NCBI GenBank assembly: GCA_965199855.1
Contig: OZ241326.1
Coordinates: 1,888,001-1,952,000, forward strand
Length of the DNA: 64,000 bases
Source: a bacterium
Lineage (GTDB): Bacteria > UBA8248
Reading direction: 5' to 3'
This document shows, in pieces, positions 1 through 64,000 of the stretch. The translations under genes and the position numbers were made by a program. The notes beneath the pieces are model-generated. The model did not search any database and was not told where the DNA came from. It worked only from the letters and a program-made list of their open reading frames with translations. How positions within the stretch are numbered: position 1 is the stretch's first letter; every line of letters begins with the position of its first letter.

Positions 1-139
1 GATTTCGCACAGCGCTTCCGCCGCAGGCTTCCTTCCCGGCGCGGGAAGTGATACAAGACGCCCGGAAAACGCGCACGGCTCTGGGCGGGGGCTTTGCTCG
101 CTTCCACAGACGCCCCGCAATTCATGGGAGACGCATAAG

Positions 140-1318
140 ATGGGTTCCACGCACGGGCAGAATTACATTTTCACCTCCGAGTCCGTCTCGGAAGGACACC
201 CCGACAAGATCGCAGACCAGATCAGCGATTCGGTTCTGGACGCCATATTCCGCGAGGACCCGCACGGGCGCGTCGCCTGCGAGACGCTCATCACGACGGG
301 CATCGCGTTCGTGGCGGGCGAGATTACGACGACGGCGAACTATGACGCGAGAGAGATTGCGCGCGAGACGATACGGCAGGTCGGCTACGACGACGCGGCA
401 TACGGCTTCGACTGCGACACGTGCTCGGTCGTCACGGCGATCGACAGGCAGTCTCCCAACATCTCCCAGGGGGTGACGGAGGGGGAGGGGTTTTTCCGCG
501 AGCAGGGCGCGGGCGACCAGGGGATGATGTTCGGCTTCGCCTGCCGCGAATCGGACGAGTTGATGCCGCTGCCCATCATGCTGGCGCACAAGCTGGTTCG
601 CAGAACCTCGGAAATGAGAAGGGAGGGCGTCTTGCCCTACCTGAGGCCCGACAGCAAAAGCCAGGTGTCCGTTCGCTATGAAGCCGGAAAGCCCGTGGAG
701 ATCGACAACGTCGTCATCGCCGCCCAGCATTCCCCGGACGCGGACCTCGAGCGGATACGAGAGGACGTCATCCGCGAGGTGATACGCCCCGTCATCCCGG
801 ACGCCATGACGACGCAGGCGACCGAATTCTACGTGAATCCGACAGGGCTTTTCGTCATCGGCGGCCCGATGGGCGACACGGGACTGACGGGCCGGAAAAT
901 CATCGTGGATACCTATGGAGGATACAGCAGGCACGGGGGGGGCGCCTTTTCGGGAAAAGACCCCTCGAAGGTGGATCGCTCCGCCGCCTACATGGCGCGG
1001 TATATCGCCAAGAACATTGTCGCCGCCGGACTCGCGGACAAGGCGGAGGTCCAGCTCGCCTACGCCATCGGCGTGGCGGACCCCGTCTCCGTCCTGGTCG
1101 AGGATTTCGGGACGGGCCGCGCCGCGCCGGACGCCCTCGCGCGCGCCGTCCGGGAGGTGTTCGCCCTCAAGCCCAGGGAAATCATCGACCACCTCGAACT
1201 GCGCCGCCCCATATTCAGGAACACGGCGGCCTACGGGCATTTCGGCAGGGAGGAAGCCGAATTCACCTGGGAGAAGACGGACAGGACGGCTGATTTGAAA
1301 ACCGCCGTCGGCGCCTAG
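140..1318 (+). CDS. metK: S-adenosylmethionine synthetase
   Basis: [38 protein letters not shown] motifs; 392 aa. Confidence 0.98.
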
Positions 1319-2626
<1,308 letters not shown>

Positions 2627-2669
2627 AACCGCCCGAAACGGACGCGCCGCCCGCCGTGGAGAAGTTTCG

Positions 2670-3989
2670 GTGGCAGAAAACCCGTTCACTCCCTCGCGCG
2701 GCGAGAAAAAGAAAAAACCGCCAGCCGCGAGTTTCTGGCTCATCCCCCTTGTTTTCCTCGTCTGCTGGGCGGGCGGCGAGCCCGCCGCGCTTGGCGCGCC
2801 GGGCGCAAGCGTTCTCGGGGTGCGGCAATTCTCCACCGCGGGCTACGCGCGGATAGTCCTGATACTGGATCGCGAGACGTTCGACTTCACGTCGGGCGTC
2901 TTGAAGAGGCCCACGCGCATTTTCGTGGACATTCCGCGCGGGCGCGTCGGACGGAGCGTCCGGCTCCCGAAATTTCCGACAGGGCGAAGCGTCGTTTCCC
3001 GGCTCCGGTTTGGCAGGCCGGAGAAGAACAATCTGCGCCTCGTGCTCGACATCCCCCCGAAGCATGATTTCAGACACCGCATTTTCACCCTCCCGAACCC
3101 TCAGCGCATCGTGATTGACGTGCGGGCGAAAAGCGGCCTCGCCTCGAAATCTCCGACAAGGAGAGGAGCTGCCGCACCCTCGAAAGCGGGAAAATCCGCC
3201 CGCGCGCGAAGGCCGCCTCCCCGCGAGAGACCTGCGGAAAAGCTGGATCGCCGCGAGATGACCCTGGCCCAAAGATTCCGCCGCGGCCTCGGAAGAATCG
3301 TCCTCGACCCGGGACACGGCGGCAAGGACCCGGGAGCGTCCGGCCTGTATGGGCTGAAAGAAAAGGACGTCGCCCTGGACATCGCGTTTCGGACGAGGCG
3401 AATCCTGCGGCGGGTCTTGCCCGGGAACCGGATTTATCTCACCAGAACCACCGACAGGTATGTTTCTCTCTCGCGCAGAACCTCGTTCGCCAACGAGCAT
3501 GACGCGGATCTGTTCGTGTCGATTCATGCGAACAGCGCGCATTCGCGCCGCGCTCACGGAGTGGAAACCTATCTTTTGAGCGAGGCGTCATCGAAGCGGG
3601 CGCTGGCGCTGGCGGCCAGAGAGAGCAAGACGACGGTGGCGCGCATGACCGCCTTGCAGAAGATACTGCATGATCTGGGGCTGAGGTCCAAAGTCACGGA
3701 GTCGCGGGCGCTGGCGCGGCGGGTTCAGGAAGCGATGCTCTCGCGTCTGAGGCCGGGCTATCGGGGCGTCCGGGATTTGGGCGTGAAGCGGGGGCCGTTC
3801 TACGTGCTCATCGGCGCCCGGATGCCGAGCATCCTGATCGAGGTCGCCTTCATCTCGAACCGACGGGAAGCGCGCCGGGTGAAGCGTCCGGCGTATCGCC
3901 AGGCGCTTGCGGAAGGGATTGCGAAAGGTATGATGCGGTTCGTGGGCGTCGGCTACCGAAAAGCCGAAGTCCGCGCCCCGGCTCGCTGA
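2670..3989 (+). CDS. N-acetylmuramoyl-L-alanine amidase (AMIN + Amidase_3, AmiC-like)
   Basis: AMIN-like RIVLILD/PTRIFVDI/PQRIVIDV; LDPGHGGKDPGA, FVSIHANS, PSILIEVAFISN. Confidence 0.92.
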   Translation: MAENPFTPSRGEKKKKPPAASFWLIPLVFLVCWAGGEPAALGAPGASVLGVRQFSTAGYARIVLILDRETFDFTSGVLKRPTRIFVDIPRGRVGRSVRLPKFPTGRSVVSRLRFGRPEKNNLRLVLDIPPKHDFRHRIFTLPNPQRIVIDVRAKSGLASKSPTRRGAAAPSKAGKSARARRPPPRERPAEKLDRREMTLAQRFRRGLGRIVLDPGHGGKDPGASGLYGLKEKDVALDIAFRTRRILRRVLPGNRIYLTRTTDRYVSLSRRTSFANEHDADLFVSIHANSAHSRRAHGVETYLLSEASSKRALALAARESKTTVARMTALQKILHDLGLRSKVTESRALARRVQEAMLSRLRPGYRGVRDLGVKRGPFYVLIGARMPSILIEVAFISNRREARRVKRPAYRQALAEGIAKGMMRFVGVGYRKAEVRAPAR

Positions 3990-4022
3990 AGCGCCTCTTC
4001 CTCGTCTCCGGAAGCATATCCC

Positions 4023-5390
4023 ATGGCTTCTCCCGTATTCGTCATCGTGGGCCGGCCGAACGTGGGCAAATCCACGTTCTTCAACCGCCTCATCGGAAGA
4101 AGGGCCGCCATCGTGCAGCCGGAGCCCGGTGTGACGCGCGACAGGCGCTACGGCGCGGGAGAATGGGCGGGCCGGAAATTTCTCGCCGTGGATACGGGCG
4201 GCATCGCGGCGGAGGAGGCAGACCCGTTCCTGCCGAAAATTCAGGAGCAGACGGCTGCCGCCATCGAGGAAAGCGACGTCGCGCTGTTTCTCGTTGACGG
4301 ATTGGAGGGTCTCCTGCCCGGAGATCATGAAATCGCGCAAATGCTTCGCGTCTCGCAAAAGCCGGCCCTGCTCCTCGTGAACAAATCGGACGCCAAACGC
4401 GCGAGAGAGGCGGGGGGGGATTTCTACCGCCTGGGTTTCGGCGAGGTTTGGCCCGTCTCGGCGGAGCATGGCGCGGGCGTGTCCGCCGTGATGGACGAAG
4501 CGATGCGCATCGCCTCGGATGAAGCCGGGGGCGAGGAGGAGGGGGATGCGGAGGAGCGGCGCGTCGCCGTCGTGGGACGTCCCAACGTGGGCAAATCCTC
4601 CTTCGTGAATCGAATTCTGGGAAGCGAGCGAACTTTGGTGAGCCCCGTGCCGGGGACGACGCGGGACCCGGTGGATTCCCTCTGTCAGCGGGAGGGAAAA
4701 TCCTATCGCCTCGTGGATACGGCCGGCATCAGAAGGCGAGGGAAAATCGGCCGGCGGCAGGCGGAGGCGATGAGCATGATCATGGCGTATCGCAGCATCG
4801 AGCGCGCCCAGGTGGTTTTGCTCCTCCTCGACGCGACCGAAGGCCCCAGGGCGATGGACGCGCAAATAGCCCGCCACATCAGGGAATCGGGCCGAGCCTG
4901 CGCGATTTTGCTGAACAAATGGGATCTCCTGGCGAAGGAGGGCAGGACGTTTGACGAGAAAGCGCGGGAGATCAGGGAAAAACTGGCGCACGTCCATTTC
5001 GCTCCGCTCCTCTCCGTATCCGCTCTGACCGGACAAAGGTGCGAGCGCGTTTTCAGGGTGGTGGACAAGGCGCATTCGTCTCATCTCAGGCGCGTCCCGA
5101 CGGGGCAGCTGAACCGGGCGATAGCCGAGATCGTCCAGGCGCACCCGCCGCCCGTCTCGCCGGAAGGCCGTCGTCCGAAGGTGTATTACGCCACGCAAAG
5201 CTCCGTTTCCCCTCCCTACTTCGTCCTCTTCACGAGCCTTGCCAGCCGCATTCCCGCCGAGCAATACGGGAGATACGTGGAGAACAGGCTGAGAGAGCGT
5301 TTTGATTTCGAGGGAACGCCGCTGCGCGTCGGCTTTCGCCAGCGAGGCCGGAGCAACCCTTCGGGAAAAAGAGGGAAATCAGGGCGATAA
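4023..5390 (+). CDS. der: ribosome biogenesis GTPase Der (EngA)
   Basis: two GRPNVGKS P-loops, DTGG/DTAG, NKSD/NKWD, C-terminal KH-like domain. Confidence 0.97.
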   Translation: MASPVFVIVGRPNVGKSTFFNRLIGRRAAIVQPEPGVTRDRRYGAGEWAGRKFLAVDTGGIAAEEADPFLPKIQEQTAAAIEESDVALFLVDGLEGLLPGDHEIAQMLRVSQKPALLLVNKSDAKRAREAGGDFYRLGFGEVWPVSAEHGAGVSAVMDEAMRIASDEAGGEEEGDAEERRVAVVGRPNVGKSSFVNRILGSERTLVSPVPGTTRDPVDSLCQREGKSYRLVDTAGIRRRGKIGRRQAEAMSMIMAYRSIERAQVVLLLLDATEGPRAMDAQIARHIRESGRACAILLNKWDLLAKEGRTFDEKAREIREKLAHVHFAPLLSVSALTGQRCERVFRVVDKAHSSHLRRVPTGQLNRAIAEIVQAHPPPVSPEGRRPKVYYATQSSVSPPYFVLFTSLASRIPAEQYGRYVENRLRERFDFEGTPLRVGFRQRGRSNPSGKRGKSGR

Positions 5391-5479
5391 CTTCAAGCAT
5401 TTTCGAGGGTTTCGAGCGAACAGTCGCGTTCATACCTCATGCCGCGCTTTAATAATATCTCTACAAGTGCTCATTTTTA

Positions 5480-5508
5480 TTGACAAAATATATTTTAGAC
5501 CCCATTAT
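5480..5508 (+). promoter_or_regulatory. putative sigma70 promoter of the EF-G paralog
   Basis: TTGACA (5480-5485), 17 bp, CATTAT (5503-5508) in AT-rich intergenic DNA. Confidence 0.5.
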
Positions 5509-5600
5509 GTCTGTATAACTGTCCTTCGCATTCATCAGGGAGTCGGCGGCGAGAGCCTTTCGGGAGGTTGCGTCGCCGGGAACCGATAACAGAGGAGTTG

Positions 5601-7694
5601 ATGCGCATGGCGGCGCACGAAACTGAAAATATCCGCAACGTCGCTTTTGTAGGCGAAGGAGGAAACGGCAAGACGTCTCTCGTGGAGGCCTGCCTCTTCA
5701 CCGCGGGAAGCACGGACAGGCAGGGGAAGGTCGATGCGGGCAACACCATACTCGACTCCGAGCCGGAGGAAGTGAAGAGAAACTCCTCTATTCTGGGAGC
5801 GGTGGCGTACGCCGACTGGAACAGGCATCGCATCAACCTCCTGGATACGCCCGGGTCTTCAAATTTCATATCAGACACCCTCGCCGCCATTCGCGCGTGC
5901 GACAACGCCGTCATCGTCCTGAACTCCCACTCGGAGCCGAAAGTGGTTACCGAAAAAGTCCTGGCCTGGGCGGAGGAAGAGGGGCTGTGCCCGTTCCTGT
6001 ATCTCAACGGGATGGATCATGAACAAGCCGATTTGAGCCGCGCGATGGAGTATGCGGGAAAAACAATCGACAAGCGGCTCGTGGTTCTGCAACTGCCCGT
6101 GAACCCCGGCGCCGGCTTCAGCGGCGTGGTCGATCTCGTTACGGGCAAAGCCTACGCCTATGAGCCGGAGGGGAGCGGCAAGGGCGCGGAGATCGAGATT
6201 CCGGCGGAGCTCGCCGAAGCCTTTGAGGAGCGCCGCGGACACCTCATCGAGTTCGCGGCGGAGGCGAGCGAGGAGGCGCTCGAAAAATACCTGGAGGGCG
6301 AGGAGCTCTCGCCGGAGGAGATCATCCAGGGACTGCGTCAGGGCATCCAGGAGCGCTCCTTCCTGCCGGTTTTCTGCGGATGCGGTATCAGGAACGTCGG
6401 CACGGACCTGCTGCTCGATGCGATTCAGCAATTCGGCGTCTCGCCCCCGGCGCATGAATTCAAGGCGAAGACCGAAGCCGGGGAGGAGGTGAGCGTCAAG
6501 GCGGATGCGGATGAGCCTTTCCGCGCCCTGGTGTTCAAGACGGTCGTGGACGCCTTCGCGGGCAAGCTCAATTATTTCCGCGTGGTCTCGGGCGAGATTT
6601 CCTCCGACGCCGGCGTTCTCAACACCACGCAGTCGGAAAAGGAAAGGATAGGCTCTCTCCTCTTCATTCAGGGGAAGGGGCAGTCTCCGGTCTCGGACAA
6701 ACTCGTGCCGGGAGATATCGCCGCGCTCGCCAAGCTGAAAATCACCCGAACGGGGGATACGCTCTGCGATGAGGCAGGCGCGGTCGTGTTCGACCCCATC
6801 AGGTTTCCCTCGCCCGTCATTTCCTACGCCGTGGCGCCGAAGAGCAAGGGGGATGAGGAGAAGCTCAGCACGGCGCTCGCGCGTCTGCGCGAGGAGGACC
6901 CCGCGCTCACCGTCAGCCGCGACGCCCAGACGAAAGAGATGCTTCTCTCCGGGCTCGGCGTTTTGCACATCGAGGTGATAGTCGAGCGCATCAAGCGCAA
7001 ATACGGCGTGGAAGTGGAGATGAGAACCCCGCGCGTGCCCTACAAGGAAACGATCAAGGGCAGGACCAAGGCGCAGGGCCGCTACAAGAAGCAAACGGGC
7101 GGGCGAGGGCAGTTCGGAGACGCCTGGATCGAGATCGAGCCCTTGCCGCGCGGGGGCGGGTTCGAGTTCGTGGACAAGATTGTGGGCGGAGCGATTCCCA
7201 AAACGTTCATTCCGGCCGTGGAGAAGGGAATCGTCGAGGCGATGGGAGCCGGCACCCTGGCGGGCTACCCGGTGACGGACCTGAGAATCACCCTTTACGA
7301 CGGCAGTTTCCACAATGTCGACAGCTCCGAGATGGCGTTCAAGATAGCCGGATCGCTCGGCTTCAAAAAGGGCGTGCAGGAATGCAGGCCGACCCTCCTG
7401 GAGCCCATCATGAACATGAGTATCGTCGTTCCGGAAGAGTATATGGGCGACATCATCGGGGATATGAATTCGCGCCGGGGCAGGGTGCTGGGCATGGACC
7501 CGGGCGCCGGCGGCAAGCAGGTCATCAAATCCCAGGTTCCCATGGCGGAAGTGCTGAACTATGCGCCCGCGCTGCGCTCTCTCACTGCGGATCGAGGCGA
7601 TTTTTCCATCGAGTTTTCGCATTACGAAGAAGTGCCGGCTCCGGTTTCCGAAAAAATCATCTCCGAAGCGGCGCTCGCCAATGAAAGCGAATAG
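5601..7694 (+). CDS. fusA: elongation factor G paralog (EF-G2-like)
   Basis: IRNVAFVG..G.GKT, LLDTPG, YKKQTGGRGQFG, GSFHNVDSSEMAF; ATG 5601 follows GAGGAG; not next to rpsG/tuf. Confidence 0.9.
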   Translation: MRMAAHETENIRNVAFVGEGGNGKTSLVEACLFTAGSTDRQGKVDAGNTILDSEPEEVKRNSSILGAVAYADWNRHRINLLDTPGSSNFISDTLAAIRACDNAVIVLNSHSEPKVVTEKVLAWAEEEGLCPFLYLNGMDHEQADLSRAMEYAGKTIDKRLVVLQLPVNPGAGFSGVVDLVTGKAYAYEPEGSGKGAEIEIPAELAEAFEERRGHLIEFAAEASEEALEKYLEGEELSPEEIIQGLRQGIQERSFLPVFCGCGIRNVGTDLLLDAIQQFGVSPPAHEFKAKTEAGEEVSVKADADEPFRALVFKTVVDAFAGKLNYFRVVSGEISSDAGVLNTTQSEKERIGSLLFIQGKGQSPVSDKLVPGDIAALAKLKITRTGDTLCDEAGAVVFDPIRFPSPVISYAVAPKSKGDEEKLSTALARLREEDPALTVSRDAQTKEMLLSGLGVLHIEVIVERIKRKYGVEVEMRTPRVPYKETIKGRTKAQGRYKKQTGGRGQFGDAWIEIEPLPRGGGFEFVDKIVGGAIPKTFIPAVEKGIVEAMGAGTLAGYPVTDLRITLYDGSFHNVDSSEMAFKIAGSLGFKKGVQECRPTLLEPIMNMSIVVPEEYMGDIIGDMNSRRGRVLGMDPGAGGKQVIKSQVPMAEVLNYAPALRSLTADRGDFSIEFSHYEEVPAPVSEKIISEAALANESE

Positions 7695-7720
7695 GCTTCA
7701 CGCGCGGAGGAATCCAGGCC

Positions 7721-8722
7721 ATGGCGAGAAAACGGGTGAACCTCCTCGAAGGCGAGGATGACGATCCCATGGACGGCGGCTACGACAGAAGGCATGAGCG
7801 GCGCGGCGGCGGCTTCGTCGACGCCCTGATGGTCATCCTGTTCGTGTTCGTCATGCTGGGGGGCGTGGGGTGGGCGGGATATCAATTCTGGTGGCTCCCG
7901 AAACTCGAGAAAGAAAAGAAAATCAGGCAGGCGCAGGCGAAGCAGCAGGAGCAGACGAGAACACGCCTGGCGAGGCTCAGAAGCGAGGCCGAGCTCAAGA
8001 AGCAGGCGCTCATGATTCTTGAGCAGGTGAGAAAGGAGCAGGCACAAAAAAGCCCGGGCGCCGCGCCGCCAAACGTGAAGCCGAAGGACGGCGCGACAGT
8101 CGCCGGCGAGAAAACGGAGGCGAGAAAAGGGACGCGAAGGCGTCCGGGCGCCGCCGGGAGCGGGATCGCCGAGAAACGGCGCGCGAGAAGCGGGGGTTCG
8201 GTGAGGACGGCCTCTCGCGGCGGGGCGTCCCGGAGAGGCTTCTCCTACAGCGTTCAGGTAGCTTCCTGCCGCAGCAATTCCTGCGCGAACGCATTTCTCA
8301 GACGCTTGAAGAGCAAGAGATTCCCGGCGTTCAAGACGACGAGGCGCGTCCGGGGGAGGAGCGGCGCCGGCCAGACGACGGAAGTGCGCCTCGGGTCGTT
8401 CCCGCTTCTCGCCGACGCGCAGGCGCTGGCCGACAAGGCGAGACGGGGGAAGATATCGGTCAGGGTCTATAAGCGCCGGAATCGCTGGCGGGTGGCGGCG
8501 GGAAATTTCAGGGATTTGGAGGAGGCCGCCATTCTGCTGGATCGCTTTGAGGACGCCGGCCTTCGCGGCGAACTGGCCCCGGCCCCCCGGCCCCGCGCCG
8601 GGGCGAAGCGGCTCTACGCCATACGAACGGGCAGATTCGGGAGCTTTCGAGAGGCGTCGGCGTTCAGGCGAAGAGTCCTCCGCGCCGGATTTTCCAATGC
8701 CGTCATCGTTCGCCAAAACTGA
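7721..8722 (+). CDS. membrane-anchored SPOR-domain protein
   Basis: single TM helix, coiled coil, repeated SPOR-like motifs (YSVQVAS, VRLGSF, VAAGNF, IRTGRF..REA). Confidence 0.7.
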
Positions 8723-8741
8723 AAGAACGGGAAGCCGAGTG

Positions 8742-9155
8742 ATGGCTCAAGCCGCCCAGGATCATCAGATACCCGACAAGCTGTTCTTCAAGATCGGGGA
8801 AGTGGCCGAATTGACGGGGACGAAGCCTCACGTGCTTCGCTACTGGGAGAGCGAGTTTCACATACTCCGTCCGGCGAAGGGCGATTCGGGACAGCGCACA
8901 TACCGCAGAAAAGACGTGGAAATCGTTTTTCTGATCAAGCAGCTGCTGTATGAAGAGAATTTCACCATCGCCGGCGCGAAGAAGCAGCTGCAAAAGCAAA
9001 GGGCGGCGAAATCCGCGGGAAAGACGAAAAAGACCGCCAGGCTCCAGGCCGTCCCTCCGCCGCCGCCCGAAAGCGAAGGCAAGGAAAGCATCGATCTCGC
9101 GTGGCTTCAGCGAGAGTTGAGGGAAATACTCGAAATTCTCACCAAAAGCCGCTGA
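8742..9155 (+). CDS. MerR-family HTH transcriptional regulator
   Basis: [28 protein letters not shown]...GQRTY...[14 protein letters not shown]. Confidence 0.9.
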
Positions 9156-9367
9156 AATCAGCCTTTAATTGTCGGCTGGCGCGGCTAAAAATCCGCCCTG
9201 ATGCGCCTTTTTTCCATGCGGCTCGCCATATCCGCCTCACAAGTCGAGATATGCTTTTCTGAATGCCCCCAGGTGGGAGCGAGACTTGGGGAGAGTGATT
9301 GACGGGTGCGAAGCGTTGCGCTTATCGTGCCGCCTTGATGAACCGCAACAGGCGGCGATTTCCATGA

Positions 9368-10051
9368 ATGAAAGATGGTGAGATGGCCAGAACTTTTCGG
9401 AAGGAAATCCGGCGGCCGGACGCGCTGCAGACCTACGGAAGGCGGGCGCTTCTTTGGGTCGTGGAAAATCGAAGGGTTTTCTACGTCGGCCTAGCCTGCA
9501 TCATCCTGGCGGCGGCTCTTTTTACGGGATACCGCATGTGGGATGAGCGGGCGCGGGCGAAGGCGTCTCTGGCGTATGGTCTGGCGCGAACGGCGTCTCC
9601 GGACGGCAAGGGCGAAGCCGTGGAGGGGGCGCTTCAAAAGGTGGCCGCCGACTATCCGCGCTCAAGACCAGGGCTTCTGGCGCGCCTGCGTCTGGCGGCC
9701 TTGCTGCGCGAGAGGAAGGAATACCGGGGCGCGCGGGCGCAGTATGATCTCGTGGCGAGGAGCGGCGCATCGCTTGCGAGCGACAAGGAGCTGGCCAAGC
9801 GCGGGCTGGCCTCCGTCCTGATGCTGGAGGGCGCCTGCGCCGACGCCATCGCGCTCTGGAAATCGATTCTGGCGAAAGGGAGCCTCTTCGCGCCTGAGGA
9901 TCTCTATCTCTCCATCGCCGCTTGCCAGGAGACGCTCGGCAAGCCGGACGACGCGAGGAACACGTATGAGGAATTGAGCAGAAAGCATCCCGAAAGTCCA
10001 TTCCTGAGCGAGCGAATCCGCTCGAAGCTGGGCGCGAGCGCCTTGAAATGA
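9368..10051 (+). CDS. YfgM-like membrane-anchored TPR protein
   Basis: N-terminal TM, DYPRS..G.LARLRLA, TPR-like helices ending ..HPESPF. Confidence 0.7.
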   Translation: MKDGEMARTFRKEIRRPDALQTYGRRALLWVVENRRVFYVGLACIILAAALFTGYRMWDERARAKASLAYGLARTASPDGKGEAVEGALQKVAADYPRSRPGLLARLRLAALLRERKEYRGARAQYDLVARSGASLASDKELAKRGLASVLMLEGACADAIALWKSILAKGSLFAPEDLYLSIAACQETLGKPDDARNTYEELSRKHPESPFLSERIRSKLGASALK

Positions 10052-10164
10052 GGCGCGCCCTGAACAACGCCCGTTCTTTCGATAAGATATATTATGTAAA
10101 ATAATATATCCGCGCGTTTCACATCCACTTTCGGGCGCTTCCTCCCCGCTTGGCTAATCAGTTT

Positions 10165-11244
10165 TCACCCATGACGGGAGCTGTCCCGATCGAGAACCGG
10201 GTCGGCATGACCCTCGATGTCGATTTCAAACCCCGCGTCTCGGATCATTCGATGCGCCGCGCCCGACTCCTGACCGGGCGTGGTGAGGTAGCCGTCCACG
10301 AAAATGGAGTTGGCCGGAAACAGCGCGAGGGGCTGCAATTCCCTCAACTGGACTTCCCGTCCCCCGGCGACCCGAATTTCCGAGCGAGGATTGTAGAAGC
10401 GCATCAGGCACAGCAGCCTGAGGCAGGCGATCGGGCCGAGCAGAGGTTTGCCGCCGAATGGCGTGCCGCCGATGGGGTTGAGGAAGTTCACCGGTATGGA
10501 TTCGGGGCCAAGCGCGCTCAGCGCCTCGCAAACGTCTATCACGTCCTCGCCGCTCTCCCCCTGTCCGAAAATCACGCCGGAGCAGAGTTCGAGGCCGGCC
10601 CCTCGCGCCGCGCCCAGGGTATCCATGCGGTCGTCATAGGTGTGCGTGGCGCAGATTTCGGGATAATAGCGCGCGCTCGTATTGAGGTTGTGGTTGAAGC
10701 GGCTCACGCCCGCCTCGCGGAGCCTCTCGGCCTGAGAAGCCGCGAGCAGGCCGAGAGAACAGCATACGGAAAGGCGATGCCGCTCCCTGATTTTCGAGAC
10801 GGCGCGGCAGATCTTTTCGATTTCCTCGTCGGATGGCCCCCTCGCGCTGATGACGATGCAGTAGCGCCTCGCCCCGGCCGTCCGGGCCCGCGCCGCTCCC
10901 GCGAGAAGTTGCTCCTCGTCCACCAGGTCATGCCTGTCGATCCGGGCTTCGGATACGGCGGACTGGGAGCAATACCCGCAATCCTCCGGACAAATGCCGC
11001 TTTTGGCGTTGATAAGGTAGTGAATCTGCACTTTCTTGCCGAAATAGGCGCGCCGCACCTGAAAAGCGGCGTCAAGCAACTGAAGTATCTCCTCGTTCGG
11101 CGCGTGAATGACGCGGAGCGCCTCCTCGCGCCCCGGTCGCTCATCCTCAAGGGCGCGACGCGCCAGTTCCCGGTAATCCAAAAAGCCTCTCCTTTCCGCA
11201 AGCGTCCGGCCTCGAAACTTAACGCGCCTCCCCTCCTTTGGCAA
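10165..11244 (-). CDS. bioB: biotin synthase
   Basis: radical SAM CPEDCGYCSQS, FNHNLNT, CSGVIFG.GE, SIPVNFL, IRVAGGRE, ANSIF. Confidence 0.95.
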   Translation of the reverse strand: MPKEGRRVKFRGRTLAERRGFLDYRELARRALEDERPGREEALRVIHAPNEEILQLLDAAFQVRRAYFGKKVQIHYLINAKSGICPEDCGYCSQSAVSEARIDRHDLVDEEQLLAGAARARTAGARRYCIVISARGPSDEEIEKICRAVSKIRERHRLSVCCSLGLLAASQAERLREAGVSRFNHNLNTSARYYPEICATHTYDDRMDTLGAARGAGLELCSGVIFGQGESGEDVIDVCEALSALGPESIPVNFLNPIGGTPFGGKPLLGPIACLRLLCLMRFYNPRSEIRVAGGREVQLRELQPLALFPANSIFVDGYLTTPGQESGAAHRMIRDAGFEIDIEGHADPVLDRDSSRHG

Positions 11245-11386
11245 ACGGAACGGCGCGCGCCGATGAAAGGAGGCGAGGCTTCCCTTGTTTCACGCACCCG
11301 CCTGGCTTATGATGAATCTGCTTTTTCATAACTTGAAGTTGTTTATGAACATGCGAGATTATTTATATTGTATTTCAGTAGGATAA

Positions 11387-14359
11387 ATGATGAAACATAA
11401 CTTGACGCTTGAAGAAGAGTTGCGCGACGCCATTGACGGTGAGGCGCGCTTTGACGTTTTCACCAGGAAGATATACAGCACCGACGCGAGCATGTATGAG
11501 ATGGAGCCCGTTGGCGTCGTCCTCCCCAGAACGGACGACGACGTGCGGAAAACGCTCGAGATCGCCCGCCGCCATCAGGCCGCCATCCTCCCCCGGGGCG
11601 GCGGCACGAGCCTCGCCGGCCAGACGGTGGGCGAGGCGATCGTCCTCGATTTTTCCAAATACATGAACCGGATGATCGAACTGAACGCGGATGAGAAATG
11701 GGCGCGCGTCCAGCCGGGACTGGTGCAGGATCATTTCAACGATTATCTGAGTCCGCATGGCTTTGTTTTCGGCCCCAATACCTCCACGAGCAGCCGCGCC
11801 ACCATCGGCGGCATGGTGGGGAACAACTCCTCCGGCTCCCGCTCCATCGTCTATGGGAAGACGGTGGATCACGTCATCGAGGCGTCCGGCTATTTCGCCG
11901 ACGGCGCGCCCTTCTCCTTCGGGCCCCGGGACGCGGACTCTCTCGAGGAGCTCATGGAGCGGGACTCGCGCTCGGGCAGGCTTCACAAGGCGATCAAGGG
12001 CGTCGTGGACGCCCACCGGAAGGAGATCGCGGATCGCTATCCCAAAATCATGCGCCGCGTGAGCGGCTACAATCTCGACGAGCTCGCCAATGAGGCGCGG
12101 CCCTTCAATCTCGCCAAGCTTCTGACGGGCTCGGAGGGAACCCTGGGCGTCATCACGGAAATCAAGGCGCGCGTGTGTCCCAAGCCGAAGGCGCTCGGCG
12201 TTCTGGTGGTTCATTTTCACGGCATCGAGGAGGCGCTCGCCGCGAGCGCGACCATTCTGGCGCACGACGTGGCGGCGATAGAGATCATCGACAGGGTGAT
12301 CATCGAACTCGCGAAGCGGAACCTCGAAGCCCGGCGCCTCATGGGCAGCTTCGTGGAGGGAGACCCGGATTCCTTCCTGACGATTGAATTCTTCGCCGAA
12401 AGCGACGAGGAGGCCAGGGAGAAAGTCGGACGCCTGCGCGATGAGCTGGAAGCGAAAAACATCGGCTACGCGCGCGTTCCCCTGAACGATCCCGCGCACA
12501 AGCGGGATTGCCTGAACATGCGAAAGGCGGGGCTGGGCTTTCTCCTCGGGCGGCGGGGCGACTGGAAGCCCTGCGCCTTCGTGGAGGACTGCGCGGTGGC
12601 GCCCGAGCGCCTGCTGGACTATTACCGGCGCTTCGAGGCGATCATGAAGAAATACGACACGGCCACCTCCTACTACGGCCACACGAGCGTGGGCTTGCTG
12701 CACCTGCGCCCGCTCATCAACCTCAAGGACGGCGCGGAGATCGAAAAAATGGCCGCCATCGCCGAGGAGGTCTCCGACCTCGTGCTCGAATACGGCGGGG
12801 CGATGAGCGGGGAGCACGGAGACGGGCTGGCGAGGAGCCAGTGGGTGCCCAAATTCTTCGGCGAGGAGCTCTACGGCGCGTTCCTGGAAGTGAAGCGGCT
12901 CTTCGACCCCGAGAACCGGATGAACCCCGGGAAAATCGTCAACGCCCTCCCCTTCACGCGGAATCTCCGCTTCGACGGAGCGCATCAGACCCCGGAGGTG
13001 CCGACCATCATGGATTTCTCGGCCGACGGCGGCTTCGCGCGCGCGGTCGAGCTTTGCAGCGGGGTGGGCGCGTGCCGGAAGCGGGACGGCACGATGTGCC
13101 CCTCCTACCAGGCGACGCTGGAGGAGGAGCACTCCACGCGCGGGCGGGCGAACGCGCTTCGGGAGGTTATCGCCAACGGAATCCCCGGGGCGGACCTGGG
13201 CAGCGAGCGGCTCTACGAGGTGCTCGACCTTTGTCTCTCCTGCAAGGGCTGCAAGGCGGAGTGTCCATCGAGCGTGGACATGGCGAAGATCAAGGCGGAG
13301 GCGCTTCAGGCCTATTACGACAGGAACGGGACGCCCCTGCGGGCGCGGCTGATGGCGCGCGTCGCGCGCGTCAACCGTCTGAGCCTCCCCCTCGCCCCCC
13401 TCGTGAACCGGACGCTGGGCAGCCGCTTCGTGCGGTTCCTTCTCGACAGGCTTCTGGGCATCGACAGGCGAAGAAGCCTCCCTCCCCTGGCGACGCCCAC
13501 CTTCGAGGAGTGGTTCCGGGGCCGCCCCGCCGCCGGAGGCTCGGCCCCCGCGCGCGGCCCGGTTTTCTTTCTGAACGACACGTTCACGAATTTTCATTAT
13601 CCCGAAATCGGCAAGGCGGCGATCAGGGTGCTCGAGGCGGCCGGCTTCGGGGTCGAACTCGCCGAGGCGGGCTGCTGCGGGCGGCCGATGATATCGCACG
13701 GCCTTCTGCGCGAGGGCCAGAAGCTGGCGGAGGAGAACGTAGCGAGGCTCGCGCCCGCGGTCGAGGCGGGCGCGCCGATTGTCGGCGTCGAGCCGAGCTG
13801 CCTGCTGACTTTTCGGGATGAATACCCGGATCTCGTGGCGGGGGACGCTACCAGGCGCCTGGCGAAAAACTCCTGGATGCTGGAGGAATTCCTGCTGCAC
13901 TTGCGCGAGAAGGGAGAACTCGATTTGAAATTCAGGGGCGGGAGCCGGAGGAAAGCCCTCTTCCACGGCCATTGCCATCAAAAGGCGCTCGCGGGCGCGG
14001 AGCCTTCCCTGGCCGCGCTTGGCCTGATCCCCGGCCTGGCGGTGGAGCAGATCGCCTCGGGCTGCTGCGGCATGGCGGGTTCATTCGGCTACGAGAAGGA
14101 GCATTACGACGTTTCGCTCGCCATCGGCGAGATGAAGCTCTTCCCCGCCCTGCGGGAGGCGGAAGACGACGCGGCCATCATCGCCAACGGCGTCTCCTGC
14201 CGGCAGCAAATCGCCGCGGGCGTAGGCAAAAAGGCGCTTCACCTGGCCGAGGCGCTCGCCGAGGCGCTGGAAGAACAGGAGAAAAATGATATGGTAAAGA
14301 GAAACGTTGTCTCAGTGCACACGCTCAATAGGAGACTTGAAAATGGCCCAGATTATTGA
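11387..14359 (+). CDS. FAD-linked oxidase with Fe-S and CCG domains (GlcD/GlcF fusion, YdiJ-like)
   Basis: RGGGTSLAGQ, GSEGTLG, SGEHGDG, CSGVGAC, CLSCKGCKAECP, CCG motifs. Confidence 0.92.
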   Translation: MMKHNLTLEEELRDAIDGEARFDVFTRKIYSTDASMYEMEPVGVVLPRTDDDVRKTLEIARRHQAAILPRGGGTSLAGQTVGEAIVLDFSKYMNRMIELNADEKWARVQPGLVQDHFNDYLSPHGFVFGPNTSTSSRATIGGMVGNNSSGSRSIVYGKTVDHVIEASGYFADGAPFSFGPRDADSLEELMERDSRSGRLHKAIKGVVDAHRKEIADRYPKIMRRVSGYNLDELANEARPFNLAKLLTGSEGTLGVITEIKARVCPKPKALGVLVVHFHGIEEALAASATILAHDVAAIEIIDRVIIELAKRNLEARRLMGSFVEGDPDSFLTIEFFAESDEEAREKVGRLRDELEAKNIGYARVPLNDPAHKRDCLNMRKAGLGFLLGRRGDWKPCAFVEDCAVAPERLLDYYRRFEAIMKKYDTATSYYGHTSVGLLHLRPLINLKDGAEIEKMAAIAEEVSDLVLEYGGAMSGEHGDGLARSQWVPKFFGEELYGAFLEVKRLFDPENRMNPGKIVNALPFTRNLRFDGAHQTPEVPTIMDFSADGGFARAVELCSGVGACRKRDGTMCPSYQATLEEEHSTRGRANALREVIANGIPGADLGSERLYEVLDLCLSCKGCKAECPSSVDMAKIKAEALQAYYDRNGTPLRARLMARVARVNRLSLPLAPLVNRTLGSRFVRFLLDRLLGIDRRRSLPPLATPTFEEWFRGRPAAGGSAPARGPVFFLNDTFTNFHYPEIGKAAIRVLEAAGFGVELAEAGCCGRPMISHGLLREGQKLAEENVARLAPAVEAGAPIVGVEPSCLLTFRDEYPDLVAGDATRRLAKNSWMLEEFLLHLREKGELDLKFRGGSRRKALFHGHCHQKALAGAEPSLAALGLIPGLAVEQIASGCCGMAGSFGYEKEHYDVSLAIGEMKLFPALREAEDDAAIIANGVSCRQQIAAGVGKKALHLAEALAEALEEQEKNDMVKRNVVSVHTLNRRLENGPDY

Positions 14360-16037
14360 GGCCAAGGAACAAAGACTGGGGGATATATTCAACGACGCTT
14401 ACGATTTCAGAATACCCCCATATCAACGGCCTTACGCATGGACGACGGAGCAAACGTCCGCTCTTCTCGATGACCTGCAGACGGCTCTCAATACTGGCGG
14501 AAATGTAAAGATAGAGGAAATGCCGCCCTACTTTCTTGGGAGCATTGTCGTCATAAAGGAAAGAGAGAAGGCGCCCTCTGACGTCATTGACGGCCAGCAG
14601 CGGCTCACCACTCTCACGATTCTGCTTTGCGTCCTGCGCGAGATCGAAGAGGAGCCCAAAAGGAAAATCGCTCTTCATAAACGTGTGAACGCATCGGGAG
14701 ACCCCTTTGTAGGCACTCCCGACAGGTTCAGGTTGCAGTTGCGAGAGCGGGACAAAGAATTTTTCAGAGCGAGGGTGCAAACCGAGGGACATCTGAAAAA
14801 ATTCCTGGATGAAAGTCAAAACGAGAAATTGACGGATAGCCGGAAGCGGATATTTGAAAACGCTCAACATTTGTGGACTGAACTCTTTAAGCTTGATCAA
14901 TCAAAGCGGCACAGACTGATAGAATTTCTTCTCCAGCGTTGTTATCTCGTCGTCGTCTCCTCCTCAAACCTGGATTCGGCGTACCGCGTATTCGCCGTGA
15001 TGAATGATCGCGGACTCGACCTTTCCGCTACGGATATCCTCAAGGCCGAAATTATCGGAGAGTTGCCCGAAGATAACCGTGAGGCCTACACCGAAAAGTG
15101 GGAAGAAATTGAAGAAGAGCTGGGGCGTGATGATTTCGCAAGCCTCTTTGCCCATATTCGGATGATCTATCAGAAGTGCAAACAGCAACGAACCTTGATT
15201 CAGGAATTTCTCGAAGGCGTCCTGCCTCAGACAAAAGGCGAAAAATTTATTGACGATGTGCTCGTACCGCTTTCGGAGTCATATCAGGTCGTCGTAAAGA
15301 CTGGCTATGAGAGCGCCAACGATGCCGACAAGATCAATAGATACCTAGAGTATTTGAGGGGTCTCGACAATTTCGATTGGGTGCCGCCGGCAATCGCTTT
15401 TTTCGCACGTCACAAAGGCGATTTTGATCGGCTCCTTCAATTCACGCGCGATCTTGAGCGACTGGCCTATGTCTTGTTCATTCGCGGAGCAGACGTCAAC
15501 AAACGCATCATCCGTTATGCGAAGATTCTACTGGCGATCGAAAAAGGGGACGGTCTTTACGAGGATACCGCGCCGCTCCCACTGAAACCCGAAGAAAAGA
15601 GAGAAGTTCGTGAGATACTTGACGGAGATATCTACAATACTTGGCGTACCAAGTCCTTGCGCCTCTTGCTCCTCCGGCTGGATAGCCTGTTGGCCGGTGA
15701 AGGGGCTACCTATGATCACAAAACCATCAGCGTCGAGCATGTCCTTCCCCAAGCCCCGGCAGGGGAATGGTTGAAGTTGTTCCCCGACGAGCAGGACAGA
15801 GAAAACTGGACGCATAAGCTTGCCAATCTGGTTTTGCTCTCCCGCAAAACAAATGCGAAAGTGCAAAATCATGACTTTGAGCGCAAAAAAACAGGGTATT
15901 TCTCAACAGAAGATGGCGTTAGTCCCTTCGCCCTCACCACCCAGGTGTTGCAACAATCGGAATGGACTACGGATGTTTTGGAAAGACGCCAACGAGAGCT
16001 CCTGGAGAAGTTGGCGAAAGAATGGCGGCTTGATTAG
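14343..16037 (+). CDS. DUF262 + DUF1524 protein (GmrSD-like modification-dependent restriction nuclease)
   Basis: IPPYQRPYAW, IDGQQRLTT, F..MNDRG..LS..DILK; C-terminal EHVLPQ...LANLVLL...N; AGGAG RBS before ATG 14343; visibly lower GC than flanks. Confidence 0.88.
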   Translation: MAQIIEAKEQRLGDIFNDAYDFRIPPYQRPYAWTTEQTSALLDDLQTALNTGGNVKIEEMPPYFLGSIVVIKEREKAPSDVIDGQQRLTTLTILLCVLREIEEEPKRKIALHKRVNASGDPFVGTPDRFRLQLRERDKEFFRARVQTEGHLKKFLDESQNEKLTDSRKRIFENAQHLWTELFKLDQSKRHRLIEFLLQRCYLVVVSSSNLDSAYRVFAVMNDRGLDLSATDILKAEIIGELPEDNREAYTEKWEEIEEELGRDDFASLFAHIRMIYQKCKQQRTLIQEFLEGVLPQTKGEKFIDDVLVPLSESYQVVVKTGYESANDADKINRYLEYLRGLDNFDWVPPAIAFFARHKGDFDRLLQFTRDLERLAYVLFIRGADVNKRIIRYAKILLAIEKGDGLYEDTAPLPLKPEEKREVREILDGDIYNTWRTKSLRLLLLRLDSLLAGEGATYDHKTISVEHVLPQAPAGEWLKLFPDEQDRENWTHKLANLVLLSRKTNAKVQNHDFERKKTGYFSTEDGVSPFALTTQVLQQSEWTTDVLERRQRELLEKLAKEWRLD

Positions 16038-16085
16038 CCAGACGAACTGCAGGCCAAGCCCGGCAAGTCGCCGATATGCCCCCTC

Positions 16086-17180
16086 CTAGTCCGGATTCCG
16101 GATGACTGACCTGAGCGTCTCGCCGCGCTCCATGGCCTCGAAGGCGGGCTCCACGTCCTCCAGGCCGATGACCTGGGTGACCATGCGGTCGAGGTCCAGC
16201 TCCCCCTTCTCGTACCAGTCGGCGAGAAGCGGAAAATCCCTTGAGGGCAGGCAATCCCCATACCAGCTCACGCGCAGCGCGCCGCCCAGGCCGAAGAACT
16301 GGAGCATGGGCAATTCCACCTTCATGTCGGGAGACGGCACGCCGATGAGCGTGCAGGTGCCGGCCAGATCGCGCGACCAGAGGGCCTGGAGAAGCGTTCC
16401 GGGCGTTCCCACGGCCTCGAAGGAGTAATCCACGCCGCTGCCGCCGGTGAGCTCCTTGATCGCCTCGACCGGGTCGGTCTCCGAGGCGTTGACGACGTCG
16501 GTTGCGCCGAACTCCCGGGCCCAGGCGAGCTTGTTCTCCGCGATATCGACGCCGATGATTCTGGCCGCCCGCGACATTTTGGTGCCCATGATGACGCTGC
16601 ACCCCACGCCGCCGCATCCATACACCGCCACGCTGCTCCCGCGCCTGACCTGGGCGGTGTAGAGCGAGGCGCCCACGCCCGTCATCACCCCGCAGCCGAT
16701 GAGGCAGGCCTGCTCCGGCGTACAGACGGTCGGCACCTTGACGGCCTGCTTCGCCGAGACGACCGTGTGCGTGCAGAACGTGCCGATGCCGAGGGAGGGG
16801 CTCAGGGGCTGTCCGTCTTTTTTCGCGCGGATTCTGGAGGCCGCGTTCAGGCTGGCGGCGCAAAGATGGGGCTGGCCGATGGCGCAGAACCGGCAGACGC
16901 CGCAGGGGGCGCGCCAGGCGAGGACGACGTAATCCCCCGCGGCCAGATCGGACACGCCCTCCCCCACTTCCTGGACGACGCCAGAGCCCTCGTGGCCGAG
17001 GAGATAGGGAAATTCATCCCCGATTTTTCCGAGCTTGTAGTGGAGGTCGGTGTGGCAGACGCCGCTCGCCTGGATTTTGACCAGCGCCTCGCCGGGGCCC
17101 GGGGAACCAAGCTCGATTTCCTCCACTTCCGCGCGCGCCCCCGCCTTTCTCGAAATCACGCCGTGGCCGATGATGCTCAT
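16086..17180 (-). CDS. Zn-dependent alcohol dehydrogenase, MscR/AdhE2-like
   Basis: GVCHTDLH, LGHEGSG, CGVCRFC..G.PHLC, GCGGVG, SWYGDCLPSRDFP; start after GGGGAG. Confidence 0.88.
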   Translation of the reverse strand: MSIIGHGVISRKAGARAEVEEIELGSPGPGEALVKIQASGVCHTDLHYKLGKIGDEFPYLLGHEGSGVVQEVGEGVSDLAAGDYVVLAWRAPCGVCRFCAIGQPHLCAASLNAASRIRAKKDGQPLSPSLGIGTFCTHTVVSAKQAVKVPTVCTPEQACLIGCGVMTGVGASLYTAQVRRGSSVAVYGCGGVGCSVIMGTKMSRAARIIGVDIAENKLAWAREFGATDVVNASETDPVEAIKELTGGSGVDYSFEAVGTPGTLLQALWSRDLAGTCTLIGVPSPDMKVELPMLQFFGLGGALRVSWYGDCLPSRDFPLLADWYEKGELDLDRMVTQVIGLEDVEPAFEAMERGETLRSVIRNPD

Positions 17181-17306
17181 TCGCTCCCCCCTTTCCCCGG
17201 ATCGCGCATTCCCGGCGCGCCCGCTATAATGCGCCGCGCAAGCTTCGATGCTTTCAAGAATGGCATGATTGTCGCGCATGAGGGATTTTCGCGCAAGGAG
17301 GGGAAT

Positions 17307-18497
17307 ATGTCCGAAGAACTGTATCCGCGCTTCTCGGAAGAGGAGATGGGCAGGCGGCACGGGCTGGCGAGGGGTCTGATGGAGACCGAGGGTCTGGACG
17401 CCCTCCTGTTCTTCGGCCTCGGCGGGACGAACCGAAACGCCCAGGCGAACATTTACTGGCTCTCGTGCTACAGGGATTTCAACCACTGCTATCTGATTTT
17501 TCCCCGGGAAGCCCCCCCTTCCCTTTTCACCGGCCTCTACAACCACCTGCACAACGCCCGGATGCAGTGCATCTTCGAGGACGTGCGCCACGGCGCCTAT
17601 GGGAACCCCGAGCGCATGGCGGATCAGCTCGACGCCCTGGGGCTGGGGAGCGCGCGCGTCGGCCTCGTGGGGCTGAACCCCCGCTTCCGGATTCTGCTGC
17701 CCTTCGAGCACATGGACTACCTCAAGGAGCGCTTTCCCGAAGCGCGCTGGATCGACGTGAGCGCCAAATTCCGGGACTTGAGGCTGGTCAAGAGCGAGGA
17801 GGAGATCGCGTGGCTCACCGAGGGAGCGAGGCTCACCGACCTCGCCATGGAGGCGGCGACCGTTCACGCGAGGCCCGGGATTCGGGAGATCGAGCTGTCG
17901 GGCCGGATGGCCTCCGCGTTCCGGGAGCAGGGCGGCGAGCAGATGGTGCAGTTCGTGACGGCCACGCCGATGGCGAATCCCCGCACCCCCGTCCCCTGGC
18001 AGAATCCCACGATGAGAAAACTGGAGGTCGGCGACGCGCTCATCATGGAGATCAGCGCGGCCTGGCAGGGCTACGCGGGCCAGAGTTTGCGCACCTTCAC
18101 CATCGGCGCGGACCCGACGCCGCCCTATCAGGCGCTGCTCGACGCCGCCATCGAGGTGTTCGAGAGCGTGGGCGCGACGATGAAGGCGGGAAATTCCGCC
18201 CGGGCCGTCTTCGAGGCCACCGATTCTCTGCCCGAGAAGGGATTTGAGATTTACGACTCCCTCGCCCATGGCTTCGGCACGGATTTGCTTCAGCCCTCCA
18301 TCGGCATCCGGGGGTCGAACTACCTCGCCCCGCCGGCCGATTTCAGATACGAGGAAAACATGGTGATGGTGATTCAGCCGAACCCGATGGACGCGGAGGG
18401 CCGCGGCGTGCAGATGGGCGATTTGGGCGTGGTCACCCGGGAGGGCTTCCGGTCCCTGCACACGTTCCCCATGCGCGCGTTTCGGTGCGGGGGCTGA
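17307..18497 (+). CDS. M24 (creatinase/prolidase-like) family hydrolase
   Basis: creatinase-like N-domain, LRLVKSEEEI, RPGIREIEL, HGFG; AAGGAGG RBS. Confidence 0.8.
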   Translation: MSEELYPRFSEEEMGRRHGLARGLMETEGLDALLFFGLGGTNRNAQANIYWLSCYRDFNHCYLIFPREAPPSLFTGLYNHLHNARMQCIFEDVRHGAYGNPERMADQLDALGLGSARVGLVGLNPRFRILLPFEHMDYLKERFPEARWIDVSAKFRDLRLVKSEEEIAWLTEGARLTDLAMEAATVHARPGIREIELSGRMASAFREQGGEQMVQFVTATPMANPRTPVPWQNPTMRKLEVGDALIMEISAAWQGYAGQSLRTFTIGADPTPPYQALLDAAIEVFESVGATMKAGNSARAVFEATDSLPEKGFEIYDSLAHGFGTDLLQPSIGIRGSNYLAPPADFRYEENMVMVIQPNPMDAEGRGVQMGDLGVVTREGFRSLHTFPMRAFRCGG

Positions 18498-18608
18498 GGG
18501 CGCTCCCTCGGCGGGAACCTTCCGCCGTCCCGTTCAGTCCCCATATTCTCGGCGGATGGCCCCGGCCGCGCGAACGCTCGCGCCGAAATGCCCGGCCGCA
18601 GGGGATAT

Positions 18609-19526
18609 TCAGGCGTCCAGGTGATCGGCCAGATAGGCGATGGCCCTCCCGATCGCCGCTTTCTGGAGATCGTCAACGGCGTATTCTCCATCCTCTCCCC
18701 GCTCGGGGAAAATATATCGGTGCATCGGATGATCGTATGAAGCCCACTCGACGTCGCTTCCCGCCTCGCGCATCAAATCGTAAACGGCCCGGAATATGCC
18801 CTGGAGATGATCCCCCTCTCTGCCCATGACGAGAATCGGCGCGCGGACGCGCCGCATTCTCTCAAGCGCCAGTTCTTCGTTGATGCGCGCCCTGACCTTC
18901 TCGACCTCCGCCATCACCATCCCCTCGATGTTTCTGAGGCGGGTTTCCTCGTTGACGAACGCGGTCTCGTCCGGCGCGAGGTCGAGAAATTCATGGGCGG
19001 CCGGCTCGCAGGCCACGCAGGCTCGAACGCCGTCGTATTCCGCGGTGATTTTCAGGATCATCTCACCCGCGTGACTCACGCCCATGAGGCCGATGCGGTT
19101 CTCGTCCACTTCGGGCAGCGTTCTCAGATGCCTGATGATCGAAATTTCGTCTTCGTATTCCAGCGGGGAGCGGTTCAGAAGCTGCCTGCCCTGCCGGACG
19201 TCCTCGACGAGGCGTCCCCCCTTGCTGTAGCCGAGCTCCACTTCCGCGCGGTATCTCAGCCAGGCGCAGGCGTAGCCCGCCTCCAGCAGACGCTCCTGAA
19301 CGTAGCCTTTGCTTCGGGTCGCCTCGCGCACCCAGGCCATTCCGCCGCCGCCGTTTCCGCTCGCCAGCAAGACGGCGGGATGAGGCCCCGCCCCCTTGGG
19401 CGTCCTCAACCCTATCGGCGCATATACGCCGTCGAGCAGTTCGACATACATGAGATGAACGGGGTATTCCGAACCCGGGACCCGCTCGGCGATGACGACG
19501 CGCTCGGGATTGATTCCGGTTTCCAA
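18609..19526 (-). CDS. alpha/beta-fold hydrolase
   Basis: PEVDENRIGLMGVSHAG nucleophile elbow; late Asp and His; GAGGAG RBS. Confidence 0.7.
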   Translation of the reverse strand: METGINPERVVIAERVPGSEYPVHLMYVELLDGVYAPIGLRTPKGAGPHPAVLLASGNGGGGMAWVREATRSKGYVQERLLEAGYACAWLRYRAEVELGYSKGGRLVEDVRQGRQLLNRSPLEYEDEISIIRHLRTLPEVDENRIGLMGVSHAGEMILKITAEYDGVRACVACEPAAHEFLDLAPDETAFVNEETRLRNIEGMVMAEVEKVRARINEELALERMRRVRAPILVMGREGDHLQGIFRAVYDLMREAGSDVEWASYDHPMHRYIFPERGEDGEYAVDDLQKAAIGRAIAYLADHLDA

Positions 19527-19599
19527 AGAATGCTCCTCATCGGGGCGAAGCGCTTCCGGCCCGGCGCGAGAGTCCAGCAGTCGGGACGGCGATTTCTCC

Positions 19600-19676
19600 T
19601 GGTACCCCCGGCAGGATTCGAACCTGCGGCCTACGGATTAGGAATCCGGCGCTCTATCCTGCTGAGCTACGGGGGC
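19600..19676 (-). tRNA. tRNA-Arg(CCT)
   Basis: reverse complement GCCCCCGTAGCTCAGCAGGATAGAGCG...TTCCTAA...GGTTCGAATCC...ACCA, 77 nt with encoded CCA. Confidence 0.95.
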
Positions 19677-19702
19677 ACGAGACGAAGGCGGCGATCCTTT
19701 CC

Positions 19703-20230
19703 TCAATCGTATTTTATCAAAGCGCGCACGGGGTGTGGAGCGAGGCGCTCGCGCCCGTTGAGAAACGCGAGCTCGATGAAGAACGAGAGTCCATGCACGC
19801 GGCCGCCGAGGGATTCCACGAGCGACACGCAGGCGGCGGCGGTGCCGCCGGTGGCGAGCAGGTCGTCGGCGATGACGACCTTCATGCCGGGCGCGACGGC
19901 GTCCTTGTGAATTTCGAGCGCGCCGCTCCCGTATTCGAGTTCATAGGCGGCCCGCGCCTTCTCCCAGGGAAGTTTTCCCGGCTTTCTCGCCAGGACGAAG
20001 CCCGCCCCGATCTTGCAGGCCAAAGGCGCCCCGATGATGAAGCCTCGCGCCTCCGCGCCCAGCACCATGTCGATTTCCTCTCCCATCAGAGGCTCCGCCG
20101 CCATGTCCAGCGCCGTCCGGAAAGCCCTGGCGTTTTGCAGAAGGGGGGTGATGTCCTTGAATACGACGCCCTCTTTAGGGAAATCCGGCACGTCCCGGAC
20201 GTAGGGCAGAAGTTCGCTGATCCCGGACAT
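19703..20230 (-). CDS. apt: adenine phosphoribosyltransferase
   Basis: [39 protein letters not shown]. Confidence 0.97.
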
Positions 20231-20266
20231 GAGCCCGAATCCTCTCGGCGGGGAGCGGATGCGTTT

Positions 20267-21106
20267 TTACGGCAAATAGGATAGCGGGTTTTGGGGCCGC
20301 GTGCGATGCCTGATCTCGAAATGAAGGCGCGCGCTCTTGAAGCGCCGCGTGCGGCCCGCCAGGGCGATGGGCGCCCCGCGCGAGACCCGCTGACCCTTGC
20401 GCACGAGGTTCTTGGCGACGTGGGCGTAGATGGAGTGATACTCGCCTCCCCGGTGGCGCAGGATGATGAGGCGACCGAGATTCCCGGGGCCGAAATCGGA
20501 GAAAATGACGCGGCCCGGCGCGGCGGCGCGCACCTTGTCGCGTTCGCGGGCGGCGATGAGGATGCCGTTCGCCCTTTGGCCGCCTCGCGCCCTGAAGCGG
20601 CGCATCACGCGGCCCCGCAAGGGCCAGGAGAATCGGGGCGCGCCCTTGACCGCCGCCCTCCTCCCCTCCTTCGCGCGCGCGCGGCACTCCCCGCCGGGGC
20701 TTTTCGCTCTCGCTTTCGGTGAGGCGGAGACGCGGCGCGGCGGAGGCGTCTTCCGGCGAGGCGGAGCCGCCCATCGAGGGCGGCGCTTCGGGGGCTGGCG
20801 AGGAACTTTGGCTGCCGGGACGCGGCGCGCGCCTTTCGCGCCCGGGATGAAGAGCCGCTTGCCCGCCTGCAGGCGATCGGGGTTGTCGATGCCGTTCAGG
20901 ACGGCGATTTGCTCGACTTCCACCCCATAGGCGCGTCCGATGAGCCAGAGGCTCTCGCCGCGCCGCACGGTGTGATGAACGCCGCCCGGGTCCCGGATTT
21001 CGGGGGCTTCGCGCCGCTCCCTCGCGTCCCGGCTTCTCTGCGGCGGTTCAACCAGTGCGCAGCCGCTCAGCAAAATCAAGAAAAACAGGCATCCCCTGCG
21101 CCGCAT
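20267..21106 (-). CDS. LysM + M23 lipoprotein (NlpD-like)
   Basis: lipobox LLSGC, LysM HTVRRGESLW.I, degenerate M23 (NGILI instead of HxxxD; YAH; LHFEIR); ATG 21106 after GGAGG. Confidence 0.85.
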   Translation of the reverse strand: MRRRGCLFFLILLSGCALVEPPQRSRDARERREAPEIRDPGGVHHTVRRGESLWLIGRAYGVEVEQIAVLNGIDNPDRLQAGKRLFIPGAKGARRVPAAKVPRQPPKRRPRWAAPPRRKTPPPRRVSASPKARAKSPGGECRARAKEGRRAAVKGAPRFSWPLRGRVMRRFRARGGQRANGILIAARERDKVRAAAPGRVIFSDFGPGNLGRLIILRHRGGEYHSIYAHVAKNLVRKGQRVSRGAPIALAGRTRRFKSARLHFEIRHRTRPQNPLSYLP

Positions 21107-21176
21107 TGCGCGTCGTCCTCCTGCAACTGGAGCGGGCGAAACGTCCAATCAAGCCTCCACACCGCGCGTCATTGCG

Positions 21177-21623
21177 TCAGGAATCCAAAGCGAGCCTCAC
21201 GGCCTCCCGGGGGCTGGAGGCGCGAAGTACCCCCTCCGGGCTGTTCTCGCGCCCGAGGGAGACGACCCGCTTGCCGAGTTTTAACCCCAGTGCGATTTCA
21301 GACAGGGTGCCGTGCGCGCCCGCCAGGGCGATGAGCGCGTGGGCCGTGGCCGCTATGATGGCGTTTCGGGCGTGTCCCATGCCGGTGGCGACGGGAATGT
21401 CGATGAACGGATTGGCGGATTTCGCGTCATAGGAAGGCAGAACGCCCACCGTGAGGCCGCCCGCTTCTTTCGCCCCGCGCGCGGCGGCGCACATGACGCC
21501 GCCCAGCCCCCCGCATACGAGCACGGCGCCCGCCTTGGCGATTTCGGCGCCCGCCGCCTTCGCCAGGGAGTCCGTCTCCGGGGCAGGATCGGAATCGCCG
21601 ACCACGCCGATGATGGTTCGCAT
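21177..21623 (-). CDS. LOG/Rossmann-fold nucleotide-binding protein (TIGR00725-like)
   Basis: LVCGGLGGVM.AAARGA..AGGLTVGVLP, TGMGHARN, GTLSEIA. Confidence 0.85.
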   Translation of the reverse strand: MRTIIGVVGDSDPAPETDSLAKAAGAEIAKAGAVLVCGGLGGVMCAAARGAKEAGGLTVGVLPSYDAKSANPFIDIPVATGMGHARNAIIAATAHALIALAGAHGTLSEIALGLKLGKRVVSLGRENSPEGVLRASSPREAVRLALDS

Positions 21624-21654
21624 CAGATCATCCCGGGGCGGATTCTCCGCATGG

Positions 21655-21682
21655 ATTCTATCGGGCGCGGGCGTTTCGTCAA
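21655..21682 (-). promoter_or_regulatory. putative sigma70 promoter for LOG-nlpD-apt
   Basis: minus strand TTGACG, 16 bp, TAGAAT. Confidence 0.5.
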
Positions 21683-21765
21683 GTCATCCCGAATTTCACG
21701 CGGCCTTGCTCCCGTCGCCGCGCTTTCGTCAAAGCGCGGCTTCCCCCGCGGGCGGCGCTTCGCCG

Positions 21766-22953
21766 TTATTGGCCCTCGGGGATGATCACCCTCTTGTCGT
21801 GGTCCGCCGGCAGACCGTTGTTCAGCGTATGCAGCATCCAGTCCGCGATGGCGGGATACATGTCGGCCGCCACCTCGCCCATAGGGTGAAAAACGCCCTC
21901 GTAGAGCCAGAGTTCGCGCGGGCACGTGAGATGCTCGAAGAAAACCTCAATATCGTCCGGCGTGCAAAGCTCGTCCATGTCGCCGGCTACGAGCAGATAG
22001 TCCGACTTCATCCTGCCCGCCGTGGGCAGCCAGATGTCGTCGCGCTCCTCAACGAAGGCGTCGAACGCATCCTCGTCCAGGATGTTCGTCATATACATGT
22101 AGATTCTCTTGAAGTTGGGCTGGGCCTGGTTGAAGATGATGTCCGAAGGCCCCACGTTCGCCATCTGGCCGACGACGGCGCTGACGCGCTCGTCCTGGGC
22201 GGCGATCTCCACCGTCCAGCGGCTTCCCATGCTCATGCCCATGAGGCCGATCTTGGAGGAATCCACCTCTTCGCGCTCTGTGAGCCAGTCGATGACCCTG
22301 CTGCCCGCGCGCGCGTAGTTGTGGTGATCCACCCACACCTGGTTGACGTTGCATTCGCCCTGCCCGGGGCCGTCCATGATGGCGAAGTTCATGCCTCGCT
22401 CGCGGAACCAGTTGTTGTAGGGCAGGAGCCCGTCCTCCTTGATCATGTCCATGCCGGGAATGAGCAGAACGGTCGGCCTGGCGCCCTCGCCTTCCGCCGG
22501 CCAGTAGTAGAAATACGCGCTCTTGCCCGGCTCGAACTCCACCTCGCGCTTCTGGATGCCGCCGCCCATGAGTTCGCGCATTTTCTCGAAGCAGCGCGCC
22601 ACGCCCGCGTAGTATTCCTTTTTGCGGGGATGGCCGTCCACGGGGATGAGGTGCTGGCCCCGCCCGTAGCAGAGTCCCGCGCGGTTGTAGTGCATGGCGG
22701 CGGTCACGCGGTTGCCGGCCTCTGCCGCGGCGATGGCCTTCTTCTCCTGAAGGGCGGCCTGCTTTCCCCACAGGAGCGGAATGGAGCGCCTGCCCGAAAC
22801 CCTTGAATAGACCGCCTGGAGGTCCTGGTGCCGAAAGCCCCTCTCGTAGCGCGTGCCCATGATGCCGGGGTGGAGGACGTCCTCATTCTCGGAGAGCTTG
22901 AGAAAATTGTCGAAAATCCAGTTCTGGTTCGCGCGCGATGCCTGTCGTCTCAT
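21766..22953 (-). CDS. alpha/beta hydrolase (FrsA / 2,6-dihydroxypseudooxynicotine hydrolase-like)
   Basis: PGMDMIKE, DGPGQGE, GMSMG, GDMD, H motifs. Confidence 0.75.
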   Translation of the reverse strand: MRRQASRANQNWIFDNFLKLSENEDVLHPGIMGTRYERGFRHQDLQAVYSRVSGRRSIPLLWGKQAALQEKKAIAAAEAGNRVTAAMHYNRAGLCYGRGQHLIPVDGHPRKKEYYAGVARCFEKMRELMGGGIQKREVEFEPGKSAYFYYWPAEGEGARPTVLLIPGMDMIKEDGLLPYNNWFRERGMNFAIMDGPGQGECNVNQVWVDHHNYARAGSRVIDWLTEREEVDSSKIGLMGMSMGSRWTVEIAAQDERVSAVVGQMANVGPSDIIFNQAQPNFKRIYMYMTNILDEDAFDAFVEERDDIWLPTAGRMKSDYLLVAGDMDELCTPDDIEVFFEHLTCPRELWLYEGVFHPMGEVAADMYPAIADWMLHTLNNGLPADHDKRVIIPEGQ

Positions 22954-23117
22954 GCCGCCGCCTTCTCCTTTGTCTGCGCGGCGGACGGGCGCGAGTCCCC
23001 TCTTATCGCCGCTCCTGAAGTCAGAAAACACCGGGTCCGGCCGCTATCTTCCAGCCGGGAGCCGTCCGGGTCAACCGCCTCGGGAGATCGCCTTCGGGCG
23101 AGTTTTCGGATGCCGCG

Positions 23118-23146
23118 TTGACGAGGCGGCGCATTTTCCGTAGATT
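23118..23146 (+). promoter_or_regulatory. putative sigma70 promoter of metY copy 1
   Basis: TTGACG (23118-23123), 17 bp, TAGATT (23141-23146). Confidence 0.55.
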
Positions 23147-23247
23147 CAGGCGTTCATTTTCTGAAGGCGGCGACCGCGCCGGCCTTTGAGAATCCCGGGC
23201 GGGGCGCTTCCCGCCGCCATTTTCGATGCAATATGAGGAGCCGGGCA

Positions 23248-24540
23248 ATGACAGTAGAATCAAGCAACAGCGAAACAATCGTCCTTCACGCCGGATACCG
23301 CAAGGACGACGCCACGAACGCCGTGGCCGTGCCGATTTACCAGACGTCCTCCTACCAGTTCGACAGCACGGAGCACGCGGCCAATCTCTTCTCGCTGAAG
23401 GAACTGGGCAACATCTACACCCGCATCATGAACCCCACGAACGACATTCTGGAGAAGCGGCTGGCCGCTCTGGAGGGCGGCGTGGGCGCCCTCGCCGTCT
23501 CCTCGGGGCAATCCGCCTCGATGATGGCCGTGATGAACGTCGCGCGCGCCGGCGACAACATCGTGAGTTCGACGGACCTCTACGGCGGCACGTGGAACCT
23601 GTTCGCCAACCAGCTGGAGGACATCGGCATCGAGTGCCGCTTCGTGGACCCCGCAGACCCGCAAAGCTTCGCCGAAGCGACCGACGACAGGACGCGCGCC
23701 TACTACGCCGAGACGCTGCCAAACCCGAAGCTGCGCGTTTTCCCGATCAGGGAGGTCGCCGACATCGGGCGCGCGATGGGGATTCCCCTCATCATGGACA
23801 ACACGGCGGCGCACGGCCTCTGCAAGCCCTTCGAGCACGGCGCGGCCGTCATCGCCTCCTCGTGCACGAAATACATCGGCGGGCACGGCAACTCCATCGG
23901 CGGCGTCATCATCGACGGCGGAAACTTCGACTGGGCGGCGCACCCCGAGCGGCAGCCCTACCTGAACCAGCCCGACCCGAGCTATCACGGCGCCGTGTGG
24001 ACGGAGGCCGTCAAGCCGCTCGGCCCCATCGCCTACATCATCAAGGCGCGCGTCACGCTCCTGCGCGACTCCGGCCAGGCGACCAGCCCCTTCAACGCCT
24101 TCCTGTTTCTCCAGGGGCTGGAAACCCTGCCCCTGCGCATGGAGCGACACTGCGAAAACGCCGAGAAGGCGGCGGACTTCCTGAAAAACCACCCCAAGGT
24201 GAGCGCCGTGATCTACCCGGGCCTCATGGAGGGCGAATTCCGCCGCCGCGCCGACGCCTACCTCAAGGGCGGCTACGGCGGCCTGTGCGGCTTCGAGCTC
24301 AAGGGCGGGAACGAGGCCGGCCAGAACTTCATCAACGCGCTCAAGATGTTCTACCACGTGGCGAACATCGGCGATTCGAGGAGTCTGGCGATTCACCCGG
24401 CGAGCACCACGCACTCCCAGCTCAGCCCGGAGGAGCAGGAGAAAACGGGCGTGACGCCGGGCTACGTGCGCCTCTCCATCGGCATCGAGCACATCGACGA
24501 CATCATCGCCGACCTCTCCCAGGCGCTGGACGCCGCGTAG
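23248..24540 (+). CDS. metY: O-acetylhomoserine aminocarboxypropyltransferase (copy 1)
   Basis: AVPIYQTSSY, GNIYTRIMNPT, SCTKYIGGHG (PLP Lys), [27 protein letters not shown]. Confidence 0.93.
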   Translation: MTVESSNSETIVLHAGYRKDDATNAVAVPIYQTSSYQFDSTEHAANLFSLKELGNIYTRIMNPTNDILEKRLAALEGGVGALAVSSGQSASMMAVMNVARAGDNIVSSTDLYGGTWNLFANQLEDIGIECRFVDPADPQSFAEATDDRTRAYYAETLPNPKLRVFPIREVADIGRAMGIPLIMDNTAAHGLCKPFEHGAAVIASSCTKYIGGHGNSIGGVIIDGGNFDWAAHPERQPYLNQPDPSYHGAVWTEAVKPLGPIAYIIKARVTLLRDSGQATSPFNAFLFLQGLETLPLRMERHCENAEKAADFLKNHPKVSAVIYPGLMEGEFRRRADAYLKGGYGGLCGFELKGGNEAGQNFINALKMFYHVANIGDSRSLAIHPASTTHSQLSPEEQEKTGVTPGYVRLSIGIEHIDDIIADLSQALDAA

Positions 24541-24555
24541 AACCGACGGAAAGCG

Positions 24556-24592
24556 AAAAGAGGGCGGCCCCGATCGGGCCGCCCTCTTTTTT
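24556..24592. terminator. bidirectional rho-independent terminator between metY and the CRISPR locus
   Basis: AAAAGAGGGCGGCCC-CGATC-GGGCCGCCCTCTTTT(TT): 15-bp perfect inverted repeat with A/T tails on both sides. Confidence 0.9.
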
Positions 24593-24679
24593 GGTCGCTA
24601 CATATTGAAAATGAATGAATAAATGGCCAGCACTTAAAGCATCAAATGAAGTTTTCAGATTGGGTTCCCCTGGGCCGGG

Positions 24680-24911
24680 CGGGTCGTCAATCCCCACCGC
24701 ACAGGGGCCTATATCCCGCGCAAAACATCCACACCCTGAACTAGTTGCGGTCAATCCCCACCGCACAGGGGCCTATATCTCCGCGGACAGCGCGTCTACG
24801 TCACGCATTGTTGCGGTCAATCCCCACCGCACAGGGGCCTATATCGCAATGTCACGTCGACCTCAATGTTTGTGGGTTGCGGTCAATCCCCACCGCACAG
24901 GGGCCTATATC
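24680..24911 (-). CRISPR. CRISPR array, 4 repeats / 3 spacers
   Basis: 36-nt repeat GTTGCGGTCAATCCCCACCGCACAGGGGCCTATATC exact at 24744-24779, 24810-24845, 24876-24911; copy at 24680-24715 is identical over its last 30 nt; unique spacers of 28, 30, 30 nt. Orientation inferred from the degenerate terminal repeat and the effector gene. Confidence 0.95.
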
Positions 24912-25057
24912 CCGTTTCATGCAAAACCTTGTTTTCATGCTTCGTCCGGCGTTTTCTCCCATAGAGGAATTCTCTACGCCATGGCTTCGGCTGATTTTTC
25001 GACCCGTTGCCGGGCGCGCCGCTGCGCTCTCGTGGGCTTCCTCTCCTTCACGACGCC

Positions 25058-26980
25058 TCAGCCCTCCATGGCTTTTGTGGCGAGGTTCATCGCCCCGTTC
25101 TCGTCCCTGTCATGCTCCGTTCCGCACTCCGGGCATGTCCACCTCAACCCGGGGTCCGCCTCGTTCTGGTAATCGCATTTCGGGGTGGAGCACTTTCTGC
25201 TCGTATATGCCGGATTTATGTGGACGACGCGAACTCCCTCCCGTTCCGCGCAATTCTTTACGGCGCCGATAAAGACGCCCGGCGCCGCGTCGAACAGTTG
25301 CCCCCGCGATTTTTTTGTATGCTCTCCGCCCTTTTTCTCCTTGTCCTTGAATTCGCGGAGCAGGTTCCCGTCCTCGATCCCTATGGGCAGGCGTTCCGCT
25401 TTGGCTTTGTCCACGATTTCTTTCGCCTTCAGGCGATAAAAGTAGTCGCGCTGTCCGATGAGCCGCTTCACCCGATAATGGTATTCATGGTATCGGCCTT
25501 CCCATGATCTCGCCCATCTCGCTATCGCGTCGCGCGCGGCGTCCTCGTTTTCCGCCAGCGCGTCGGGTCTCTCGCGAAGGGCGAGAACAAGGCTGTAAAC
25601 CGTTTCAAAACTGACGGTTCGCTTCTCGCGCTCCGCGTTGCGGACGATGGCGCGAATGATTCTACGGAATGAATCTTTTTCGTTCGCACCGGCCCATGCC
25701 TTTGTTTTCCTGAGCAATGGCCCGACTGCGAGACCAAAAGCGACCGCGCTCTTGTCGAGAGCGGACTTCAACTTGTTCACGCGCTTGGTGGCGTCCCGCC
25801 ATTCCTCGCGGACGGTGATGTGTTCGGGTTTGAAAGCGGTTTTGGGATCATCGGATTCGCGCTTTATGGCGACGGTCGCCGTTCGCAGCTCCCCCTCGAT
25901 TTCTTTCCAGCCGATGTCGATTCCCATCCCCGCGCGAGAAGAGGGAGCGATGCCGGCGGGCGCGTCGGCTTCAACGAAAAAGCAGACGTGGTATTTGAAC
26001 TTGCCCTTCCCGATGCGGCGGCGAACGAGTTGCGCGTTCTTGATGAGCGCGCCTTCCGGGATGAGGCGGTGCAGAACCAGATCGAAATGGCAATATACGT
26101 CCGAACTCCCCGTTCCCTTTTTCGTGGCGAGCTTGAGGCGGGCGCGGCGAATCCGAGCCTCTTCCCCGTTTGGCTTCTTCCGCCGCCGCTTTTCCCATCG
26201 CCGCTCCAGCTTTTCCAGTTTCTGCTCCGTTTCTTCCTTCGGCAGTTTCTTGTTCCGAATCTTGCGGCGATCCTGCTCGAAAGCCTCCCGCTCATCAAGA
26301 ATGACGAAAGGGCGCTTGTCTTTGTCTTTCCTTTTGCGGAGATCTTCAAAGAAAACGCCGTCTGCGGTTTGTTTTTCCCAAGTGCGGCTGAGGCGGTAAT
26401 GGAAATAACCTGATTTTCTTTTGTGGAATGCGTGAAATCTCAAATTGTAATCACCGGCGATTTCCCCCGCGCTTTTCTTCGTCAACGCTTTGAAGAATTC
26501 GCCTCGTGACGTCCTGAATTTTTCAAGAATATCTCCGGCTGTCTTGCTCATAAGTTCGCACTGATCTACTTGGGCCGCCTCCCGCAAGCGACGTTCAGCC
26601 TCCTTTTTGCACTCCTTCTCCCTGGCGGCGAACTCGGGATTCTCCTTGATGAGCGCGTTCGCCTCCTTGCGCGGCTTCTTGATGTCCTCCCACAGTTTTT
26701 TCCTCTCGTCGATGAGAGCTTCCGGCGGCTCATCGCCTTCGCGCTTCGCCTCGCCAAGCGAGCGTTCGATGATTTCCAGTCTCTCGTCGAGTTTCCGATA
26801 GGCGGGGCTGGCCTCCCGCCGCAGGGAATTATAGGCCGCAACGTCTTTTTCGTGGATTTCGACCAGATTGTTCCGCAACCGGTTGGCTCGCTGGAGCTCG
26901 TTTTCCCCCTCGGCGGGAAACGGCTCCACGGGAACCGCGCCGTATTTCATAACGAACTTTCTGGGTTCTCGCGTTTCCAT
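25058..26980 (-). CDS. compact type V CRISPR effector, Cas12m (V-U1)-like, TnpB-derived RuvC protein
   Basis: RuvC-I GIDIGWK, RuvC-II IGIED, AYTSRKC...C...CPECG zinc ribbon, Ruv[15 protein letters not shown]; stop 146 bp from the array. Start is ATG 26980 or ATG 27004 (the latter overlaps the tRNA CCA). Confidence 0.88.
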
Positions 26981-27003
26981 TTCCTTCTCTTCAAAATAAA
27001 CCA

Positions 27004-27080
27004 TGGTCGGGGCGAGAGGATTTGAACCTCCGGCCTCCTGCTCCCGAAGCAGGCGCGCTACCAGGCTGCGCTACGCCCCG
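27004..27080 (-). tRNA. tRNA-Pro(CGG)
   Basis: reverse complement CGGGGCGTAGCGCAGCCTGGTAGCGCG...TTCGGGA...GGTTCAAATCC...GACCA, 77 nt. Confidence 0.95.
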
Positions 27081-27113
27081 ACCCGACGCGGGCGACGGAA
27101 TGGCGGCGCTCCC

Positions 27114-27784
27114 CTACGCCTTCTCCCATCCGTATTTGCCCACGAGCTTCACGAAAACGCAGTTCACCAACTCCTCCGGCGCGAGCAACTCACCCGCCTT
27201 CGACGCGCGGCATCGCGCGAGCGTCTGCTTCTCGCCCTCCCCCAGGGGCATGACGATGCGCCCGCCCGGGGCGAGCTGCCCGGCCCACGGCTTCGGAACG
27301 CGGGGCGCAGACGCCGCGCTCACGATGACGTCGAAGGGCGCCTCCGCCGGCCAGCCGTACGTGCCGTCCGCCGTCCAGAGCATATAATTCGTCAGGCCGA
27401 GAGAATCCAGGCGCGTCCTGGCTCTCTCCGAGAGTTCGGGCACCCTCTCGATTGCGCGAACGGCGCCCGAGAGCCTCGCCAGAAGCGCGGTAAGGTAGCC
27501 CGAACCCGCGCCGATTTCAAGCACTTTCTCCCCGCCCCCCAGTTCGAGCGCCTCCAGGGTGGCGGCCACCATGTAGGGCTGGGAGATCGTTTGCCCGTGC
27601 CCGATGGGCAGCGCCTTGTCGGCGTAGGCGGCCTCCTGGAAGATGTCGGGCGCGAAGTGGTGCCGGGGCACCTCGCGCAGCGCGTCGATCACGCGGGCGT
27701 CCCGAATCCCCCTGGCGACGATCTGCTTCTCCACCATCTGCTCGCGCGCGCTGCGCCAGCGGCTTCGGGCGTCCTCTTTTCCGT

Positions 27785-27800
<16 letters not shown>
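27114..27800 (-). CDS. pcm: protein-L-isoaspartate O-methyltransferase
   Basis: [38 protein letters not shown]; start uncertain (TTG 27800 or ATG 27737). Confidence 0.93.
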
Positions 27801-30120
<2,320 letters not shown>

Positions 30121-30121
<1 letters not shown>

Positions 30122-30600
30122 TGGCTTTTTCCGAATATCAGGATCCCCGCGCGATTCGGCATATTCTGCGAAACCACCGCCGCGTGGCGATGGTGGGCCT
30201 CTCGGCGAATGAAGCGAGGCCGAGCTACTTCGTGGGCTATTACCTCCAAAGAATGGGGTTTCAGGTCATTCCCGTGAACCCTCGATATGAACGGATATTG
30301 GGGGAAAAATCCTATCCCGACTTGGAGTCGATGCCCGTTCCGCCCGACGTGGTGGACGTATTCCGCAGACCGGATGAAATTTCGGAGGCGGTGGATGAGG
30401 CGATAGCCGTCGGCGCCAAATCCATCTGGATGCAGTTCGGCGTGGTGAACGAGGCGGAAGCCGCCCGCGCCAGGTCCGGGGGCCTCCTCGTCGTCATGGA
30501 CAGGTGCATGAAGATCGAGCACGGGAGACTGAGGGGCGGCTTGCGCTCGGCGGGGATGCGCACCGGCGTCATCACGACGCGCCGAAGCGCGCCCCTTTAG
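30121..30600 (+). CDS. CoA-binding protein (YccU-like)
   Basis: AMVGLS....RPS, IPVNP, DVVDVFR, WMQFG, VMDRCMKIE; TGATG overlap with metY copy 2. Confidence 0.9.
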
Positions 30601-30710
30601 GTGGGATTCGCGGCGCGACGGCTTTCGAGCCGCTTGCAAATTCCCGGAATATCCTTTAAGCAGGAAAGCGCAGGAGGTTTCGGCAGTTCGCCGCTTCCGC
30701 AAGAGAGAGC

Positions 30711-31409
30711 ATGAATAAACTCAAAATCCTGATGCTGGGCATTCCTCTCCTTCCCGTATGGATGGCTTCGTCCGCTCAAGCGGAAAACGGGCTCATCGTC
30801 CACACGCGAGCGATTTCCGGCCAGCCCCGCGTCTTTCTCGCGCGCGGAGAGAAAATCTCTCTCAAGGGCGAGCAGGCGATGCGGCCGGGCGATCGCATCG
30901 TCACGAGCGGGACGGCGCGGGCGCTGCTTCGCTTCTCGCACAGTCCCGGCTGTCGGCTCGTGCTGGAACTGGAGCCGAACAGTTCGTTCAAGCTGACGGA
31001 CTCCAAGCCGGGCGGCGCGTATTCCGCCCGGCTCGACAGGGGCGGCGTGAAATGCCGGGGCTCTTCCTGCGGTCTGAGTCTGAGCGTCGCGACGCCGACG
31101 GGAATCCTGAGCGGCAGGGACGCCAAATTCGCCCTGCGCGCCCGGCGCCATTCGACCACCGTGATATTTGCGAGCGGGCGAATGCGCCTGCTCGTCGGCG
31201 GTCAGGCGTTTTCGCTGCGCGAGATGACGCGCATCACCGTCTCGAAAACGGGGGGGCATCGAATCGCCACGATGCGCGGCGGCGATTTCCGAATACGTCC
31301 TCTCCCCCGCGCCGCCTCTCCTTCCCCCGCTTCGCTCTCGCCTGTTTCCGCCAGTCGCCGCTTTCTCCGCCCCGCCGCTTCCCCGGCCGCGTCGACGCGA
31401 AGGCCTTGA
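30711..31409 (+). CDS. secreted FecR-domain protein
   Basis: signal peptide; GDRIVT...RALLRF....LELEPNS, VATPTG pattern. Confidence 0.55.
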   Translation: MNKLKILMLGIPLLPVWMASSAQAENGLIVHTRAISGQPRVFLARGEKISLKGEQAMRPGDRIVTSGTARALLRFSHSPGCRLVLELEPNSSFKLTDSKPGGAYSARLDRGGVKCRGSSCGLSLSVATPTGILSGRDAKFALRARRHSTTVIFASGRMRLLVGGQAFSLREMTRITVSKTGGHRIATMRGGDFRIRPLPRAASPSPASLSPVSASRRFLRPAASPAASTRRP

Positions 31410-31528
31410 CGAAAGCCGCGCTCAAGTCTTACTACATGGATTGAAGCTGCATCTCCTCCTCAAGGTCCGACACGGCCTCGCAGGCCGGCGATGCGTCGGG
31501 CCTTTTGGGTGAAGCGTCTCTCTTCGGT

Positions 31529-31605
<77 letters not shown>

Positions 31606-31655
31606 TTTCATTTCCCGGCGACGGGCGAACGGGGCATCCCGGGAGGGGCCGGCGG

Positions 31656-32582
31656 GTGGAGGTCGGGTTCATCGGCCTGGGAAGAATGGGCGGCGAAATT
31701 TGCGCTCATCTCGTTCAGGCGAATCATGCGGTAGCCGCCTATGACGTTCGGGAAGAAGCCACCCGGGAGGCGGAGCGAAAAGGCGCGCGCGCCGGACGCA
31801 GCCCGGCGGATGTCGCTTCCCGCTCAGAGGTTGTTTTCACCTCCCTGCCTCACCCGCAGGCTTCGCGCGAGGCGATTCTCGGCGCGGAGGGAATTCTCGC
31901 GGGCGTTCGGAAGGGAGCGCTTCTGGCGGAGACGAGCACCGTCTCTCCTTCCCTCATCAAGGAACTGGCCCCCGTGGTGAAGGAGCGCGGCGCCGAGTTG
32001 ATGGATGCCGCCGTGAGCGGCGGGGTGCAGGGGGCGCGGGAGGGAACCCTCACGCTGATGGTGGGCGGCGGCGAGGCGGGCTTCGAGAGGCTCAAGCCCC
32101 TGCTCGCGCATTTCGGAAAGAACATATTTCATTGCGGCCCGTCGGGCATGGGCATGCTGTTCAAGGTGGTGAACAACATGCTCTCCCACGTGAACCTGGC
32201 GGCGCTGGCGGAAGCCATGGCCCTGGGCGTCTCGGCGGGCGCCGACCCCGATCTGCTCTGCGAAGTCATCGGCGTTAGCTCGGGCCGAAGCCGCCAGGTT
32301 GAGGACAGACTGAGAAAGCACATCCTGCCGGGGGAATTCACCCCGGGGATGACGACGGATCTCGCGACGAAAGATTCTGATTTGTGCCTCGAGCTGGCGC
32401 GCGAACTGCGGGTTCCCACCTTCCTCGCCAGCGCGTCGCATCACGTCTATGAAATGGCGATTCAGAAAGGATACGGGGCGGAGGAATACGCCTCGCTCAT
32501 CAAGCTCTGGGAAGAATGGCTGGGCATCGAGGTGCGCTCCCGAAAGGCGAAGCGAGGCGCCCCGGGCGAAGGCGCTGAATGA
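31656..32582 (+). CDS. beta-hydroxyacid dehydrogenase (3-hydroxyisobutyrate/tartronate semialdehyde reductase family)
   Basis: VGFIGLGRMG, DAAVSGG..GA..GTLTLMVGG, K.VNN. Confidence 0.9.
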   Translation: MEVGFIGLGRMGGEICAHLVQANHAVAAYDVREEATREAERKGARAGRSPADVASRSEVVFTSLPHPQASREAILGAEGILAGVRKGALLAETSTVSPSLIKELAPVVKERGAELMDAAVSGGVQGAREGTLTLMVGGGEAGFERLKPLLAHFGKNIFHCGPSGMGMLFKVVNNMLSHVNLAALAEAMALGVSAGADPDLLCEVIGVSSGRSRQVEDRLRKHILPGEFTPGMTTDLATKDSDLCLELARELRVPTFLASASHHVYEMAIQKGYGAEEYASLIKLWEEWLGIEVRSRKAKRGAPGEGAE

Positions 32583-32700
32583 TGGACAGGCCGGCTCGCC
32601 CCGCTCACCGGTGCGCGGAATTTTCAAAAAGCGCGCGGAAGAACAGTTTCGCGGGCTCCGGCCTCCGCCTCCCTCATTCGCCCGCGCGGGGGACGCCCTC

Positions 32701-33255
32701 GTGAGCCCGGCGGAAATGTTCGACGAGGCCTTTCGCTCGGCTTTCGAGGACAGAAGAAGCCTGATCGCCTTCCTCGAGGGAATCGACCCCGCCCACGTGG
32801 ACTGGCGCCCGCCCGACGGCGAGTGGTCGCTGCGCGAGAACCTCGAGCACATCGTTTTGACGGACAATTATCTCGCGCGCTTCTTCGAGAAGAGGCTTGC
32901 CGAGGCGGTCGAGTCCGGCGCGTGGGATACGGCGCCGGAGAACCCGCAGAAGATGAGCCGGGAGGCGCTCCGGCGCAGGGAGCAGGGCGTCGTTCCGGCT
33001 CCTGATTTTCTCCTTCCCAGAGGAGAGGGCGAATTCGGGGAGATGACAACGACGCTCCTGCCCAAAAGAGAGGCGATCCACCGCGCGATGCTTCCCCACC
33101 GGAACACCGACATGAGCCGTTGCGTGCACGCGCATTTTCGCTACGGCGACCTCAACATCTACGACCGCATCGTCTATTCAGGGACGCACGACTACCTGCA
33201 TCAGGATCAGATGACGCGCGTCATCCGCGCCCCGGGCTATCCCGGAAGCGAATGA
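32701..33255 (+). CDS. DinB-family protein
   Basis: WRPPDGEWSLRENLEHI, H..YG.L, HDYLHQDQ. Confidence 0.75.
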   Translation: MSPAEMFDEAFRSAFEDRRSLIAFLEGIDPAHVDWRPPDGEWSLRENLEHIVLTDNYLARFFEKRLAEAVESGAWDTAPENPQKMSREALRRREQGVVPAPDFLLPRGEGEFGEMTTTLLPKREAIHRAMLPHRNTDMSRCVHAHFRYGDLNIYDRIVYSGTHDYLHQDQMTRVIRAPGYPGSE

Positions 33256-33360
33256 CGGCTCTGAATTATCTCCTCGCGTAAAAAAACCGCCCACGAACGA
33301 TCTGGCTATGATGGGGGGTGCTCCCCGAGGGTTAGGAGAGGCTCCGCCCGTTCCCCGAAG

Positions 33361-33602
33361 GCGCGGATGAATTTCTGCGAAATTCGACAAAAACAGACAA
33401 ATTCACGACCTTTTCAGACAAATTCACAGCTTTTTTCCGTCCCTTTGACACCGCATTGACACCCCTGTTTGTTCCCCAATTCGATCGGCTCGCCTCCCCG
33501 TGGGCGCGCCTCTCCCTCCGGGGGCGCAGCTTTCGCGCATCAGGAATATACCCCGACCCGGCCACTCCTCCTCATCCGCAAATGCGGGCAAATGCGCGCG
33601 AG
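33361..33602 (+). repeat. dispersed non-coding element, copy A
   Basis: five blocks shared in the same order with the reverse complement of 43913-44141. Confidence 0.8.
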
Positions 33603-33704
33603 GCTCCTCCGTGGAGCATTTCCAGGGCGCGATTTTCGGGGAAAATATCTCTTGCGTTGATTTCGGCGTTGATCTTTACGCGGGATTTCATACAGAAGGA
33701 AGCA

Positions 33705-35567
33705 TCACGAGGCGCCTTCTTCTTTCCTCTCCTCCTTCTTCCAGCTTTTCAACGCAGTGGGGAGCTTGTCCTCATTGAATTTCTTTTTCATGCGGTAGAT
33801 TTTTCCGCCCGCCCGCACATACAGAAATTCCGAGCCTTCCTTGCGCGCGAAGGTGAACGGCCCCCATTTCTCATGGCGGATGTCCTTGCCCGAAAGCTCG
33901 ACGATGAAGTCCTTGAAATCCGGCGCCTCGCCCGGCGTCGCCTCCCCCTCTTTCTCGAAATCCCTGAGCGCGCTCACCAGGTCGTCCACGCTGCCGGATT
34001 CGGCCTTCCCGCGCTTCGGGGAAAGGAATCGCCATTTCTCGCCAAAGCGCTCGAGCCGCATGGAGGATTCGTCCGGGAATCGCGCCGCAACTTCCGTGAT
34101 TTCCTCGTCTTTTCCATACGCGAGCAGACGCCGTTCGCTCAGGAAGTAAGGCGTTTGGGTGATCTTGTCATAATCCTCTTTCTTGATGGCGAATATCCGC
34201 TTTTCTCCCTGGATGCGGCCATACGCCCTCTTCCTGTCGTCTAAAAATTTCCCGATGATGAAGGCTTTTTTCTCAAGCGGCCCATCCTTTTTCTTTCTGA
34301 GCCACAAGGCGTAGCGAAGCGGCGCGCCCTCGCCTTCCTTGCGCGTCAGGGCGTATTTCGCCAAATCCGTTCCGGGGGCGTCCACATATTCTATCGAGTT
34401 GATCCACTTGATGTCCCACAAGAGATCATCCACGTGCTTATGGCGGCCAATCAGCTTTTTTTGCTTCCCATCCGCCGCGTCGAGGAGGATATCCCATTTC
34501 TTCTTCGACCGTCGGAGAATGTCGAATTTTCGGGAGTTCGACTCGACCAGGAGGCGGGCGACGTGATCGACGTCATAATCGATGACGCTCTTGTGCCGGA
34601 GAGAGAATACGGATTTGGGCAACTCCTTGAACGTCTTCTCGTTGATCAGCATCACGGGGCCGCCAGAGAGCCTCCTGGCGTAATAATAAATTTTGGGCTT
34701 CTTCTTTGGCTCCCTGGGGCCAGGCGCTTCCACTTTCTTGTTCCCCAGAACAACTCCATCTTCCGCCTTCTCGGCGTCTCCGGTGAAGATGCGCACCGTG
34801 ATTCGGGGCTTGTCCAGGCCGTAAGGGGCGAGGTCTTTGGGCTTTTCCTCAACGAATCTCTGCGCCTTGTCCCATCGCAGGGTGGATACGATGCCCTCGG
34901 AGTCGACGGCGTCGGCCCTGTCCTTGATGGGCTTCGCCAATGCCCATTCATCCTTGCCCCTTCGGACGACGGTAAAGCCGCCGCCCCCTTGGGGTTCGAC
35001 AATCACCTTGCTGGCGCGTTCCGGCATGACGGGGACGATCGACCTGTCCCGAATGCTGAACACCGTTTTGTCGAATTTGCCGATGTCGGAAAGCTGGAGG
35101 GTGAAAATTCCGGGGGCTTTCGCCAGGGCGGCATAGCGAAATTCGCGCGTCGGAGTCCTGTCTCCGATATGAACGGAAACATCTTCTTTGTTCTTCAGCC
35201 CGAACGTAATTTTCATGCCGGGCTTGTCCATCCCGAACTCCGAGCGGTCTTTTACGCTCCCGATCCGCCGGCGCTCCCTGAGCTCGGCCGCCGCCTTCAA
35301 AAGCTTTTCGGCTTCCTCGTCGTCGACGGCGGCGTCCATCGGCTTGACGAAGCGCCACCCCTTCTCCGTCCAGATAATCTGGTAGGGCTCCGCATCTCTT
35401 GACACGTCGATGCGAATGAGCGCTTTTTCGTCAATCCCCTTGAGGAGCTTGACCTTTCGCTCTTCCTCGGCCTGTTTTTCAGCAGCCCACTTCACGTCAT
35501 AGACGTAATAGGCGCCGCCGATGAGCGCGAGAACGAGAAGCAGCAAGAGGTTTTTCTTGGGGTTCAC
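33705..35567 (-). CDS. DUF4340-domain protein
   Basis: N-terminal TM, repeated W...P...AD / YGLDKP modules; downstream of gldG-like gene. Confidence 0.8.
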   Translation of the reverse strand: MNPKKNLLLLLVLALIGGAYYVYDVKWAAEKQAEEERKVKLLKGIDEKALIRIDVSRDAEPYQIIWTEKGWRFVKPMDAAVDDEEAEKLLKAAAELRERRRIGSVKDRSEFGMDKPGMKITFGLKNKEDVSVHIGDRTPTREFRYAALAKAPGIFTLQLSDIGKFDKTVFSIRDRSIVPVMPERASKVIVEPQGGGGFTVVRRGKDEWALAKPIKDRADAVDSEGIVSTLRWDKAQRFVEEKPKDLAPYGLDKPRITVRIFTGDAEKAEDGVVLGNKKVEAPGPREPKKKPKIYYYARRLSGGPVMLINEKTFKELPKSVFSLRHKSVIDYDVDHVARLLVESNSRKFDILRRSKKKWDILLDAADGKQKKLIGRHKHVDDLLWDIKWINSIEYVDAPGTDLAKYALTRKEGEGAPLRYALWLRKKKDGPLEKKAFIIGKFLDDRKRAYGRIQGEKRIFAIKKEDYDKITQTPYFLSERRLLAYGKDEEITEVAARFPDESSMRLERFGEKWRFLSPKRGKAESGSVDDLVSALRDFEKEGEATPGEAPDFKDFIVELSGKDIRHEKWGPFTFARKEGSEFLYVRAGGKIYRMKKKFNEDKLPTALKSWKKEERKEEGAS

Positions 35568-38098
35568 CGCAGTTGCCTTCTCCTGACGTAGACGGCGGCT
35601 CCGGCGAAAACGATGAACAGGGGCATCACCCAGACGGTGAACAGATGCACGAACCGGCCCTCTCCTCCAGCGAGCAGGAGAGGCTCGCCCGCGCGGCTTT
35701 TGGGGCGGATGGTGATCAGGTCTTTTTCACCGCCGAGCCAGTTCACGGCGTTGAATATGAGATTCGCGTTGCCCTGGGCGCCGATGAAGGCGTCGCTCGC
35801 GAAGTCGGCGTCTCCGAATACGACGATTCTCGCCTCGTTTTTGCCGCTGTCTTTCTCGTCGGGCGCAGCCGCCTTCGAGTCGTCTTGCTCTCCCTGCCCT
35901 TGCGAGAGTTTGTATAGATCCAGCGCGACGGTGACGGCGGCGCCCAGGGGAACGGGGCCTTCTTTTTTGGTTTTCGGATCGAAGGCGAGCTCGCCGTCCT
36001 TGAGGGATACGCCCTCGACGGTGAAGCTCCCCGCGCCCGTCTTCACCAGATCCTCGGAGTGCAGCCCCGCTTTTGGGTTCCCTGCGGCGGACACATGCCG
36101 CGCCGTAGGAAACACCGTCGCCAAACCCTTTAACTGCCTGGTGATGTCATGCAGTCCATAGTTCACGGCGAACGGGGTAATTTCGTTTCCGCCGGCCAGA
36201 GCGAAGCGCACCGACTGGGGATCGATGACGAAAGACGGGGGGAGTTTGAAGCCGTATTTCTCCAAAAGCGCGATCAAGCGGCCGCGCTTCGCATCGGGCT
36301 CCAGGAATACGAGAAGCTTGCCGCCGGCTTTGATGTAGTCATCAATATATCCGGCTTCGACTTCTTCCAGGTCTTTTTGGGGCGCCGCGATGATGAGCAG
36401 ATTCGTGTTTTCCGGCACGCCATTTTTCCTCAGCAGGAGAAGCTCGTCCACCTGGTAGTTGTCGTCTCTCATGCCGATGGCCAGCGTTTTCATCACCTCG
36501 CGCCCTTGCCCGGCGAAGAGCCGTTCGCCGTGACCCGTGAGGTAATACACCCGTTTTTGTTCGGTCTGAATGGTTTTCAGTATCGCATTGGCGACCGCGT
36601 TTTCCGAAAGATCGAATATCTTTTCCGAGCGGAACGTTTTTTGCTCCTTTTTGTCCCCGGAAGCGGACTTGCTCATCTTTTCGATTTCTTTTTTGCTGAA
36701 ATGGTGAATCACGACCAGCGTGCCGTATGCGTCTACGTCATACTTTTTGGCGGTGCGCGGAGAGGCGTCCAGGTCAAGGAAGCGGAAGGCGACCTGCTTC
36801 GACGCCTGCGCGTATTGCTCCAGAATCTCCTTTATCGCAGGCTGCTCGAGCTTGCGCGTGAAGGCGATGATTTCGATGCGCCTTTTTTCCCTGTCGAGCC
36901 TGCTCAGCAGGTTTCTCGTTTTCCCGGAGAGGCTGAAGAAGTTGCCCGGCGTGACGTCCCACCGCTTGAAGTGCTTTACGCTCGCGAGTTCAACGACGAC
37001 CAGAATGGCCGCGACTACGAGTATCATCAGGGCGACCTGCAGGCCCGTGCGCGTGGATTGCAGCCTCATTCCGCCCTGGAGTTTGCCGCGGGAAATCCAC
37101 ATCGTATAGGCGAAGCAGACGACGCCCAGCGCGATGGTCGCGTAAGCCCACCTCGGAGGCGGTGAGAACTGATCGCCGCCGGCCCAGCCGGAGATCCCGA
37201 TCAGCAGCAAAACGGCGGAGACGATGAACAAATAAAGGCTTTTGTTTCCCCATTCCCTCGCCTCTCCGCCTCCGGCGTTCGAGAGGGCGGATCGCCCCGC
37301 CGGCTCGTTCGTCGTCGAGACGACTTCCTTCCATCTGTAGTATTCAAGGGATCTGAGAACCAGGAAGCCGCACAATATATTGACGTTCAGAAGATACACT
37401 ATATCGCGCGTATCAATGACGCCCCGTATGAAATTTCGCAGGTGCATTCCCAATGAAAGATGCCGGAGAATATCGGACAACGGAGCGCTGGCCGATGCCG
37501 CGAGAAAATCCATCAGAAAAGTCGCGAGAAGCACCATGAAAGCGACCATGGCCGCGACGATCTGGTTCGACGTCCAGGAACTCGCCAGCAAGCCGACCGA
37601 GAGGAACGCCGCGCCCGTCAGCAGCATTCCGAGATAGGCGGAGGAGACGACGCTCCATTCCACCTTGACGAAAGCGGAGAGGATGACGGGATAGACGAGC
37701 GTGATCGCCAGCATCACCAGATAGGCGGACAAGACGGAGAGATATTTTCCGGCGAACATCTGCCCGCTGCGCAGCGGAAAGGTGAGCATCAGCTCCATCG
37801 TCCCCTGCTTCTTCTCTTCGCTGAAAAGGCGCATCGTGAGCAGCGGCGCCACGAACAGGAGGATGACCGTGACGCTCGAGAATACCGGCTCGAGGACGGA
37901 GGAAGTAGGCGTGATGTTGTATTGCGCCGCGGCCCTGGGGTTTCTGGCCAACTGCATGGAAACGGCGGCGTAGGTCAGGAACGCGCCAGAGTAGAATATG
38001 CCCATCAACACCGTCCATGCCGCAAGAGTCACGTAGGCGATGGGCGAGAAAAAGAACGAGGTGAGCTCGCGGCGGCATATCCAATAGGCATTAAGCAT
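35564..38098 (-). CDS. fused ABC permease (GldF-like) and GldG-like auxiliary protein
   Basis: RELTSFFFSPIAY, LTMRLFSEEKKQGTMEL; then RWDVT....SLS..T, VYYLTGHGE, ARIVVFGDADF, N.VNWL, ITIRPK. Confidence 0.85.
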   Translation of the reverse strand: MLNAYWICRRELTSFFFSPIAYVTLAAWTVLMGIFYSGAFLTYAAVSMQLARNPRAAAQYNITPTSSVLEPVFSSVTVILLFVAPLLTMRLFSEEKKQGTMELMLTFPLRSGQMFAGKYLSVLSAYLVMLAITLVYPVILSAFVKVEWSVVSSAYLGMLLTGAAFLSVGLLASSWTSNQIVAAMVAFMVLLATFLMDFLAASASAPLSDILRHLSLGMHLRNFIRGVIDTRDIVYLLNVNILCGFLVLRSLEYYRWKEVVSTTNEPAGRSALSNAGGGEAREWGNKSLYLFIVSAVLLLIGISGWAGGDQFSPPPRWAYATIALGVVCFAYTMWISRGKLQGGMRLQSTRTGLQVALMILVVAAILVVVELASVKHFKRWDVTPGNFFSLSGKTRNLLSRLDREKRRIEIIAFTRKLEQPAIKEILEQYAQASKQVAFRFLDLDASPRTAKKYDVDAYGTLVVIHHFSKKEIEKMSKSASGDKKEQKTFRSEKIFDLSENAVANAILKTIQTEQKRVYYLTGHGERLFAGQGREVMKTLAIGMRDDNYQVDELLLLRKNGVPENTNLLIIAAPQKDLEEVEAGYIDDYIKAGGKLLVFLEPDAKRGRLIALLEKYGFKLPPSFVIDPQSVRFALAGGNEITPFAVNYGLHDITRQLKGLATVFPTARHVSAAGNPKAGLHSEDLVKTGAGSFTVEGVSLKDGELAFDPKTKKEGPVPLGAAVTVALDLYKLSQGQGEQDDSKAAAPDEKDSGKNEARIVVFGDADFASDAFIGAQGNANLIFNAVNWLGGEKDLITIRPKSRAGEPLLLAGGEGRFVHLFTVWVMPLFIVFAGAAVYVRRRQLR

Positions 38099-39059
38099 TT
38101 GCCATTTCCTCATCAATTTGCCTGGATTCGCCGCTGACGATGCGAACGAAGACATCCTCCAGCGTGAGCCGCATCTGCCGGAGCTCGGTGAGTTTCCCTC
38201 CCGACGCGGATACGGCGTCCGCGAGATCGGAGCGAATGTCGTCCCCGCCTTTCGCGTGAACCTCGAAATGCGCCTCTTCTCCCGTGGATGCGCCGAGCAA
38301 TTCCACGCGCTCCACTCCGGATACCGCCTTCATCCCGGCGGACAGGGCGTCCGCGCCCCCGATGGCCGAAACGCGGATGGTCGAATCCGCCTGCATGTTC
38401 GCCGCCAGCGTATCAAGCGCGCCCTCGGCCGCTATTTTGCCCTGGTGGACGATGACGACGCGGTCGCAGACCATGTTGACTTCCGGCAGGATGTGCGTGC
38501 TCAGGATGAGGGTTCGGTTTCCCTTGAGCTCCGAGATCAAGTTCCTGATTTCCACGATCTGGGCCGGATCGAGGCCCGAGGTAGGCTCATCGAGAATCAG
38601 GACGGGCGGATCGTTCACCATGGCTTGCGCCAGACCGACGCGCTGACGATACCCCTTGGAGAGATGGCCGATGACGCGGTGAGAGACATCCTCCAGGCCG
38701 CAATTTCCGATGACCTTGCGGATGCCGGCGTCTTTCTCGGCGCCGCTCATGCCCTTCATGGACGCCACGAAATTCAAATAGGACTTTACGGTCATCTCCG
38801 GATAGAGAGGGTTGTTTTCGGGCAAATATCCCAGGCGTCTTTGCGCCTCCAGCGGCTCTTTCGACACGGCGAAATCCGCCACCCATGCCGAGCCGGAATT
38901 CGGGGGCATATAGCCCGTCAGAATCCGCATGGTCGTGGATTTTCCGGCGCCGTTCGGCCCAAGAAATCCCAACACCTCGCCCGCTTCGACGTGAAACGAT
39001 ACGTCCACGATGCCTCGAAGGCCGCCGTAATACTTCGTGAGGTTCTCAACCCGTATCAA
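38091..39059 (-). CDS. ABC transporter ATP-binding protein (GldA-like)
   Basis: GPNGAGKST, LSKGYRQRVGLAQA, LILDEPT, STH. Confidence 0.93.
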   Translation of the reverse strand: MIRVENLTKYYGGLRGIVDVSFHVEAGEVLGFLGPNGAGKSTTMRILTGYMPPNSGSAWVADFAVSKEPLEAQRRLGYLPENNPLYPEMTVKSYLNFVASMKGMSGAEKDAGIRKVIGNCGLEDVSHRVIGHLSKGYRQRVGLAQAMVNDPPVLILDEPTSGLDPAQIVEIRNLISELKGNRTLILSTHILPEVNMVCDRVVIVHQGKIAAEGALDTLAANMQADSTIRVSAIGGADALSAGMKAVSGVERVELLGASTGEEAHFEVHAKGGDDIRSDLADAVSASGGKLTELRQMRLTLEDVFVRIVSGESRQIDEEMANA

Positions 39060-39197
39060 CGAAAAACTCCTTGAAAAGCTCGCGCCGCGTCATTCGCCGG
39101 CGTCCAGGCCGTTCCCGTCTCCCGATATGTCGAGTCGCCGAACCATTTGTCTGATTGAAGTATCCACGAACTGCGGAGACGGCTTTAGAAGACGAAT

Positions 39198-39284
39198 AAT
39201 CAATCCGTTATGTATCAATACCTTGGCGCTCAATAAATTCGGAGCGCCAAGCGAAAAAATAATCACTTGCCTTTTTTTTGTCAA
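39198..39284 (-). promoter_or_regulatory. putative sigma70 promoter and two IHF-consensus sites upstream of the Gld-like ABC operon
   Basis: minus strand TTGACA (39279-39284), 17 bp, TATTTT; + strand AATCAATCCGTTA (39198-39210) and TATCAATACCTTG (39213-39225) match WATCAANNNNTTR. Confidence 0.5.
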
Positions 39285-39340
39285 CCAGGTCCGATGATAT
39301 TTCTTCATCATCCTTCCGGGCGAGCGAAGCGCCGGGGACA

Positions 39341-40345
39341 TCAGTTTTTCGCTCGCAGGTCGCCGCGCAGAGCCGCCTTCTTCAGGATGTCGGGAACGCT
39401 CAGTATCGCCGGACCATCCAGGCGCAAGGATATTTCTATATCCTCCCCCTTGCGCAGCAGACGCTCCCTCTCTCCATCGAAAGCCAGCGTTCTGTCGTCA
39501 GGAGCCTGATAGCGAACGCTTTCTCCAATCTCGATCGCCTTGTGCTTCTCCACGAACGCCGGGGCAACCAGCCCGGGTCCGATGGGCGCCAAAATGAAAT
39601 GCCCGCCTTTTCTCCTCTCCCCCAGCTGCAGCCACAGTCCCACGGGCTCGCCCGGACTGATGGGGCGCAGACTCGCGCCCAGCGAGGAGAGACCCAGACG
39701 CCCGGGCTCGCTTCTCGTCAGCGCCAGGGAATCGACTCGCCCTATGTCCCAGACGGCGCGTGCGCCGGAGAATGACTCCTTGATAATGGCGATATCCACC
39801 AAGGCGCTTTCAGGGTTGTTCCCGACTTTCACGTGCAGCTGCTTCACTGTCTTTTTCTCGCTCCCATATACTCTCGGGCGAAGGGCGTATAGCCCCGCGG
39901 CCATGCCGGCCACTGTCCCCTCCCACGCGAAGGGAAAGGCGTTGTTCGTTCCGGTGGACAGCGGGGCGAGGGGTATTTTTCCGCATCCCTTGGCGACGGC
40001 GCGGCACGTGCCGTCGCCTCCGAGGACGATGACGCACCGGACGCCCAGCTCGCGAAGCTTCCGGGCCGCCTTCGTGGAATCGGCCGTCTCTCCCCTGGCG
40101 TCAACTTCAAAAAGCTTCGCTCCCGTGGTTTTGCCGTCATGGCGAAAGCCCTCCAGCGCGACGGCGCCCAGGGAGCCCAGGTCGTTGAATATGAATATCT
40201 CCTCCAGTCCCACGGAAGCCAGACCCGCCATCACGCGGCGCAGCATCAAAACCTTCTCGTTGTTGCTGAAAGAACTCGCCAGCGCCACCAGCCTGCGGAT
40301 GTCCTTGCCCGACTGCGGGTTCGCTATCACGCCGACGCTCGCCAC
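39341..40345 (-). CDS. AcoX-like ATP-NAD kinase family protein
   Basis: VGVIANPQSGKDIRRLVA, LGGDGT, STGTNNAFP, AFDGERE. Confidence 0.82.
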   Translation of the reverse strand: MASVGVIANPQSGKDIRRLVALASSFSNNEKVLMLRRVMAGLASVGLEEIFIFNDLGSLGAVALEGFRHDGKTTGAKLFEVDARGETADSTKAARKLRELGVRCVIVLGGDGTCRAVAKGCGKIPLAPLSTGTNNAFPFAWEGTVAGMAAGLYALRPRVYGSEKKTVKQLHVKVGNNPESALVDIAIIKESFSGARAVWDIGRVDSLALTRSEPGRLGLSSLGASLRPISPGEPVGLWLQLGERRKGGHFILAPIGPGLVAPAFVEKHKAIEIGESVRYQAPDDRTLAFDGERERLLRKGEDIEISLRLDGPAILSVPDILKKAALRGDLRAKN

Positions 40346-40478
40346 CGCTTCTCCCTTATTCGCGCGTTTCGGGAAAGAAGAATCAGATTCATGTAAAATC
40401 AAGAATATATGGAAAGGATGAAAAGGGCGATGCGCCGCCCATGCGCAGGCCTTCCAATCGGTGAAGCGAGCCGTTGAT

Positions 40479-41828
40479 ATGGAATCCACGCGCCGAAGAT
40501 CGTTGAAGAGGGAGGCGTGCGCCATCTTCCGGGCCGGACTCCGCGCCGTTCACGCCGGCAAAGCCGTTTCCCGATATGTGCAAATCGAGAAAAAACGGGG
40601 CCGGGAAATCCTCGTTTGCGGCAGGCGGAAAATACCCCTTGCCGAAACGGAGCGAATCATCGTCCTGGGCGCGGGAAAAGCGAGTTCGCAAATGGCGCGC
40701 GCACTCGAACGACGCCTTGGAAATCGGATTGCGGGCGGCGCCGTCGTCACCCAATACGGCCACGCGGAAAAGTGCGAGCGCGTCGAAATTCTGGAAGCCT
40801 CGCACCCGGTTCCCGATATGTCCGGCGTGGAAGCCTCAGGAAAGATAGAAGCTTGGGCCGCAGGCGCCCGGGAAGCGGACGTGGTGATCTTCCTGCTCTC
40901 CGGCGGGGGATCCGCCCTGATGCCCGCCCCCGCGCCCGGAATTTCCCTCGAGGACAAGCAATTCGTCACGAATGCCCTGTTGCGGGCGGGCGCTCCCATT
41001 CAGGCGCTTAATTGCGTACGGAAGCATTTATCCGCTCTCAAGGGCGGGAATCTCGCCCGAAAGGTTTTTCCGGCGCAAATGAGCGTCCTCCTCGTCTCCG
41101 ACGTGATTGGCGACCCCCTTGATGTCATCGCTTCCGGCCCCGCCGCCGGCGATTCATCCACGTTCTCCCAGGCCAAAGCGCATCTGCGGCGCTACGGGGG
41201 ACTTCGCCGGATGCCGAAAGCCGTCCGGAAGAGGATAGAAGCGGGCTGCAGGGGCGATATTCCGGACACTCCGGCTCCCGGGAGCGAGATATTCAGGCGC
41301 GTGAGCCACCATGTCGCGGCGAACAACGAAATCGCCCTGCGGGCGGCGCGCCATAAAGCGAAATCGCTGGGCTACGACGTCAGGATACGAACCGGGGCGC
41401 TGAGCGGCGACGCCTGCGGCGCGGGCAGACGGATAGCGGAAGAAGCCAGGAAGATCGCCTACGATTCCCGGAGGAGGCGCTCTCCGATATGCCTGCTGTA
41501 TGGAGGGGAAACGACCGTGCGGGTATCGGGGGACGGTCTGGGAGGCAGATGCCAGGAGCTCGCCCTCGCCTTCGCCATCGAGATTCGCGGCCTCGGAAAC
41601 GTCTGCCTCCTCGCCGCCGGAACCGACGGAAAAGACGGCCCCACGGAAGCGGCGGGCGCGGTCGTCGATGGAAAAACCGCCAAAACAGCAAAAAATTCAA
41701 CGCTTGACCCGAATGCCCGCCTGCGCGATAATGACAGTCATAGTTTTCTCCGTCCCCGAGGAGCCTGCGTGATCACCGGCCCTACCGCAACGAACGTGAT
41801 GGATCTGGTGATTCTCTTGGCGGCCTGA
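40479..41828 (+). CDS. glycerate 2-kinase (MOFRL/TtuD family)
   Basis: GAGKAS, ASHPVPD, LLSGGGSAL, RKHLS..KGG.L, SDVIGD...IASGP, GGETTV, TDGKDG, TGPTATNVMD. Confidence 0.92.
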   Translation: MESTRRRSLKREACAIFRAGLRAVHAGKAVSRYVQIEKKRGREILVCGRRKIPLAETERIIVLGAGKASSQMARALERRLGNRIAGGAVVTQYGHAEKCERVEILEASHPVPDMSGVEASGKIEAWAAGAREADVVIFLLSGGGSALMPAPAPGISLEDKQFVTNALLRAGAPIQALNCVRKHLSALKGGNLARKVFPAQMSVLLVSDVIGDPLDVIASGPAAGDSSTFSQAKAHLRRYGGLRRMPKAVRKRIEAGCRGDIPDTPAPGSEIFRRVSHHVAANNEIALRAARHKAKSLGYDVRIRTGALSGDACGAGRRIAEEARKIAYDSRRRRSPICLLYGGETTVRVSGDGLGGRCQELALAFAIEIRGLGNVCLLAAGTDGKDGPTEAAGAVVDGKTAKTAKNSTLDPNARLRDNDSHSFLRPRGACVITGPTATNVMDLVILLAA

Positions 41829-41896
41829 AATTCTCGATTCCCGTTGACGCAGACCGCTCCGCGTTCGCCCGCTTGAAAAGTTCACAGGATGGTTTT

Positions 41897-42670
41897 ATGA
41901 GACACGGTCGACTTGTCTTTCTTTGCGCCTGCATGTTGGGTTTTGCGTCCCTTCCATTTTCCAGTCCGGCTTTCGCGCAAAAGAAAAAGATTGTCATGAC
42001 GGACTTCAGCGCGAGTCCGGACGGGAAGGGTTCCGACAAGCTGCCGAAAGGATGGATGCTGACGGTGTGGCGCGGAAAGCCCGACTTCCGATTGATGCCG
42101 GACGAAGGCAGGGGCGCGGCGGCGCTTCGGATGCGAAGCGACAAAGCGTCCTTTTCCATCCATCGGGAAGTGGGGCTCGACCTCAGGAAATTCCCGAATC
42201 TCTCATGGAGATGGAAGGTTACGAAACTCCCCGAAGGCGCGGACGCGCGAAACGGCGCATCCGACGACCAGGCGGCCGGCGTTTACGTCCTGTTCCACAA
42301 ATTCCCCGGCTTTCTCAACAGCCGCTTGATCGGGTACGTCTGGGAGACGAGCGCGCCGGCGGGCGCGGTTCTCAAAAGCCGCAAGAATCCAAAAGTTCAC
42401 TACATCGTCGTCAGGAGCGGCGCGGACGATCTCGACAGGTGGATAACCGAGAAGCGCAACGTGCTGGATGATTACCGCCGGGTATTCGGCTCCGAGCCGC
42501 CCCGGGTGGGCGGCCTCGCGTTGATGATCGATACGGACGACACCCTTTCCTCAGCGGAAAGCTATTTCGCCAAGGTGGAATTCAAGGGGCGCGCCTCCGG
42601 CGCCGCCGCTCCCCGCCCGTATGGCCGGCTCGCCAAAGCAGCGGATTTCCCCGCTTGGGCCTACGAATAA
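41897..42670 (+). CDS. DUF3047-domain secreted protein
   Basis: signal peptide, P.LSWRWKV, DD.AA.VYV.F, W..EKRNV..DY...FG, MIDTDDT. Confidence 0.8.
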   Translation: MRHGRLVFLCACMLGFASLPFSSPAFAQKKKIVMTDFSASPDGKGSDKLPKGWMLTVWRGKPDFRLMPDEGRGAAALRMRSDKASFSIHREVGLDLRKFPNLSWRWKVTKLPEGADARNGASDDQAAGVYVLFHKFPGFLNSRLIGYVWETSAPAGAVLKSRKNPKVHYIVVRSGADDLDRWITEKRNVLDDYRRVFGSEPPRVGGLALMIDTDDTLSSAESYFAKVEFKGRASGAAAPRPYGRLAKAADFPAWAYE

Positions 42671-42839
42671 AAGACCTTGCGCGTCTGTTCTCTTTGTCTT
42701 GGCCGGGACGCCCGTTCGCCGAAAACGCATGGCGAGGCTTCTTCATCCCGTGAATGGCGCGCTTTCTCCCCCCAAACCCTCCTTGACGGAGAGAAAATGC
42801 GCCGGAAGCGGTTCGCGCGAACCGGAGCGCTGAGATTCA

Positions 42840-43772
42840 GTGTCTGACGCCGAAATATACGTCGGTCTCGACCTTGGAGGCTCCTTCCTGAAGGCGTCCT
42901 CGTTTGCTCTTGACGGGACGCCGGGAGAAGCCCGCTCCCTGGATGCGAAGCAGTGTCCGGGGGCGGAAGACTATCTCGCCCTGTTCGGGAATGCGGTCGA
43001 ATCGCTCTCCTCGAAGAAGCGCGTCAGGGGGGTCGGCGTCGCCGTCGCGGGCGTCCTTGCCCCAGATGAGGGGAAAATCGTCGAATCCCCCAACCTCCCC
43101 GCCCTTTCCGGCGTTCGCCTCCTCGCGCTCCTGCGGGACGTGTTCTCCCCTTCCCCGGTTCGCATGATGAACGACGCGAACGCCGCCGCGCTGGGGGAGT
43201 ATTTCGCGGGCGCGGGCGCGGGCTGCCGCAGCATGTTCATCCTCACGCTGGGCACGGGCGTCGGCGGGGGCTTCATCCAGAACGGGGAGATTTGGCGGGG
43301 CGCGTCCGGCATGGCGGGCGAAATCGGCCATACGATCATCGAAAAGGAAGGCGAATCATGCGCTTGCGGCTCGCGCGGATGCCTGGAGGCGCATTTTTCG
43401 GGCTGGGCGCTCGTGCGGGACGCGAAGGCTCACGCGGCGCGGCGGCCGGAGTCCGCCATCGCGTCTCTCGCCGAGATATCGCCGATAGCCCTCGCCAATC
43501 TGGCCGCCGCCGGAGATCGGGACGCGAAGGCGCTGTGGGAGAACGGCGGGCGCGCCCTCGGGGTCGGAATCGCCAACGTCATGAATTTGCTGAACCCCGA
43601 AAGCATCGTTCTCGCGGGAGGATTGCTGAACGCGAAAGAGCATTTTCTGCCGAGCGCCCGAAGCGCCTGGGAGGAGCGCTCCTTCGCCCAGGCGAGCCGT
43701 TCATCCAGGGTATTGCCGGGCGAATTGGGCGAATGGGCGGGCGTCAGGGGCGCCATCCAGCCCTTTTTGTAA
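42840..43772 (+). CDS. ROK-family sugar kinase
   Basis: GLDLGG, NDANAAALGE, TLGTGVGGG, GEIGH, CACGSRGCLE. Confidence 0.92.
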   Translation: MSDAEIYVGLDLGGSFLKASSFALDGTPGEARSLDAKQCPGAEDYLALFGNAVESLSSKKRVRGVGVAVAGVLAPDEGKIVESPNLPALSGVRLLALLRDVFSPSPVRMMNDANAAALGEYFAGAGAGCRSMFILTLGTGVGGGFIQNGEIWRGASGMAGEIGHTIIEKEGESCACGSRGCLEAHFSGWALVRDAKAHAARRPESAIASLAEISPIALANLAAAGDRDAKALWENGGRALGVGIANVMNLLNPESIVLAGGLLNAKEHFLPSARSAWEERSFAQASRSSRVLPGELGEWAGVRGAIQPFL

Positions 43773-43912
43773 ATGACGCGCCCGGGCGCGGCAGGCGTTC
43801 GCCGGAATGCGCCGGACGCGCGTTTCTTTCAAGCCAAACGAAGCGCCCCGGGCGCGCTCGTCCCGCGCGGTTTGAGGCGAAATCCCATTAAAACCCCGTC
43901 ATTTGACCGCCT

Positions 43913-44141
43913 CTCGCGCGCATTTGCGCGCACCAGCCCGCATTTGCGGTGCGCGGACGCGCGCCCGGCGGGATATATTTCTGATGCGGGTGATGCGCCC
44001 GGCGATGCGGAAACGGAGGCGAAACGGGGTGGCTCAAAGGCCTGTCAAAAGGGTCGAAAAAAGGTCGCAAAAGGGTGGGAAATAGCTGTGAATTTGTCTT
44101 TATTTGTTCGTATTTGTCGAATTTTGCGGAAATTCCCGCGC
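43913..44141 (-). repeat. dispersed non-coding element, copy B (inverted relative to copy A)
   Basis: reverse complement shares blocks of 21/23, 16/16, 14/15, 14/14 and 15/15 nt with 33361-33602. Confidence 0.8.
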
Positions 44142-44210
44142 GGCTTCCTCCGGCCGGGCGGAAACCCTCCGCAGAAACGCCCCCGCCCCGAGAATTCTCC
44201 CGCGGCTCCC

Positions 44211-44476
44211 GTAGGGGCGATTCCCAAAAGGAAGCGAGAGCGCCGCAACGAGGAGGAGCGACGGCCGCAAGCCGCGTCGGCGGAAAACCCGGTTCCCGAC
44301 CTCCGCCAGAATCACGGGCTTTCGAGGCGGGGAGTGCTCTCCCCCCCTCTTTTTCCGATGCGAACGCCCCGGAAAACGGGCGGTTCCCGAACCGCCCCTA
44401 CGAAAAGACAACCACGGGGGACTGTCCCCGCCATCAATGGGAAACGATGGACGGGACGCAAGAATGCGTCCCCTAC
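44211..44476. repeat. cluster of GTAG-type REP-like palindromes
   Basis: GGGCGGTTC-CC-GAACCGCCC-CTAC (44378-44401), GGGACGCA-AGAA-TGCGTCCC-CTAC (44453-44476), opposite-strand GTAGGGGCG at 44211. Confidence 0.7.
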
Positions 44477-44679
44477 GGAGCCGGCTTTCCGGGAGGCGAG
44501 CGCCCCCTCCTCCCTGTCGCAAGCGAGACGGAAATGCCGCGCATCAGGGGTATTATTCTCAAATAAATCATATAATTAACCTCTTTAATTTAATATAACA
44601 CTCTAATTTTTCCCGCCTTCCTCGGTTTCATTTTCTCCTGATGCCCCGGTCTGTTCCCGTTTTTCGCCTGACAATTTGC

Positions 44680-44715
44680 TTGACAAGGGAAGCATACACT
44701 GTTAAATATATTTAA
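44680..44715 (+). promoter_or_regulatory. promoter with palindromic operator upstream of the DtxR-family gene
   Basis: TTGACA at 44680-44685; perfect palindrome TTAAATATATTTAA at 44702-44715 over the -10 region. Confidence 0.6.
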
Positions 44716-44767
44716 TTTTATTGCGGAAAATAAACAATCGCCGCTCATCTCGGAAGGAAACCGGCCC

Positions 44768-45316
44768 ATGACTTCACGACGCTCCTCCTCTTCCCTCTCC
44801 CCGAGCCTGGAGCACTACCTCCGCGCCATCCATGACCTGCAGGAGGCGAAGGGCTACGCGCGCGTGACGGACATCGCCTCCCTGCTGGGCGTGGCGAAGC
44901 CGGCCGTCTCGGCCGCCGTGAAGACGCTCCGCTCCAGCGGCCTCGTGTCCCATCGCATCTACGAGAGCATTCTTCTGACGGAAGAAGGCGAGAAGCGCGC
45001 GAAGGGCGTATCGGGCAAGTTCTCCGTTCTGATGCGCTTTCTCATAGACGTTCTGGGCGTGCCGGAAGATCGGGCCTTCGTGGACGCCTGCCTGATGGAG
45101 CACTACGTGAGCGGAAACTCCATCGACAGATTCCTCGATCTGCTGCGCTTCTTCGAGGAATCGGACAACCAGGAGGTTCTGGAGAAATTTCACCAGTTTC
45201 GCCGCTCGTGCGAGAGCGAGGACACGTGCCCGACCTGCTCCTACCATTGCGACATCAGCGTCATCGACTTCGATGATCTGGCGAAGAAAACCGGGCGGGC
45301 GCGCCAGCGGGTCTGA
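44768..45316 (+). CDS. DtxR/MntR-family metal-dependent regulator
   Basis: LSPSLEHYLRAI, ARVTDIA..LGV.KPAVS.AV..L, LTEEG, FL..VLGV, DACLMEH. Confidence 0.9.
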   Translation: MTSRRSSSSLSPSLEHYLRAIHDLQEAKGYARVTDIASLLGVAKPAVSAAVKTLRSSGLVSHRIYESILLTEEGEKRAKGVSGKFSVLMRFLIDVLGVPEDRAFVDACLMEHYVSGNSIDRFLDLLRFFEESDNQEVLEKFHQFRRSCESEDTCPTCSYHCDISVIDFDDLAKKTGRARQRV

Positions 45317-45433
45317 ATCCGGCTGTTTGCGCGGGAGGCTTATCGGATTTATCGCCCATTCGACTTCAGGACGATGCACCGCAAGCGGCTTTCCGGCCGA
45401 TTCCACAACCCTTCTCACAAGGAGACGCAGGCA

Positions 45434-46498
45434 ATGTTCGCTATGTTCCGCAGGGAGAAACGCGGGAAGTCCCTTCCCCTCCTCGCCGCCGTCGCCGCGC
45501 TCGTTCTGGGCGCGGCCGCGCCGGCCGCCTCAGAGAACGAAGTCAACCTCTACTCCTACCGCCAGCCCTTTCTCATCAAGCCGATTCTGAAGGAATTCAC
45601 CGACAAGACGGGCATCAAGACCAACGTCGTCTTTGCGAAAAAGGGGATGCTGGAGAAGATCAAGGCGACCCCCGGGGCGGCCGACGCCGTGCTGACGGTG
45701 GACATCGGGCGCCTGCACGACCTGGACGAGGCCGGGCTGCTCCAGCCGGTGCGCTCGAAGACGCTGGAGAAGAACATCCCCGCGTCCTGGCGCCACCCGA
45801 AGGGGCGCTGGTTCGGCCTCACCCTGCGCGGGCGCGTCATCTACGCCAGCAAGGCGCGCGTGAAGCCCGGCGAGATCACCCGCTACGAGGACCTCGCGGA
45901 TCCCAAATGGAGGGGCCGCATCTGCATCCGCTCCGGCAAGCACCTCTACAACATCTCGCTGTTCGCCTCCATCATCGCCCACAAGGGCGAGGCCGCGGCG
46001 AAGAAGTGGCTGACCGGCCTGAAATCCAACCTGGCCCGCAAGCCCAGCGGCAACGACCGGGCGCAGGCGAAGGGCATTTACGCCGGAGAGTGCGATCTCG
46101 GAGTGGGCAACACGTATTACATGGGCAAAATGACGACGAACAAGAAGAACAAGGAGCAGCAGAAGTGGGCGAAGGCGATATACCTCGTTTTCCCCAACCA
46201 GAAGGACAGGGGCGCCCACGTCAACATCAGCGGCGCCGCCGTCACCAGGCACGCGAAAAACCGGGCGAACGCGATCCGGCTCATCGAGTTCCTGAGCGAG
46301 GACCACGCCCAGAAGCTGTACGCGGACCAGAATTTTGAATATCCTCTGAAGAAGGGAGTCAAGACGTCCTCCCTGGTCGATTCCTGGGGCAAGTTCAAGG
46401 CGGACGCCATCAGCCTGTCCAAGGTGGCGAACCAGCGGGCGCTCGCCTCCAGGCTGGTCGATCAGGTCGATTTCAACAACTTCCGACCCAGCAACTAG
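45434..46498 (+). CDS. Fe(III) ABC transporter substrate-binding protein (FutA/FbpA-like)
   Basis: signal peptide, VNLYSYRQ, LTVDIGRL, WFGLTLRGR, GNDRAQ.K, NTYY. Confidence 0.92.
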   Translation: MFAMFRREKRGKSLPLLAAVAALVLGAAAPAASENEVNLYSYRQPFLIKPILKEFTDKTGIKTNVVFAKKGMLEKIKATPGAADAVLTVDIGRLHDLDEAGLLQPVRSKTLEKNIPASWRHPKGRWFGLTLRGRVIYASKARVKPGEITRYEDLADPKWRGRICIRSGKHLYNISLFASIIAHKGEAAAKKWLTGLKSNLARKPSGNDRAQAKGIYAGECDLGVGNTYYMGKMTTNKKNKEQQKWAKAIYLVFPNQKDRGAHVNISGAAVTRHAKNRANAIRLIEFLSEDHAQKLYADQNFEYPLKKGVKTSSLVDSWGKFKADAISLSKVANQRALASRLVDQVDFNNFRPSN

Positions 46499-46510
46499 CC
46501 GGCGGTAGCG

Positions 46511-46570
46511 CGAAGACCCCAAAGGCCCTAACATCCCCCCTCGGCGGGGACGGGGCTTTTGGGGGCTTCG
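46511..46570 (+). other. long intercistronic hairpin after the binding-protein gene
   Basis: CGAAGACCCCAAAGGCCC pairs with GGGCTTTTGGGGGCTTCG; position typical of an mRNA-stabilising or attenuating stem. Confidence 0.6.
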
Positions 46571-46688
46571 CCTATGGCGCGGGGGAAGATCCACGGAGAA
46601 GCCTTCTCGTCCCGGACGCACATTTTGCCATGGCGACAACACACCTGACTCGCGTTCCCTATATCACCGCCTTCGCGATCGGCATGGA

Positions 46689-48386
46689 ATGAGCGCGGAC
46701 GCGGATCGCATGGACGCCCTTCCGGGGCGCGCGAACGGGCGGCTTGGGCTGGATTTGTGGACGGGCGGGACCCTTCTGCTCGCATTTTTCATCGCGGCTC
46801 CGCTCCTCTCCGTCGCGTTCTTCGCGCTTCAGCCCAGCGGCGACATCTGGCGCCACCTGGCCGCAACCGTCCTGCCGCGCTACGTGAAGACCACCATCGC
46901 CCTGATGCTCGGCGTCGGGGCCGGCGCGCTGGTCATCGGAACGTGCGGCGCGTGGCTCGTGACGCTGTGCCGCTTCCCGGGACGGCGAATCTTCGAGTGG
47001 GCGCTTCTCCTGCCCCTGGCGATGCCCTCCTACGTCGTGGCCTACGTCTATACCGACGTCTTCGAGTTCGCGGGACCGGCGCAGGAGGCGCTGCGGGAAA
47101 TTTTCGGGTGGGAATCGGGGCGGGACTACTGGTTTCCGGAAATACGCTCTCTCGGCGGCGCGATTTTCGTGATGACGATTACGCTCTACCCCTACGTGTA
47201 TCTGCTCGCGCGCGTCGCCTTCATGCAGCAGTCGGTCTGCATCCTGGAAGTCAGCAGGACGCTGGGCAAAACGGCCTGGCGAAGCTTCTTCTCCATCGCC
47301 CTGCCCCTGGCCCGCCCCTCCCTCGTCATCGGGGTGAGCCTCGTTCTCATGGAGGCGCTGAACGACTTCGGAACGGCGGATTTCTTCGCCGTGGAGACGC
47401 TCACGGCGGGCATTTTCGACGTCTGGCTCAACGCGAACAACCTCCCGGGCGCCGCGCAGCTCTCCGTCGTCGCCCTGGGCTTCGTCCTGCTTCTGCTGTG
47501 GGCGGAGCGAACGTCGCGCAGGGAGCGGAGGTATCACCACACGTCCGCCAGGTATCAGGCGCTTCCGAGCTACCGGCTCGGGAGCGCGAAGGCGCTGGGC
47601 GCGGCCGCCGCCTGCCTGCTCCCGATCTGCTTCGGGTTCATTCTCCCCGCGTCCGTTCTGGCGAATTACGCCCTGTCGTTTTATGAAGAAAGCTTTTCGC
47701 ACAATTTCCATTCCACCCTCTCCAACAGCCTGGCGCTGGCGTCGTTCAGCGCGCTGCTCTGCGCGGGCGCGGGCGTTTTTCTGGCCTACGGCGTCCGCCT
47801 GAAGGGGAGCCCGGCGCTCCGCTCGGCCGCCCGGTTCGCCAGCGTCGGATACGCCGTTCCGGGCGCGGTGCTCGCCGTCGGCGTCCTGATTCCCATGGGC
47901 AAGATGGACGTCGCCATCCAGGGGCTTCTCAAGGGAGCCTTCGGCGCATCGGTCGGCCTGCTCTTCAGCGGCACGCTCCTCGCCGTCAGCTACGGCTACG
48001 CGGCGCGCTTCCTGGCGCTTTCCTACGGCGCGGTGGAATCCAGCCTGCTGAGGATTACGCCAAACATGGACGGCGCCGCCCGGACGCTGGGCATGAGCCC
48101 CGCCAAGACCCTCCGGCGCGTTCACCTGCCCATGATTCGGGGCGGCGTCCTGGCCGCGGCCATTCTGGTGTTCGTCGATACGATGAAGGAGCTGCCCATG
48201 ACGATCATCCTGCGCCCGTTCAACTTCGAGACGCTGGCCACCCAGGTTCACCAGCTGGCCTCGGACGAACTGCTGGAGGAAAGCGCGCTGGGCGCGCTGA
48301 GCATCGCCGCGGCGGGGCTTTTGCCCGTCATCTACCTGAGCCGGACCATCCGGAGCGCGCGTCCGGGAAGCGGCGGCGGGGATTGA
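46689..48386 (+). CDS. Fe(III) ABC transporter permease (FutB/FbpB-like)
   Basis: LPLAMPSYVVAYVY, LPLARP, MEALNDFG, MKELP.T..LRPFNFETLA. Confidence 0.93.
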   Translation: MSADADRMDALPGRANGRLGLDLWTGGTLLLAFFIAAPLLSVAFFALQPSGDIWRHLAATVLPRYVKTTIALMLGVGAGALVIGTCGAWLVTLCRFPGRRIFEWALLLPLAMPSYVVAYVYTDVFEFAGPAQEALREIFGWESGRDYWFPEIRSLGGAIFVMTITLYPYVYLLARVAFMQQSVCILEVSRTLGKTAWRSFFSIALPLARPSLVIGVSLVLMEALNDFGTADFFAVETLTAGIFDVWLNANNLPGAAQLSVVALGFVLLLLWAERTSRRERRYHHTSARYQALPSYRLGSAKALGAAAACLLPICFGFILPASVLANYALSFYEESFSHNFHSTLSNSLALASFSALLCAGAGVFLAYGVRLKGSPALRSAARFASVGYAVPGAVLAVGVLIPMGKMDVAIQGLLKGAFGASVGLLFSGTLLAVSYGYAARFLALSYGAVESSLLRITPNMDGAARTLGMSPAKTLRRVHLPMIRGGVLAAAILVFVDTMKELPMTIILRPFNFETLATQVHQLASDELLEESALGALSIAAAGLLPVIYLSRTIRSARPGSGGGD

Positions 48387-48389
48387 CGG

Positions 48390-49463
48390 ATGGCCAGACT
48401 CGAGATTGAGACCATATCCCATTCCTATGGGGCGAAGGCCGTCATCGAGGATTTGTCCCTCACCGTCGAGGCGGGAGAAATCGCCTGCCTGCTGGGGCCC
48501 TCCGGCTGCGGCAAGACGACGCTGCTGCGCCTGGTGGCGGGGCTCGCGCCCCTGCAGTCGGGAAGGATCCGCCTCGACGGGAACGCCGCGTCGGACCCCG
48601 CGCGCGGCGTCCAGGCGCCGCCCGAGAAGCGGGGCGTCGGCTTCATGTTCCAGGACTACGCGCTCTTCCCCCACCTGGACGTTTTTCGCAACATCATCTT
48701 CGGCGTTGACGACCCCTCGCCGCAGAAGCTCGCCGAAATACAGCGCGCCATGATCCAGATGGACATCGTGGAGCTCACGAACGCCTATCCCCACACCCTT
48801 TCGGGCGGCCAGCAGCAGCGCGTCGCCCTCCTTCGGGCGCTGGCGCCCGCCCCGAGGCTCCTCCTGCTGGACGAGCCCTTCTCCGGCCTCGACGTCAACC
48901 TCCGCGCCCAGGTGCGCGAGGACACGCTGGGGCTGATCAGGCAGACGGGCGTCACCACGCTGATGGTCACGCACGACCCCCAGGAGGCCATGTACCTGGC
49001 GGATCGCATTCTGGTCATGCGGGAGGGCAGGCTCGAGCAGAGCGGCTCGCCGCGCGAAATCTACCAGTTTCCCGCCACGGAGTTCGCCGCCCGCTTCGTG
49101 GGACAGACGAACATTCTCCAGGGCATCGTTCTCTCGAACCGGGACGACGAGGTGATGACGACCATCGGCGCCGTGCCGTGCCTCTCCATGCGCGGCCTCG
49201 AATTCGGCGCGGACGCCTTCATCTCGATTCGCCCCGAGAGCTTCGAGATCGACCCGAACGGCCCTTTCCGGGGCGAAATCCGCAGCATTCGCTACGCGGG
49301 GCAGTCGGTGATGCTGGAAGTCGAGGTGCTCGGCGAAATCGGCGGGGGACGCCGGCTGAAAATGCGCGTCCACCCGAACCTGCGGGCGGACGTGGGCGAG
49401 GAGATCAGGTTCCGCGTCATGCCGGACTTCGTCACGGTGATTGAAGACCCGCTCGGCGATTGA
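48390..49463 (+). CDS. Fe(III) ABC transporter ATP-binding protein (FbpC-like)
   Basis: GPSGCGKT, FQDYALFPHL, LSGGQQQR, LLDEPF, TOBE-like C-terminus. Confidence 0.93.
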   Translation: MARLEIETISHSYGAKAVIEDLSLTVEAGEIACLLGPSGCGKTTLLRLVAGLAPLQSGRIRLDGNAASDPARGVQAPPEKRGVGFMFQDYALFPHLDVFRNIIFGVDDPSPQKLAEIQRAMIQMDIVELTNAYPHTLSGGQQQRVALLRALAPAPRLLLLDEPFSGLDVNLRAQVREDTLGLIRQTGVTTLMVTHDPQEAMYLADRILVMREGRLEQSGSPREIYQFPATEFAARFVGQTNILQGIVLSNRDDEVMTTIGAVPCLSMRGLEFGADAFISIRPESFEIDPNGPFRGEIRSIRYAGQSVMLEVEVLGEIGGGRRLKMRVHPNLRADVGEEIRFRVMPDFVTVIEDPLGD

Positions 49464-49601
49464 CGGCGCTTCCAGGAGCGCGCCGACGGGCAATTCCGGA
49501 AAAAATCGGACGCCGGCCGCCTCGTCCCGCGCGCCGCTTCCGGCGGTCCGCCGTCAAGCGCGAGAGGCCCGGCGAAGCGACCCGCCGGCGTCAGGGACGG
49601 G

Positions 49602-50618
49602 TTATTTCAGCCCCTGCCGGACTTTCGGGAACATTTCCTCGGCCATCATCTGCATCGTCTCCAGGACGAGGGACTGGGGCATCCCCGGCCACTGAACGCT
49701 CATGACGAGGTGGTTCACGCCGAGCGCCGCCAGCCCCAGCACGCCTTCGGCGACCTCGTCCGGCGAGCCGAGGAGGAACCTGTCCTTCAGCAGGTCGTCG
49801 AACTGCTGGCCCAGGTCGTCGTCCCTCTCGGGCATGGCCCTGTCCTGCCCCCAGCGGTGGTATTCGCGGTATTTGACTTCGAGACAGGGCCTGCTGAGGC
49901 GTATCGCCTCCGCCCTGTCCCTGGCGACGAACACCTCGCGCCGCATCGGGAACTCGTCGGGAAAGGGCTTGCCGAGATCGTCCAGCGCCCGGCGGTAAAG
50001 CGCGATCTGGCGCCTCGTCGTGTCGAGCCGGTTGTGCGGGTTCACGTAGTAGCAGTCGCCCAGCCTCGCCGCGCGGCGTATCCCCGCGTCGCTGTTCGCC
50101 CCGATCCAGACGGGCGGGTGGGGCTTCTGAACGGGCTTCAGGGAGCAGGACGCCTCGACCAGCTCGAAGTGCGAGCCCTTCATCGACACCGCATCTTCCG
50201 TCCAGAGGCGCTTGACGGCCTCCAGGTTCTCCTCCAGGCGCCCCGCCCGCTCCTTCCGCGTCGTGCCGAAGCCCCTGAACTCCACCTCGCGGTAGCCGAG
50301 CCCGACGCCGAAGATGAGCTTTCCGTTCGACATCACGTCGATCGTCGCCAGCTGCTCCGCGATATCCATCGGCTTGTGGAGCGAGAGGAGCACGATGCCC
50401 GCGTTGAGCCGCAGGCTCGGCGCCTCCGCGCTGACGCGGGCGAGAAAGGGCAGCTGCTGAAAATCCTGGAGCGGACGCGCGCTGTAGTGGCTCCCCTTGG
50501 TGAGGGACGAGAAGCCCAGCGCCTCGGCCCGCCGCGCCTGCTCCAGCAGCTCGCCGAAGCGCGTCCGCATGTCGTCCTCTCCGGTGAACTGCCCTCTCAG
50601 CATCAGGCCGAACCGCAT
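49602..50618 (-). CDS. luciferase-like monooxygenase (LLM) family oxidoreductase
   Basis: AEQLATIDVMSNGKLIFGVGLGYR..EF, PVQKPHPPVWIGA, RAARLGD, GSPDEV. Confidence 0.88.
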   Translation of the reverse strand: MRFGLMLRGQFTGEDDMRTRFGELLEQARRAEALGFSSLTKGSHYSARPLQDFQQLPFLARVSAEAPSLRLNAGIVLLSLHKPMDIAEQLATIDVMSNGKLIFGVGLGYREVEFRGFGTTRKERAGRLEENLEAVKRLWTEDAVSMKGSHFELVEASCSLKPVQKPHPPVWIGANSDAGIRRAARLGDCYYVNPHNRLDTTRRQIALYRRALDDLGKPFPDEFPMRREVFVARDRAEAIRLSRPCLEVKYREYHRWGQDRAMPERDDDLGQQFDDLLKDRFLLGSPDEVAEGVLGLAALGVNHLVMSVQWPGMPQSLVLETMQMMAEEMFPKVRQGLK

Positions 50619-50683
50619 TTTCGCTTCCTTCGCAAGGGGAAGCCACGCTTCATGCCGCCCCGGATGAACGGCGCCGACCGCCG

Positions 50684-53500
50684 CTACGACCTTCCGCAGC
50701 AGTGCTTGTATTTTCTTCCGCTGCCGCAGGGGCACGGCTCGTTGCGGCCGACCTTGGGCGCGGCGCGCCTCACGGGGGCGGCCGTCGGCATCGCCTCGCC
50801 CGCCGGATCGGCCCCGAACCCCGAGGCGTCCGCGTGGGAGAACACCATGTCCTGCTCATGGCGCGATTCCTCCAGGGCTGCGTCCTCGTCCGAGACGTCG
50901 AGCCGATACATATACAGAACCGTCTCCGCCTCGATCCTCTCCGTCATCGTCTCGAACATGTCGAACGCTTCTTTCTTGTATTCATTCAGGGGGTTCACCT
51001 GGGCGTAGCCCCGCAGCCCGATTCCCTCCTTGAGCTGCTCGATGCTGGTGAGGTGATCCTTCCACTGCGCGTCGAGTATCTGAATGTAGATGAGCTTCGC
51101 GAGCTCCAGAACGTTTTCGGCGTCGAAATCCCCGTATTTGCGCTCCAGGACCGCCAGGATGAAGTCCCGAACCCGCTGGAAGAGCTCCTCCCGCGGCTCC
51201 TCCTCGACGTCCGCCACCATCGGCTCGGCGGCCGAGAAAACGACCTTTCGCCCCTCCACGGTCGCCGGGACGCCGTATTGGCTCTCCACGGCGCCCGCGA
51301 ACGCCTCCACGTCCCACTCCTCGAAGTGCTCTTCTTCCGGCAGGCGCAGGTCGAAGATGGAATCGAGCAGCGCCGACGCCATCTCCCTGATCCGGTCGAG
51401 CATGTCGGTCGATTCGAGAATCTCGCGCCGCATCGAATAGATGACCTCGCGCTGCCTGTTCATCACGTCGTCGTATTCGAGAAGGTGCTTTCGCATCTCG
51501 AAATGGTGCGCCTCCACGCGCTTCTGGGCGTTCTCGATGGCGCGCGTCACCATTCCGGCCTCGATGGGCACGCCCTCCTCCATCCCCAGCCTCTCCATCA
51601 GTCCCTTGATTCTGTCGGAGCCGAAAATGCGCAGCAAATCATCCTCGAGGGAGAGGAAGAAGCGCGAGCTGCCCGGGTCTCCCTGCCTGCCCGAGCGCCC
51701 CCGCAGCTGGTTGTCGATGCGGCGGCTCTCGTGCCTTTCGGTGCCCACGACGTGAAGCCCGCCCAGCCGGACCACCTCCTCGTGCTCCTTCGCGCAGGAG
51801 GCGCGAAAAGCCTCGAGCGCCTCCTCGTATTCGGGCCCTTCGCCCGCCTTCGCCTTCGACGCGGCGAGAAACTCCGGGTTTCCGCCGAGCAGGATGTCCG
51901 TTCCCCGGCCCGCCATGTTCGTGGAGATGGTGACGCCCCCCCTGCGCCCCGCCTGGGCGATGATTTCCGCCTCCCTGCCGTGGTTCTTCGCGTTGAGCAC
52001 GTGGTGCGGAATGCCTCTTCTCCTGAGGAGCGAGGCGAGCCTCTCGCTCTTCTCGATGTTGATCGTGCCCACCAGCACGGGCCGGCCGGCCTCGTGGCAC
52101 CCGGCTATCTCCTCCACGACGGCGTCCGTCTTCTCCCGCTCCGTGCGATAGACGACGTCGGGATGCTCGGTGCGAATCAGCTCGCGGTTCGTCGGAACGA
52201 CGGCCACGTCTATCTTGTAGGTGGAGTTGAACTCCGCCGCCTCGGTGTCCGCCGTTCCCGTCATGCCGGCCAGCTTGCCGTAGAGTCTGAAGTAATTCTG
52301 GAAGGTGATGGTCGCCAGGGTCATGTTCTCTTCCTGCACCCTGACGCCCTCTTTCGCCTCCAGCGCCTGGTGCAGTCCGTCGCTGAAGCGGCGGCCGGGC
52401 GTCATGCGCCCCGTGAATTCATCGACGAGGACGACCTCGCCGTCCTTCACCACGTAGTCGACGTCCTTGTTGAACAGCACGTGCGCCTTGAGCGCCTGCT
52501 CCACGTGGTGCAGCGCCGTGATGCTGCCCATGTCGTAAAGGCTCTGGCCGCTCGCCAGGACGCCCGAGCGGCGCAGAAGCTTCTCCGCCTCATGCCCGCC
52601 CGCCTCCTTGAGGTTCACCGTCCGGCTCTTGTCGTCGACGATCAGGTATTCATACTTCTTCTTGCTTACAAGGTCCTTGCCGCCCTCTACGTAGTCGTCG
52701 TCTTCCGCGACTTCCTCGACGACGCCCTCCAGCTCCTTCAGCAGCGGGCGGATCACGCGGTTCACGACGCCATACAGGCGGGTGGCCTCATCCGCCGGCC
52801 CGCTGATGATGAGGGGCGTTCGGGCCTCGTCGATGAGGATGCTGTCCACCTCGTCCACGATGGCGTAGTTGAGCTCGCGCATGACGCAGCTGCCGGGCTC
52901 GAACTTCATGTTGTCTCTCAGGTAGTCGAAGCCGAATTCGTTGTTGGTGCCGTACGTGATGTCGCAGGCGTAGGCGCGGCGGCGCGCGTCGTCGTCCATC
53001 TCGTGCTGAATGCACCCGACCGTGAGGCCGAGCGAGCGGAACAGGCGGCCCATCCACTCGGAATCGCGCTTTGCGAGATAGTCGTTCACCGTGACGATGT
53101 GCACGCCCCTGCCCTCCAGGGCGTTGAGATAGGCCGCGAGCGTGGCGACGAGGGTCTTGCCCTCCCCCGTCTTCATCTCGGCGATTTTTCCGCCGTGGAG
53201 GATGGCGCCCCCGATGAGCTGAACGTCGAAGTGCCGCATCCGGAGGCGTCGCCGGCCCGCCTCGCGCACCAGGGCGAACGCTTCGGGCAGAATCTCGTCC
53301 AGGGTCTCGCCGGCGGCGAGGCGCTCCCGGAAGCGATCCGTCTCCTCGCGCATCCCGGCGTCGGTCATCTCCTGAACGCGGGATTCGCGGGAGTTTATCT
53401 CCTCGACTATCGGCCGCAGCTTTCTGATGAGGCGCTCGTTCGCCGTTCCGAACACGGATTTGAACGCCGACATGCCTGACTGAAGAACCGACCCGGCCAT
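50684..53500 (-). CDS. secA: preprotein translocase SecA
   Basis: AEMKTGEGKT, DEVDSILIDEARTPLIISG, ESRRIDNQLRGRSGRQGDPG, SEC-C CPCGSGRKYKHCC. Confidence 0.98.
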   Translation of the reverse strand: MAGSVLQSGMSAFKSVFGTANERLIRKLRPIVEEINSRESRVQEMTDAGMREETDRFRERLAAGETLDEILPEAFALVREAGRRRLRMRHFDVQLIGGAILHGGKIAEMKTGEGKTLVATLAAYLNALEGRGVHIVTVNDYLAKRDSEWMGRLFRSLGLTVGCIQHEMDDDARRRAYACDITYGTNNEFGFDYLRDNMKFEPGSCVMRELNYAIVDEVDSILIDEARTPLIISGPADEATRLYGVVNRVIRPLLKELEGVVEEVAEDDDYVEGGKDLVSKKKYEYLIVDDKSRTVNLKEAGGHEAEKLLRRSGVLASGQSLYDMGSITALHHVEQALKAHVLFNKDVDYVVKDGEVVLVDEFTGRMTPGRRFSDGLHQALEAKEGVRVQEENMTLATITFQNYFRLYGKLAGMTGTADTEAAEFNSTYKIDVAVVPTNRELIRTEHPDVVYRTEREKTDAVVEEIAGCHEAGRPVLVGTINIEKSERLASLLRRRGIPHHVLNAKNHGREAEIIAQAGRRGGVTISTNMAGRGTDILLGGNPEFLAASKAKAGEGPEYEEALEAFRASCAKEHEEVVRLGGLHVVGTERHESRRIDNQLRGRSGRQGDPGSSRFFLSLEDDLLRIFGSDRIKGLMERLGMEEGVPIEAGMVTRAIENAQKRVEAHHFEMRKHLLEYDDVMNRQREVIYSMRREILESTDMLDRIREMASALLDSIFDLRLPEEEHFEEWDVEAFAGAVESQYGVPATVEGRKVVFSAAEPMVADVEEEPREELFQRVRDFILAVLERKYGDFDAENVLELAKLIYIQILDAQWKDHLTSIEQLKEGIGLRGYAQVNPLNEYKKEAFDMFETMTERIEAETVLYMYRLDVSDEDAALEESRHEQDMVFSHADASGFGADPAGEAMPTAAPVRRAAPKVGRNEPCPCGSGRKYKHCCGRS

Positions 53501-53608
53501 TCACCGCTCCCTTGGCGATTCACGCGCGCGAATGGGGCTTCACGCGCGGGGGAGACTATCACGGCGCATGAAGGAGAAAAAGCGGATATCGAAGGCGGTG
53601 GACGCGAG

Positions 53609-54526
53609 TTATTTGAAGGCGCTCACGATATACAATTTGGGGTTGACCGCGATTCCGTTGATTCGGACTTCATAGTGGAGGTGCGGGCCGGTGGATCTGC
53701 CCGTGGAGCCGACCCGGGCGATGATCTGGCCCCTTTTCACGCGCTGGCCGACTTTCGCCAGGTTCACGCTGTTGTGCGCGTATCGGGTGACGATGCCCTG
53801 CATGTGCCGGATTTCAAGAATTTTCCCATACCCCCCCTCCCTGCCGGCGCGGATGACGACGCCGTCCGCCGGGGCGAATATGGGCGTTCCCTCTCTCGCC
53901 ACGATGTCGATGCCCGCGTGAAATTCCCGCTGGTTCGTGAACGCGGAGCGTCTGTATCCGAAGTTCGAGGAAAGCCAGCCCTTGACCGGCCACGTGGAGG
54001 GCGTGTGCGCGAGCAGGACGCTTCGGTCGCGGAACGCTTTCAGCAACTCCCTGAACGCGCTCTCCTGCTCGGCGGCGCGTCTTTCAATGTCCTGGAACCG
54101 CCGATTCAGCCTCCGCGCGAGCCTTTGCTCGGACGGGGCGAGCCGATCCAGGTCCTCCGGCAGATCGCGCCTTGAAACGCCGCCCAGCCCCAGAGCGTCT
54201 TTTCGCTTGCCGGGCTTGAGGGAGGCCATGACGCGGAGGCGATCCTCGAACTGATGGAGCTGCAGCAGGCTGTCGTCAAGGGATTCCAGCCTGGCGCCGA
54301 ACTTTTCGAGCAGTCTCTTTTGCGTCCGGTTTTGCTGCTCGAGGGGGGAGAGCTTCCCGGCGGGGCTCGCCGGGAGTTTTCTCTTCTGCGCGAGGTAAAG
54401 CGGAACTCCGGCGGCAGGGACGGCGAGACAAAGAAGCAGGCAGACCGCCGTCCGCCTCGCGACGGTGAACCGCCGGGAGCCGCTCGAGTTGCTCGGTATC
54501 ACGATGAAGGTGTATTTCCTGCCCAC
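53609..54526 (-). CDS. M23-family metallopeptidase
   Basis: HAGID, YAH, GSTGRSTGPHLHYEV; upstream of secA. Confidence 0.92.
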   Translation of the reverse strand: MGRKYTFIVIPSNSSGSRRFTVARRTAVCLLLCLAVPAAGVPLYLAQKRKLPASPAGKLSPLEQQNRTQKRLLEKFGARLESLDDSLLQLHQFEDRLRVMASLKPGKRKDALGLGGVSRRDLPEDLDRLAPSEQRLARRLNRRFQDIERRAAEQESAFRELLKAFRDRSVLLAHTPSTWPVKGWLSSNFGYRRSAFTNQREFHAGIDIVAREGTPIFAPADGVVIRAGREGGYGKILEIRHMQGIVTRYAHNSVNLAKVGQRVKRGQIIARVGSTGRSTGPHLHYEVRINGIAVNPKLYIVSAFK

Positions 54527-54714
54527 GAGGCGGCTCCTTCGGTCATTCTCCGAAGCGTTCGCTTCCCGCGTTTCTTCTATCGCGCAGTTCCGCGCCCCTT
54601 CATCAAGAAGTCAAACGCTTTCCCGGACGGCCGTTCGTTCTCCGCGAAATTATCAAACCCGGAAAAACGAGTCAACCGAACGCGCGCGAGGCGAAACCGC
54701 GCCGGGAAAGCCTC

Positions 54715-55545
54715 TCAGCGCATGACGGCCCCGGAATCGACCAGAAGCGCCTGGCCCGTGATGGTCTTCGCGTCGTCGCTGGCCAGAAAGGCGACCGCGC
54801 GTCCGACGTCCTCGGCCGACTGCTCGACCCCCAAAGGCGTCTGCTCCACGAAATGATCGAAGACCTCCCTCGCCGCTTTTCCCCTGAATTGCTGAAATTT
54901 CTTTCTGAATTGCTCCGCCAGCGTCTCCCACATCGCGCTCCAGATGAGGCCCGGACAGACCGCGTTCACCGTGACGCCTTCCCGCGCGACCTCCCGCGCG
55001 AGCGCCTGGGTGAATATGATCACCGCCGCCTTGCTCGCGCTGTAGTGCGGTATGGTTTCGCGGCCATCCCGCCCGGCGCGCGAGGAAATGTTGATGATGC
55101 GCCCCCAGCCCCTCCCCTTCATCTTTTCGAGCGACGCCTGGCACAGCAGAAAAACGCCCTTCACGTTGACGCTGTAGGCGGCGTCCCAGTCCTCCTCGCT
55201 GACGTCCGACAGGGGCATACCGAGTTTGAAGTCCGCCCCGCCGATGACGCCGGCGTTGTTGACCACGATATCGAGGGCGCCGAAGTCCCTGGCGACCGCG
55301 TCCACGACGGCCGCGCATCGCGCCTTGTCCGTCACGTCCAGGGCGTAGGAAACGGCGTCCACGCCGAAGCCGCCGATCTCCCTCGCGGCCGCCTCGGCGC
55401 CGGCGGGCGATATGTCCGCCAGCGCCGCGTGAACCCCCTCCTCCGCCAGGCATCTGGCGATGCCGCGCCCGATTCCTCCTCCGGCGCCGGTGATGAGCGC
55501 GACTTTTCCCCGCAAGCCGCGCTCTCTGGGGGGGCGGGAAGGCAT
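54715..55545 (-). CDS. SDR-family oxidoreductase
   Basis: TGAGGGIG, NNAG, YSASK, VNAVCPG. Confidence 0.92.
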   Translation of the reverse strand: MPSRPPRERGLRGKVALITGAGGGIGRGIARCLAEEGVHAALADISPAGAEAAAREIGGFGVDAVSYALDVTDKARCAAVVDAVARDFGALDIVVNNAGVIGGADFKLGMPLSDVSEEDWDAAYSVNVKGVFLLCQASLEKMKGRGWGRIINISSRAGRDGRETIPHYSASKAAVIIFTQALAREVAREGVTVNAVCPGLIWSAMWETLAEQFRKKFQQFRGKAAREVFDHFVEQTPLGVEQSAEDVGRAVAFLASDDAKTITGQALLVDSGAVMR

Positions 55546-55553
55546 CGCTCCCG

Positions 55554-55949
55554 CTATCTCCCGTATCCCGTCATGGCGCCGCCCGCCTCGAGCCAGTCCT
55601 CGAAGACCCTGAGGCCCTCCAGAACGGCGGGAACCCCTCCGTAGGGAGAGGTCTGAAATATCACCTCCATGATTTCCTTGTCCGTCGCTCCGTAGCTCCT
55701 CGCCGCCGTGAAGTGAGAGCGCATCTGGGCGAAGCGCCCCGTGACGCACAGGGCCGCTATCGCGCAGAATTCTCTCGTCTTGTGCGGAATGACGTCGCGA
55801 TCATACAGCCCGCCGTGAACGAATCGCTGAAACAGCATGGAGAAGTCCGGGTCGAGCCCGTTCAGGCGACCAAACAGCTTTTCGGTGTAGCCCTCCCCGT
55901 ACTGGGCGTCTCCACGCCTGATGGCGGGGGGATAGAATTCCTCGCTCAT
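55554..55949 (-). CDS. carboxymuconolactone decarboxylase-family protein
   Basis: G.LY.R.V...TRE..AIAAL, H...A...GAT..EI.EV, YGGVP. Confidence 0.85.
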   Translation of the reverse strand: MSEEFYPPAIRRGDAQYGEGYTEKLFGRLNGLDPDFSMLFQRFVHGGLYDRDVIPHKTREFCAIAALCVTGRFAQMRSHFTAARSYGATDKEIMEVIFQTSPYGGVPAVLEGLRVFEDWLEAGGAMTGYGR

Positions 55950-55985
55950 TCGCCCTTCTCCTCGCGCGCGGCGCGCGGCCGCCGA

Positions 55986-56912
55986 CTACGCATCTTCCAC
56001 GACCGGGTTTCTCAGGCGGCCCAGTCCGCCGATTTCCACCTCCACGACGTCGCCCGGCGCCAGGAACGAGGGCGTCTCCCGCGCGTAGCCCACGCCCGCC
56101 GGCGTGCCCGTGAGGAAGACGTCGCCCGGCGCCAGGGTGAAGCCCTCCGAAAGCGCGGAGAGCATCGAGGGAATGTCGTGAATCATCATGCTCGTGCTGG
56201 AGTCCTGCCGCGCCTCCCCGTTCACCCAGCTTTTCACGGTCTGGTTCATCGGGTCGCCGTAGTCCTCCTTCGGGACGATGAAGGGCCCGAGCGGACACGT
56301 GCCGTCGAGCGTCTTGCCCTTGAAAATCTGCTTGTGCCGCCTCTGAAGGTCCCTGGCGGATACGTCGTTCGCGCAGCAGTAGCCGAAAACGTGATCATAC
56401 GCCTCGTCCCTGGGTATGTTCTTGCCGCGCCTGCCGATGATGACGGCGATTTCGGCCTCGTAGTCGAGTTTTTCCGTCACACGGTGGGCGGGTATGCCCT
56501 CGCCGTGTCCGATGAGGGCGCTCTGCGCCTTGGTGAAGAAAATGGGATGATCGACCTCGACCTTCGCCGTCCAGACGTCCTTCGCCCGGAGCCCCTCGTT
56601 CACGTGGTCCTGATAGTTGAGCCCCATGCAGAGAACGTGCCTGGACGGATGGGGAACCGGCGCCAGGTGATGAACGTCCCCGGGCGCCATGAGAACGGGA
56701 GCCAGCTCCTCCGCGCTCGCCTCCGCCTGCGCGACCAGCAGGCGAAGCGCTTCGCCGGAGGACTCCCAGGCCTCGATGAGTTCAATCATGCCGCCGAAGG
56801 CCAGATCCCTCTTCCCCAGAAGCCCGGCCAGACGCGAGAGGTGAGCGATTTTGTCGCCCACGTACACGCCCACTCTCTCGACCCCTCTGTAGCGGTATGA
56901 CAGCAGCTTCAT
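55986..56912 (-). CDS. fumarylacetoacetate hydrolase-family protein
   Basis: CMGLNY.DH, LDYEAE, NDVSARDLQ, GKT.D, TGTPAGVG. Confidence 0.93.
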   Translation of the reverse strand: MKLLSYRYRGVERVGVYVGDKIAHLSRLAGLLGKRDLAFGGMIELIEAWESSGEALRLLVAQAEASAEELAPVLMAPGDVHHLAPVPHPSRHVLCMGLNYQDHVNEGLRAKDVWTAKVEVDHPIFFTKAQSALIGHGEGIPAHRVTEKLDYEAEIAVIIGRRGKNIPRDEAYDHVFGYCCANDVSARDLQRRHKQIFKGKTLDGTCPLGPFIVPKEDYGDPMNQTVKSWVNGEARQDSSTSMMIHDIPSMLSALSEGFTLAPGDVFLTGTPAGVGYARETPSFLAPGDVVEVEIGGLGRLRNPVVEDA

Positions 56913-56953
56913 GCGTTCCTCCTCTGGTTGGGCGTCTCCCGGCGGTCAGTCAG

Positions 56954-58045
56954 TCAGGAGGAAACCCCGTAGCGTTCGAGCGCGTCCGGGGTGAACTCCA
57001 CGCCGTGGCCGGGCGCATCGGGAACGTGGATATGCCCGTCGCGCACGGAAAAATCCTCCGTGAGGTCATCGGGCGAGAAGAATTCCATGTATTCGACCAT
57101 GTAGCCCGCGGGCGTCGCGCCCACGAGGCTCACGGACAGCTCGTGCGCCAGATGGCTGCTCAGGGAGAGGTTGAAGGCGTCGGCCAGATGCGCGACCTTG
57201 ATGAACTCCGTCACCCCGCCGCAGCGGCAAACGTCCGGCTGGAGGAAGTCCGCCGCCCGGCGCTCGCATATCTCCCTGAACCCCCAGCGCATATAGGCGT
57301 TCTCGCCCGCCGCGGTGGGCACCATGCTCCGCTCGGCGACTTCCGCCAGATCATCGACGCAGTCGGCCAGCACGGGCTCCTCGAACCAGGCGACCCCGTA
57401 TTCCGCCAGCATCTCCGAGACCTCGACCGCCTCGCGCGCGTTGTAGTTCTGGTTGGCGTCGCAGAAGAGAAGAAAATCCTCCCCCATGTTTTCCCGCAGA
57501 AATTCGACGCGCTCCGCGTCCCGCTTCGCGCCGATCTTGAGCTTGTAGCCGCTCATGCCGAGGGCGGCGGCTTCCCGGGCCTCCTCCAGCAGTTCGGCGT
57601 CCGACAGCGTATGCCAGCCCCCGCTCCCGTATACCGGCATCTTTTGGCGAAACCCGCCCAGGAGGCGGTTCAGCGGCAGGCCGGCGGCCTTCGCCGCAAT
57701 GTCCCAGCAGGCGATGTCCACCGCCGAGAGGGAATACAGGCCCAGTCCCCCGCGCATTCGCGCCTTGTTCGGCGACCACATGCGGCTCCAGAGCGCCTCG
57801 GGCGCCAGGGCGTCCTGGCCGATCACCAGCGGGGCCAGCTCCTTTTCGATGTAGGGCAGCATCGCGGCGCCGCCCTCCCCGCCCAGTCCCATCGTAAAGC
57901 CCGTTCCGGTCGGGCCGTCCTCGACGTGAAGACGGACGACGATGACGTCAAGGTGGGTATACGTTCCCAGCGAACTCTGAAACGTTTTCTTGAGAGGGAC
58001 TTTCAGGCGCGCGGGCTCGAGAGAGCGTATCTTCAATCCGGGCAT
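56954..58045 (-). CDS. mandelate racemase/muconate lactonizing enzyme family protein
   Basis: SAVDIACWD, KLKIG, DANQ, WFEEP, GEN, QPD, H. Confidence 0.92.
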   Translation of the reverse strand: MPGLKIRSLEPARLKVPLKKTFQSSLGTYTHLDVIVVRLHVEDGPTGTGFTMGLGGEGGAAMLPYIEKELAPLVIGQDALAPEALWSRMWSPNKARMRGGLGLYSLSAVDIACWDIAAKAAGLPLNRLLGGFRQKMPVYGSGGWHTLSDAELLEEAREAAALGMSGYKLKIGAKRDAERVEFLRENMGEDFLLFCDANQNYNAREAVEVSEMLAEYGVAWFEEPVLADCVDDLAEVAERSMVPTAAGENAYMRWGFREICERRAADFLQPDVCRCGGVTEFIKVAHLADAFNLSLSSHLAHELSVSLVGATPAGYMVEYMEFFSPDDLTEDFSVRDGHIHVPDAPGHGVEFTPDALERYGVSS

Positions 58046-58057
58046 TTCGCCTCCCGC

Positions 58058-59233
58058 CTACAGAAAGCGCATGGAGCGGACGCGCATGGCCTGGTTCGTT
58101 CCGTCCGAGTGGAGGAAGCTGGTCACGTCCCGCAGGTATTTCTCCATCGGCGCGTCCGTCATGTAGCCCGTCCCGCCCCAGACCTCCAGGGCGCGCGTGG
58201 CGATTCGATAGGACGCCTCGGACACGAAGCATTTGGTCATAAAGCCCATTTTGGGGTCGTAGCCGTCTTTCCGGTCCGCCGTCCAGGCGGCGTAATGGAG
58301 CAGCCGCCGGCTGGCTTCATACTCGGCGAAGCAGTCCGCGAGCATGAACCCGACCGCCTGGTGCTCGATGATCGGCCTGCCCCCCTGCACCCGGCGCCGG
58401 GCGTACGCCAGCGCGTCCTCGTAGGCCGCCCTGGCCGCGCCGAGAACCGTGGCGGCGGCTTCTATGTTCGAGCCCGGCACGAAGTTGCGGCGCGCCTCCA
58501 TGGCGCGGTTCACTTCGGTGATGCGGTTCTCGTCCGGTATTCTGCAGTTCTCGAAAACGAGCTCCGCGTTCAGGGAGAGCCGCTGCCCCATCTTGTCGTG
58601 AATCTTCCCGTAGCGAAAGCCCTCCATGTCGGGCGTGACGAGGAAATACGTCATTCCCTCGGAGACCCCCTTCGCCGCGTCCGTCCGCATGGCGACGATG
58701 CAGAGCTTGGCGATTCCCCCGTTGCTGATGTATCGCTTCTTCCCGTTGGCTATCCAGGAGCCGCCGTCCCGAACGGCGGTCGTCCTCACGCCCGCGTCCG
58801 GGCTGTCGTAGGGGATGATGTTGTCCGATCCTCCCGACTCCTCCGTCATCCCGACCGCCAGATGAAAATGGTGATCCTCCAGAAAAGGCTTCAGGTAGCG
58901 CTCCCTCTGCCCCTCGGTCGTCAGCCTTTCAAACAGATGGGTGATCTTCCAGGTTTGATCAAACGTCACGGCCGTCCCCAAATCCCCCCAGGCGAGCTCC
59001 TCGCCCACGAGGCACAGGGTGAGGACGCCGCAGCCGCCTCCTCCCATCTCCCGGGGCAGCGCGAGAGTCCGCAGTCCCAGCTTGCTGCCCTTCTCCAGCG
59101 CGTCCCAGGGGAAGCGCTTCATCGGGTCGGGCTCCTTGTCCAGCGCCGCGGCGACGGGACGAATTTCCCGCTCGGCGAACTCATGCGCCGTCTTCTGCAG
59201 CCTCTCCTGCTCGGCGGTGAGCGTGAAGTCCAT
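58058..59233 (-). CDS. acyl-CoA dehydrogenase
   Basis: MTEESGGSD, NGKKRYISNG, KMGQR, R.Q.G.PI..HQ, GG.GY....MEKYLRD. Confidence 0.92.
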   Translation of the reverse strand: MDFTLTAEQERLQKTAHEFAEREIRPVAAALDKEPDPMKRFPWDALEKGSKLGLRTLALPREMGGGGCGVLTLCLVGEELAWGDLGTAVTFDQTWKITHLFERLTTEGQRERYLKPFLEDHHFHLAVGMTEESGGSDNIIPYDSPDAGVRTTAVRDGGSWIANGKKRYISNGGIAKLCIVAMRTDAAKGVSEGMTYFLVTPDMEGFRYGKIHDKMGQRLSLNAELVFENCRIPDENRITEVNRAMEARRNFVPGSNIEAAATVLGAARAAYEDALAYARRRVQGGRPIIEHQAVGFMLADCFAEYEASRRLLHYAAWTADRKDGYDPKMGFMTKCFVSEASYRIATRALEVWGGTGYMTDAPMEKYLRDVTSFLHSDGTNQAMRVRSMRFL

Positions 59234-59320
59234 GTTTCGCTCCTCGAAAAACCGAAGCCCGGCGCTGTCAGCCGTCAAGCCGTCGCTTCCGGGAGAAGGC
59301 GCGTCTGCCTGGCGTGCGCC

Positions 59321-60097
59321 CTATGCGTTCGCTTCCGCCTTCCACATTCGCCGCTTCAGGATGACGAAGCCGAACGCGACGATGAGCAACGCGCTGGCGA
59401 GATACGCGGCGCGAACCGGCCCGAACCAGAGGCTGTCCGCGCGAAAGCCGCTCACGGCGGCGCGTCCTATGGAATATAGAACAAAGTAGAGGCAAAGTAT
59501 AAACCCGGGCTTGTGATTCGTCAGCCGCAGCCCTCGCAGGATGAAGAACCACAGCAGGTTCAGGAGCAGTTCATACAGCATCACGGGATGCGTCGCCTGG
59601 CCGGGAAACTGCCGCCCCGCGATGGATTCCATGGGAAATTCCACCCCCCACGGCATGGCCGTCGGCACGCCGTGGGCGTCGCCGTTCATGAAATTCCCGA
59701 ACCGCCCGAAAGCCTGTCCCAGCATGACGGCGGGCGCGGCCGCGTCGGCGAACTCCCACGTGGAGACGGCGCGTCGCTTCAAATAGAGCCAGCCGGCCAG
59801 AGCTCCTCCAGCCAGCCCTCCGTGAATGGCGAGACCCCCGTTCCATACGGCGGGGATTTCCCAGGCGTTCCCGGCGTAGAATTCCCAGTTGAACAGGACG
59901 TAATAGATTCTTCCGCCCAGGATTCCCGCGAACATGACAAGGAGGCAGAAATTCATCACCTCGTCCCGGGTGACGGGCATATTCCTGCGTTCGGCCTCCT
60001 TGCTCACCAGCCGCGCGCCGACCAGAACGGCGGCGACGTACATGAGGCCATACCAGCGCAGCGCGAACGGGCCGATTTCAAATATGACGGGGCTCAA
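59321..60097 (-). CDS. lgt: prolipoprotein diacylglyceryl transferase
   Basis: LRWYGLMY, GGRIYYV, GGLAIHGG, GRFGNFMN, HPVMLYE. Confidence 0.95.
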   Translation of the reverse strand: MSPVIFEIGPFALRWYGLMYVAAVLVGARLVSKEAERRNMPVTRDEVMNFCLLVMFAGILGGRIYYVLFNWEFYAGNAWEIPAVWNGGLAIHGGLAGGALAGWLYLKRRAVSTWEFADAAAPAVMLGQAFGRFGNFMNGDAHGVPTAMPWGVEFPMESIAGRQFPGQATHPVMLYELLLNLLWFFILRGLRLTNHKPGFILCLYFVLYSIGRAAVSGFRADSLWFGPVRAAYLASALLIVAFGFVILKRRMWKAEANA

Positions 60098-60143
60098 ATG
60101 GCTGTCTTCCCTGCGAATCGGCCAAGCATATCATCGCCTCCGA

Positions 60144-61220
60144 TCATTCCGAATGGCGGTAGATGCGGCTTTCGGGATAATAATCCTTCCAGCCGAACCA
60201 GAACGCGAGCGTGCTGGGGAGCTGGCGCAGCTTCGCGCCTTTCAGCGGCCCCTTGACCGCGAGGCCGGTGAGGCGCTGCCAGCGCGACCCCGTTCTCCCG
60301 TCTTTCATAAGCCGGCAGGCGGCGGCGCCTTTCGCGCCCTCCCCCGGAGCGAGCGCGAATTCCAGCGTCTCCCCCTTCAGGACGCGATCGAAAACAACCC
60401 CCGCGCCCGCCCCTTCGCAATAGGTCACCAGAATCTCCCTGCCCGCGAAACGGTCGTTCACCACCCCGGCGCGGCTCAGCTCTTCAAACGGGTATGCCTT
60501 GGCCGCCCGCTTCCCCTTCGGGGCGTCCAGGGCGAGACCCACCAGCAAGGCTTTCGGGTGGAGGCGATTGTCCCTGTATTTTTGGGGAATCACGCCCGTC
60601 TGCGAACTGTAGTAATAGCCCTCATAGGGATCGCGGGAGCCGCTCCGAAGCAGCCCCCCCGTCCCTGCCCGCTCCTTCTTCAGCACCAGCGTATCCGGGT
60701 AGAGGCGCTTCCATTCGGAGTAGCGCAGCATGGCCGCCGGATGCGTTTCGAGGCGCCTGCCCTTCAGAGGGCCCAGGACGGCCTCGCCCGTGAGATGGCT
60801 CCAGAGAGAATTCGTCTGGCGATCATACATGATCAACGCGTTTTTCCAGAGTTTGCCGGAAACGCCGAAGGTGAGCGTTTCGCCCTCCAGATTTCGGTCA
60901 TACACGATGGCCGTGTAGCAAAGCGGTCACCAGGTGACGGCGACGGCCCGCCCCCCCACGACGTCGTTCACGATCTCATGGGAGCTGAGGAGGGGAACCG
61001 AGTAGGCCCTCCTGTCTCCCCCGATGCCGAGGCCGATGACCATTTCCTCCGGCCGCATGAATTCATCCGCGTCTTTCGCCCCGGCGAATTCGGGCGCGTC
61101 GATGGAGGGTATGGCGTCTTTCGGCAGGAGCGCGCGAATCTCGCTCTCCGGGCCGGCGTGGCAAAAAACCGGCAGGAGCAGGAAAGCCAGGGCGAAAAGC
61201 GCGCTTCTTGTTCTCGACAT
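60144..61220 (-). CDS. DUF3179-domain (seleno)protein with in-frame TGA at 60927-60929
   Basis: DAIPSIDAP..HEIVND..VAVTW-[TGA]-PLCYTA..FGVSGKL..N.LIMYD..T.SLWS, all in one reading frame (358 aa if read through). Confidence 0.88.
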
Positions 61221-61393
61221 CGGGGACGTCTCCCCAGGCGGCCGGCAGGGTCATGCAACGTTGAAACCCATGGAGGCGATAAAATACCAACGATTCTGTT
61301 TAACTATATTCTACAATTCGTTGATATTTATCCTTTTGTTCGATCAAATTTTCGCTAAATCATAAAACTCCGTCCGCCTCCGCCCGTATGGGA

Positions 61394-61858
61394 TCAGGAT
61401 GATGAAATCTCAAGTATTACTTCAAGTTCCACGGGCGCCCCCAGGGGAAGTTCGGCCACCCCGACCGCCAGCCGCGCGTGCCTGCCCTTGTCTCCAAACA
61501 GCCCGACGGCCAGCTCCGAGGCGCCATTCAGCGCGAGCGCCTGATCCGCGAAGCCTTCCGAGGAGGCCACGTAGCCCGTCATCCGGACGATTCTCCGAAC
61601 CGACTCCAGGTCGCCAAGCGCCGCCCGCGCCTGCGCCATGGCGTTCAGGAAGCAGAGCGCGGCGCACTCCCGCGCCTGCTCCACGGAGACGGCCCGCGGA
61701 ACCTTTCCCGTATGAATCAGCGCGCCGCCTTTCATCGGAATCTGCCCCGAAATGAACATCAGGGCGCCGGAAATGACGGACGGAACATAGGCGCCGACGG
61801 GCGCCGGCGCGTCGGGCAACTCGATTCCCAACTCGTTCATTCGCCCGGAAACGCTCAT
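61394..61858 (-). CDS. RidA/YjgF-family protein
   Basis: [24 protein letters not shown]....FG..GRHAR.AVGV..LP. Confidence 0.9.
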
Positions 61859-62478
61859 CTCCCCTCTCCCGCCGTGATCATCGCCTTTATCCTGTCGAAT
61901 TCATCGGGCGTGTTCGCGTTCAGAAAAGAAGCCCCCTCGGGGTCCCACTGCCTCCACTCCGCCTCCTCAATCCGCCTGACGCGCACCTTCGGATGAAAGC
62001 CCGTCATTTTCAGGTCGCCTCCCGAAATCGACTCCCTGATGGGAGCCTCGCATTTTTTCCCGTAAAAGGCGCAAAGCGGCTCGGGGCGGCCGCTTCTGAC
62101 GGGAACCACCACGTCCCAGTCGTCCGCCATGGAAGCCATGGCGGATATGAGCGCCGGCCGCAGGAGCGGCATGTCGCATCCCGCCGTGAAAACGCGCGAT
62201 CCCCTCGCCATCGACACGGCGGCGTGGAGGCCGCCCAGCGAATCGTTGCCGGGGCAAATGTCCGACGCCACGCGAAAGCCCATGCCCTCGTATGGCGCGG
62301 AGTCGCCGGCCACGACGAAAACTTCCGAAAACATACCCTCCAGGACGCCCGCTGCGCGCCGGATGAGGGAAACTCCGTCAATTTCGAGCAGGGCCTTGTT
62401 TCGGCCCATCCGGCGGCTTCGGCCTCCCGCCAGGATGGCCGCCGAAAAAGGGAGTTTCCCCGCCGCTTTCCCGTCCAT
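61855..62478 (-). CDS. mobA: molybdenum cofactor guanylyltransferase
   Basis: ILAGGRSRRMG.NKA, LGGLH, CDMP, EPLCAFY, NANTP. Confidence 0.92.
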   Translation of the reverse strand: MDGKAAGKLPFSAAILAGGRSRRMGRNKALLEIDGVSLIRRAAGVLEGMFSEVFVVAGDSAPYEGMGFRVASDICPGNDSLGGLHAAVSMARGSRVFTAGCDMPLLRPALISAMASMADDWDVVVPVRSGRPEPLCAFYGKKCEAPIRESISGGDLKMTGFHPKVRVRRIEEAEWRQWDPEGASFLNANTPDEFDRIKAMITAGEGR

Positions 62479-62524
62479 GCGAAACGCTCCGGGCCGCGCG
62501 CCCGCGCCTTCGGGCCGGATCCGC

Positions 62525-63811
62525 TCAGGGGCGCGCCCGCGCGAGGGAATCCGCATCGAGTCCCTCCGCCACGGGCTTTTCATCCAGCGCCTCGTCGAGC
62601 AGAACCACCCGAACGCGGCTTCCGGCGGCGAGCGCCGTCTGAAACTCCGGGAATATGACCAGCCCGTTCGCCCGCACCATGGAGTGCAGTATGTTGGACC
62701 CCTGGGCCTCAATCGCCCGAACGTCCCATGCGTCCCCGGAGCGATGGACGATGGAGCGCACGTAGTGGCGCCTCTCGGGCGACTTCGAGAGCGGATGCAG
62801 AAGGCGCGCCTCCAGCGTCGGGCGGAACAGCTTTTTCCTGCCCTGCATCTTCAGCAGCGCGGGGCGGACGAACAGCTCGAAGCTGACCATCGTGGAAACG
62901 GGGTTTCCGGGCAGGCCGAACACGGGCTTCCCGTTCAGCATTCCAAAGGCCATGGGCTTGCCCGGCTTCATGCGAACCCGCCAGAAGCGCATCTCGTTGC
63001 CGAGTCCGCCCAGGGTGGACTTCACCAGGTCGAAATCGCCCACCGACACGCCGCCGCTCGTTATCAGCAGATCGGCGGCCAGCCCGTCGTTGACGCGGCG
63101 CGTCAGATCCTCCGCGTTGTCGCGGGCGATGCCCAGCGGGACGGGCTCGCCGCCGGCCTCGAGAACCTGGGCGGCCAGCGCGTAGGAATTGGAGTTGAAT
63201 ATCTGCCCGGCGGCGGGGGAATCTCCCAGATCGACCAGCTCCTCCCCCGTCGCCAGGATGGCCACTCTCGGCCTTTGACGCACATAGACGCTCGGCCGAC
63301 CGACGTTCGCCAACATGCCCACCGCGGCGGCGCCCAGGCTCATCCCTTCCCTGAGAACGATTTCGCCCGCCCGGACGTCCTCGCCCGCCCGCCTGACGGC
63401 CTCTCCCTTCCCCACCCCGAGAAAAACGCTCACCTCCGCGTCCGAGATTCTCTCGGTCTCCTCGACCAGGACGACGGCGTCCGCCCCTTCGGGAATGGGG
63501 GCGCCGGTCATAATCTTGACGGCCTCTCCCGCGCCGACCCTGCGCCGCGCCATGACGCCGGCCTGAATCTCCTCGACAACCCGCAGCTTCCCGGGCGCCT
63601 CGCGCGTCGCCCCCCGGACGTCTTCCGACCGCAGGGCGTATCCGTCCATCGCCGAGTTGTCCCAGGGCGGAACGGGCCGCGGCGACTCGACGTCCTCCGC
63701 CAGCACCCGGCCCAGACAGCTCAGCAGGCCCGCTCTCTCGCGCCCCATCGGCCGAACAGCGTCCAGTATGAATTTCTGGGCTTCTTCCACGCTGATCATC
63801 AGCGGCTCCAT
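62525..63811 (-). CDS. moeA: molybdopterin molybdenumtransferase
   Basis: PPWDNSAMDGYA, IMTGAPIP, SGGVSVGDFD, KPGKP, GLPGNPVS. Confidence 0.96.
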   Translation of the reverse strand: MEPLMISVEEAQKFILDAVRPMGRERAGLLSCLGRVLAEDVESPRPVPPWDNSAMDGYALRSEDVRGATREAPGKLRVVEEIQAGVMARRRVGAGEAVKIMTGAPIPEGADAVVLVEETERISDAEVSVFLGVGKGEAVRRAGEDVRAGEIVLREGMSLGAAAVGMLANVGRPSVYVRQRPRVAILATGEELVDLGDSPAAGQIFNSNSYALAAQVLEAGGEPVPLGIARDNAEDLTRRVNDGLAADLLITSGGVSVGDFDLVKSTLGGLGNEMRFWRVRMKPGKPMAFGMLNGKPVFGLPGNPVSTMVSFELFVRPALLKMQGRKKLFRPTLEARLLHPLSKSPERRHYVRSIVHRSGDAWDVRAIEAQGSNILHSMVRANGLVIFPEFQTALAAGSRVRVVLLDEALDEKPVAEGLDADSLARARP

Positions 63812-64000
63812 GGCTCTGCGAACAATCCGCGCGACCCAAGATCCAAGAGGCGGCATTATAGCCAACGCCGATGCGGGAACAAACCGGGCGCCGCCCCGCG
63901 CTCGGGGAAAATTCCCGCGTTTGCGAAGTCCGCGAATATCCCTTAAAAAGCGCCCATGCCGAAAGAGGAATTCCGATACAAAACCGAACTCCGCGTCCGG

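Follow-up and report, generated by a model that had tools for sequence, protein, structure and literature searches.

A probable minimal type V-M Cas12m locus of the D-E-D-keeping branch in a tRNA-side cassette

Four clades of Cas12m have been distinguished, among which clade 3 carries the RuvC triads DED or NED and clade 4 DED, DND or NED, as cited in Omura 2023. Bigelyte 2024 describes Cas12m proteins with D-E-D, H-D-D and N-D-D triads as binding DNA in a PAM-dependent manner without cleaving it; for four D-E-D variants PAM-dependent binding is given and dsDNA cleavage was absent, and for MsCas12m neither target nor collateral cleavage is reported in that work. The same source presents pre-crRNA processing by Cas12m as independent of RuvC and free of tracrRNA. 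A crRNA combining a pseudoknot with a guide of ~17 nt has been published for Cas12m, including in Omura 2023. The latter also states, as 'data not shown', that conversion of the HDD triad of Cas12m2 to DED did not restore cleavage, which implies that the triad alone would not be sufficient for cutting. Our literature search found no paper describing UnCas12m4a, a Cas12m of known structure, and no published activity data for any member of the UnCas12m4a-like clade.

Here we analysed a window of 64,000 nt from the chromosome of an uncultured bacterium. It probably holds a complete minimal type V-M Cas12m locus that belongs to the D-E-D branch together with UnCas12m4a, is arranged as a cassette beside a tRNA gene and acts through binding-only interference. 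The locus adds a member to the D-E-D-keeping branch of the described Cas12m family and is not a new type of editor.

The cassette, its gene and its array

In a host with 67% GC, the cassette occupies ~2.3-2.4 kb, bordered by a Cys/Met-metabolism gene on one side and by tRNA-Pro(CGG) on the other. The following features were located, from right to left:

27004..27080, minus strand: tRNA-Pro, anticodon CGG (ARAGORN; Rfam tRNA 67.4 bits at 27007-27080)
25058..26980, minus strand: cas12m, read from its likely start codon M9 through the TGA stop; 640 aa (ORF, homologue starts, family profiles)
26183..26284, minus strand: lineage-specific charged insertion, approximate (protein alignments)
24974..25057, minus strand: 27 in-frame codons and a TAG past the TGA stop (sequence read, relatives)
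24912..24973, minus strand: leader separating the TAG from repeat 1 (pairwise alignment with L001)
24680..24911, minus strand: CRISPR array of four 36-nt repeats (repeat finding)
24876-24911, 24846-24875, 24810-24845 and 24780-24809, minus strand: R1, S1, R2 and S2 of the array, in this order
24744-24779, 24716-24743 and 24680-24715, minus strand: R3, S3 and the degenerate terminal repeat
24556..24592, plus strand: GC-rich hairpin followed by a T-run, 3' of the PLP-enzyme gene at 23233-24540 (sequence read)

The tRNA-Pro(CGG) gene immediately precedes cas12m on the same strand, as it does in the syntenic locus of a relative (L001), and evidently delimits the inserted cassette on the right. On the left, homology to 'empty' sites stops at ~24592-24599, where the BLAST flanks end; the hairpin at 24556..24592 thus appears as host sequence flanking the cassette, next to the PLP-enzyme gene, which belongs to the Pfam family Cys/Met metabolism. 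No duplication of a tRNA-derived attachment site was seen at the left edge. The cassette was missing from this site in all five same-genus genomes examined, and of 22 other species in the genus, two had a homologue.

The sequence-only reading had described an ORF of 640-648 aa whose end lies 146 nt from a 4-repeat array. Both ORF (25058..27004, minus strand, 648 aa), with its stop codon at that distance, and repeats were found again, with the RuvC motifs GIDIGWK from 361 (D363), IGIED from 541 (E544) and HDRDENG from 631 (D634), the zinc ribbon ligands C605/C610/C624/C627 (all in 648-aa numbering), and the remaining quoted motifs at 37, 188, 311, 517 and 573. While coordinates and motifs stood, the start needs revision. 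The first ATG, at 27004, abuts the tRNA gene; L001 carries a stop codon upstream of METREPRKF, and homologues begin at this same motif. Since the syntenic gene starts there, M9, with its ATG at 26980, is the likely start, giving 640 aa. From the tRNA end to M9 the distance is only 23 nt, and a consensus scan, which is weak evidence only, found no sigma-70-like site ahead of it; this short gap and the lack of such a site lead us to infer co-transcription of cas12m with tRNA-Pro.

The array repeats start at 24680, 24744, 24810 and 24876. The first of these copies shows 86% identity, and the other three do not differ from one another. Their spacing of 64, 66 and 66 nt leaves spacers of 28, 30 and 30 nt, and no further copy of the repeat exists elsewhere in the 3.04-Mb genome. 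The degenerate distal repeat and the same layout in 10 related loci point to a minus-strand orientation of the array. Directly downstream of the gene and in the same orientation, an array was present in 10 of the 11 related loci examined, the eleventh having 138 nt of contig left. The repeat is predicted to form a pseudoknot of the Cas12m type, 96.7% paired over nine loci; this fold is backed by covariation, with compensatory changes in five of the six pairs of helix 2 and a covariation score that none of 500 shuffles reached. Concordant with the earlier remark that Cas12m lacks tracrRNA, no tracrRNA-like anti-repeat was found within 21000-31000. The leader is partly conserved relative to L001, the conserved blocks adjoining repeat 1. 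Consensus scans, again weak evidence only, revealed no sigma-70-like promoter there either. Rfam (24550-25100, E<=1) gave neither CRISPR-DR nor another meaningful match, and its gathering thresholds were passed by three tRNAs only.

Spacers of the window and L001 are wholly different, which suggests that the arrays have turned over. No self-target of the window spacers was detected in the genome, and the best non-self matches comprised 14 nt exact or 17/18 nt, none over the PAM-proximal part. Prefixes of 22-24 nt, taken from the three spacers of the window and from two of L001, had no exact match in viral contigs. A degenerate pattern derived from two related spacers of the genome G008 was likewise missing from viral contigs, and in 23 genomes of the genus it recovered only the G008 array itself. 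BLAST searches of phages and plasmids with the spacers yielded nothing meaningful; thus, no protospacer was found for any spacer.

The earlier claim that the window carries no cas1, cas2, cas4 or tnpA agreed with genome-wide searches. Cas1 and Cas2 family matches were confined to C1:978061-979184, ~0.93 Mb from the window, in a separate type II-C Cas9-Cas1-Cas2 locus; Cas4 had no match in the genome, and the one Y1-transposase match, at 2.896 Mb and ~0.98 Mb away, was weak. The V-M and II-C arrays share a geometry of 36-nt repeats and 30-nt spacers. By eye, their repeat ends are somewhat alike in the window genome, and this similarity was not seen in G008 or G042. Adaptation in trans by the resident II-C Cas1-Cas2 is no more than a weak idea: the two leaders are unlike, the similarity of the ends is missing in G008 and G042, and G001 combines a V-M locus with no Cas1 match at 99% completeness.

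Family assignment and the RuvC triad

Profile and structure searches matched the full length of the protein and bore out its initial description as a Cas12m-like (V-M, formerly V-U1) effector. The PADLOC Cas12u1 profile matched with an E value of 2.9e-43 (residues 18-647 aligned to 5-532 of the 533 profile positions), and the best solved structure was UnCas12m4a (4.3e-55, stretches 17-232 and 286-647). A profile of the clade matched four solved structures of Cas12m type over the full length (23vu 7.6e-224, 23vw 9.2e-68, 8pm4 4.6e-41, 8hhl/8hio ~1e-35); its N-terminal ~430 positions were matched by Cas12m structures alone, while TnpB, Cas12f and TranC matched only positions 436-584. The window protein falls into a 24-member clade that holds P0001 and P0020 (FastTree support 1.0). 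P0020 in turn matches UnCas12m4a (23vu) at 1.3e-157, so that, judged via P0020, the window protein is monophyletic with proteins close to 23vu. We infer from the PDB name alone that this UnCas12m4a-like clade corresponds to 'clade 4' of Wu 2022.

Further features of type V-M are present: the homology to Cas12m includes the N-terminal WED/REC half, the single compact effector (~520-650 aa) carries a C-terminal RuvC interrupted by a zinc ribbon, and the array with its pseudoknot repeat adjoins the gene in a locus with neither an anti-repeat nor an adaptation module. The protein differs from Cas12m clade 2 (Cas12m2-like), which has an H-D-D triad, in carrying D-E-D. It does not qualify as Cas12f (type V-F) either: NCBIfam Cas12f2 scored 49.8 against a cut-off of 450, and no anti-repeat accompanies the array. 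The PADLOC model PDLC01692, labelled Cas12f, matched over the full length (3.2e-40); we take it to be a V-U1-type model carrying a V-F label.

The canonical triad had been thought to set this protein apart. This did not hold, since clades with DED are published and 87 of 129 full-length relatives carry D-E-D; an intact triad is not unusual in Cas12m as the literature describes it. Within the UnCas12m4a-like clade, D-E-D was found in 21 of 22 representatives, and the G008 and L001 proteins have it as well, whereas other Cas12m branches have drifted to NDD, HDD, DKD, NGD and others. Such retention hints that the site may be used for something.

A protein of the same family whose D-E-D RuvC is used catalytically, nicking or cleaving target DNA or ssDNA as a tracrRNA-free compact nuclease, would account for this retention in 21 of 22 clade representatives, G008 and L001 and for the presence of all three acidic residues and four zinc ligands; the same suggestion has been made for a DED Cas12m in a myxophage preprint (10.64898/2026.09.14.751636). 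We nevertheless regard it as unlikely, because all four D-E-D Cas12m of Bigelyte 2024 are reported there without dsDNA cleavage, MsCas12m without target or collateral cleavage, and Cas12m2 as described in Omura 2023 did not regain cleavage upon conversion to DED. Omura 2023 further offers another role for the acidic residues, which could serve metal-mediated binding of the non-target strand instead. Distinctly unlikely is the wider proposition that the RuvC of the whole UnCas12m4a-like branch works natively as a nuclease or nickase in tracrRNA-free effectors of ~600-670 aa, modulated by the charged insertion and the basic tail.

We therefore return to binding-only interference, by analogy with the characterised Cas12m proteins, as the preferred reading. 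Gene and array would be expressed from the minus strand, probably in one transcript with the tRNA, and Cas12m would trim the pre-crRNA inside the repeat. The mature crRNA would consist of a repeat-derived pseudoknot handle of ~30 nt and the first 17-20 nt of the spacer. The complex would find PAM-flanked dsDNA, form an R-loop and remain bound, and may thereby, without cutting them, keep invading elements from being transcribed or replicated. The locus by itself would be unable to make new spacers. In the window strain, a nonsense codon costs the protein a basic C-terminal tail of 27 aa and leaves the catalytic and zinc-binding residues intact.

State of the window allele and the TnpB reading

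The ORF end given previously is indeed a stop codon here, TGA, but most near-identical relatives read 27 codons further, to the TAG at 24974-24976. This tail is basic (9 K/R of 27); in the 90% cluster of near-identical relatives, 8 of the 10 members that are near full length carry it. At the TGA site of the window, the X4 and X10 contigs have CGA and X8 has GAA; TGA is shared with the identical X2 contig only. Hence, the TGA in the window strain evidently cuts off a tail that most near-identical relatives would make. An alternative genetic code for the two in-frame TGAs, of the window and of L001, was rejected, since other strains have CGA or GAA at the site of the window and the window codes R where L001 has TGA. 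The charged insertion comprises residues ~241-273 relative to P0020 and ~236-283 relative to P0005-7, residues 234-290 being 61% charged; other members of the clade, the G008 protein among them, lack it.

With three spacers, a truncated tail and broken related alleles in L001 and P0166, the copy of the window strain may be impaired. In our view it is very unlikely to be a remnant in decay with little or no function. Such decay would fit an array of only three spacers and a degenerate repeat, the tail-removing TGA restricted to the window and X2, an in-frame TGA ahead of RuvC-II in the syntenic L001 gene, a frameshift ahead of the zinc ribbon in P0166, and the occurrence of a homologue in just two of the 22 other species. 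However, dN/dS between window and L001 was 0.28 overall, indicating purifying selection on cas12m, 0.23 downstream of the L001 stop and 0.32 in the tail (27 codons only). Moreover, eight of ten cluster members have their full length and retain DED and CCCC, all that the truncation takes away is a poorly conserved tail beyond RuvC-III, and the wholly different spacers of window and L001 speak for turnover.

Hardly credible, and already contradicted, is a transposon-borne TnpB (IS200/IS605, IS607) or TnpB-to-Cas12 intermediate guided by omega-RNA rather than crRNA, the latter having been floated in the sequence-only reading: the C-terminal RuvC/TNB part does fit NCBIfam guided_TnpB (89.2 bits) and Pfam Cas12f1-like_TNB (3.6e-17), and the source of one relative names it 'transposase', but the guided_TnpB match falls short of its curated cut-off of 100 and extends over residues 519-643 only, the N-terminal half of this 640-aa protein is found only in Cas12m, the gene is single-copy as the sole PF07282 match in the genome, no Y1 transposase or other transposon context is nearby, and the downstream array is conserved among relatives. 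Viral contigs scanned for relatives gave, in the best 80 loci, only C-terminal TnpB-like matches.

Relation to known systems

As a discovery the locus is small: there is already ample description of type V-M, members with D-E-D are on record and have been assayed, and the PDB contains a structure from the same clade. New details are the cassette beside tRNA-Pro(CGG), the M9 start, the tail-removing TGA and the separate II-C locus. It offers a natural example of a minimal Cas12m cassette, right behind a tRNA gene, with no promoter found, no adaptation genes and a patchy distribution in the genus, and natural full-length and tail-truncated alleles exist for comparison. It also strengthens the case for asking whether the D-E-D-conserving clade differs functionally from the binders characterised so far.

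TnpB (ISDra2, PDB 8bf8/8h1j) and Cas12f have the RuvC-II/III region and the zinc-ribbon (TNB) core in common with the window protein, the match being limited to the last ~140 profile positions of its clade. In contrast to TnpB, the window protein is ~240 aa longer, linked to a CRISPR array and outside any transposon context; from Cas12f the locus differs in that no anti-repeat (tracrRNA) was found.

Cas12m2 of Mycolicibacterium mucogenicum (8hhl, 8hhm, 8hio) and the 'DNA-binding protein Cas12m' 23vw are homologous over the full length at profile level (~1e-35 and 9.2e-68, respectively) and represent branches distant from the window protein, which reaches 23vw in a direct phmmer search with only 1.2e-10. 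As described in Omura 2023, the crRNA handle of Cas12m2 has the pseudoknot architecture seen in the window repeat, with a repeat ending in ..AC before the guide, and its H-D-D triad binds one Mg2+ and the non-target strand, whereas the window protein has D-E-D. The D-E-D Cas12m of Bigelyte 2024, e.g. MsCas12m, resemble the window locus in type V-M, canonical triad, a single short crRNA and the lack of tracrRNA and adaptation genes, a comparison made by description only; they are reported to bind and not to cut. Similarly compared by description, MvCas12m of the myxophage preprint has 610 aa, D-E-D, an adjoining array, no cas1/2/4 and likewise no protospacers, but is phage-encoded, while the window locus is chromosomal.

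UnCas12m4a (PDB 23vu, 23vv; 614 aa) is the nearest solved relative. Judged through P0020, it belongs to the same well-supported clade, in which a long branch leads to the window protein (~29% identity to P0020). Its alignment keeps D, E and D (gidlG, igvEn, hDrDtn), and the window protein differs from it by an extra charged insertion of ~33-45 aa after residue 236-241 and, in full-length alleles, by the basic tail of 27 aa.

Family membership and the RuvC triad

The locus comprises the following features:

23233-24540: gene of a Cys/Met-metabolism PLP enzyme (left flank)
24680, 24744, 24810 and 24876 (starts), minus strand, the transcribed one: four 36-nt direct repeats, the array beginning 146 nt past the cas12m stop
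25058..27004, minus strand: cas12m ORF (648 aa)
27004-27080, minus strand, as cas12m: tRNA-Pro(CGG)
beyond the tRNA: PCMT and SurE (right flank)

What the sequence-only reading had observed at this locus was confirmed, with refinements to the start and tail of the gene: the RuvC triad (D363, E544, D634) and the zinc-ribbon cysteines (605/610/624/627; 648-aa numbering) are at the residues it had named, and the four-repeat array lies at the distance from the ORF that it had given. A Pfam search recognised only a C-terminal Cas12f1-like TNB domain. Judged from its sequence, the protein is almost certainly a Cas12m, as proposed, because the PADLOC Cas12u1 profile (V-U1 is the old name of V-M) matched it end to end (2.9e-43), its best PDB matches were UnCas12m4a (23vu/23vv, 4.3e-55) and then 23vw (‘DNA-binding protein Cas12m’), it is placed in a clade with support 1.0, and the profile of this clade matched four Cas12m-type structures along the whole length of the profile. 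At E<=1e-30, a full HMMER scan across 1.84 billion representative sequences returned 696 proteins. The tree and the triad survey comprised 129 of 156 proteins, those of at least 540 aa, leaving out shorter ones and fragment P0003. Together with P0002, a 97% relative, the window protein forms a long branch within a clade of 22 representatives, which grows to 24 members, with support 1.0, when the proteins of G008 and L001, from two other genomes of the genus, are added. UnCas12m4a is the nearest solved structure, and clade member P0020 matches it at 1.3e-157; an H-D-D protein of another branch had 23vw and Cas12m2 as best PDB matches.

The intact triad had been taken to set the protein apart, possibly as a nuclease-competent relative and candidate compact editor. 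However, D-E-D occurs in 87 of the 129 full-length relatives and in 21 of the 22 clade representatives (DDD in the other), and the accessible text of Omura et al. (2023, PMC10442227) already reports a division of the family into four clades by triad, with DED/NED in clade 3 and DED/DND/NED in clade 4. Neither the distinctiveness of the triad nor the novelty of the editor is upheld. The premise that Cas12m binds without cutting because its triad is non-canonical is incomplete: among tested members the lack of cleavage extends to D-E-D proteins. Cas12m2 did not regain cleavage when its HDD was changed to DED, according to the accessible text of Omura et al. (2023, PMC10442227). In the accessible part of Bigelyte et al. 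(2024, PMC11013384), four of the eight variants picked were D-E-D, none of the eight cleaved dsDNA while binding was PAM-dependent, purified MsCas12m (D-E-D) showed neither target nor collateral cleavage, and RuvC mutation left pre-crRNA processing unaffected. A 2025 classification paper likewise describes V-M as interference without cleavage. The main alternative, that the D-E-D strictly conserved in the window's clade is catalytic, draws on this conservation and is unlikely in the light of these D-E-D proteins. No report of an active Cas12m was found among the 2025-2026 papers listed, and no publication on ‘Cas12m4’, ‘Cas12m3’ or ‘UnCas12m4a’.

Insertion, start codon and alleles of cas12m

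The cassette, ~2.3-2.4 kb long, was evidently inserted just 3’ of the tRNA, because the same flanks are 154-677 nt apart in five same-genus genomes compared with 2403 nt in the window. The GC content of the locus is 50-60% versus 65-70% in the flanks, and its left edge falls somewhere from about 24600 to 24680, where no tRNA-fragment duplication was seen. A homologue occurs in just 2 of the 22 other species of the genus. In the sister species' genome G001 (locus L001) the cassette occupies the corresponding position and shares the window's repeat, but all its spacers differ; G008 has a 42%-identical cas12m with 13 repeats at another site (L032:3933-6768, G008:C10).

Within the genus, the intergenic segment separating the PLP-enzyme gene from tRNA-Pro(CGG) is hypervariable, with AT-rich, mostly unrelated sequences of 154-677 nt (L027-L031, window 24600-24680). 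By eye, a short AAGCATCAAATGAAG-like motif (window 24637-24651) recurs in L030 and, in weaker form, in L028 and L001. Paralogous genes for Cys/Met-metabolism PLP enzymes (23233-24540 and about 28,900-30,121; BLAST DNA identity 63-76%) flank the region, and further tRNA genes lie nearby (Arg(CCT), 19600-19676; Pro(GGG), 31529-31605), the same three tRNAs being present in L001.

The first ATG of the ORF touches the tRNA. Translation most likely starts at M9 (26980), yielding a 640-aa protein, since in the syntenic L001 a stop codon precedes the M9 equivalent, where the homologues begin. Because M9 is 23 nt from the tRNA end and no sigma-70-like site was detected, we infer co-transcription with the tRNA.

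Past the TGA stop, 27 in-frame codons are followed by TAG (24974-24976). Eight of the 10 near-full-length members of the protein's 90%-identity cluster (none bears a name from its source) have a basic tail of 27 aa, for a length of 676 or 669 aa; the allele in the window ends at the TGA. DED and CCCC are present in nine, and P0166 has a frameshift ahead of the zinc ribbon. In contigs of independent sequencing runs the TGA position reads CGA (X4, X10) or GAA (X8), X2 is identical to the window, and L001 has a different in-frame TGA (L001:7561-7563) just upstream of RuvC-II. Compared with L001, the window gene has a dN/dS of 0.28 overall, 0.23 3’ of the L001 stop and 0.32 over the 27 tail codons, which argues that the damage is recent in a gene that has evidently been under purifying selection; that the locus in the window's strain is a remnant is quite improbable. 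Repeated damage in single genomes (L001, P0166) accompanies overall purifying selection. Seventeen sequencing-run entries, drawn from 8 studies, contain the stretch; several are labelled sponge metagenome, and the sponge-metagenome contigs X8 and X10 span cas12m.

Relation to TnpB, CRISPR array and predicted action

The suggested TnpB-to-Cas12 intermediate found no support, and a TnpB proper is highly improbable: the NCBIfam TnpB model scored 89.2 (cut-off 100), on residues 519-643 only; TnpB ranked after 23vw in the PDB search, matching only the last 80 residues; the clade profile matched TnpB, TranC and Cas12f only at profile positions 436-584; the N-terminal half separating Cas12m from TnpB is present; cas12m is the genome's only PF07282-bearing gene; and a genome search found no Y1 transposase near it.

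The repeats starting at 24876, 24810 and 24744 are identical, the distal copy (24680) is 86% identical, and the spacers measure 30, 30 and 28 nt. The repeat has no other occurrence in the 3.04-Mb, 67%-GC, single-contig genome, and no anti-repeat was found within 21000-31000. Ten of the 11 related loci that were inspected (L001-L003, L009, L010, L012-L015, L032) have an array immediately behind cas12m, oriented like the gene and with a period of 66 nt, the eleventh (L011) having just 138 nt of contig remaining; the partial-match loci L004 and L016-L022 were left out of this count. The L032 array contains two adjacent spacers that are same-register variants of one sequence, and one exactly duplicated repeat-spacer unit; L012 has a duplicated spacer too.

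Read on the minus strand, the repeat can fold into two helices that interleave (repeat positions 9-12/21-24 and 15-20/29-34). Across nine loci with different repeats, pairing was found in 96.7% of cells and in at most 54% with partners slid out of register, five of the six helix 2 pairs showed compensatory changes, the covariation score was reached by none of 500 shuffles, and RNAalifold recovered helix 2 unaided. The G008 repeat, read off the sequence and outside these counts, is a sixth helix-2 variant (CTGGAG/CTCCAG).

The reported lack of adaptation genes in the window also held: Cas1 and Cas2 occur in this genome only at a complete type II-C locus 0.93 Mb away (G000:C1:~975,000-981,400; L005, L007), with Cas9 (992 aa) and 23 repeats of 36 nt separated by 29-30-nt spacers. 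A type V-C locus in G008 (L040, G008:C6:1-9845) encodes Cas12c (1272 aa, PADLOC E = 0) and Cas1, with an array whose period is 43 nt (repeats of about 26 nt, spacers of 17 nt); together with Cas12m, this gives the genus two kinds of type V effector, described members of both silencing without cutting.

Altogether, the window locus adds another member to an already-described family and is of modest interest. Action by binding only is rather probable, and membership and binding-only action jointly are likely, given how all Cas12m proteins tested in the literature behaved. The Cas12m-crRNA complex would bind PAM-flanked dsDNA and silence it by blocking transcription or replication. Its crRNA would carry a ~17-20-nt guide and a ~30-nt pseudoknot handle, and the predicted fold of the repeat agrees with the pseudoknot crRNA handles described for Cas12m2 and PmCas12m in the accessible published text.

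What the first reader, a model, noticed from the sequence alone, without database searches (positions are those of the whole stretch)
24876..24911. CRISPR repeat encodes an H-type pseudoknot, suggesting a tracrRNA-independent guide
Seen: the minus-strand repeat reads GAUAUAGG-CCCC-UG-UGCGGU-GGGG-AUUG-ACCGCA-AC. UGCGGU pairs with ACCGCA (6 bp) and CCCC pairs with the GGGG in that stem's loop, with loops of 2, 0 and 4 nt. Recalled from memory and needing verification: the MmCas12m repeat has the same 4-2-6-4-4-6-AC layout with different bases. If correct, this is covariation-level support for V-M affiliation and for minus-strand transcription, independent of the protein. I found no anti-repeat in the flanks.
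Basis: partly seen in the sequence, partly recalled or inferred. Interest (0 to 1): 0.7.

Follow-up and report, generated by a model that had tools for sequence, protein, structure and literature searches.

The report
Cas12m CRISPR repeat with known pseudoknot

Summary
On the minus strand, the 36-nt repeat at 24876-24911 has a 4-bp helix (CCCC/GGGG) crossing a 6-bp helix (UGCGGU/ACCGCA), with loops of 2, 0 and 4 nt. Only 5 of 2000 dinucleotide shuffles give a pseudoknot this good.

Four distinct repeats from related loci keep 40 of 40 pairs. All six pairs of the long helix and one pair of the short helix show changes on both sides.

The neighbouring 648-aa protein is a full-length Cas12m relative. 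The pairing matches, position for position, the crRNA scaffold described for MmCas12m2: a pseudoknot helix pairing positions -22..-17 with -8..-3, plus G(-23), A(-2) and C(-1) (PMC10442227).

Absence of a tracrRNA is already shown experimentally for the family (PMC11013384). No anti-repeat exists anywhere in this genome.

One part of the reading fails. Watson-Crick covariation cannot tell the strand. Strand comes from co-orientation with the effector, decay of the distal repeat, and the strand-specific G/A/C nucleotides.

No RNA data and no protospacers were found.

Verdict: a new member of a known kind, of low interest. This scan has already noted the same fold in phage genomes on other DNA.

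The parts
24876..24911 (-). CRISPR repeat 1 (leader-proximal), 36 nt; the finding itself
24900..24903 (-). 5' arm of the 4-bp stem (CCCC; repeat positions 9-12 = -28..-25)
   Evidence: C-G in 3 and A-U in 1 of 4 distinct repeats at the outer pair; the other 3 pairs never vary
24892..24897 (-). 5' arm of the 6-bp pseudoknot helix (UGCGGU; positions 15-20 = -22..-17)
   Evidence: all 6 pairs show changes on both sides; 24 of 24 cells paired
24888..24891 (-). 3' arm of the 4-bp stem (GGGG; positions 21-24 = -16..-13)
24878..24883 (-). 3' arm of the 6-bp pseudoknot helix (ACCGCA; positions 29-34 = -8..-3)
24876..24877 (-). Invariant 3'-terminal A(-2) C(-1). With invariant G at position 14 (-23, window 24898) these correspond to the G(-23):A(-2) pair and the C(-1) that His269/Arg270 read in MmCas12m2
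   Evidence: invariant columns G14, A35, C36; PMC10442227 passages; (His269-Arg270 of 8hio align with invariant H312-R313)
24846..24875 (-). spacer 1 (30 nt), no target found
24810..24845 (-). repeat 2
24780..24809 (-). spacer 2 (30 nt), no target found
24744..24779 (-). repeat 3
24716..24743 (-). spacer 3 (28 nt), no target found
24680..24715 (-). Terminal degenerate repeat. The stem and the 5' arm of the pseudoknot helix are intact; the 3' arm and the terminal AC are lost
   Evidence: 86% copy; differences lie in the first 6 + strand bases. The same pattern occurs at the distal end of the arrays in L004, L005, L084 and L086
24912..25057 (-). Leader between the effector stop codon and repeat 1; the promoter is inferred, not found
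   Evidence: one search found 0 sigma-70-like sites; alike only in the close relative L086
25058..27004 (-). cas12m-family effector gene, 648 aa (P0001); RuvC D363/E544/D634; zinc finger C605, C610, C624, C627
24559..24591 (.). 14-bp G+C-rich hairpin with U tracts on both strands. Probably a bidirectional terminator ending both the metY-like gene (+) and the array transcript (-)
   Evidence: -35.3 and -36.1 kcal/mol; z -5.9 and -5.4; the pattern scan did not list it

Best explanation
This is a chromosomal type V-M (Cas12m) CRISPR locus. The effector gene (25058-27004, minus strand) is followed on the same strand by a leader and a four-repeat, three-spacer array.

Inferred mechanism:
- The array is transcribed on the minus strand, from the leader towards the hairpin at 24559-24591.
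- Each repeat folds into a 4-bp stem (positions 9-12 with 21-24) stacked on a 6-bp pseudoknot helix (15-20 with 29-34), closed by G14/A35 and ending in C36.
- Cas12m grips this compact handle with its WED and RuvC domains. The invariant His312-Arg313 pair reads the last nucleotides.
- The protein cuts the precursor near the 5' end of the repeat.
- The result is a single crRNA of about 50 nt (roughly a 33-nt handle plus a 17-20 nt guide), with no tracrRNA.
- The complex then binds PAM-flanked DNA and blocks transcription or replication, probably without cutting.

Shown here: the anatomy of the array, the fold's covariation, the protein's family membership, and the absence of an anti-repeat.

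Inferred from published work on relatives: the transcription strand, processing, guide length, and DNA binding without cleavage.
For: Effector:
- phmmer of P0001 against PDB sequences hits UnCas12m4a (23vu, 4.3e-55, two stretches covering residues 17-232 and 286-647) and another Cas12m (23vw, 1.2e-10).
- A profile of 22 relatives hits 23vu (4.6e-223), 23vw (4.3e-82), 8pm4 (named 'Transposase' in the listing; I take it to be GoCas12m, 1.3e-47) and 8hhl/8hio Cas12m2 (about 9e-44), all over nearly the full length. The next hits (TranC, TnpB, Cas12f) cover only the C-terminal part.

Fold:
- An H-type pseudoknot of 10 Watson-Crick pairs occurs in 5 of 2000 dinucleotide shuffles.
- On 4 distinct repeats (window = L086, L004, L005, L084), 40 of 40 cells pair and 7 of 10 pairs change on both sides. 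No shuffle of 500 reaches any of the five measures. With partners slid by 1-3 columns, only 37-52% of cells pair.

Match to solved structures:
- PMC10442227 passages give the same positions for the 6-bp helix, G(-23):A(-2) and C(-1).
- PMC11013384 passages report a triplex plus pseudoknot in GoCas12m and no tracrRNA.
- Passages of the preprint 10.64898/2026.03.26.714355 describe two crossing helices in PmCas12m and a crRNA of about 33 nt repeat plus about 17 nt guide.

Protein and RNA are conserved together. His269-Arg270 of MmCas12m2, which read C(-1) and stack on G(-23), align with H312-R313, invariant in 22 of 22 aligned relatives. G14, A35 and C36 are invariant in the repeats.

Polarity: in 5 of 5 loci the array lies downstream of the effector on its strand, and the distal repeat has decayed in its 3' part.

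No anti-repeat longer than 13 nt exists in the genome.
Against: - There are no RNA data. None of the 17 runs that hold the stretch is on record as RNA, so strand, processing sites and expression are untested.
- Covariation rests on only 4 distinct repeats. Two of them come from the same genus, and Watson-Crick-only pairs cannot tell the strand.
- Three of the four pairs of the short stem never vary, which says nothing for or against them.
- No promoter-like site was found in the leader.
- No protospacer was found, so activity and PAM are unknown.
- The array has only three spacers. In a sister species (G034) the effector carries two in-frame stops, so the system may be decaying in this lineage.
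- The RuvC triad here is the canonical D-E-D, unlike H-D-D in MmCas12m2 and GoCas12m. 'Binding without cutting' therefore rests on the report that D-E-D orthologues also fail to cut (PMC11013384 passages), not on this protein.
Confidence: 0.9

Rival explanations
1. The pseudoknot is real, but the locus is an inactive remnant. On this view the array is no longer expressed or used, and the repeat structure is inherited rather than currently selected in this genome.
For: - Only three spacers, and no adaptation genes in the locus.
- No target found for any spacer.
- The sister species G034 has the same repeat but an effector with 1 TGA and 1 TAA inside, and no Cas1 in a 99%-complete genome.
- Only 3 of 51 genomes of the phylum carry a relative.
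Against: - The effector ORF here is intact over 648 aa, with every invariant family residue present.
- The three functional repeats are identical, and only the terminal one has decayed.
- The spacers of G000 and G034 are all different although the repeats are identical, so spacers were exchanged after the two diverged.
- G024 in the same genus carries a 13-repeat array.
Confidence: 0.12
2. Only the 6-bp hairpin is functional. On this view the CCCC/GGGG complementarity is a by-product of G+C-rich sequence, so the repeat is a plain stem-loop and not a pseudoknot.
For: - Nested folding returns only the 6-bp hairpin.
- 3 of 4 pairs of the short helix never vary, so they offer no covariation.
- No pseudoknot-aware folding program was available.
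Against: - The outer pair of the short helix changes from C-G to A-U in L084.
- The invariant C and G runs sit exactly where solved Cas12m complexes have the stem that stacks on the pseudoknot helix (PMC10442227 and the PmCas12m preprint, passages).
- A 4+6 arrangement with these loops is rare in shuffles (5 of 2000).
Confidence: 0.04
3. The array is read from the + strand and serves another effector, for example the type II-C Cas9 elsewhere in the genome, together with a tracrRNA.
For: - The genome has a Cas9/Cas1 locus with 36-nt repeats and 30-nt spacers.
- On the + strand, the ends of the V-M repeat resemble those of that repeat (direct comparison of the outputs).
- Watson-Crick covariation fits either strand.
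Against: - The interiors of the two repeats are unrelated, so a Cas9 tracrRNA anti-repeat could not pair.
- No anti-repeat to this repeat exists in the genome.
- The array sits directly behind a cas12m gene in 5 of 5 loci, including metagenome contigs with no Cas9 in view.
- The decayed repeat is the one farthest from cas12m.
- G14, A35 and C36 match the Cas12m-specific contacts only on the minus strand.
Confidence: 0.02

Closest known systems
MmCas12m2 crRNA scaffold (Mycolicibacterium mucogenicum; PDB 8HHL/8HHM/8HIO; Omura et al. 2023, PMC10442227, passages read)
   Same: - A 36-nt repeat-derived handle placed 5' of the guide.
- A 6-bp pseudoknot helix pairing -22..-17 with -8..-3.
- G(-23), A(-2) and C(-1).
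- A four-nucleotide loop at -12..-9.
- G residues at -16 and -14 in the stem.
- The WED His-Arg pair is conserved.
   Different: - Different bases in the helices. The paper gives C at -22 and -17 and G at -8 and -3, where ours has U and A.
- U instead of the flipped-out A at -24.
- The protein is only distantly related. The single-sequence search did not reach 8hhl; only the profile did.
- The RuvC triad is D-E-D here and H-D-D there.
UnCas12m4a (PDB 23vu/23vv)
   Same: Closest solved protein. The match covers two stretches (4.3e-55 single sequence, 4.6e-223 with the clade profile), and it has the same D-E-D triad and HR motif in the printed alignment.
   Different: - About 30-35% identity.
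- Our protein has roughly 40 extra, highly charged residues (233-285) where 23vu has 14.
- I found no paper for this entry: the search 'Cas12m4' returned 0 papers. Its RNA was therefore not compared.
GoCas12m and PmCas12m crRNAs (PMC11013384; preprint 10.64898/2026.03.26.714355; passages read)
   Same: - A single crRNA of about 50 nt with no tracrRNA.
[quoted passage not shown]
- The loci lack adaptation genes.
   Different: - H-D-D (Go) and N-D-D (Pm) RuvC triads.
- PmCas12m's reported helices are 3 and 4 bp in a 33-nt scaffold.
- The repeat figure and the supplementary tables were not visible to me, so no base-by-base comparison was made.
TnpB omega/reRNA triplex-pseudoknot core and the Cas12a 5' handle
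   Same: All have a compact pseudoknot directly 5' of the guide, bound by WED/RuvC. PMC11013384 itself likens the GoCas12m crRNA to the TnpB reRNA core. The Cas12a comparison is recalled, not checked.
   Different: TnpB RNA is about 150 nt and is not array-encoded. The Cas12a handle is about 20 nt with a different fold register. The proteins match only in the C-terminal RuvC/TNB part.

Membership tests
Type V-M CRISPR-Cas12m | Single effector homologous over its full length to characterised Cas12m proteins | tested here: met
   23vu 4.3e-55, 23vw 1.2e-10; the clade profile hits 23vu, 23vw, 8pm4, 8hhl and 8hio over nearly the full length; non-Cas12m hits are C-terminal only.
Type V-M CRISPR-Cas12m | Compact size (about 600 aa) with a RuvC-like domain and a C-terminal zinc-finger/TNB domain | tested here: met
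   648 aa. Pfam Cas12f1-like_TNB at 578-641, 3.6e-17. Invariant C605, C610, C624, C627, D363 and D634; E544 in at least 90%.
Type V-M CRISPR-Cas12m | CRISPR array next to the effector, with 36-nt repeats | tested here: met
   The same arrangement occurs in L001/L086, L004, L005 and L084.
Type V-M CRISPR-Cas12m | Repeat forms a stem plus a pseudoknot ending in A-C, with G at -23 | tested here: met
   The positions match PMC10442227 passages.
Type V-M CRISPR-Cas12m | No tracrRNA | tested here: met
   Sequence level only: no anti-repeat longer than 13 nt in the 3.04-Mb genome. Co-purifying RNA could not be tested.
Type V-M CRISPR-Cas12m | No adaptation genes in the locus | tested here: met
   The neighbours are a Cys/Met PLP enzyme, tRNA-Pro, PCMT and SurE. 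The only Cas1 lies about 935 kb away, beside a Cas9.
Type V-M CRISPR-Cas12m | WED His-Arg pair that reads the last scaffold nucleotides | tested here: met
   His269-Arg270 of 8hio align with H312-R313, invariant in 22 of 22 sequences.
Type V-M CRISPR-Cas12m | PAM-dependent DNA binding without cleavage; self-processing of pre-crRNA | not testable with these tools
   The RuvC triad is D-E-D. PMC11013384 passages report that D-E-D orthologues also fail to cut. No protospacer was found, so no PAM could be derived.

The most novel reading that the evidence does not exclude
The Cas12m array, which has no adaptation genes of its own, may be supplied with spacers in trans by the Cas1-Cas2 of the type II-C Cas9 system in the same genome.

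For this reading:
- Both arrays use 36-nt repeats and 30-nt spacers.
- Read on the window + strand, the two repeats share their first 4-6 and last 5-7 bases while their interiors are unrelated.
- G000 and G034 have identical V-M repeats but no shared spacer.
- The sister species with two Cas1 genes (G024) has 12 V-M spacers, whereas the one with no Cas1 (G034) has a broken effector.

Against it:
- The 36/30 geometry is also seen in unrelated metagenome Cas12m arrays (L004, L005).
- The similarity of the repeat ends is weak in G024.
Probability: 0.15. Interest if true: 0.45.

Novelty: new member of a known kind. Interest (0 to 1): 0.2.

Why it matters
It matters little for basic knowledge. The pseudoknotted, tracrRNA-free Cas12m handle has been solved in at least three orthologues and is already used in engineering.

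The locus does add three things:
- A divergent D-E-D-type Cas12m, 24-36% identical to its nearest relatives outside the genus.
- An unusual setting: the chromosome of a bacterium whose DNA turns up in runs labelled sponge metagenome.
- A clean natural covariation series for the handle, useful when designing orthogonal Cas12m guide scaffolds.

The co-resident type II-C system also gives a small, testable lead on how V-M arrays obtain spacers.

Tried and rejected
- RNA evidence: the look-up of sequencing runs listed 21 runs, 17 of which hold the stretch. No RNA holder is listed.
- Read laying on four holders (X2, X4, X8, X14): all are contigs that break at the repeats, so neither spacer variation nor transcript ends could be read.
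- Protospacers:
  - own genome: best off-array match 18 nt with 1 mismatch;
  - phages: none;
  - plasmids: none;
  - the 51 genomes of the phylum: best hits are 19 of 20 nt, five of them repeat bases, at a site shared by several genomes, and 83% over 39 nt in G025/G026, which the local re-check did not return. I rejected these as chance.
  - I did not scan the viral collection with spacers. That needs typed stretches lying next to one already typed, so phage targets there remain open.
- More Cas12m loci for covariation:
  - the genome-contig scan gave only L001, plus an unrelated C-terminal hit;
  - the metagenome scan kept 80 of 394 relatives, of which only L004 and L005 are full-length; L081 is partial and has no array;
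  - the viral scan with the full alignment gave only C-terminal TnpB-like matches, and the three longest (L107, L115, L143) have no array;
  - the viral scan with a WED-motif alignment found 80 pattern matches, none of them a relative;
  - the viral scan with a repeat pattern found 109 stretches; the 80 listed have a single match each, so they are chance, not arrays;
  - tblastn against plasmids found no match.
- Rfam: no family matches the repeat at E up to 10; only the tRNA and spurious sRNA hits appear.
- Promoter scan of the leader: 0 sites.
- Leader alignment: conserved only between close relatives.
- Pseudoknot-aware folding: no such program in the box.
- Supplementary tables of PMC11013384 (134 Cas12m variants and their repeats) and all figures were not available. 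They would allow a far larger covariation test.

Full report
**What is there**

Window 24680-24911 holds a small CRISPR array. Three identical 36-nt repeats lie at 24744-24779, 24810-24845 and 24876-24911. A fourth copy at 24680-24715 is 86% identical. The spacers are 28, 30 and 30 nt. A fifth 64% 'copy' that the repeat finder listed at 24004-24039 lies inside a coding region 676 nt away, and I dropped it as chance. The repeat occurs nowhere else in the window (3 matches at up to 3 mismatches; 0 of 100 shuffles reach that) or in the 3.04-Mb genome.

The finding's coordinates are the copy nearest the adjacent gene.

**Is the pseudoknot more than chance?**

An exhaustive search for H-type pseudoknots in the 36-mer returns helix 9-12/21-24 (4 bp) and helix 15-20/29-34 (6 bp), with loops of 2, 0 and 4 nt. 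An equally good pseudoknot (at least 10 Watson-Crick pairs under the same loop limits) appears in 5 of 2000 dinucleotide shuffles and 9 of 2000 mononucleotide shuffles.

Ordinary nested folding sees only the 6-bp hairpin (-9.7 kcal/mol). By that measure the repeat is unremarkable: z = -0.44, and 54 of 200 shuffles fold at least as well. The + strand gives -8.2 kcal/mol and z = -0.16. Taken alone, the two helices score -7.8 and -9.7 kcal/mol. No pseudoknot-aware program was available.

**The neighbouring gene**

ORF 25058-27004 (minus strand, 648 aa, P0001) has only the Cas12f1-like TNB domain in Pfam and scores below the cut-off for TnpB/Cas12f models in NCBIfam.

Against PDB sequences its best hits are UnCas12m4a (23vu, 4.3e-55, two stretches covering residues 17-232 and 286-647) and another Cas12m (23vw).

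An all-against-all HMMER search found 1317 relatives at E up to 1e-3, but only 22 at 1e-30 or better. A profile of 22 of these hits 23vu, 23vw, 8pm4 (taken to be GoCas12m) and 8hhl/8hio (Cas12m2) over nearly the full length. TranC, TnpB and Cas12f match only the C-terminal part.

The RuvC positions are D363, E544 and D634. MmCas12m2 and GoCas12m have H, D and D at the same places (PMC11013384 passages). His269-Arg270 of MmCas12m2 align with H312-R313, which are invariant in all 22 aligned sequences.

**Comparison with the literature**

- Omura et al. (PMC10442227, passages only) describe a 36-nt scaffold. C(-22)..C(-17) pair with G(-8)..G(-3). G(-23) pairs non-canonically with A(-2). C(-1) is read by His269/Arg270. 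A(-24) is flipped out. Loop residues lie at -12, -11 and -9. The stem stacks coaxially on the pseudoknot helix, and the 5' end (-36..-30) is disordered.
- Numbering our repeat the same way puts UGCGGU at -22..-17, ACCGCA at -8..-3, G at -23, A at -2, C at -1, GGGG at -16..-13 and AUUG at -12..-9. The borders of the short stem in MmCas12m2 were not in the text I saw.
- Bigelyte et al. (PMC11013384, passages) found no tracrRNA in RNA bound to Cas12m orthologues and a single 50-60 nt crRNA. They also report a triplex plus pseudoknot in GoCas12m, predicted 'stem I/stem II' in eight repeats, and no DNA cleavage by D-E-D, H-D-D or N-D-D variants.
- A 2026 preprint on PmCas12m (passages) reports two crossing helices and a mature crRNA of about 33 nt repeat plus 17 nt guide.

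The fold and the independence from tracrRNA are therefore established for the family.

**Covariation**

I found five loci with a relative of the effector next to an array.

| Locus | Source | Effector vs P0001 | Array |
|---|---|---|---|
| window | own genome (G000) | the query itself | 3 identical repeats plus a degenerate fourth |
| L001 = L086 | sister species G034 | 79% identical | identical repeat |
| L084 | G024, same genus | relative (clade profile) | 13 repeats |
| L004 | metagenome contig | 28% identical | 2 identical repeats plus a degenerate third |
| L005 | metagenome contig | 29% identical | 1 full repeat plus a degenerate second |

These give four distinct repeats, all 36 nt, which align without gaps. 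With the structure written as ........((((..[[[[[[))))....]]]]]].., the counts are:
- 40 of 40 cells pair.
- All 6 pairs of the long helix, and the outer pair of the short helix, change on both sides.
- The other 3 pairs never vary.
- No shuffle of 500 reaches any of the five measures.
- Sliding the partners by 1-3 columns leaves 37-52% of cells paired and at most 1 covarying pair.

G14, A35 and C36 are invariant. The sample is small and two of the four repeats come from one genus, so this is good support for the fold but not a statistical proof.

**Strand**

All pairs are Watson-Crick, so covariation fits either strand.

Three other observations support the minus strand:
- The array follows the effector on its own strand in 5 of 5 loci.
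- In each locus the repeat farthest from the effector has decayed in its 3' part. It loses the 3' arm of the long helix and the terminal AC, as expected for a last repeat that precedes no guide.
- G(-23), A(-2) and C(-1), together with the conserved His-Arg pair, fit only this strand.

A strong hairpin with U tracts on both strands at 24559-24591 could end the transcript. No promoter-like site was found in the leader. No RNA run was available.

**Context**

- The locus has no adaptation genes. Its neighbours are a Cys/Met PLP enzyme, tRNA-Pro(CGG) abutting the effector's ATG, PCMT and SurE.
- Only 3 of 51 genomes of the phylum carry a relative, all in one genus. In G034 the gene has two in-frame stops.
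- The genome also holds a type II-C Cas9-Cas1 locus about 935 kb away, with at least 23 repeats of 36 nt and 30-nt spacers.
- No spacer has a credible target in the own genome, in phages, in plasmids or in the phylum's genomes.

**Verdict**

It is wrong that covariation gives the strand, and it is not novel.

The locus is a new, divergent member of type V-M. This scan has already noted the Cas12m pseudoknot on other DNA, in phage genomes. Those notes agree with this reading but are not independent evidence.

Noticed in passing
window 27004-27080 (-): tRNA-Pro(CGG) ends exactly at the first base of the effector's annotated ATG (27004). The true start may therefore be a downstream Met (M9 or M19), and the cas12m-array unit sits directly behind a tRNA gene, a common integration site.
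   Followed up: partly
G000:C1:975000-981400 (outside the window; L277 9036-13286 and array from 13896): A type II-C CRISPR-Cas9 locus: Cas9 of 992 aa, Cas1 of the NMENI type, a 112-aa ORF that may be Cas2, and at least 23 repeats of 36 nt with 30-nt spacers. The repeat shares only its termini with the V-M repeat. It is a possible trans source of spacers for the V-M array.
   Followed up: partly
L281 6602-7881 (G024 contig C6): A 30-copy array with a 43-nt period (about a 25-nt repeat and an 18-nt spacer) lies beside a second Cas1 on a 9.8-kb contig. Such short spacers are unusual for a CRISPR array. The type was not determined.
   Followed up: no
L086 1501-3447 (G034): In the sister species the cas12m orthologue (79% identical) carries 1 TGA and 1 TAA in frame. 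Its array keeps three perfect repeats with entirely different spacers. That genome shows no Cas1.
   Followed up: partly
window 26150-26308 (-), residues 233-285 of P0001: A highly charged Lys/Arg/Glu-rich stretch of about 53 residues lies where UnCas12m4a (23vu) has 14. This insertion, just before the WED His-Arg motif, accounts for most of the extra length (648 against about 590-610 aa).
   Followed up: no
L084 963-1094: Two adjacent repeat-spacer units of the G024 Cas12m array are identical, so one spacer is duplicated.
   Followed up: no
window 24559-24591: A 14-bp G+C-rich hairpin is flanked by U tracts on both strands (about -35 kcal/mol, z about -5.5). It is probably a bidirectional terminator between the metY-like gene and the array. 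The simple terminator scan missed it.
   Followed up: yes
G000:C1:1228600-1229000 (outside the window): A unit of about 21 nt (CCCGATTCTGGATTGTTCAAG) recurs at irregular spacing of about 60-75 nt in at least five copies. It may be a dispersed repeat or a mini-array and was not examined.
   Followed up: no
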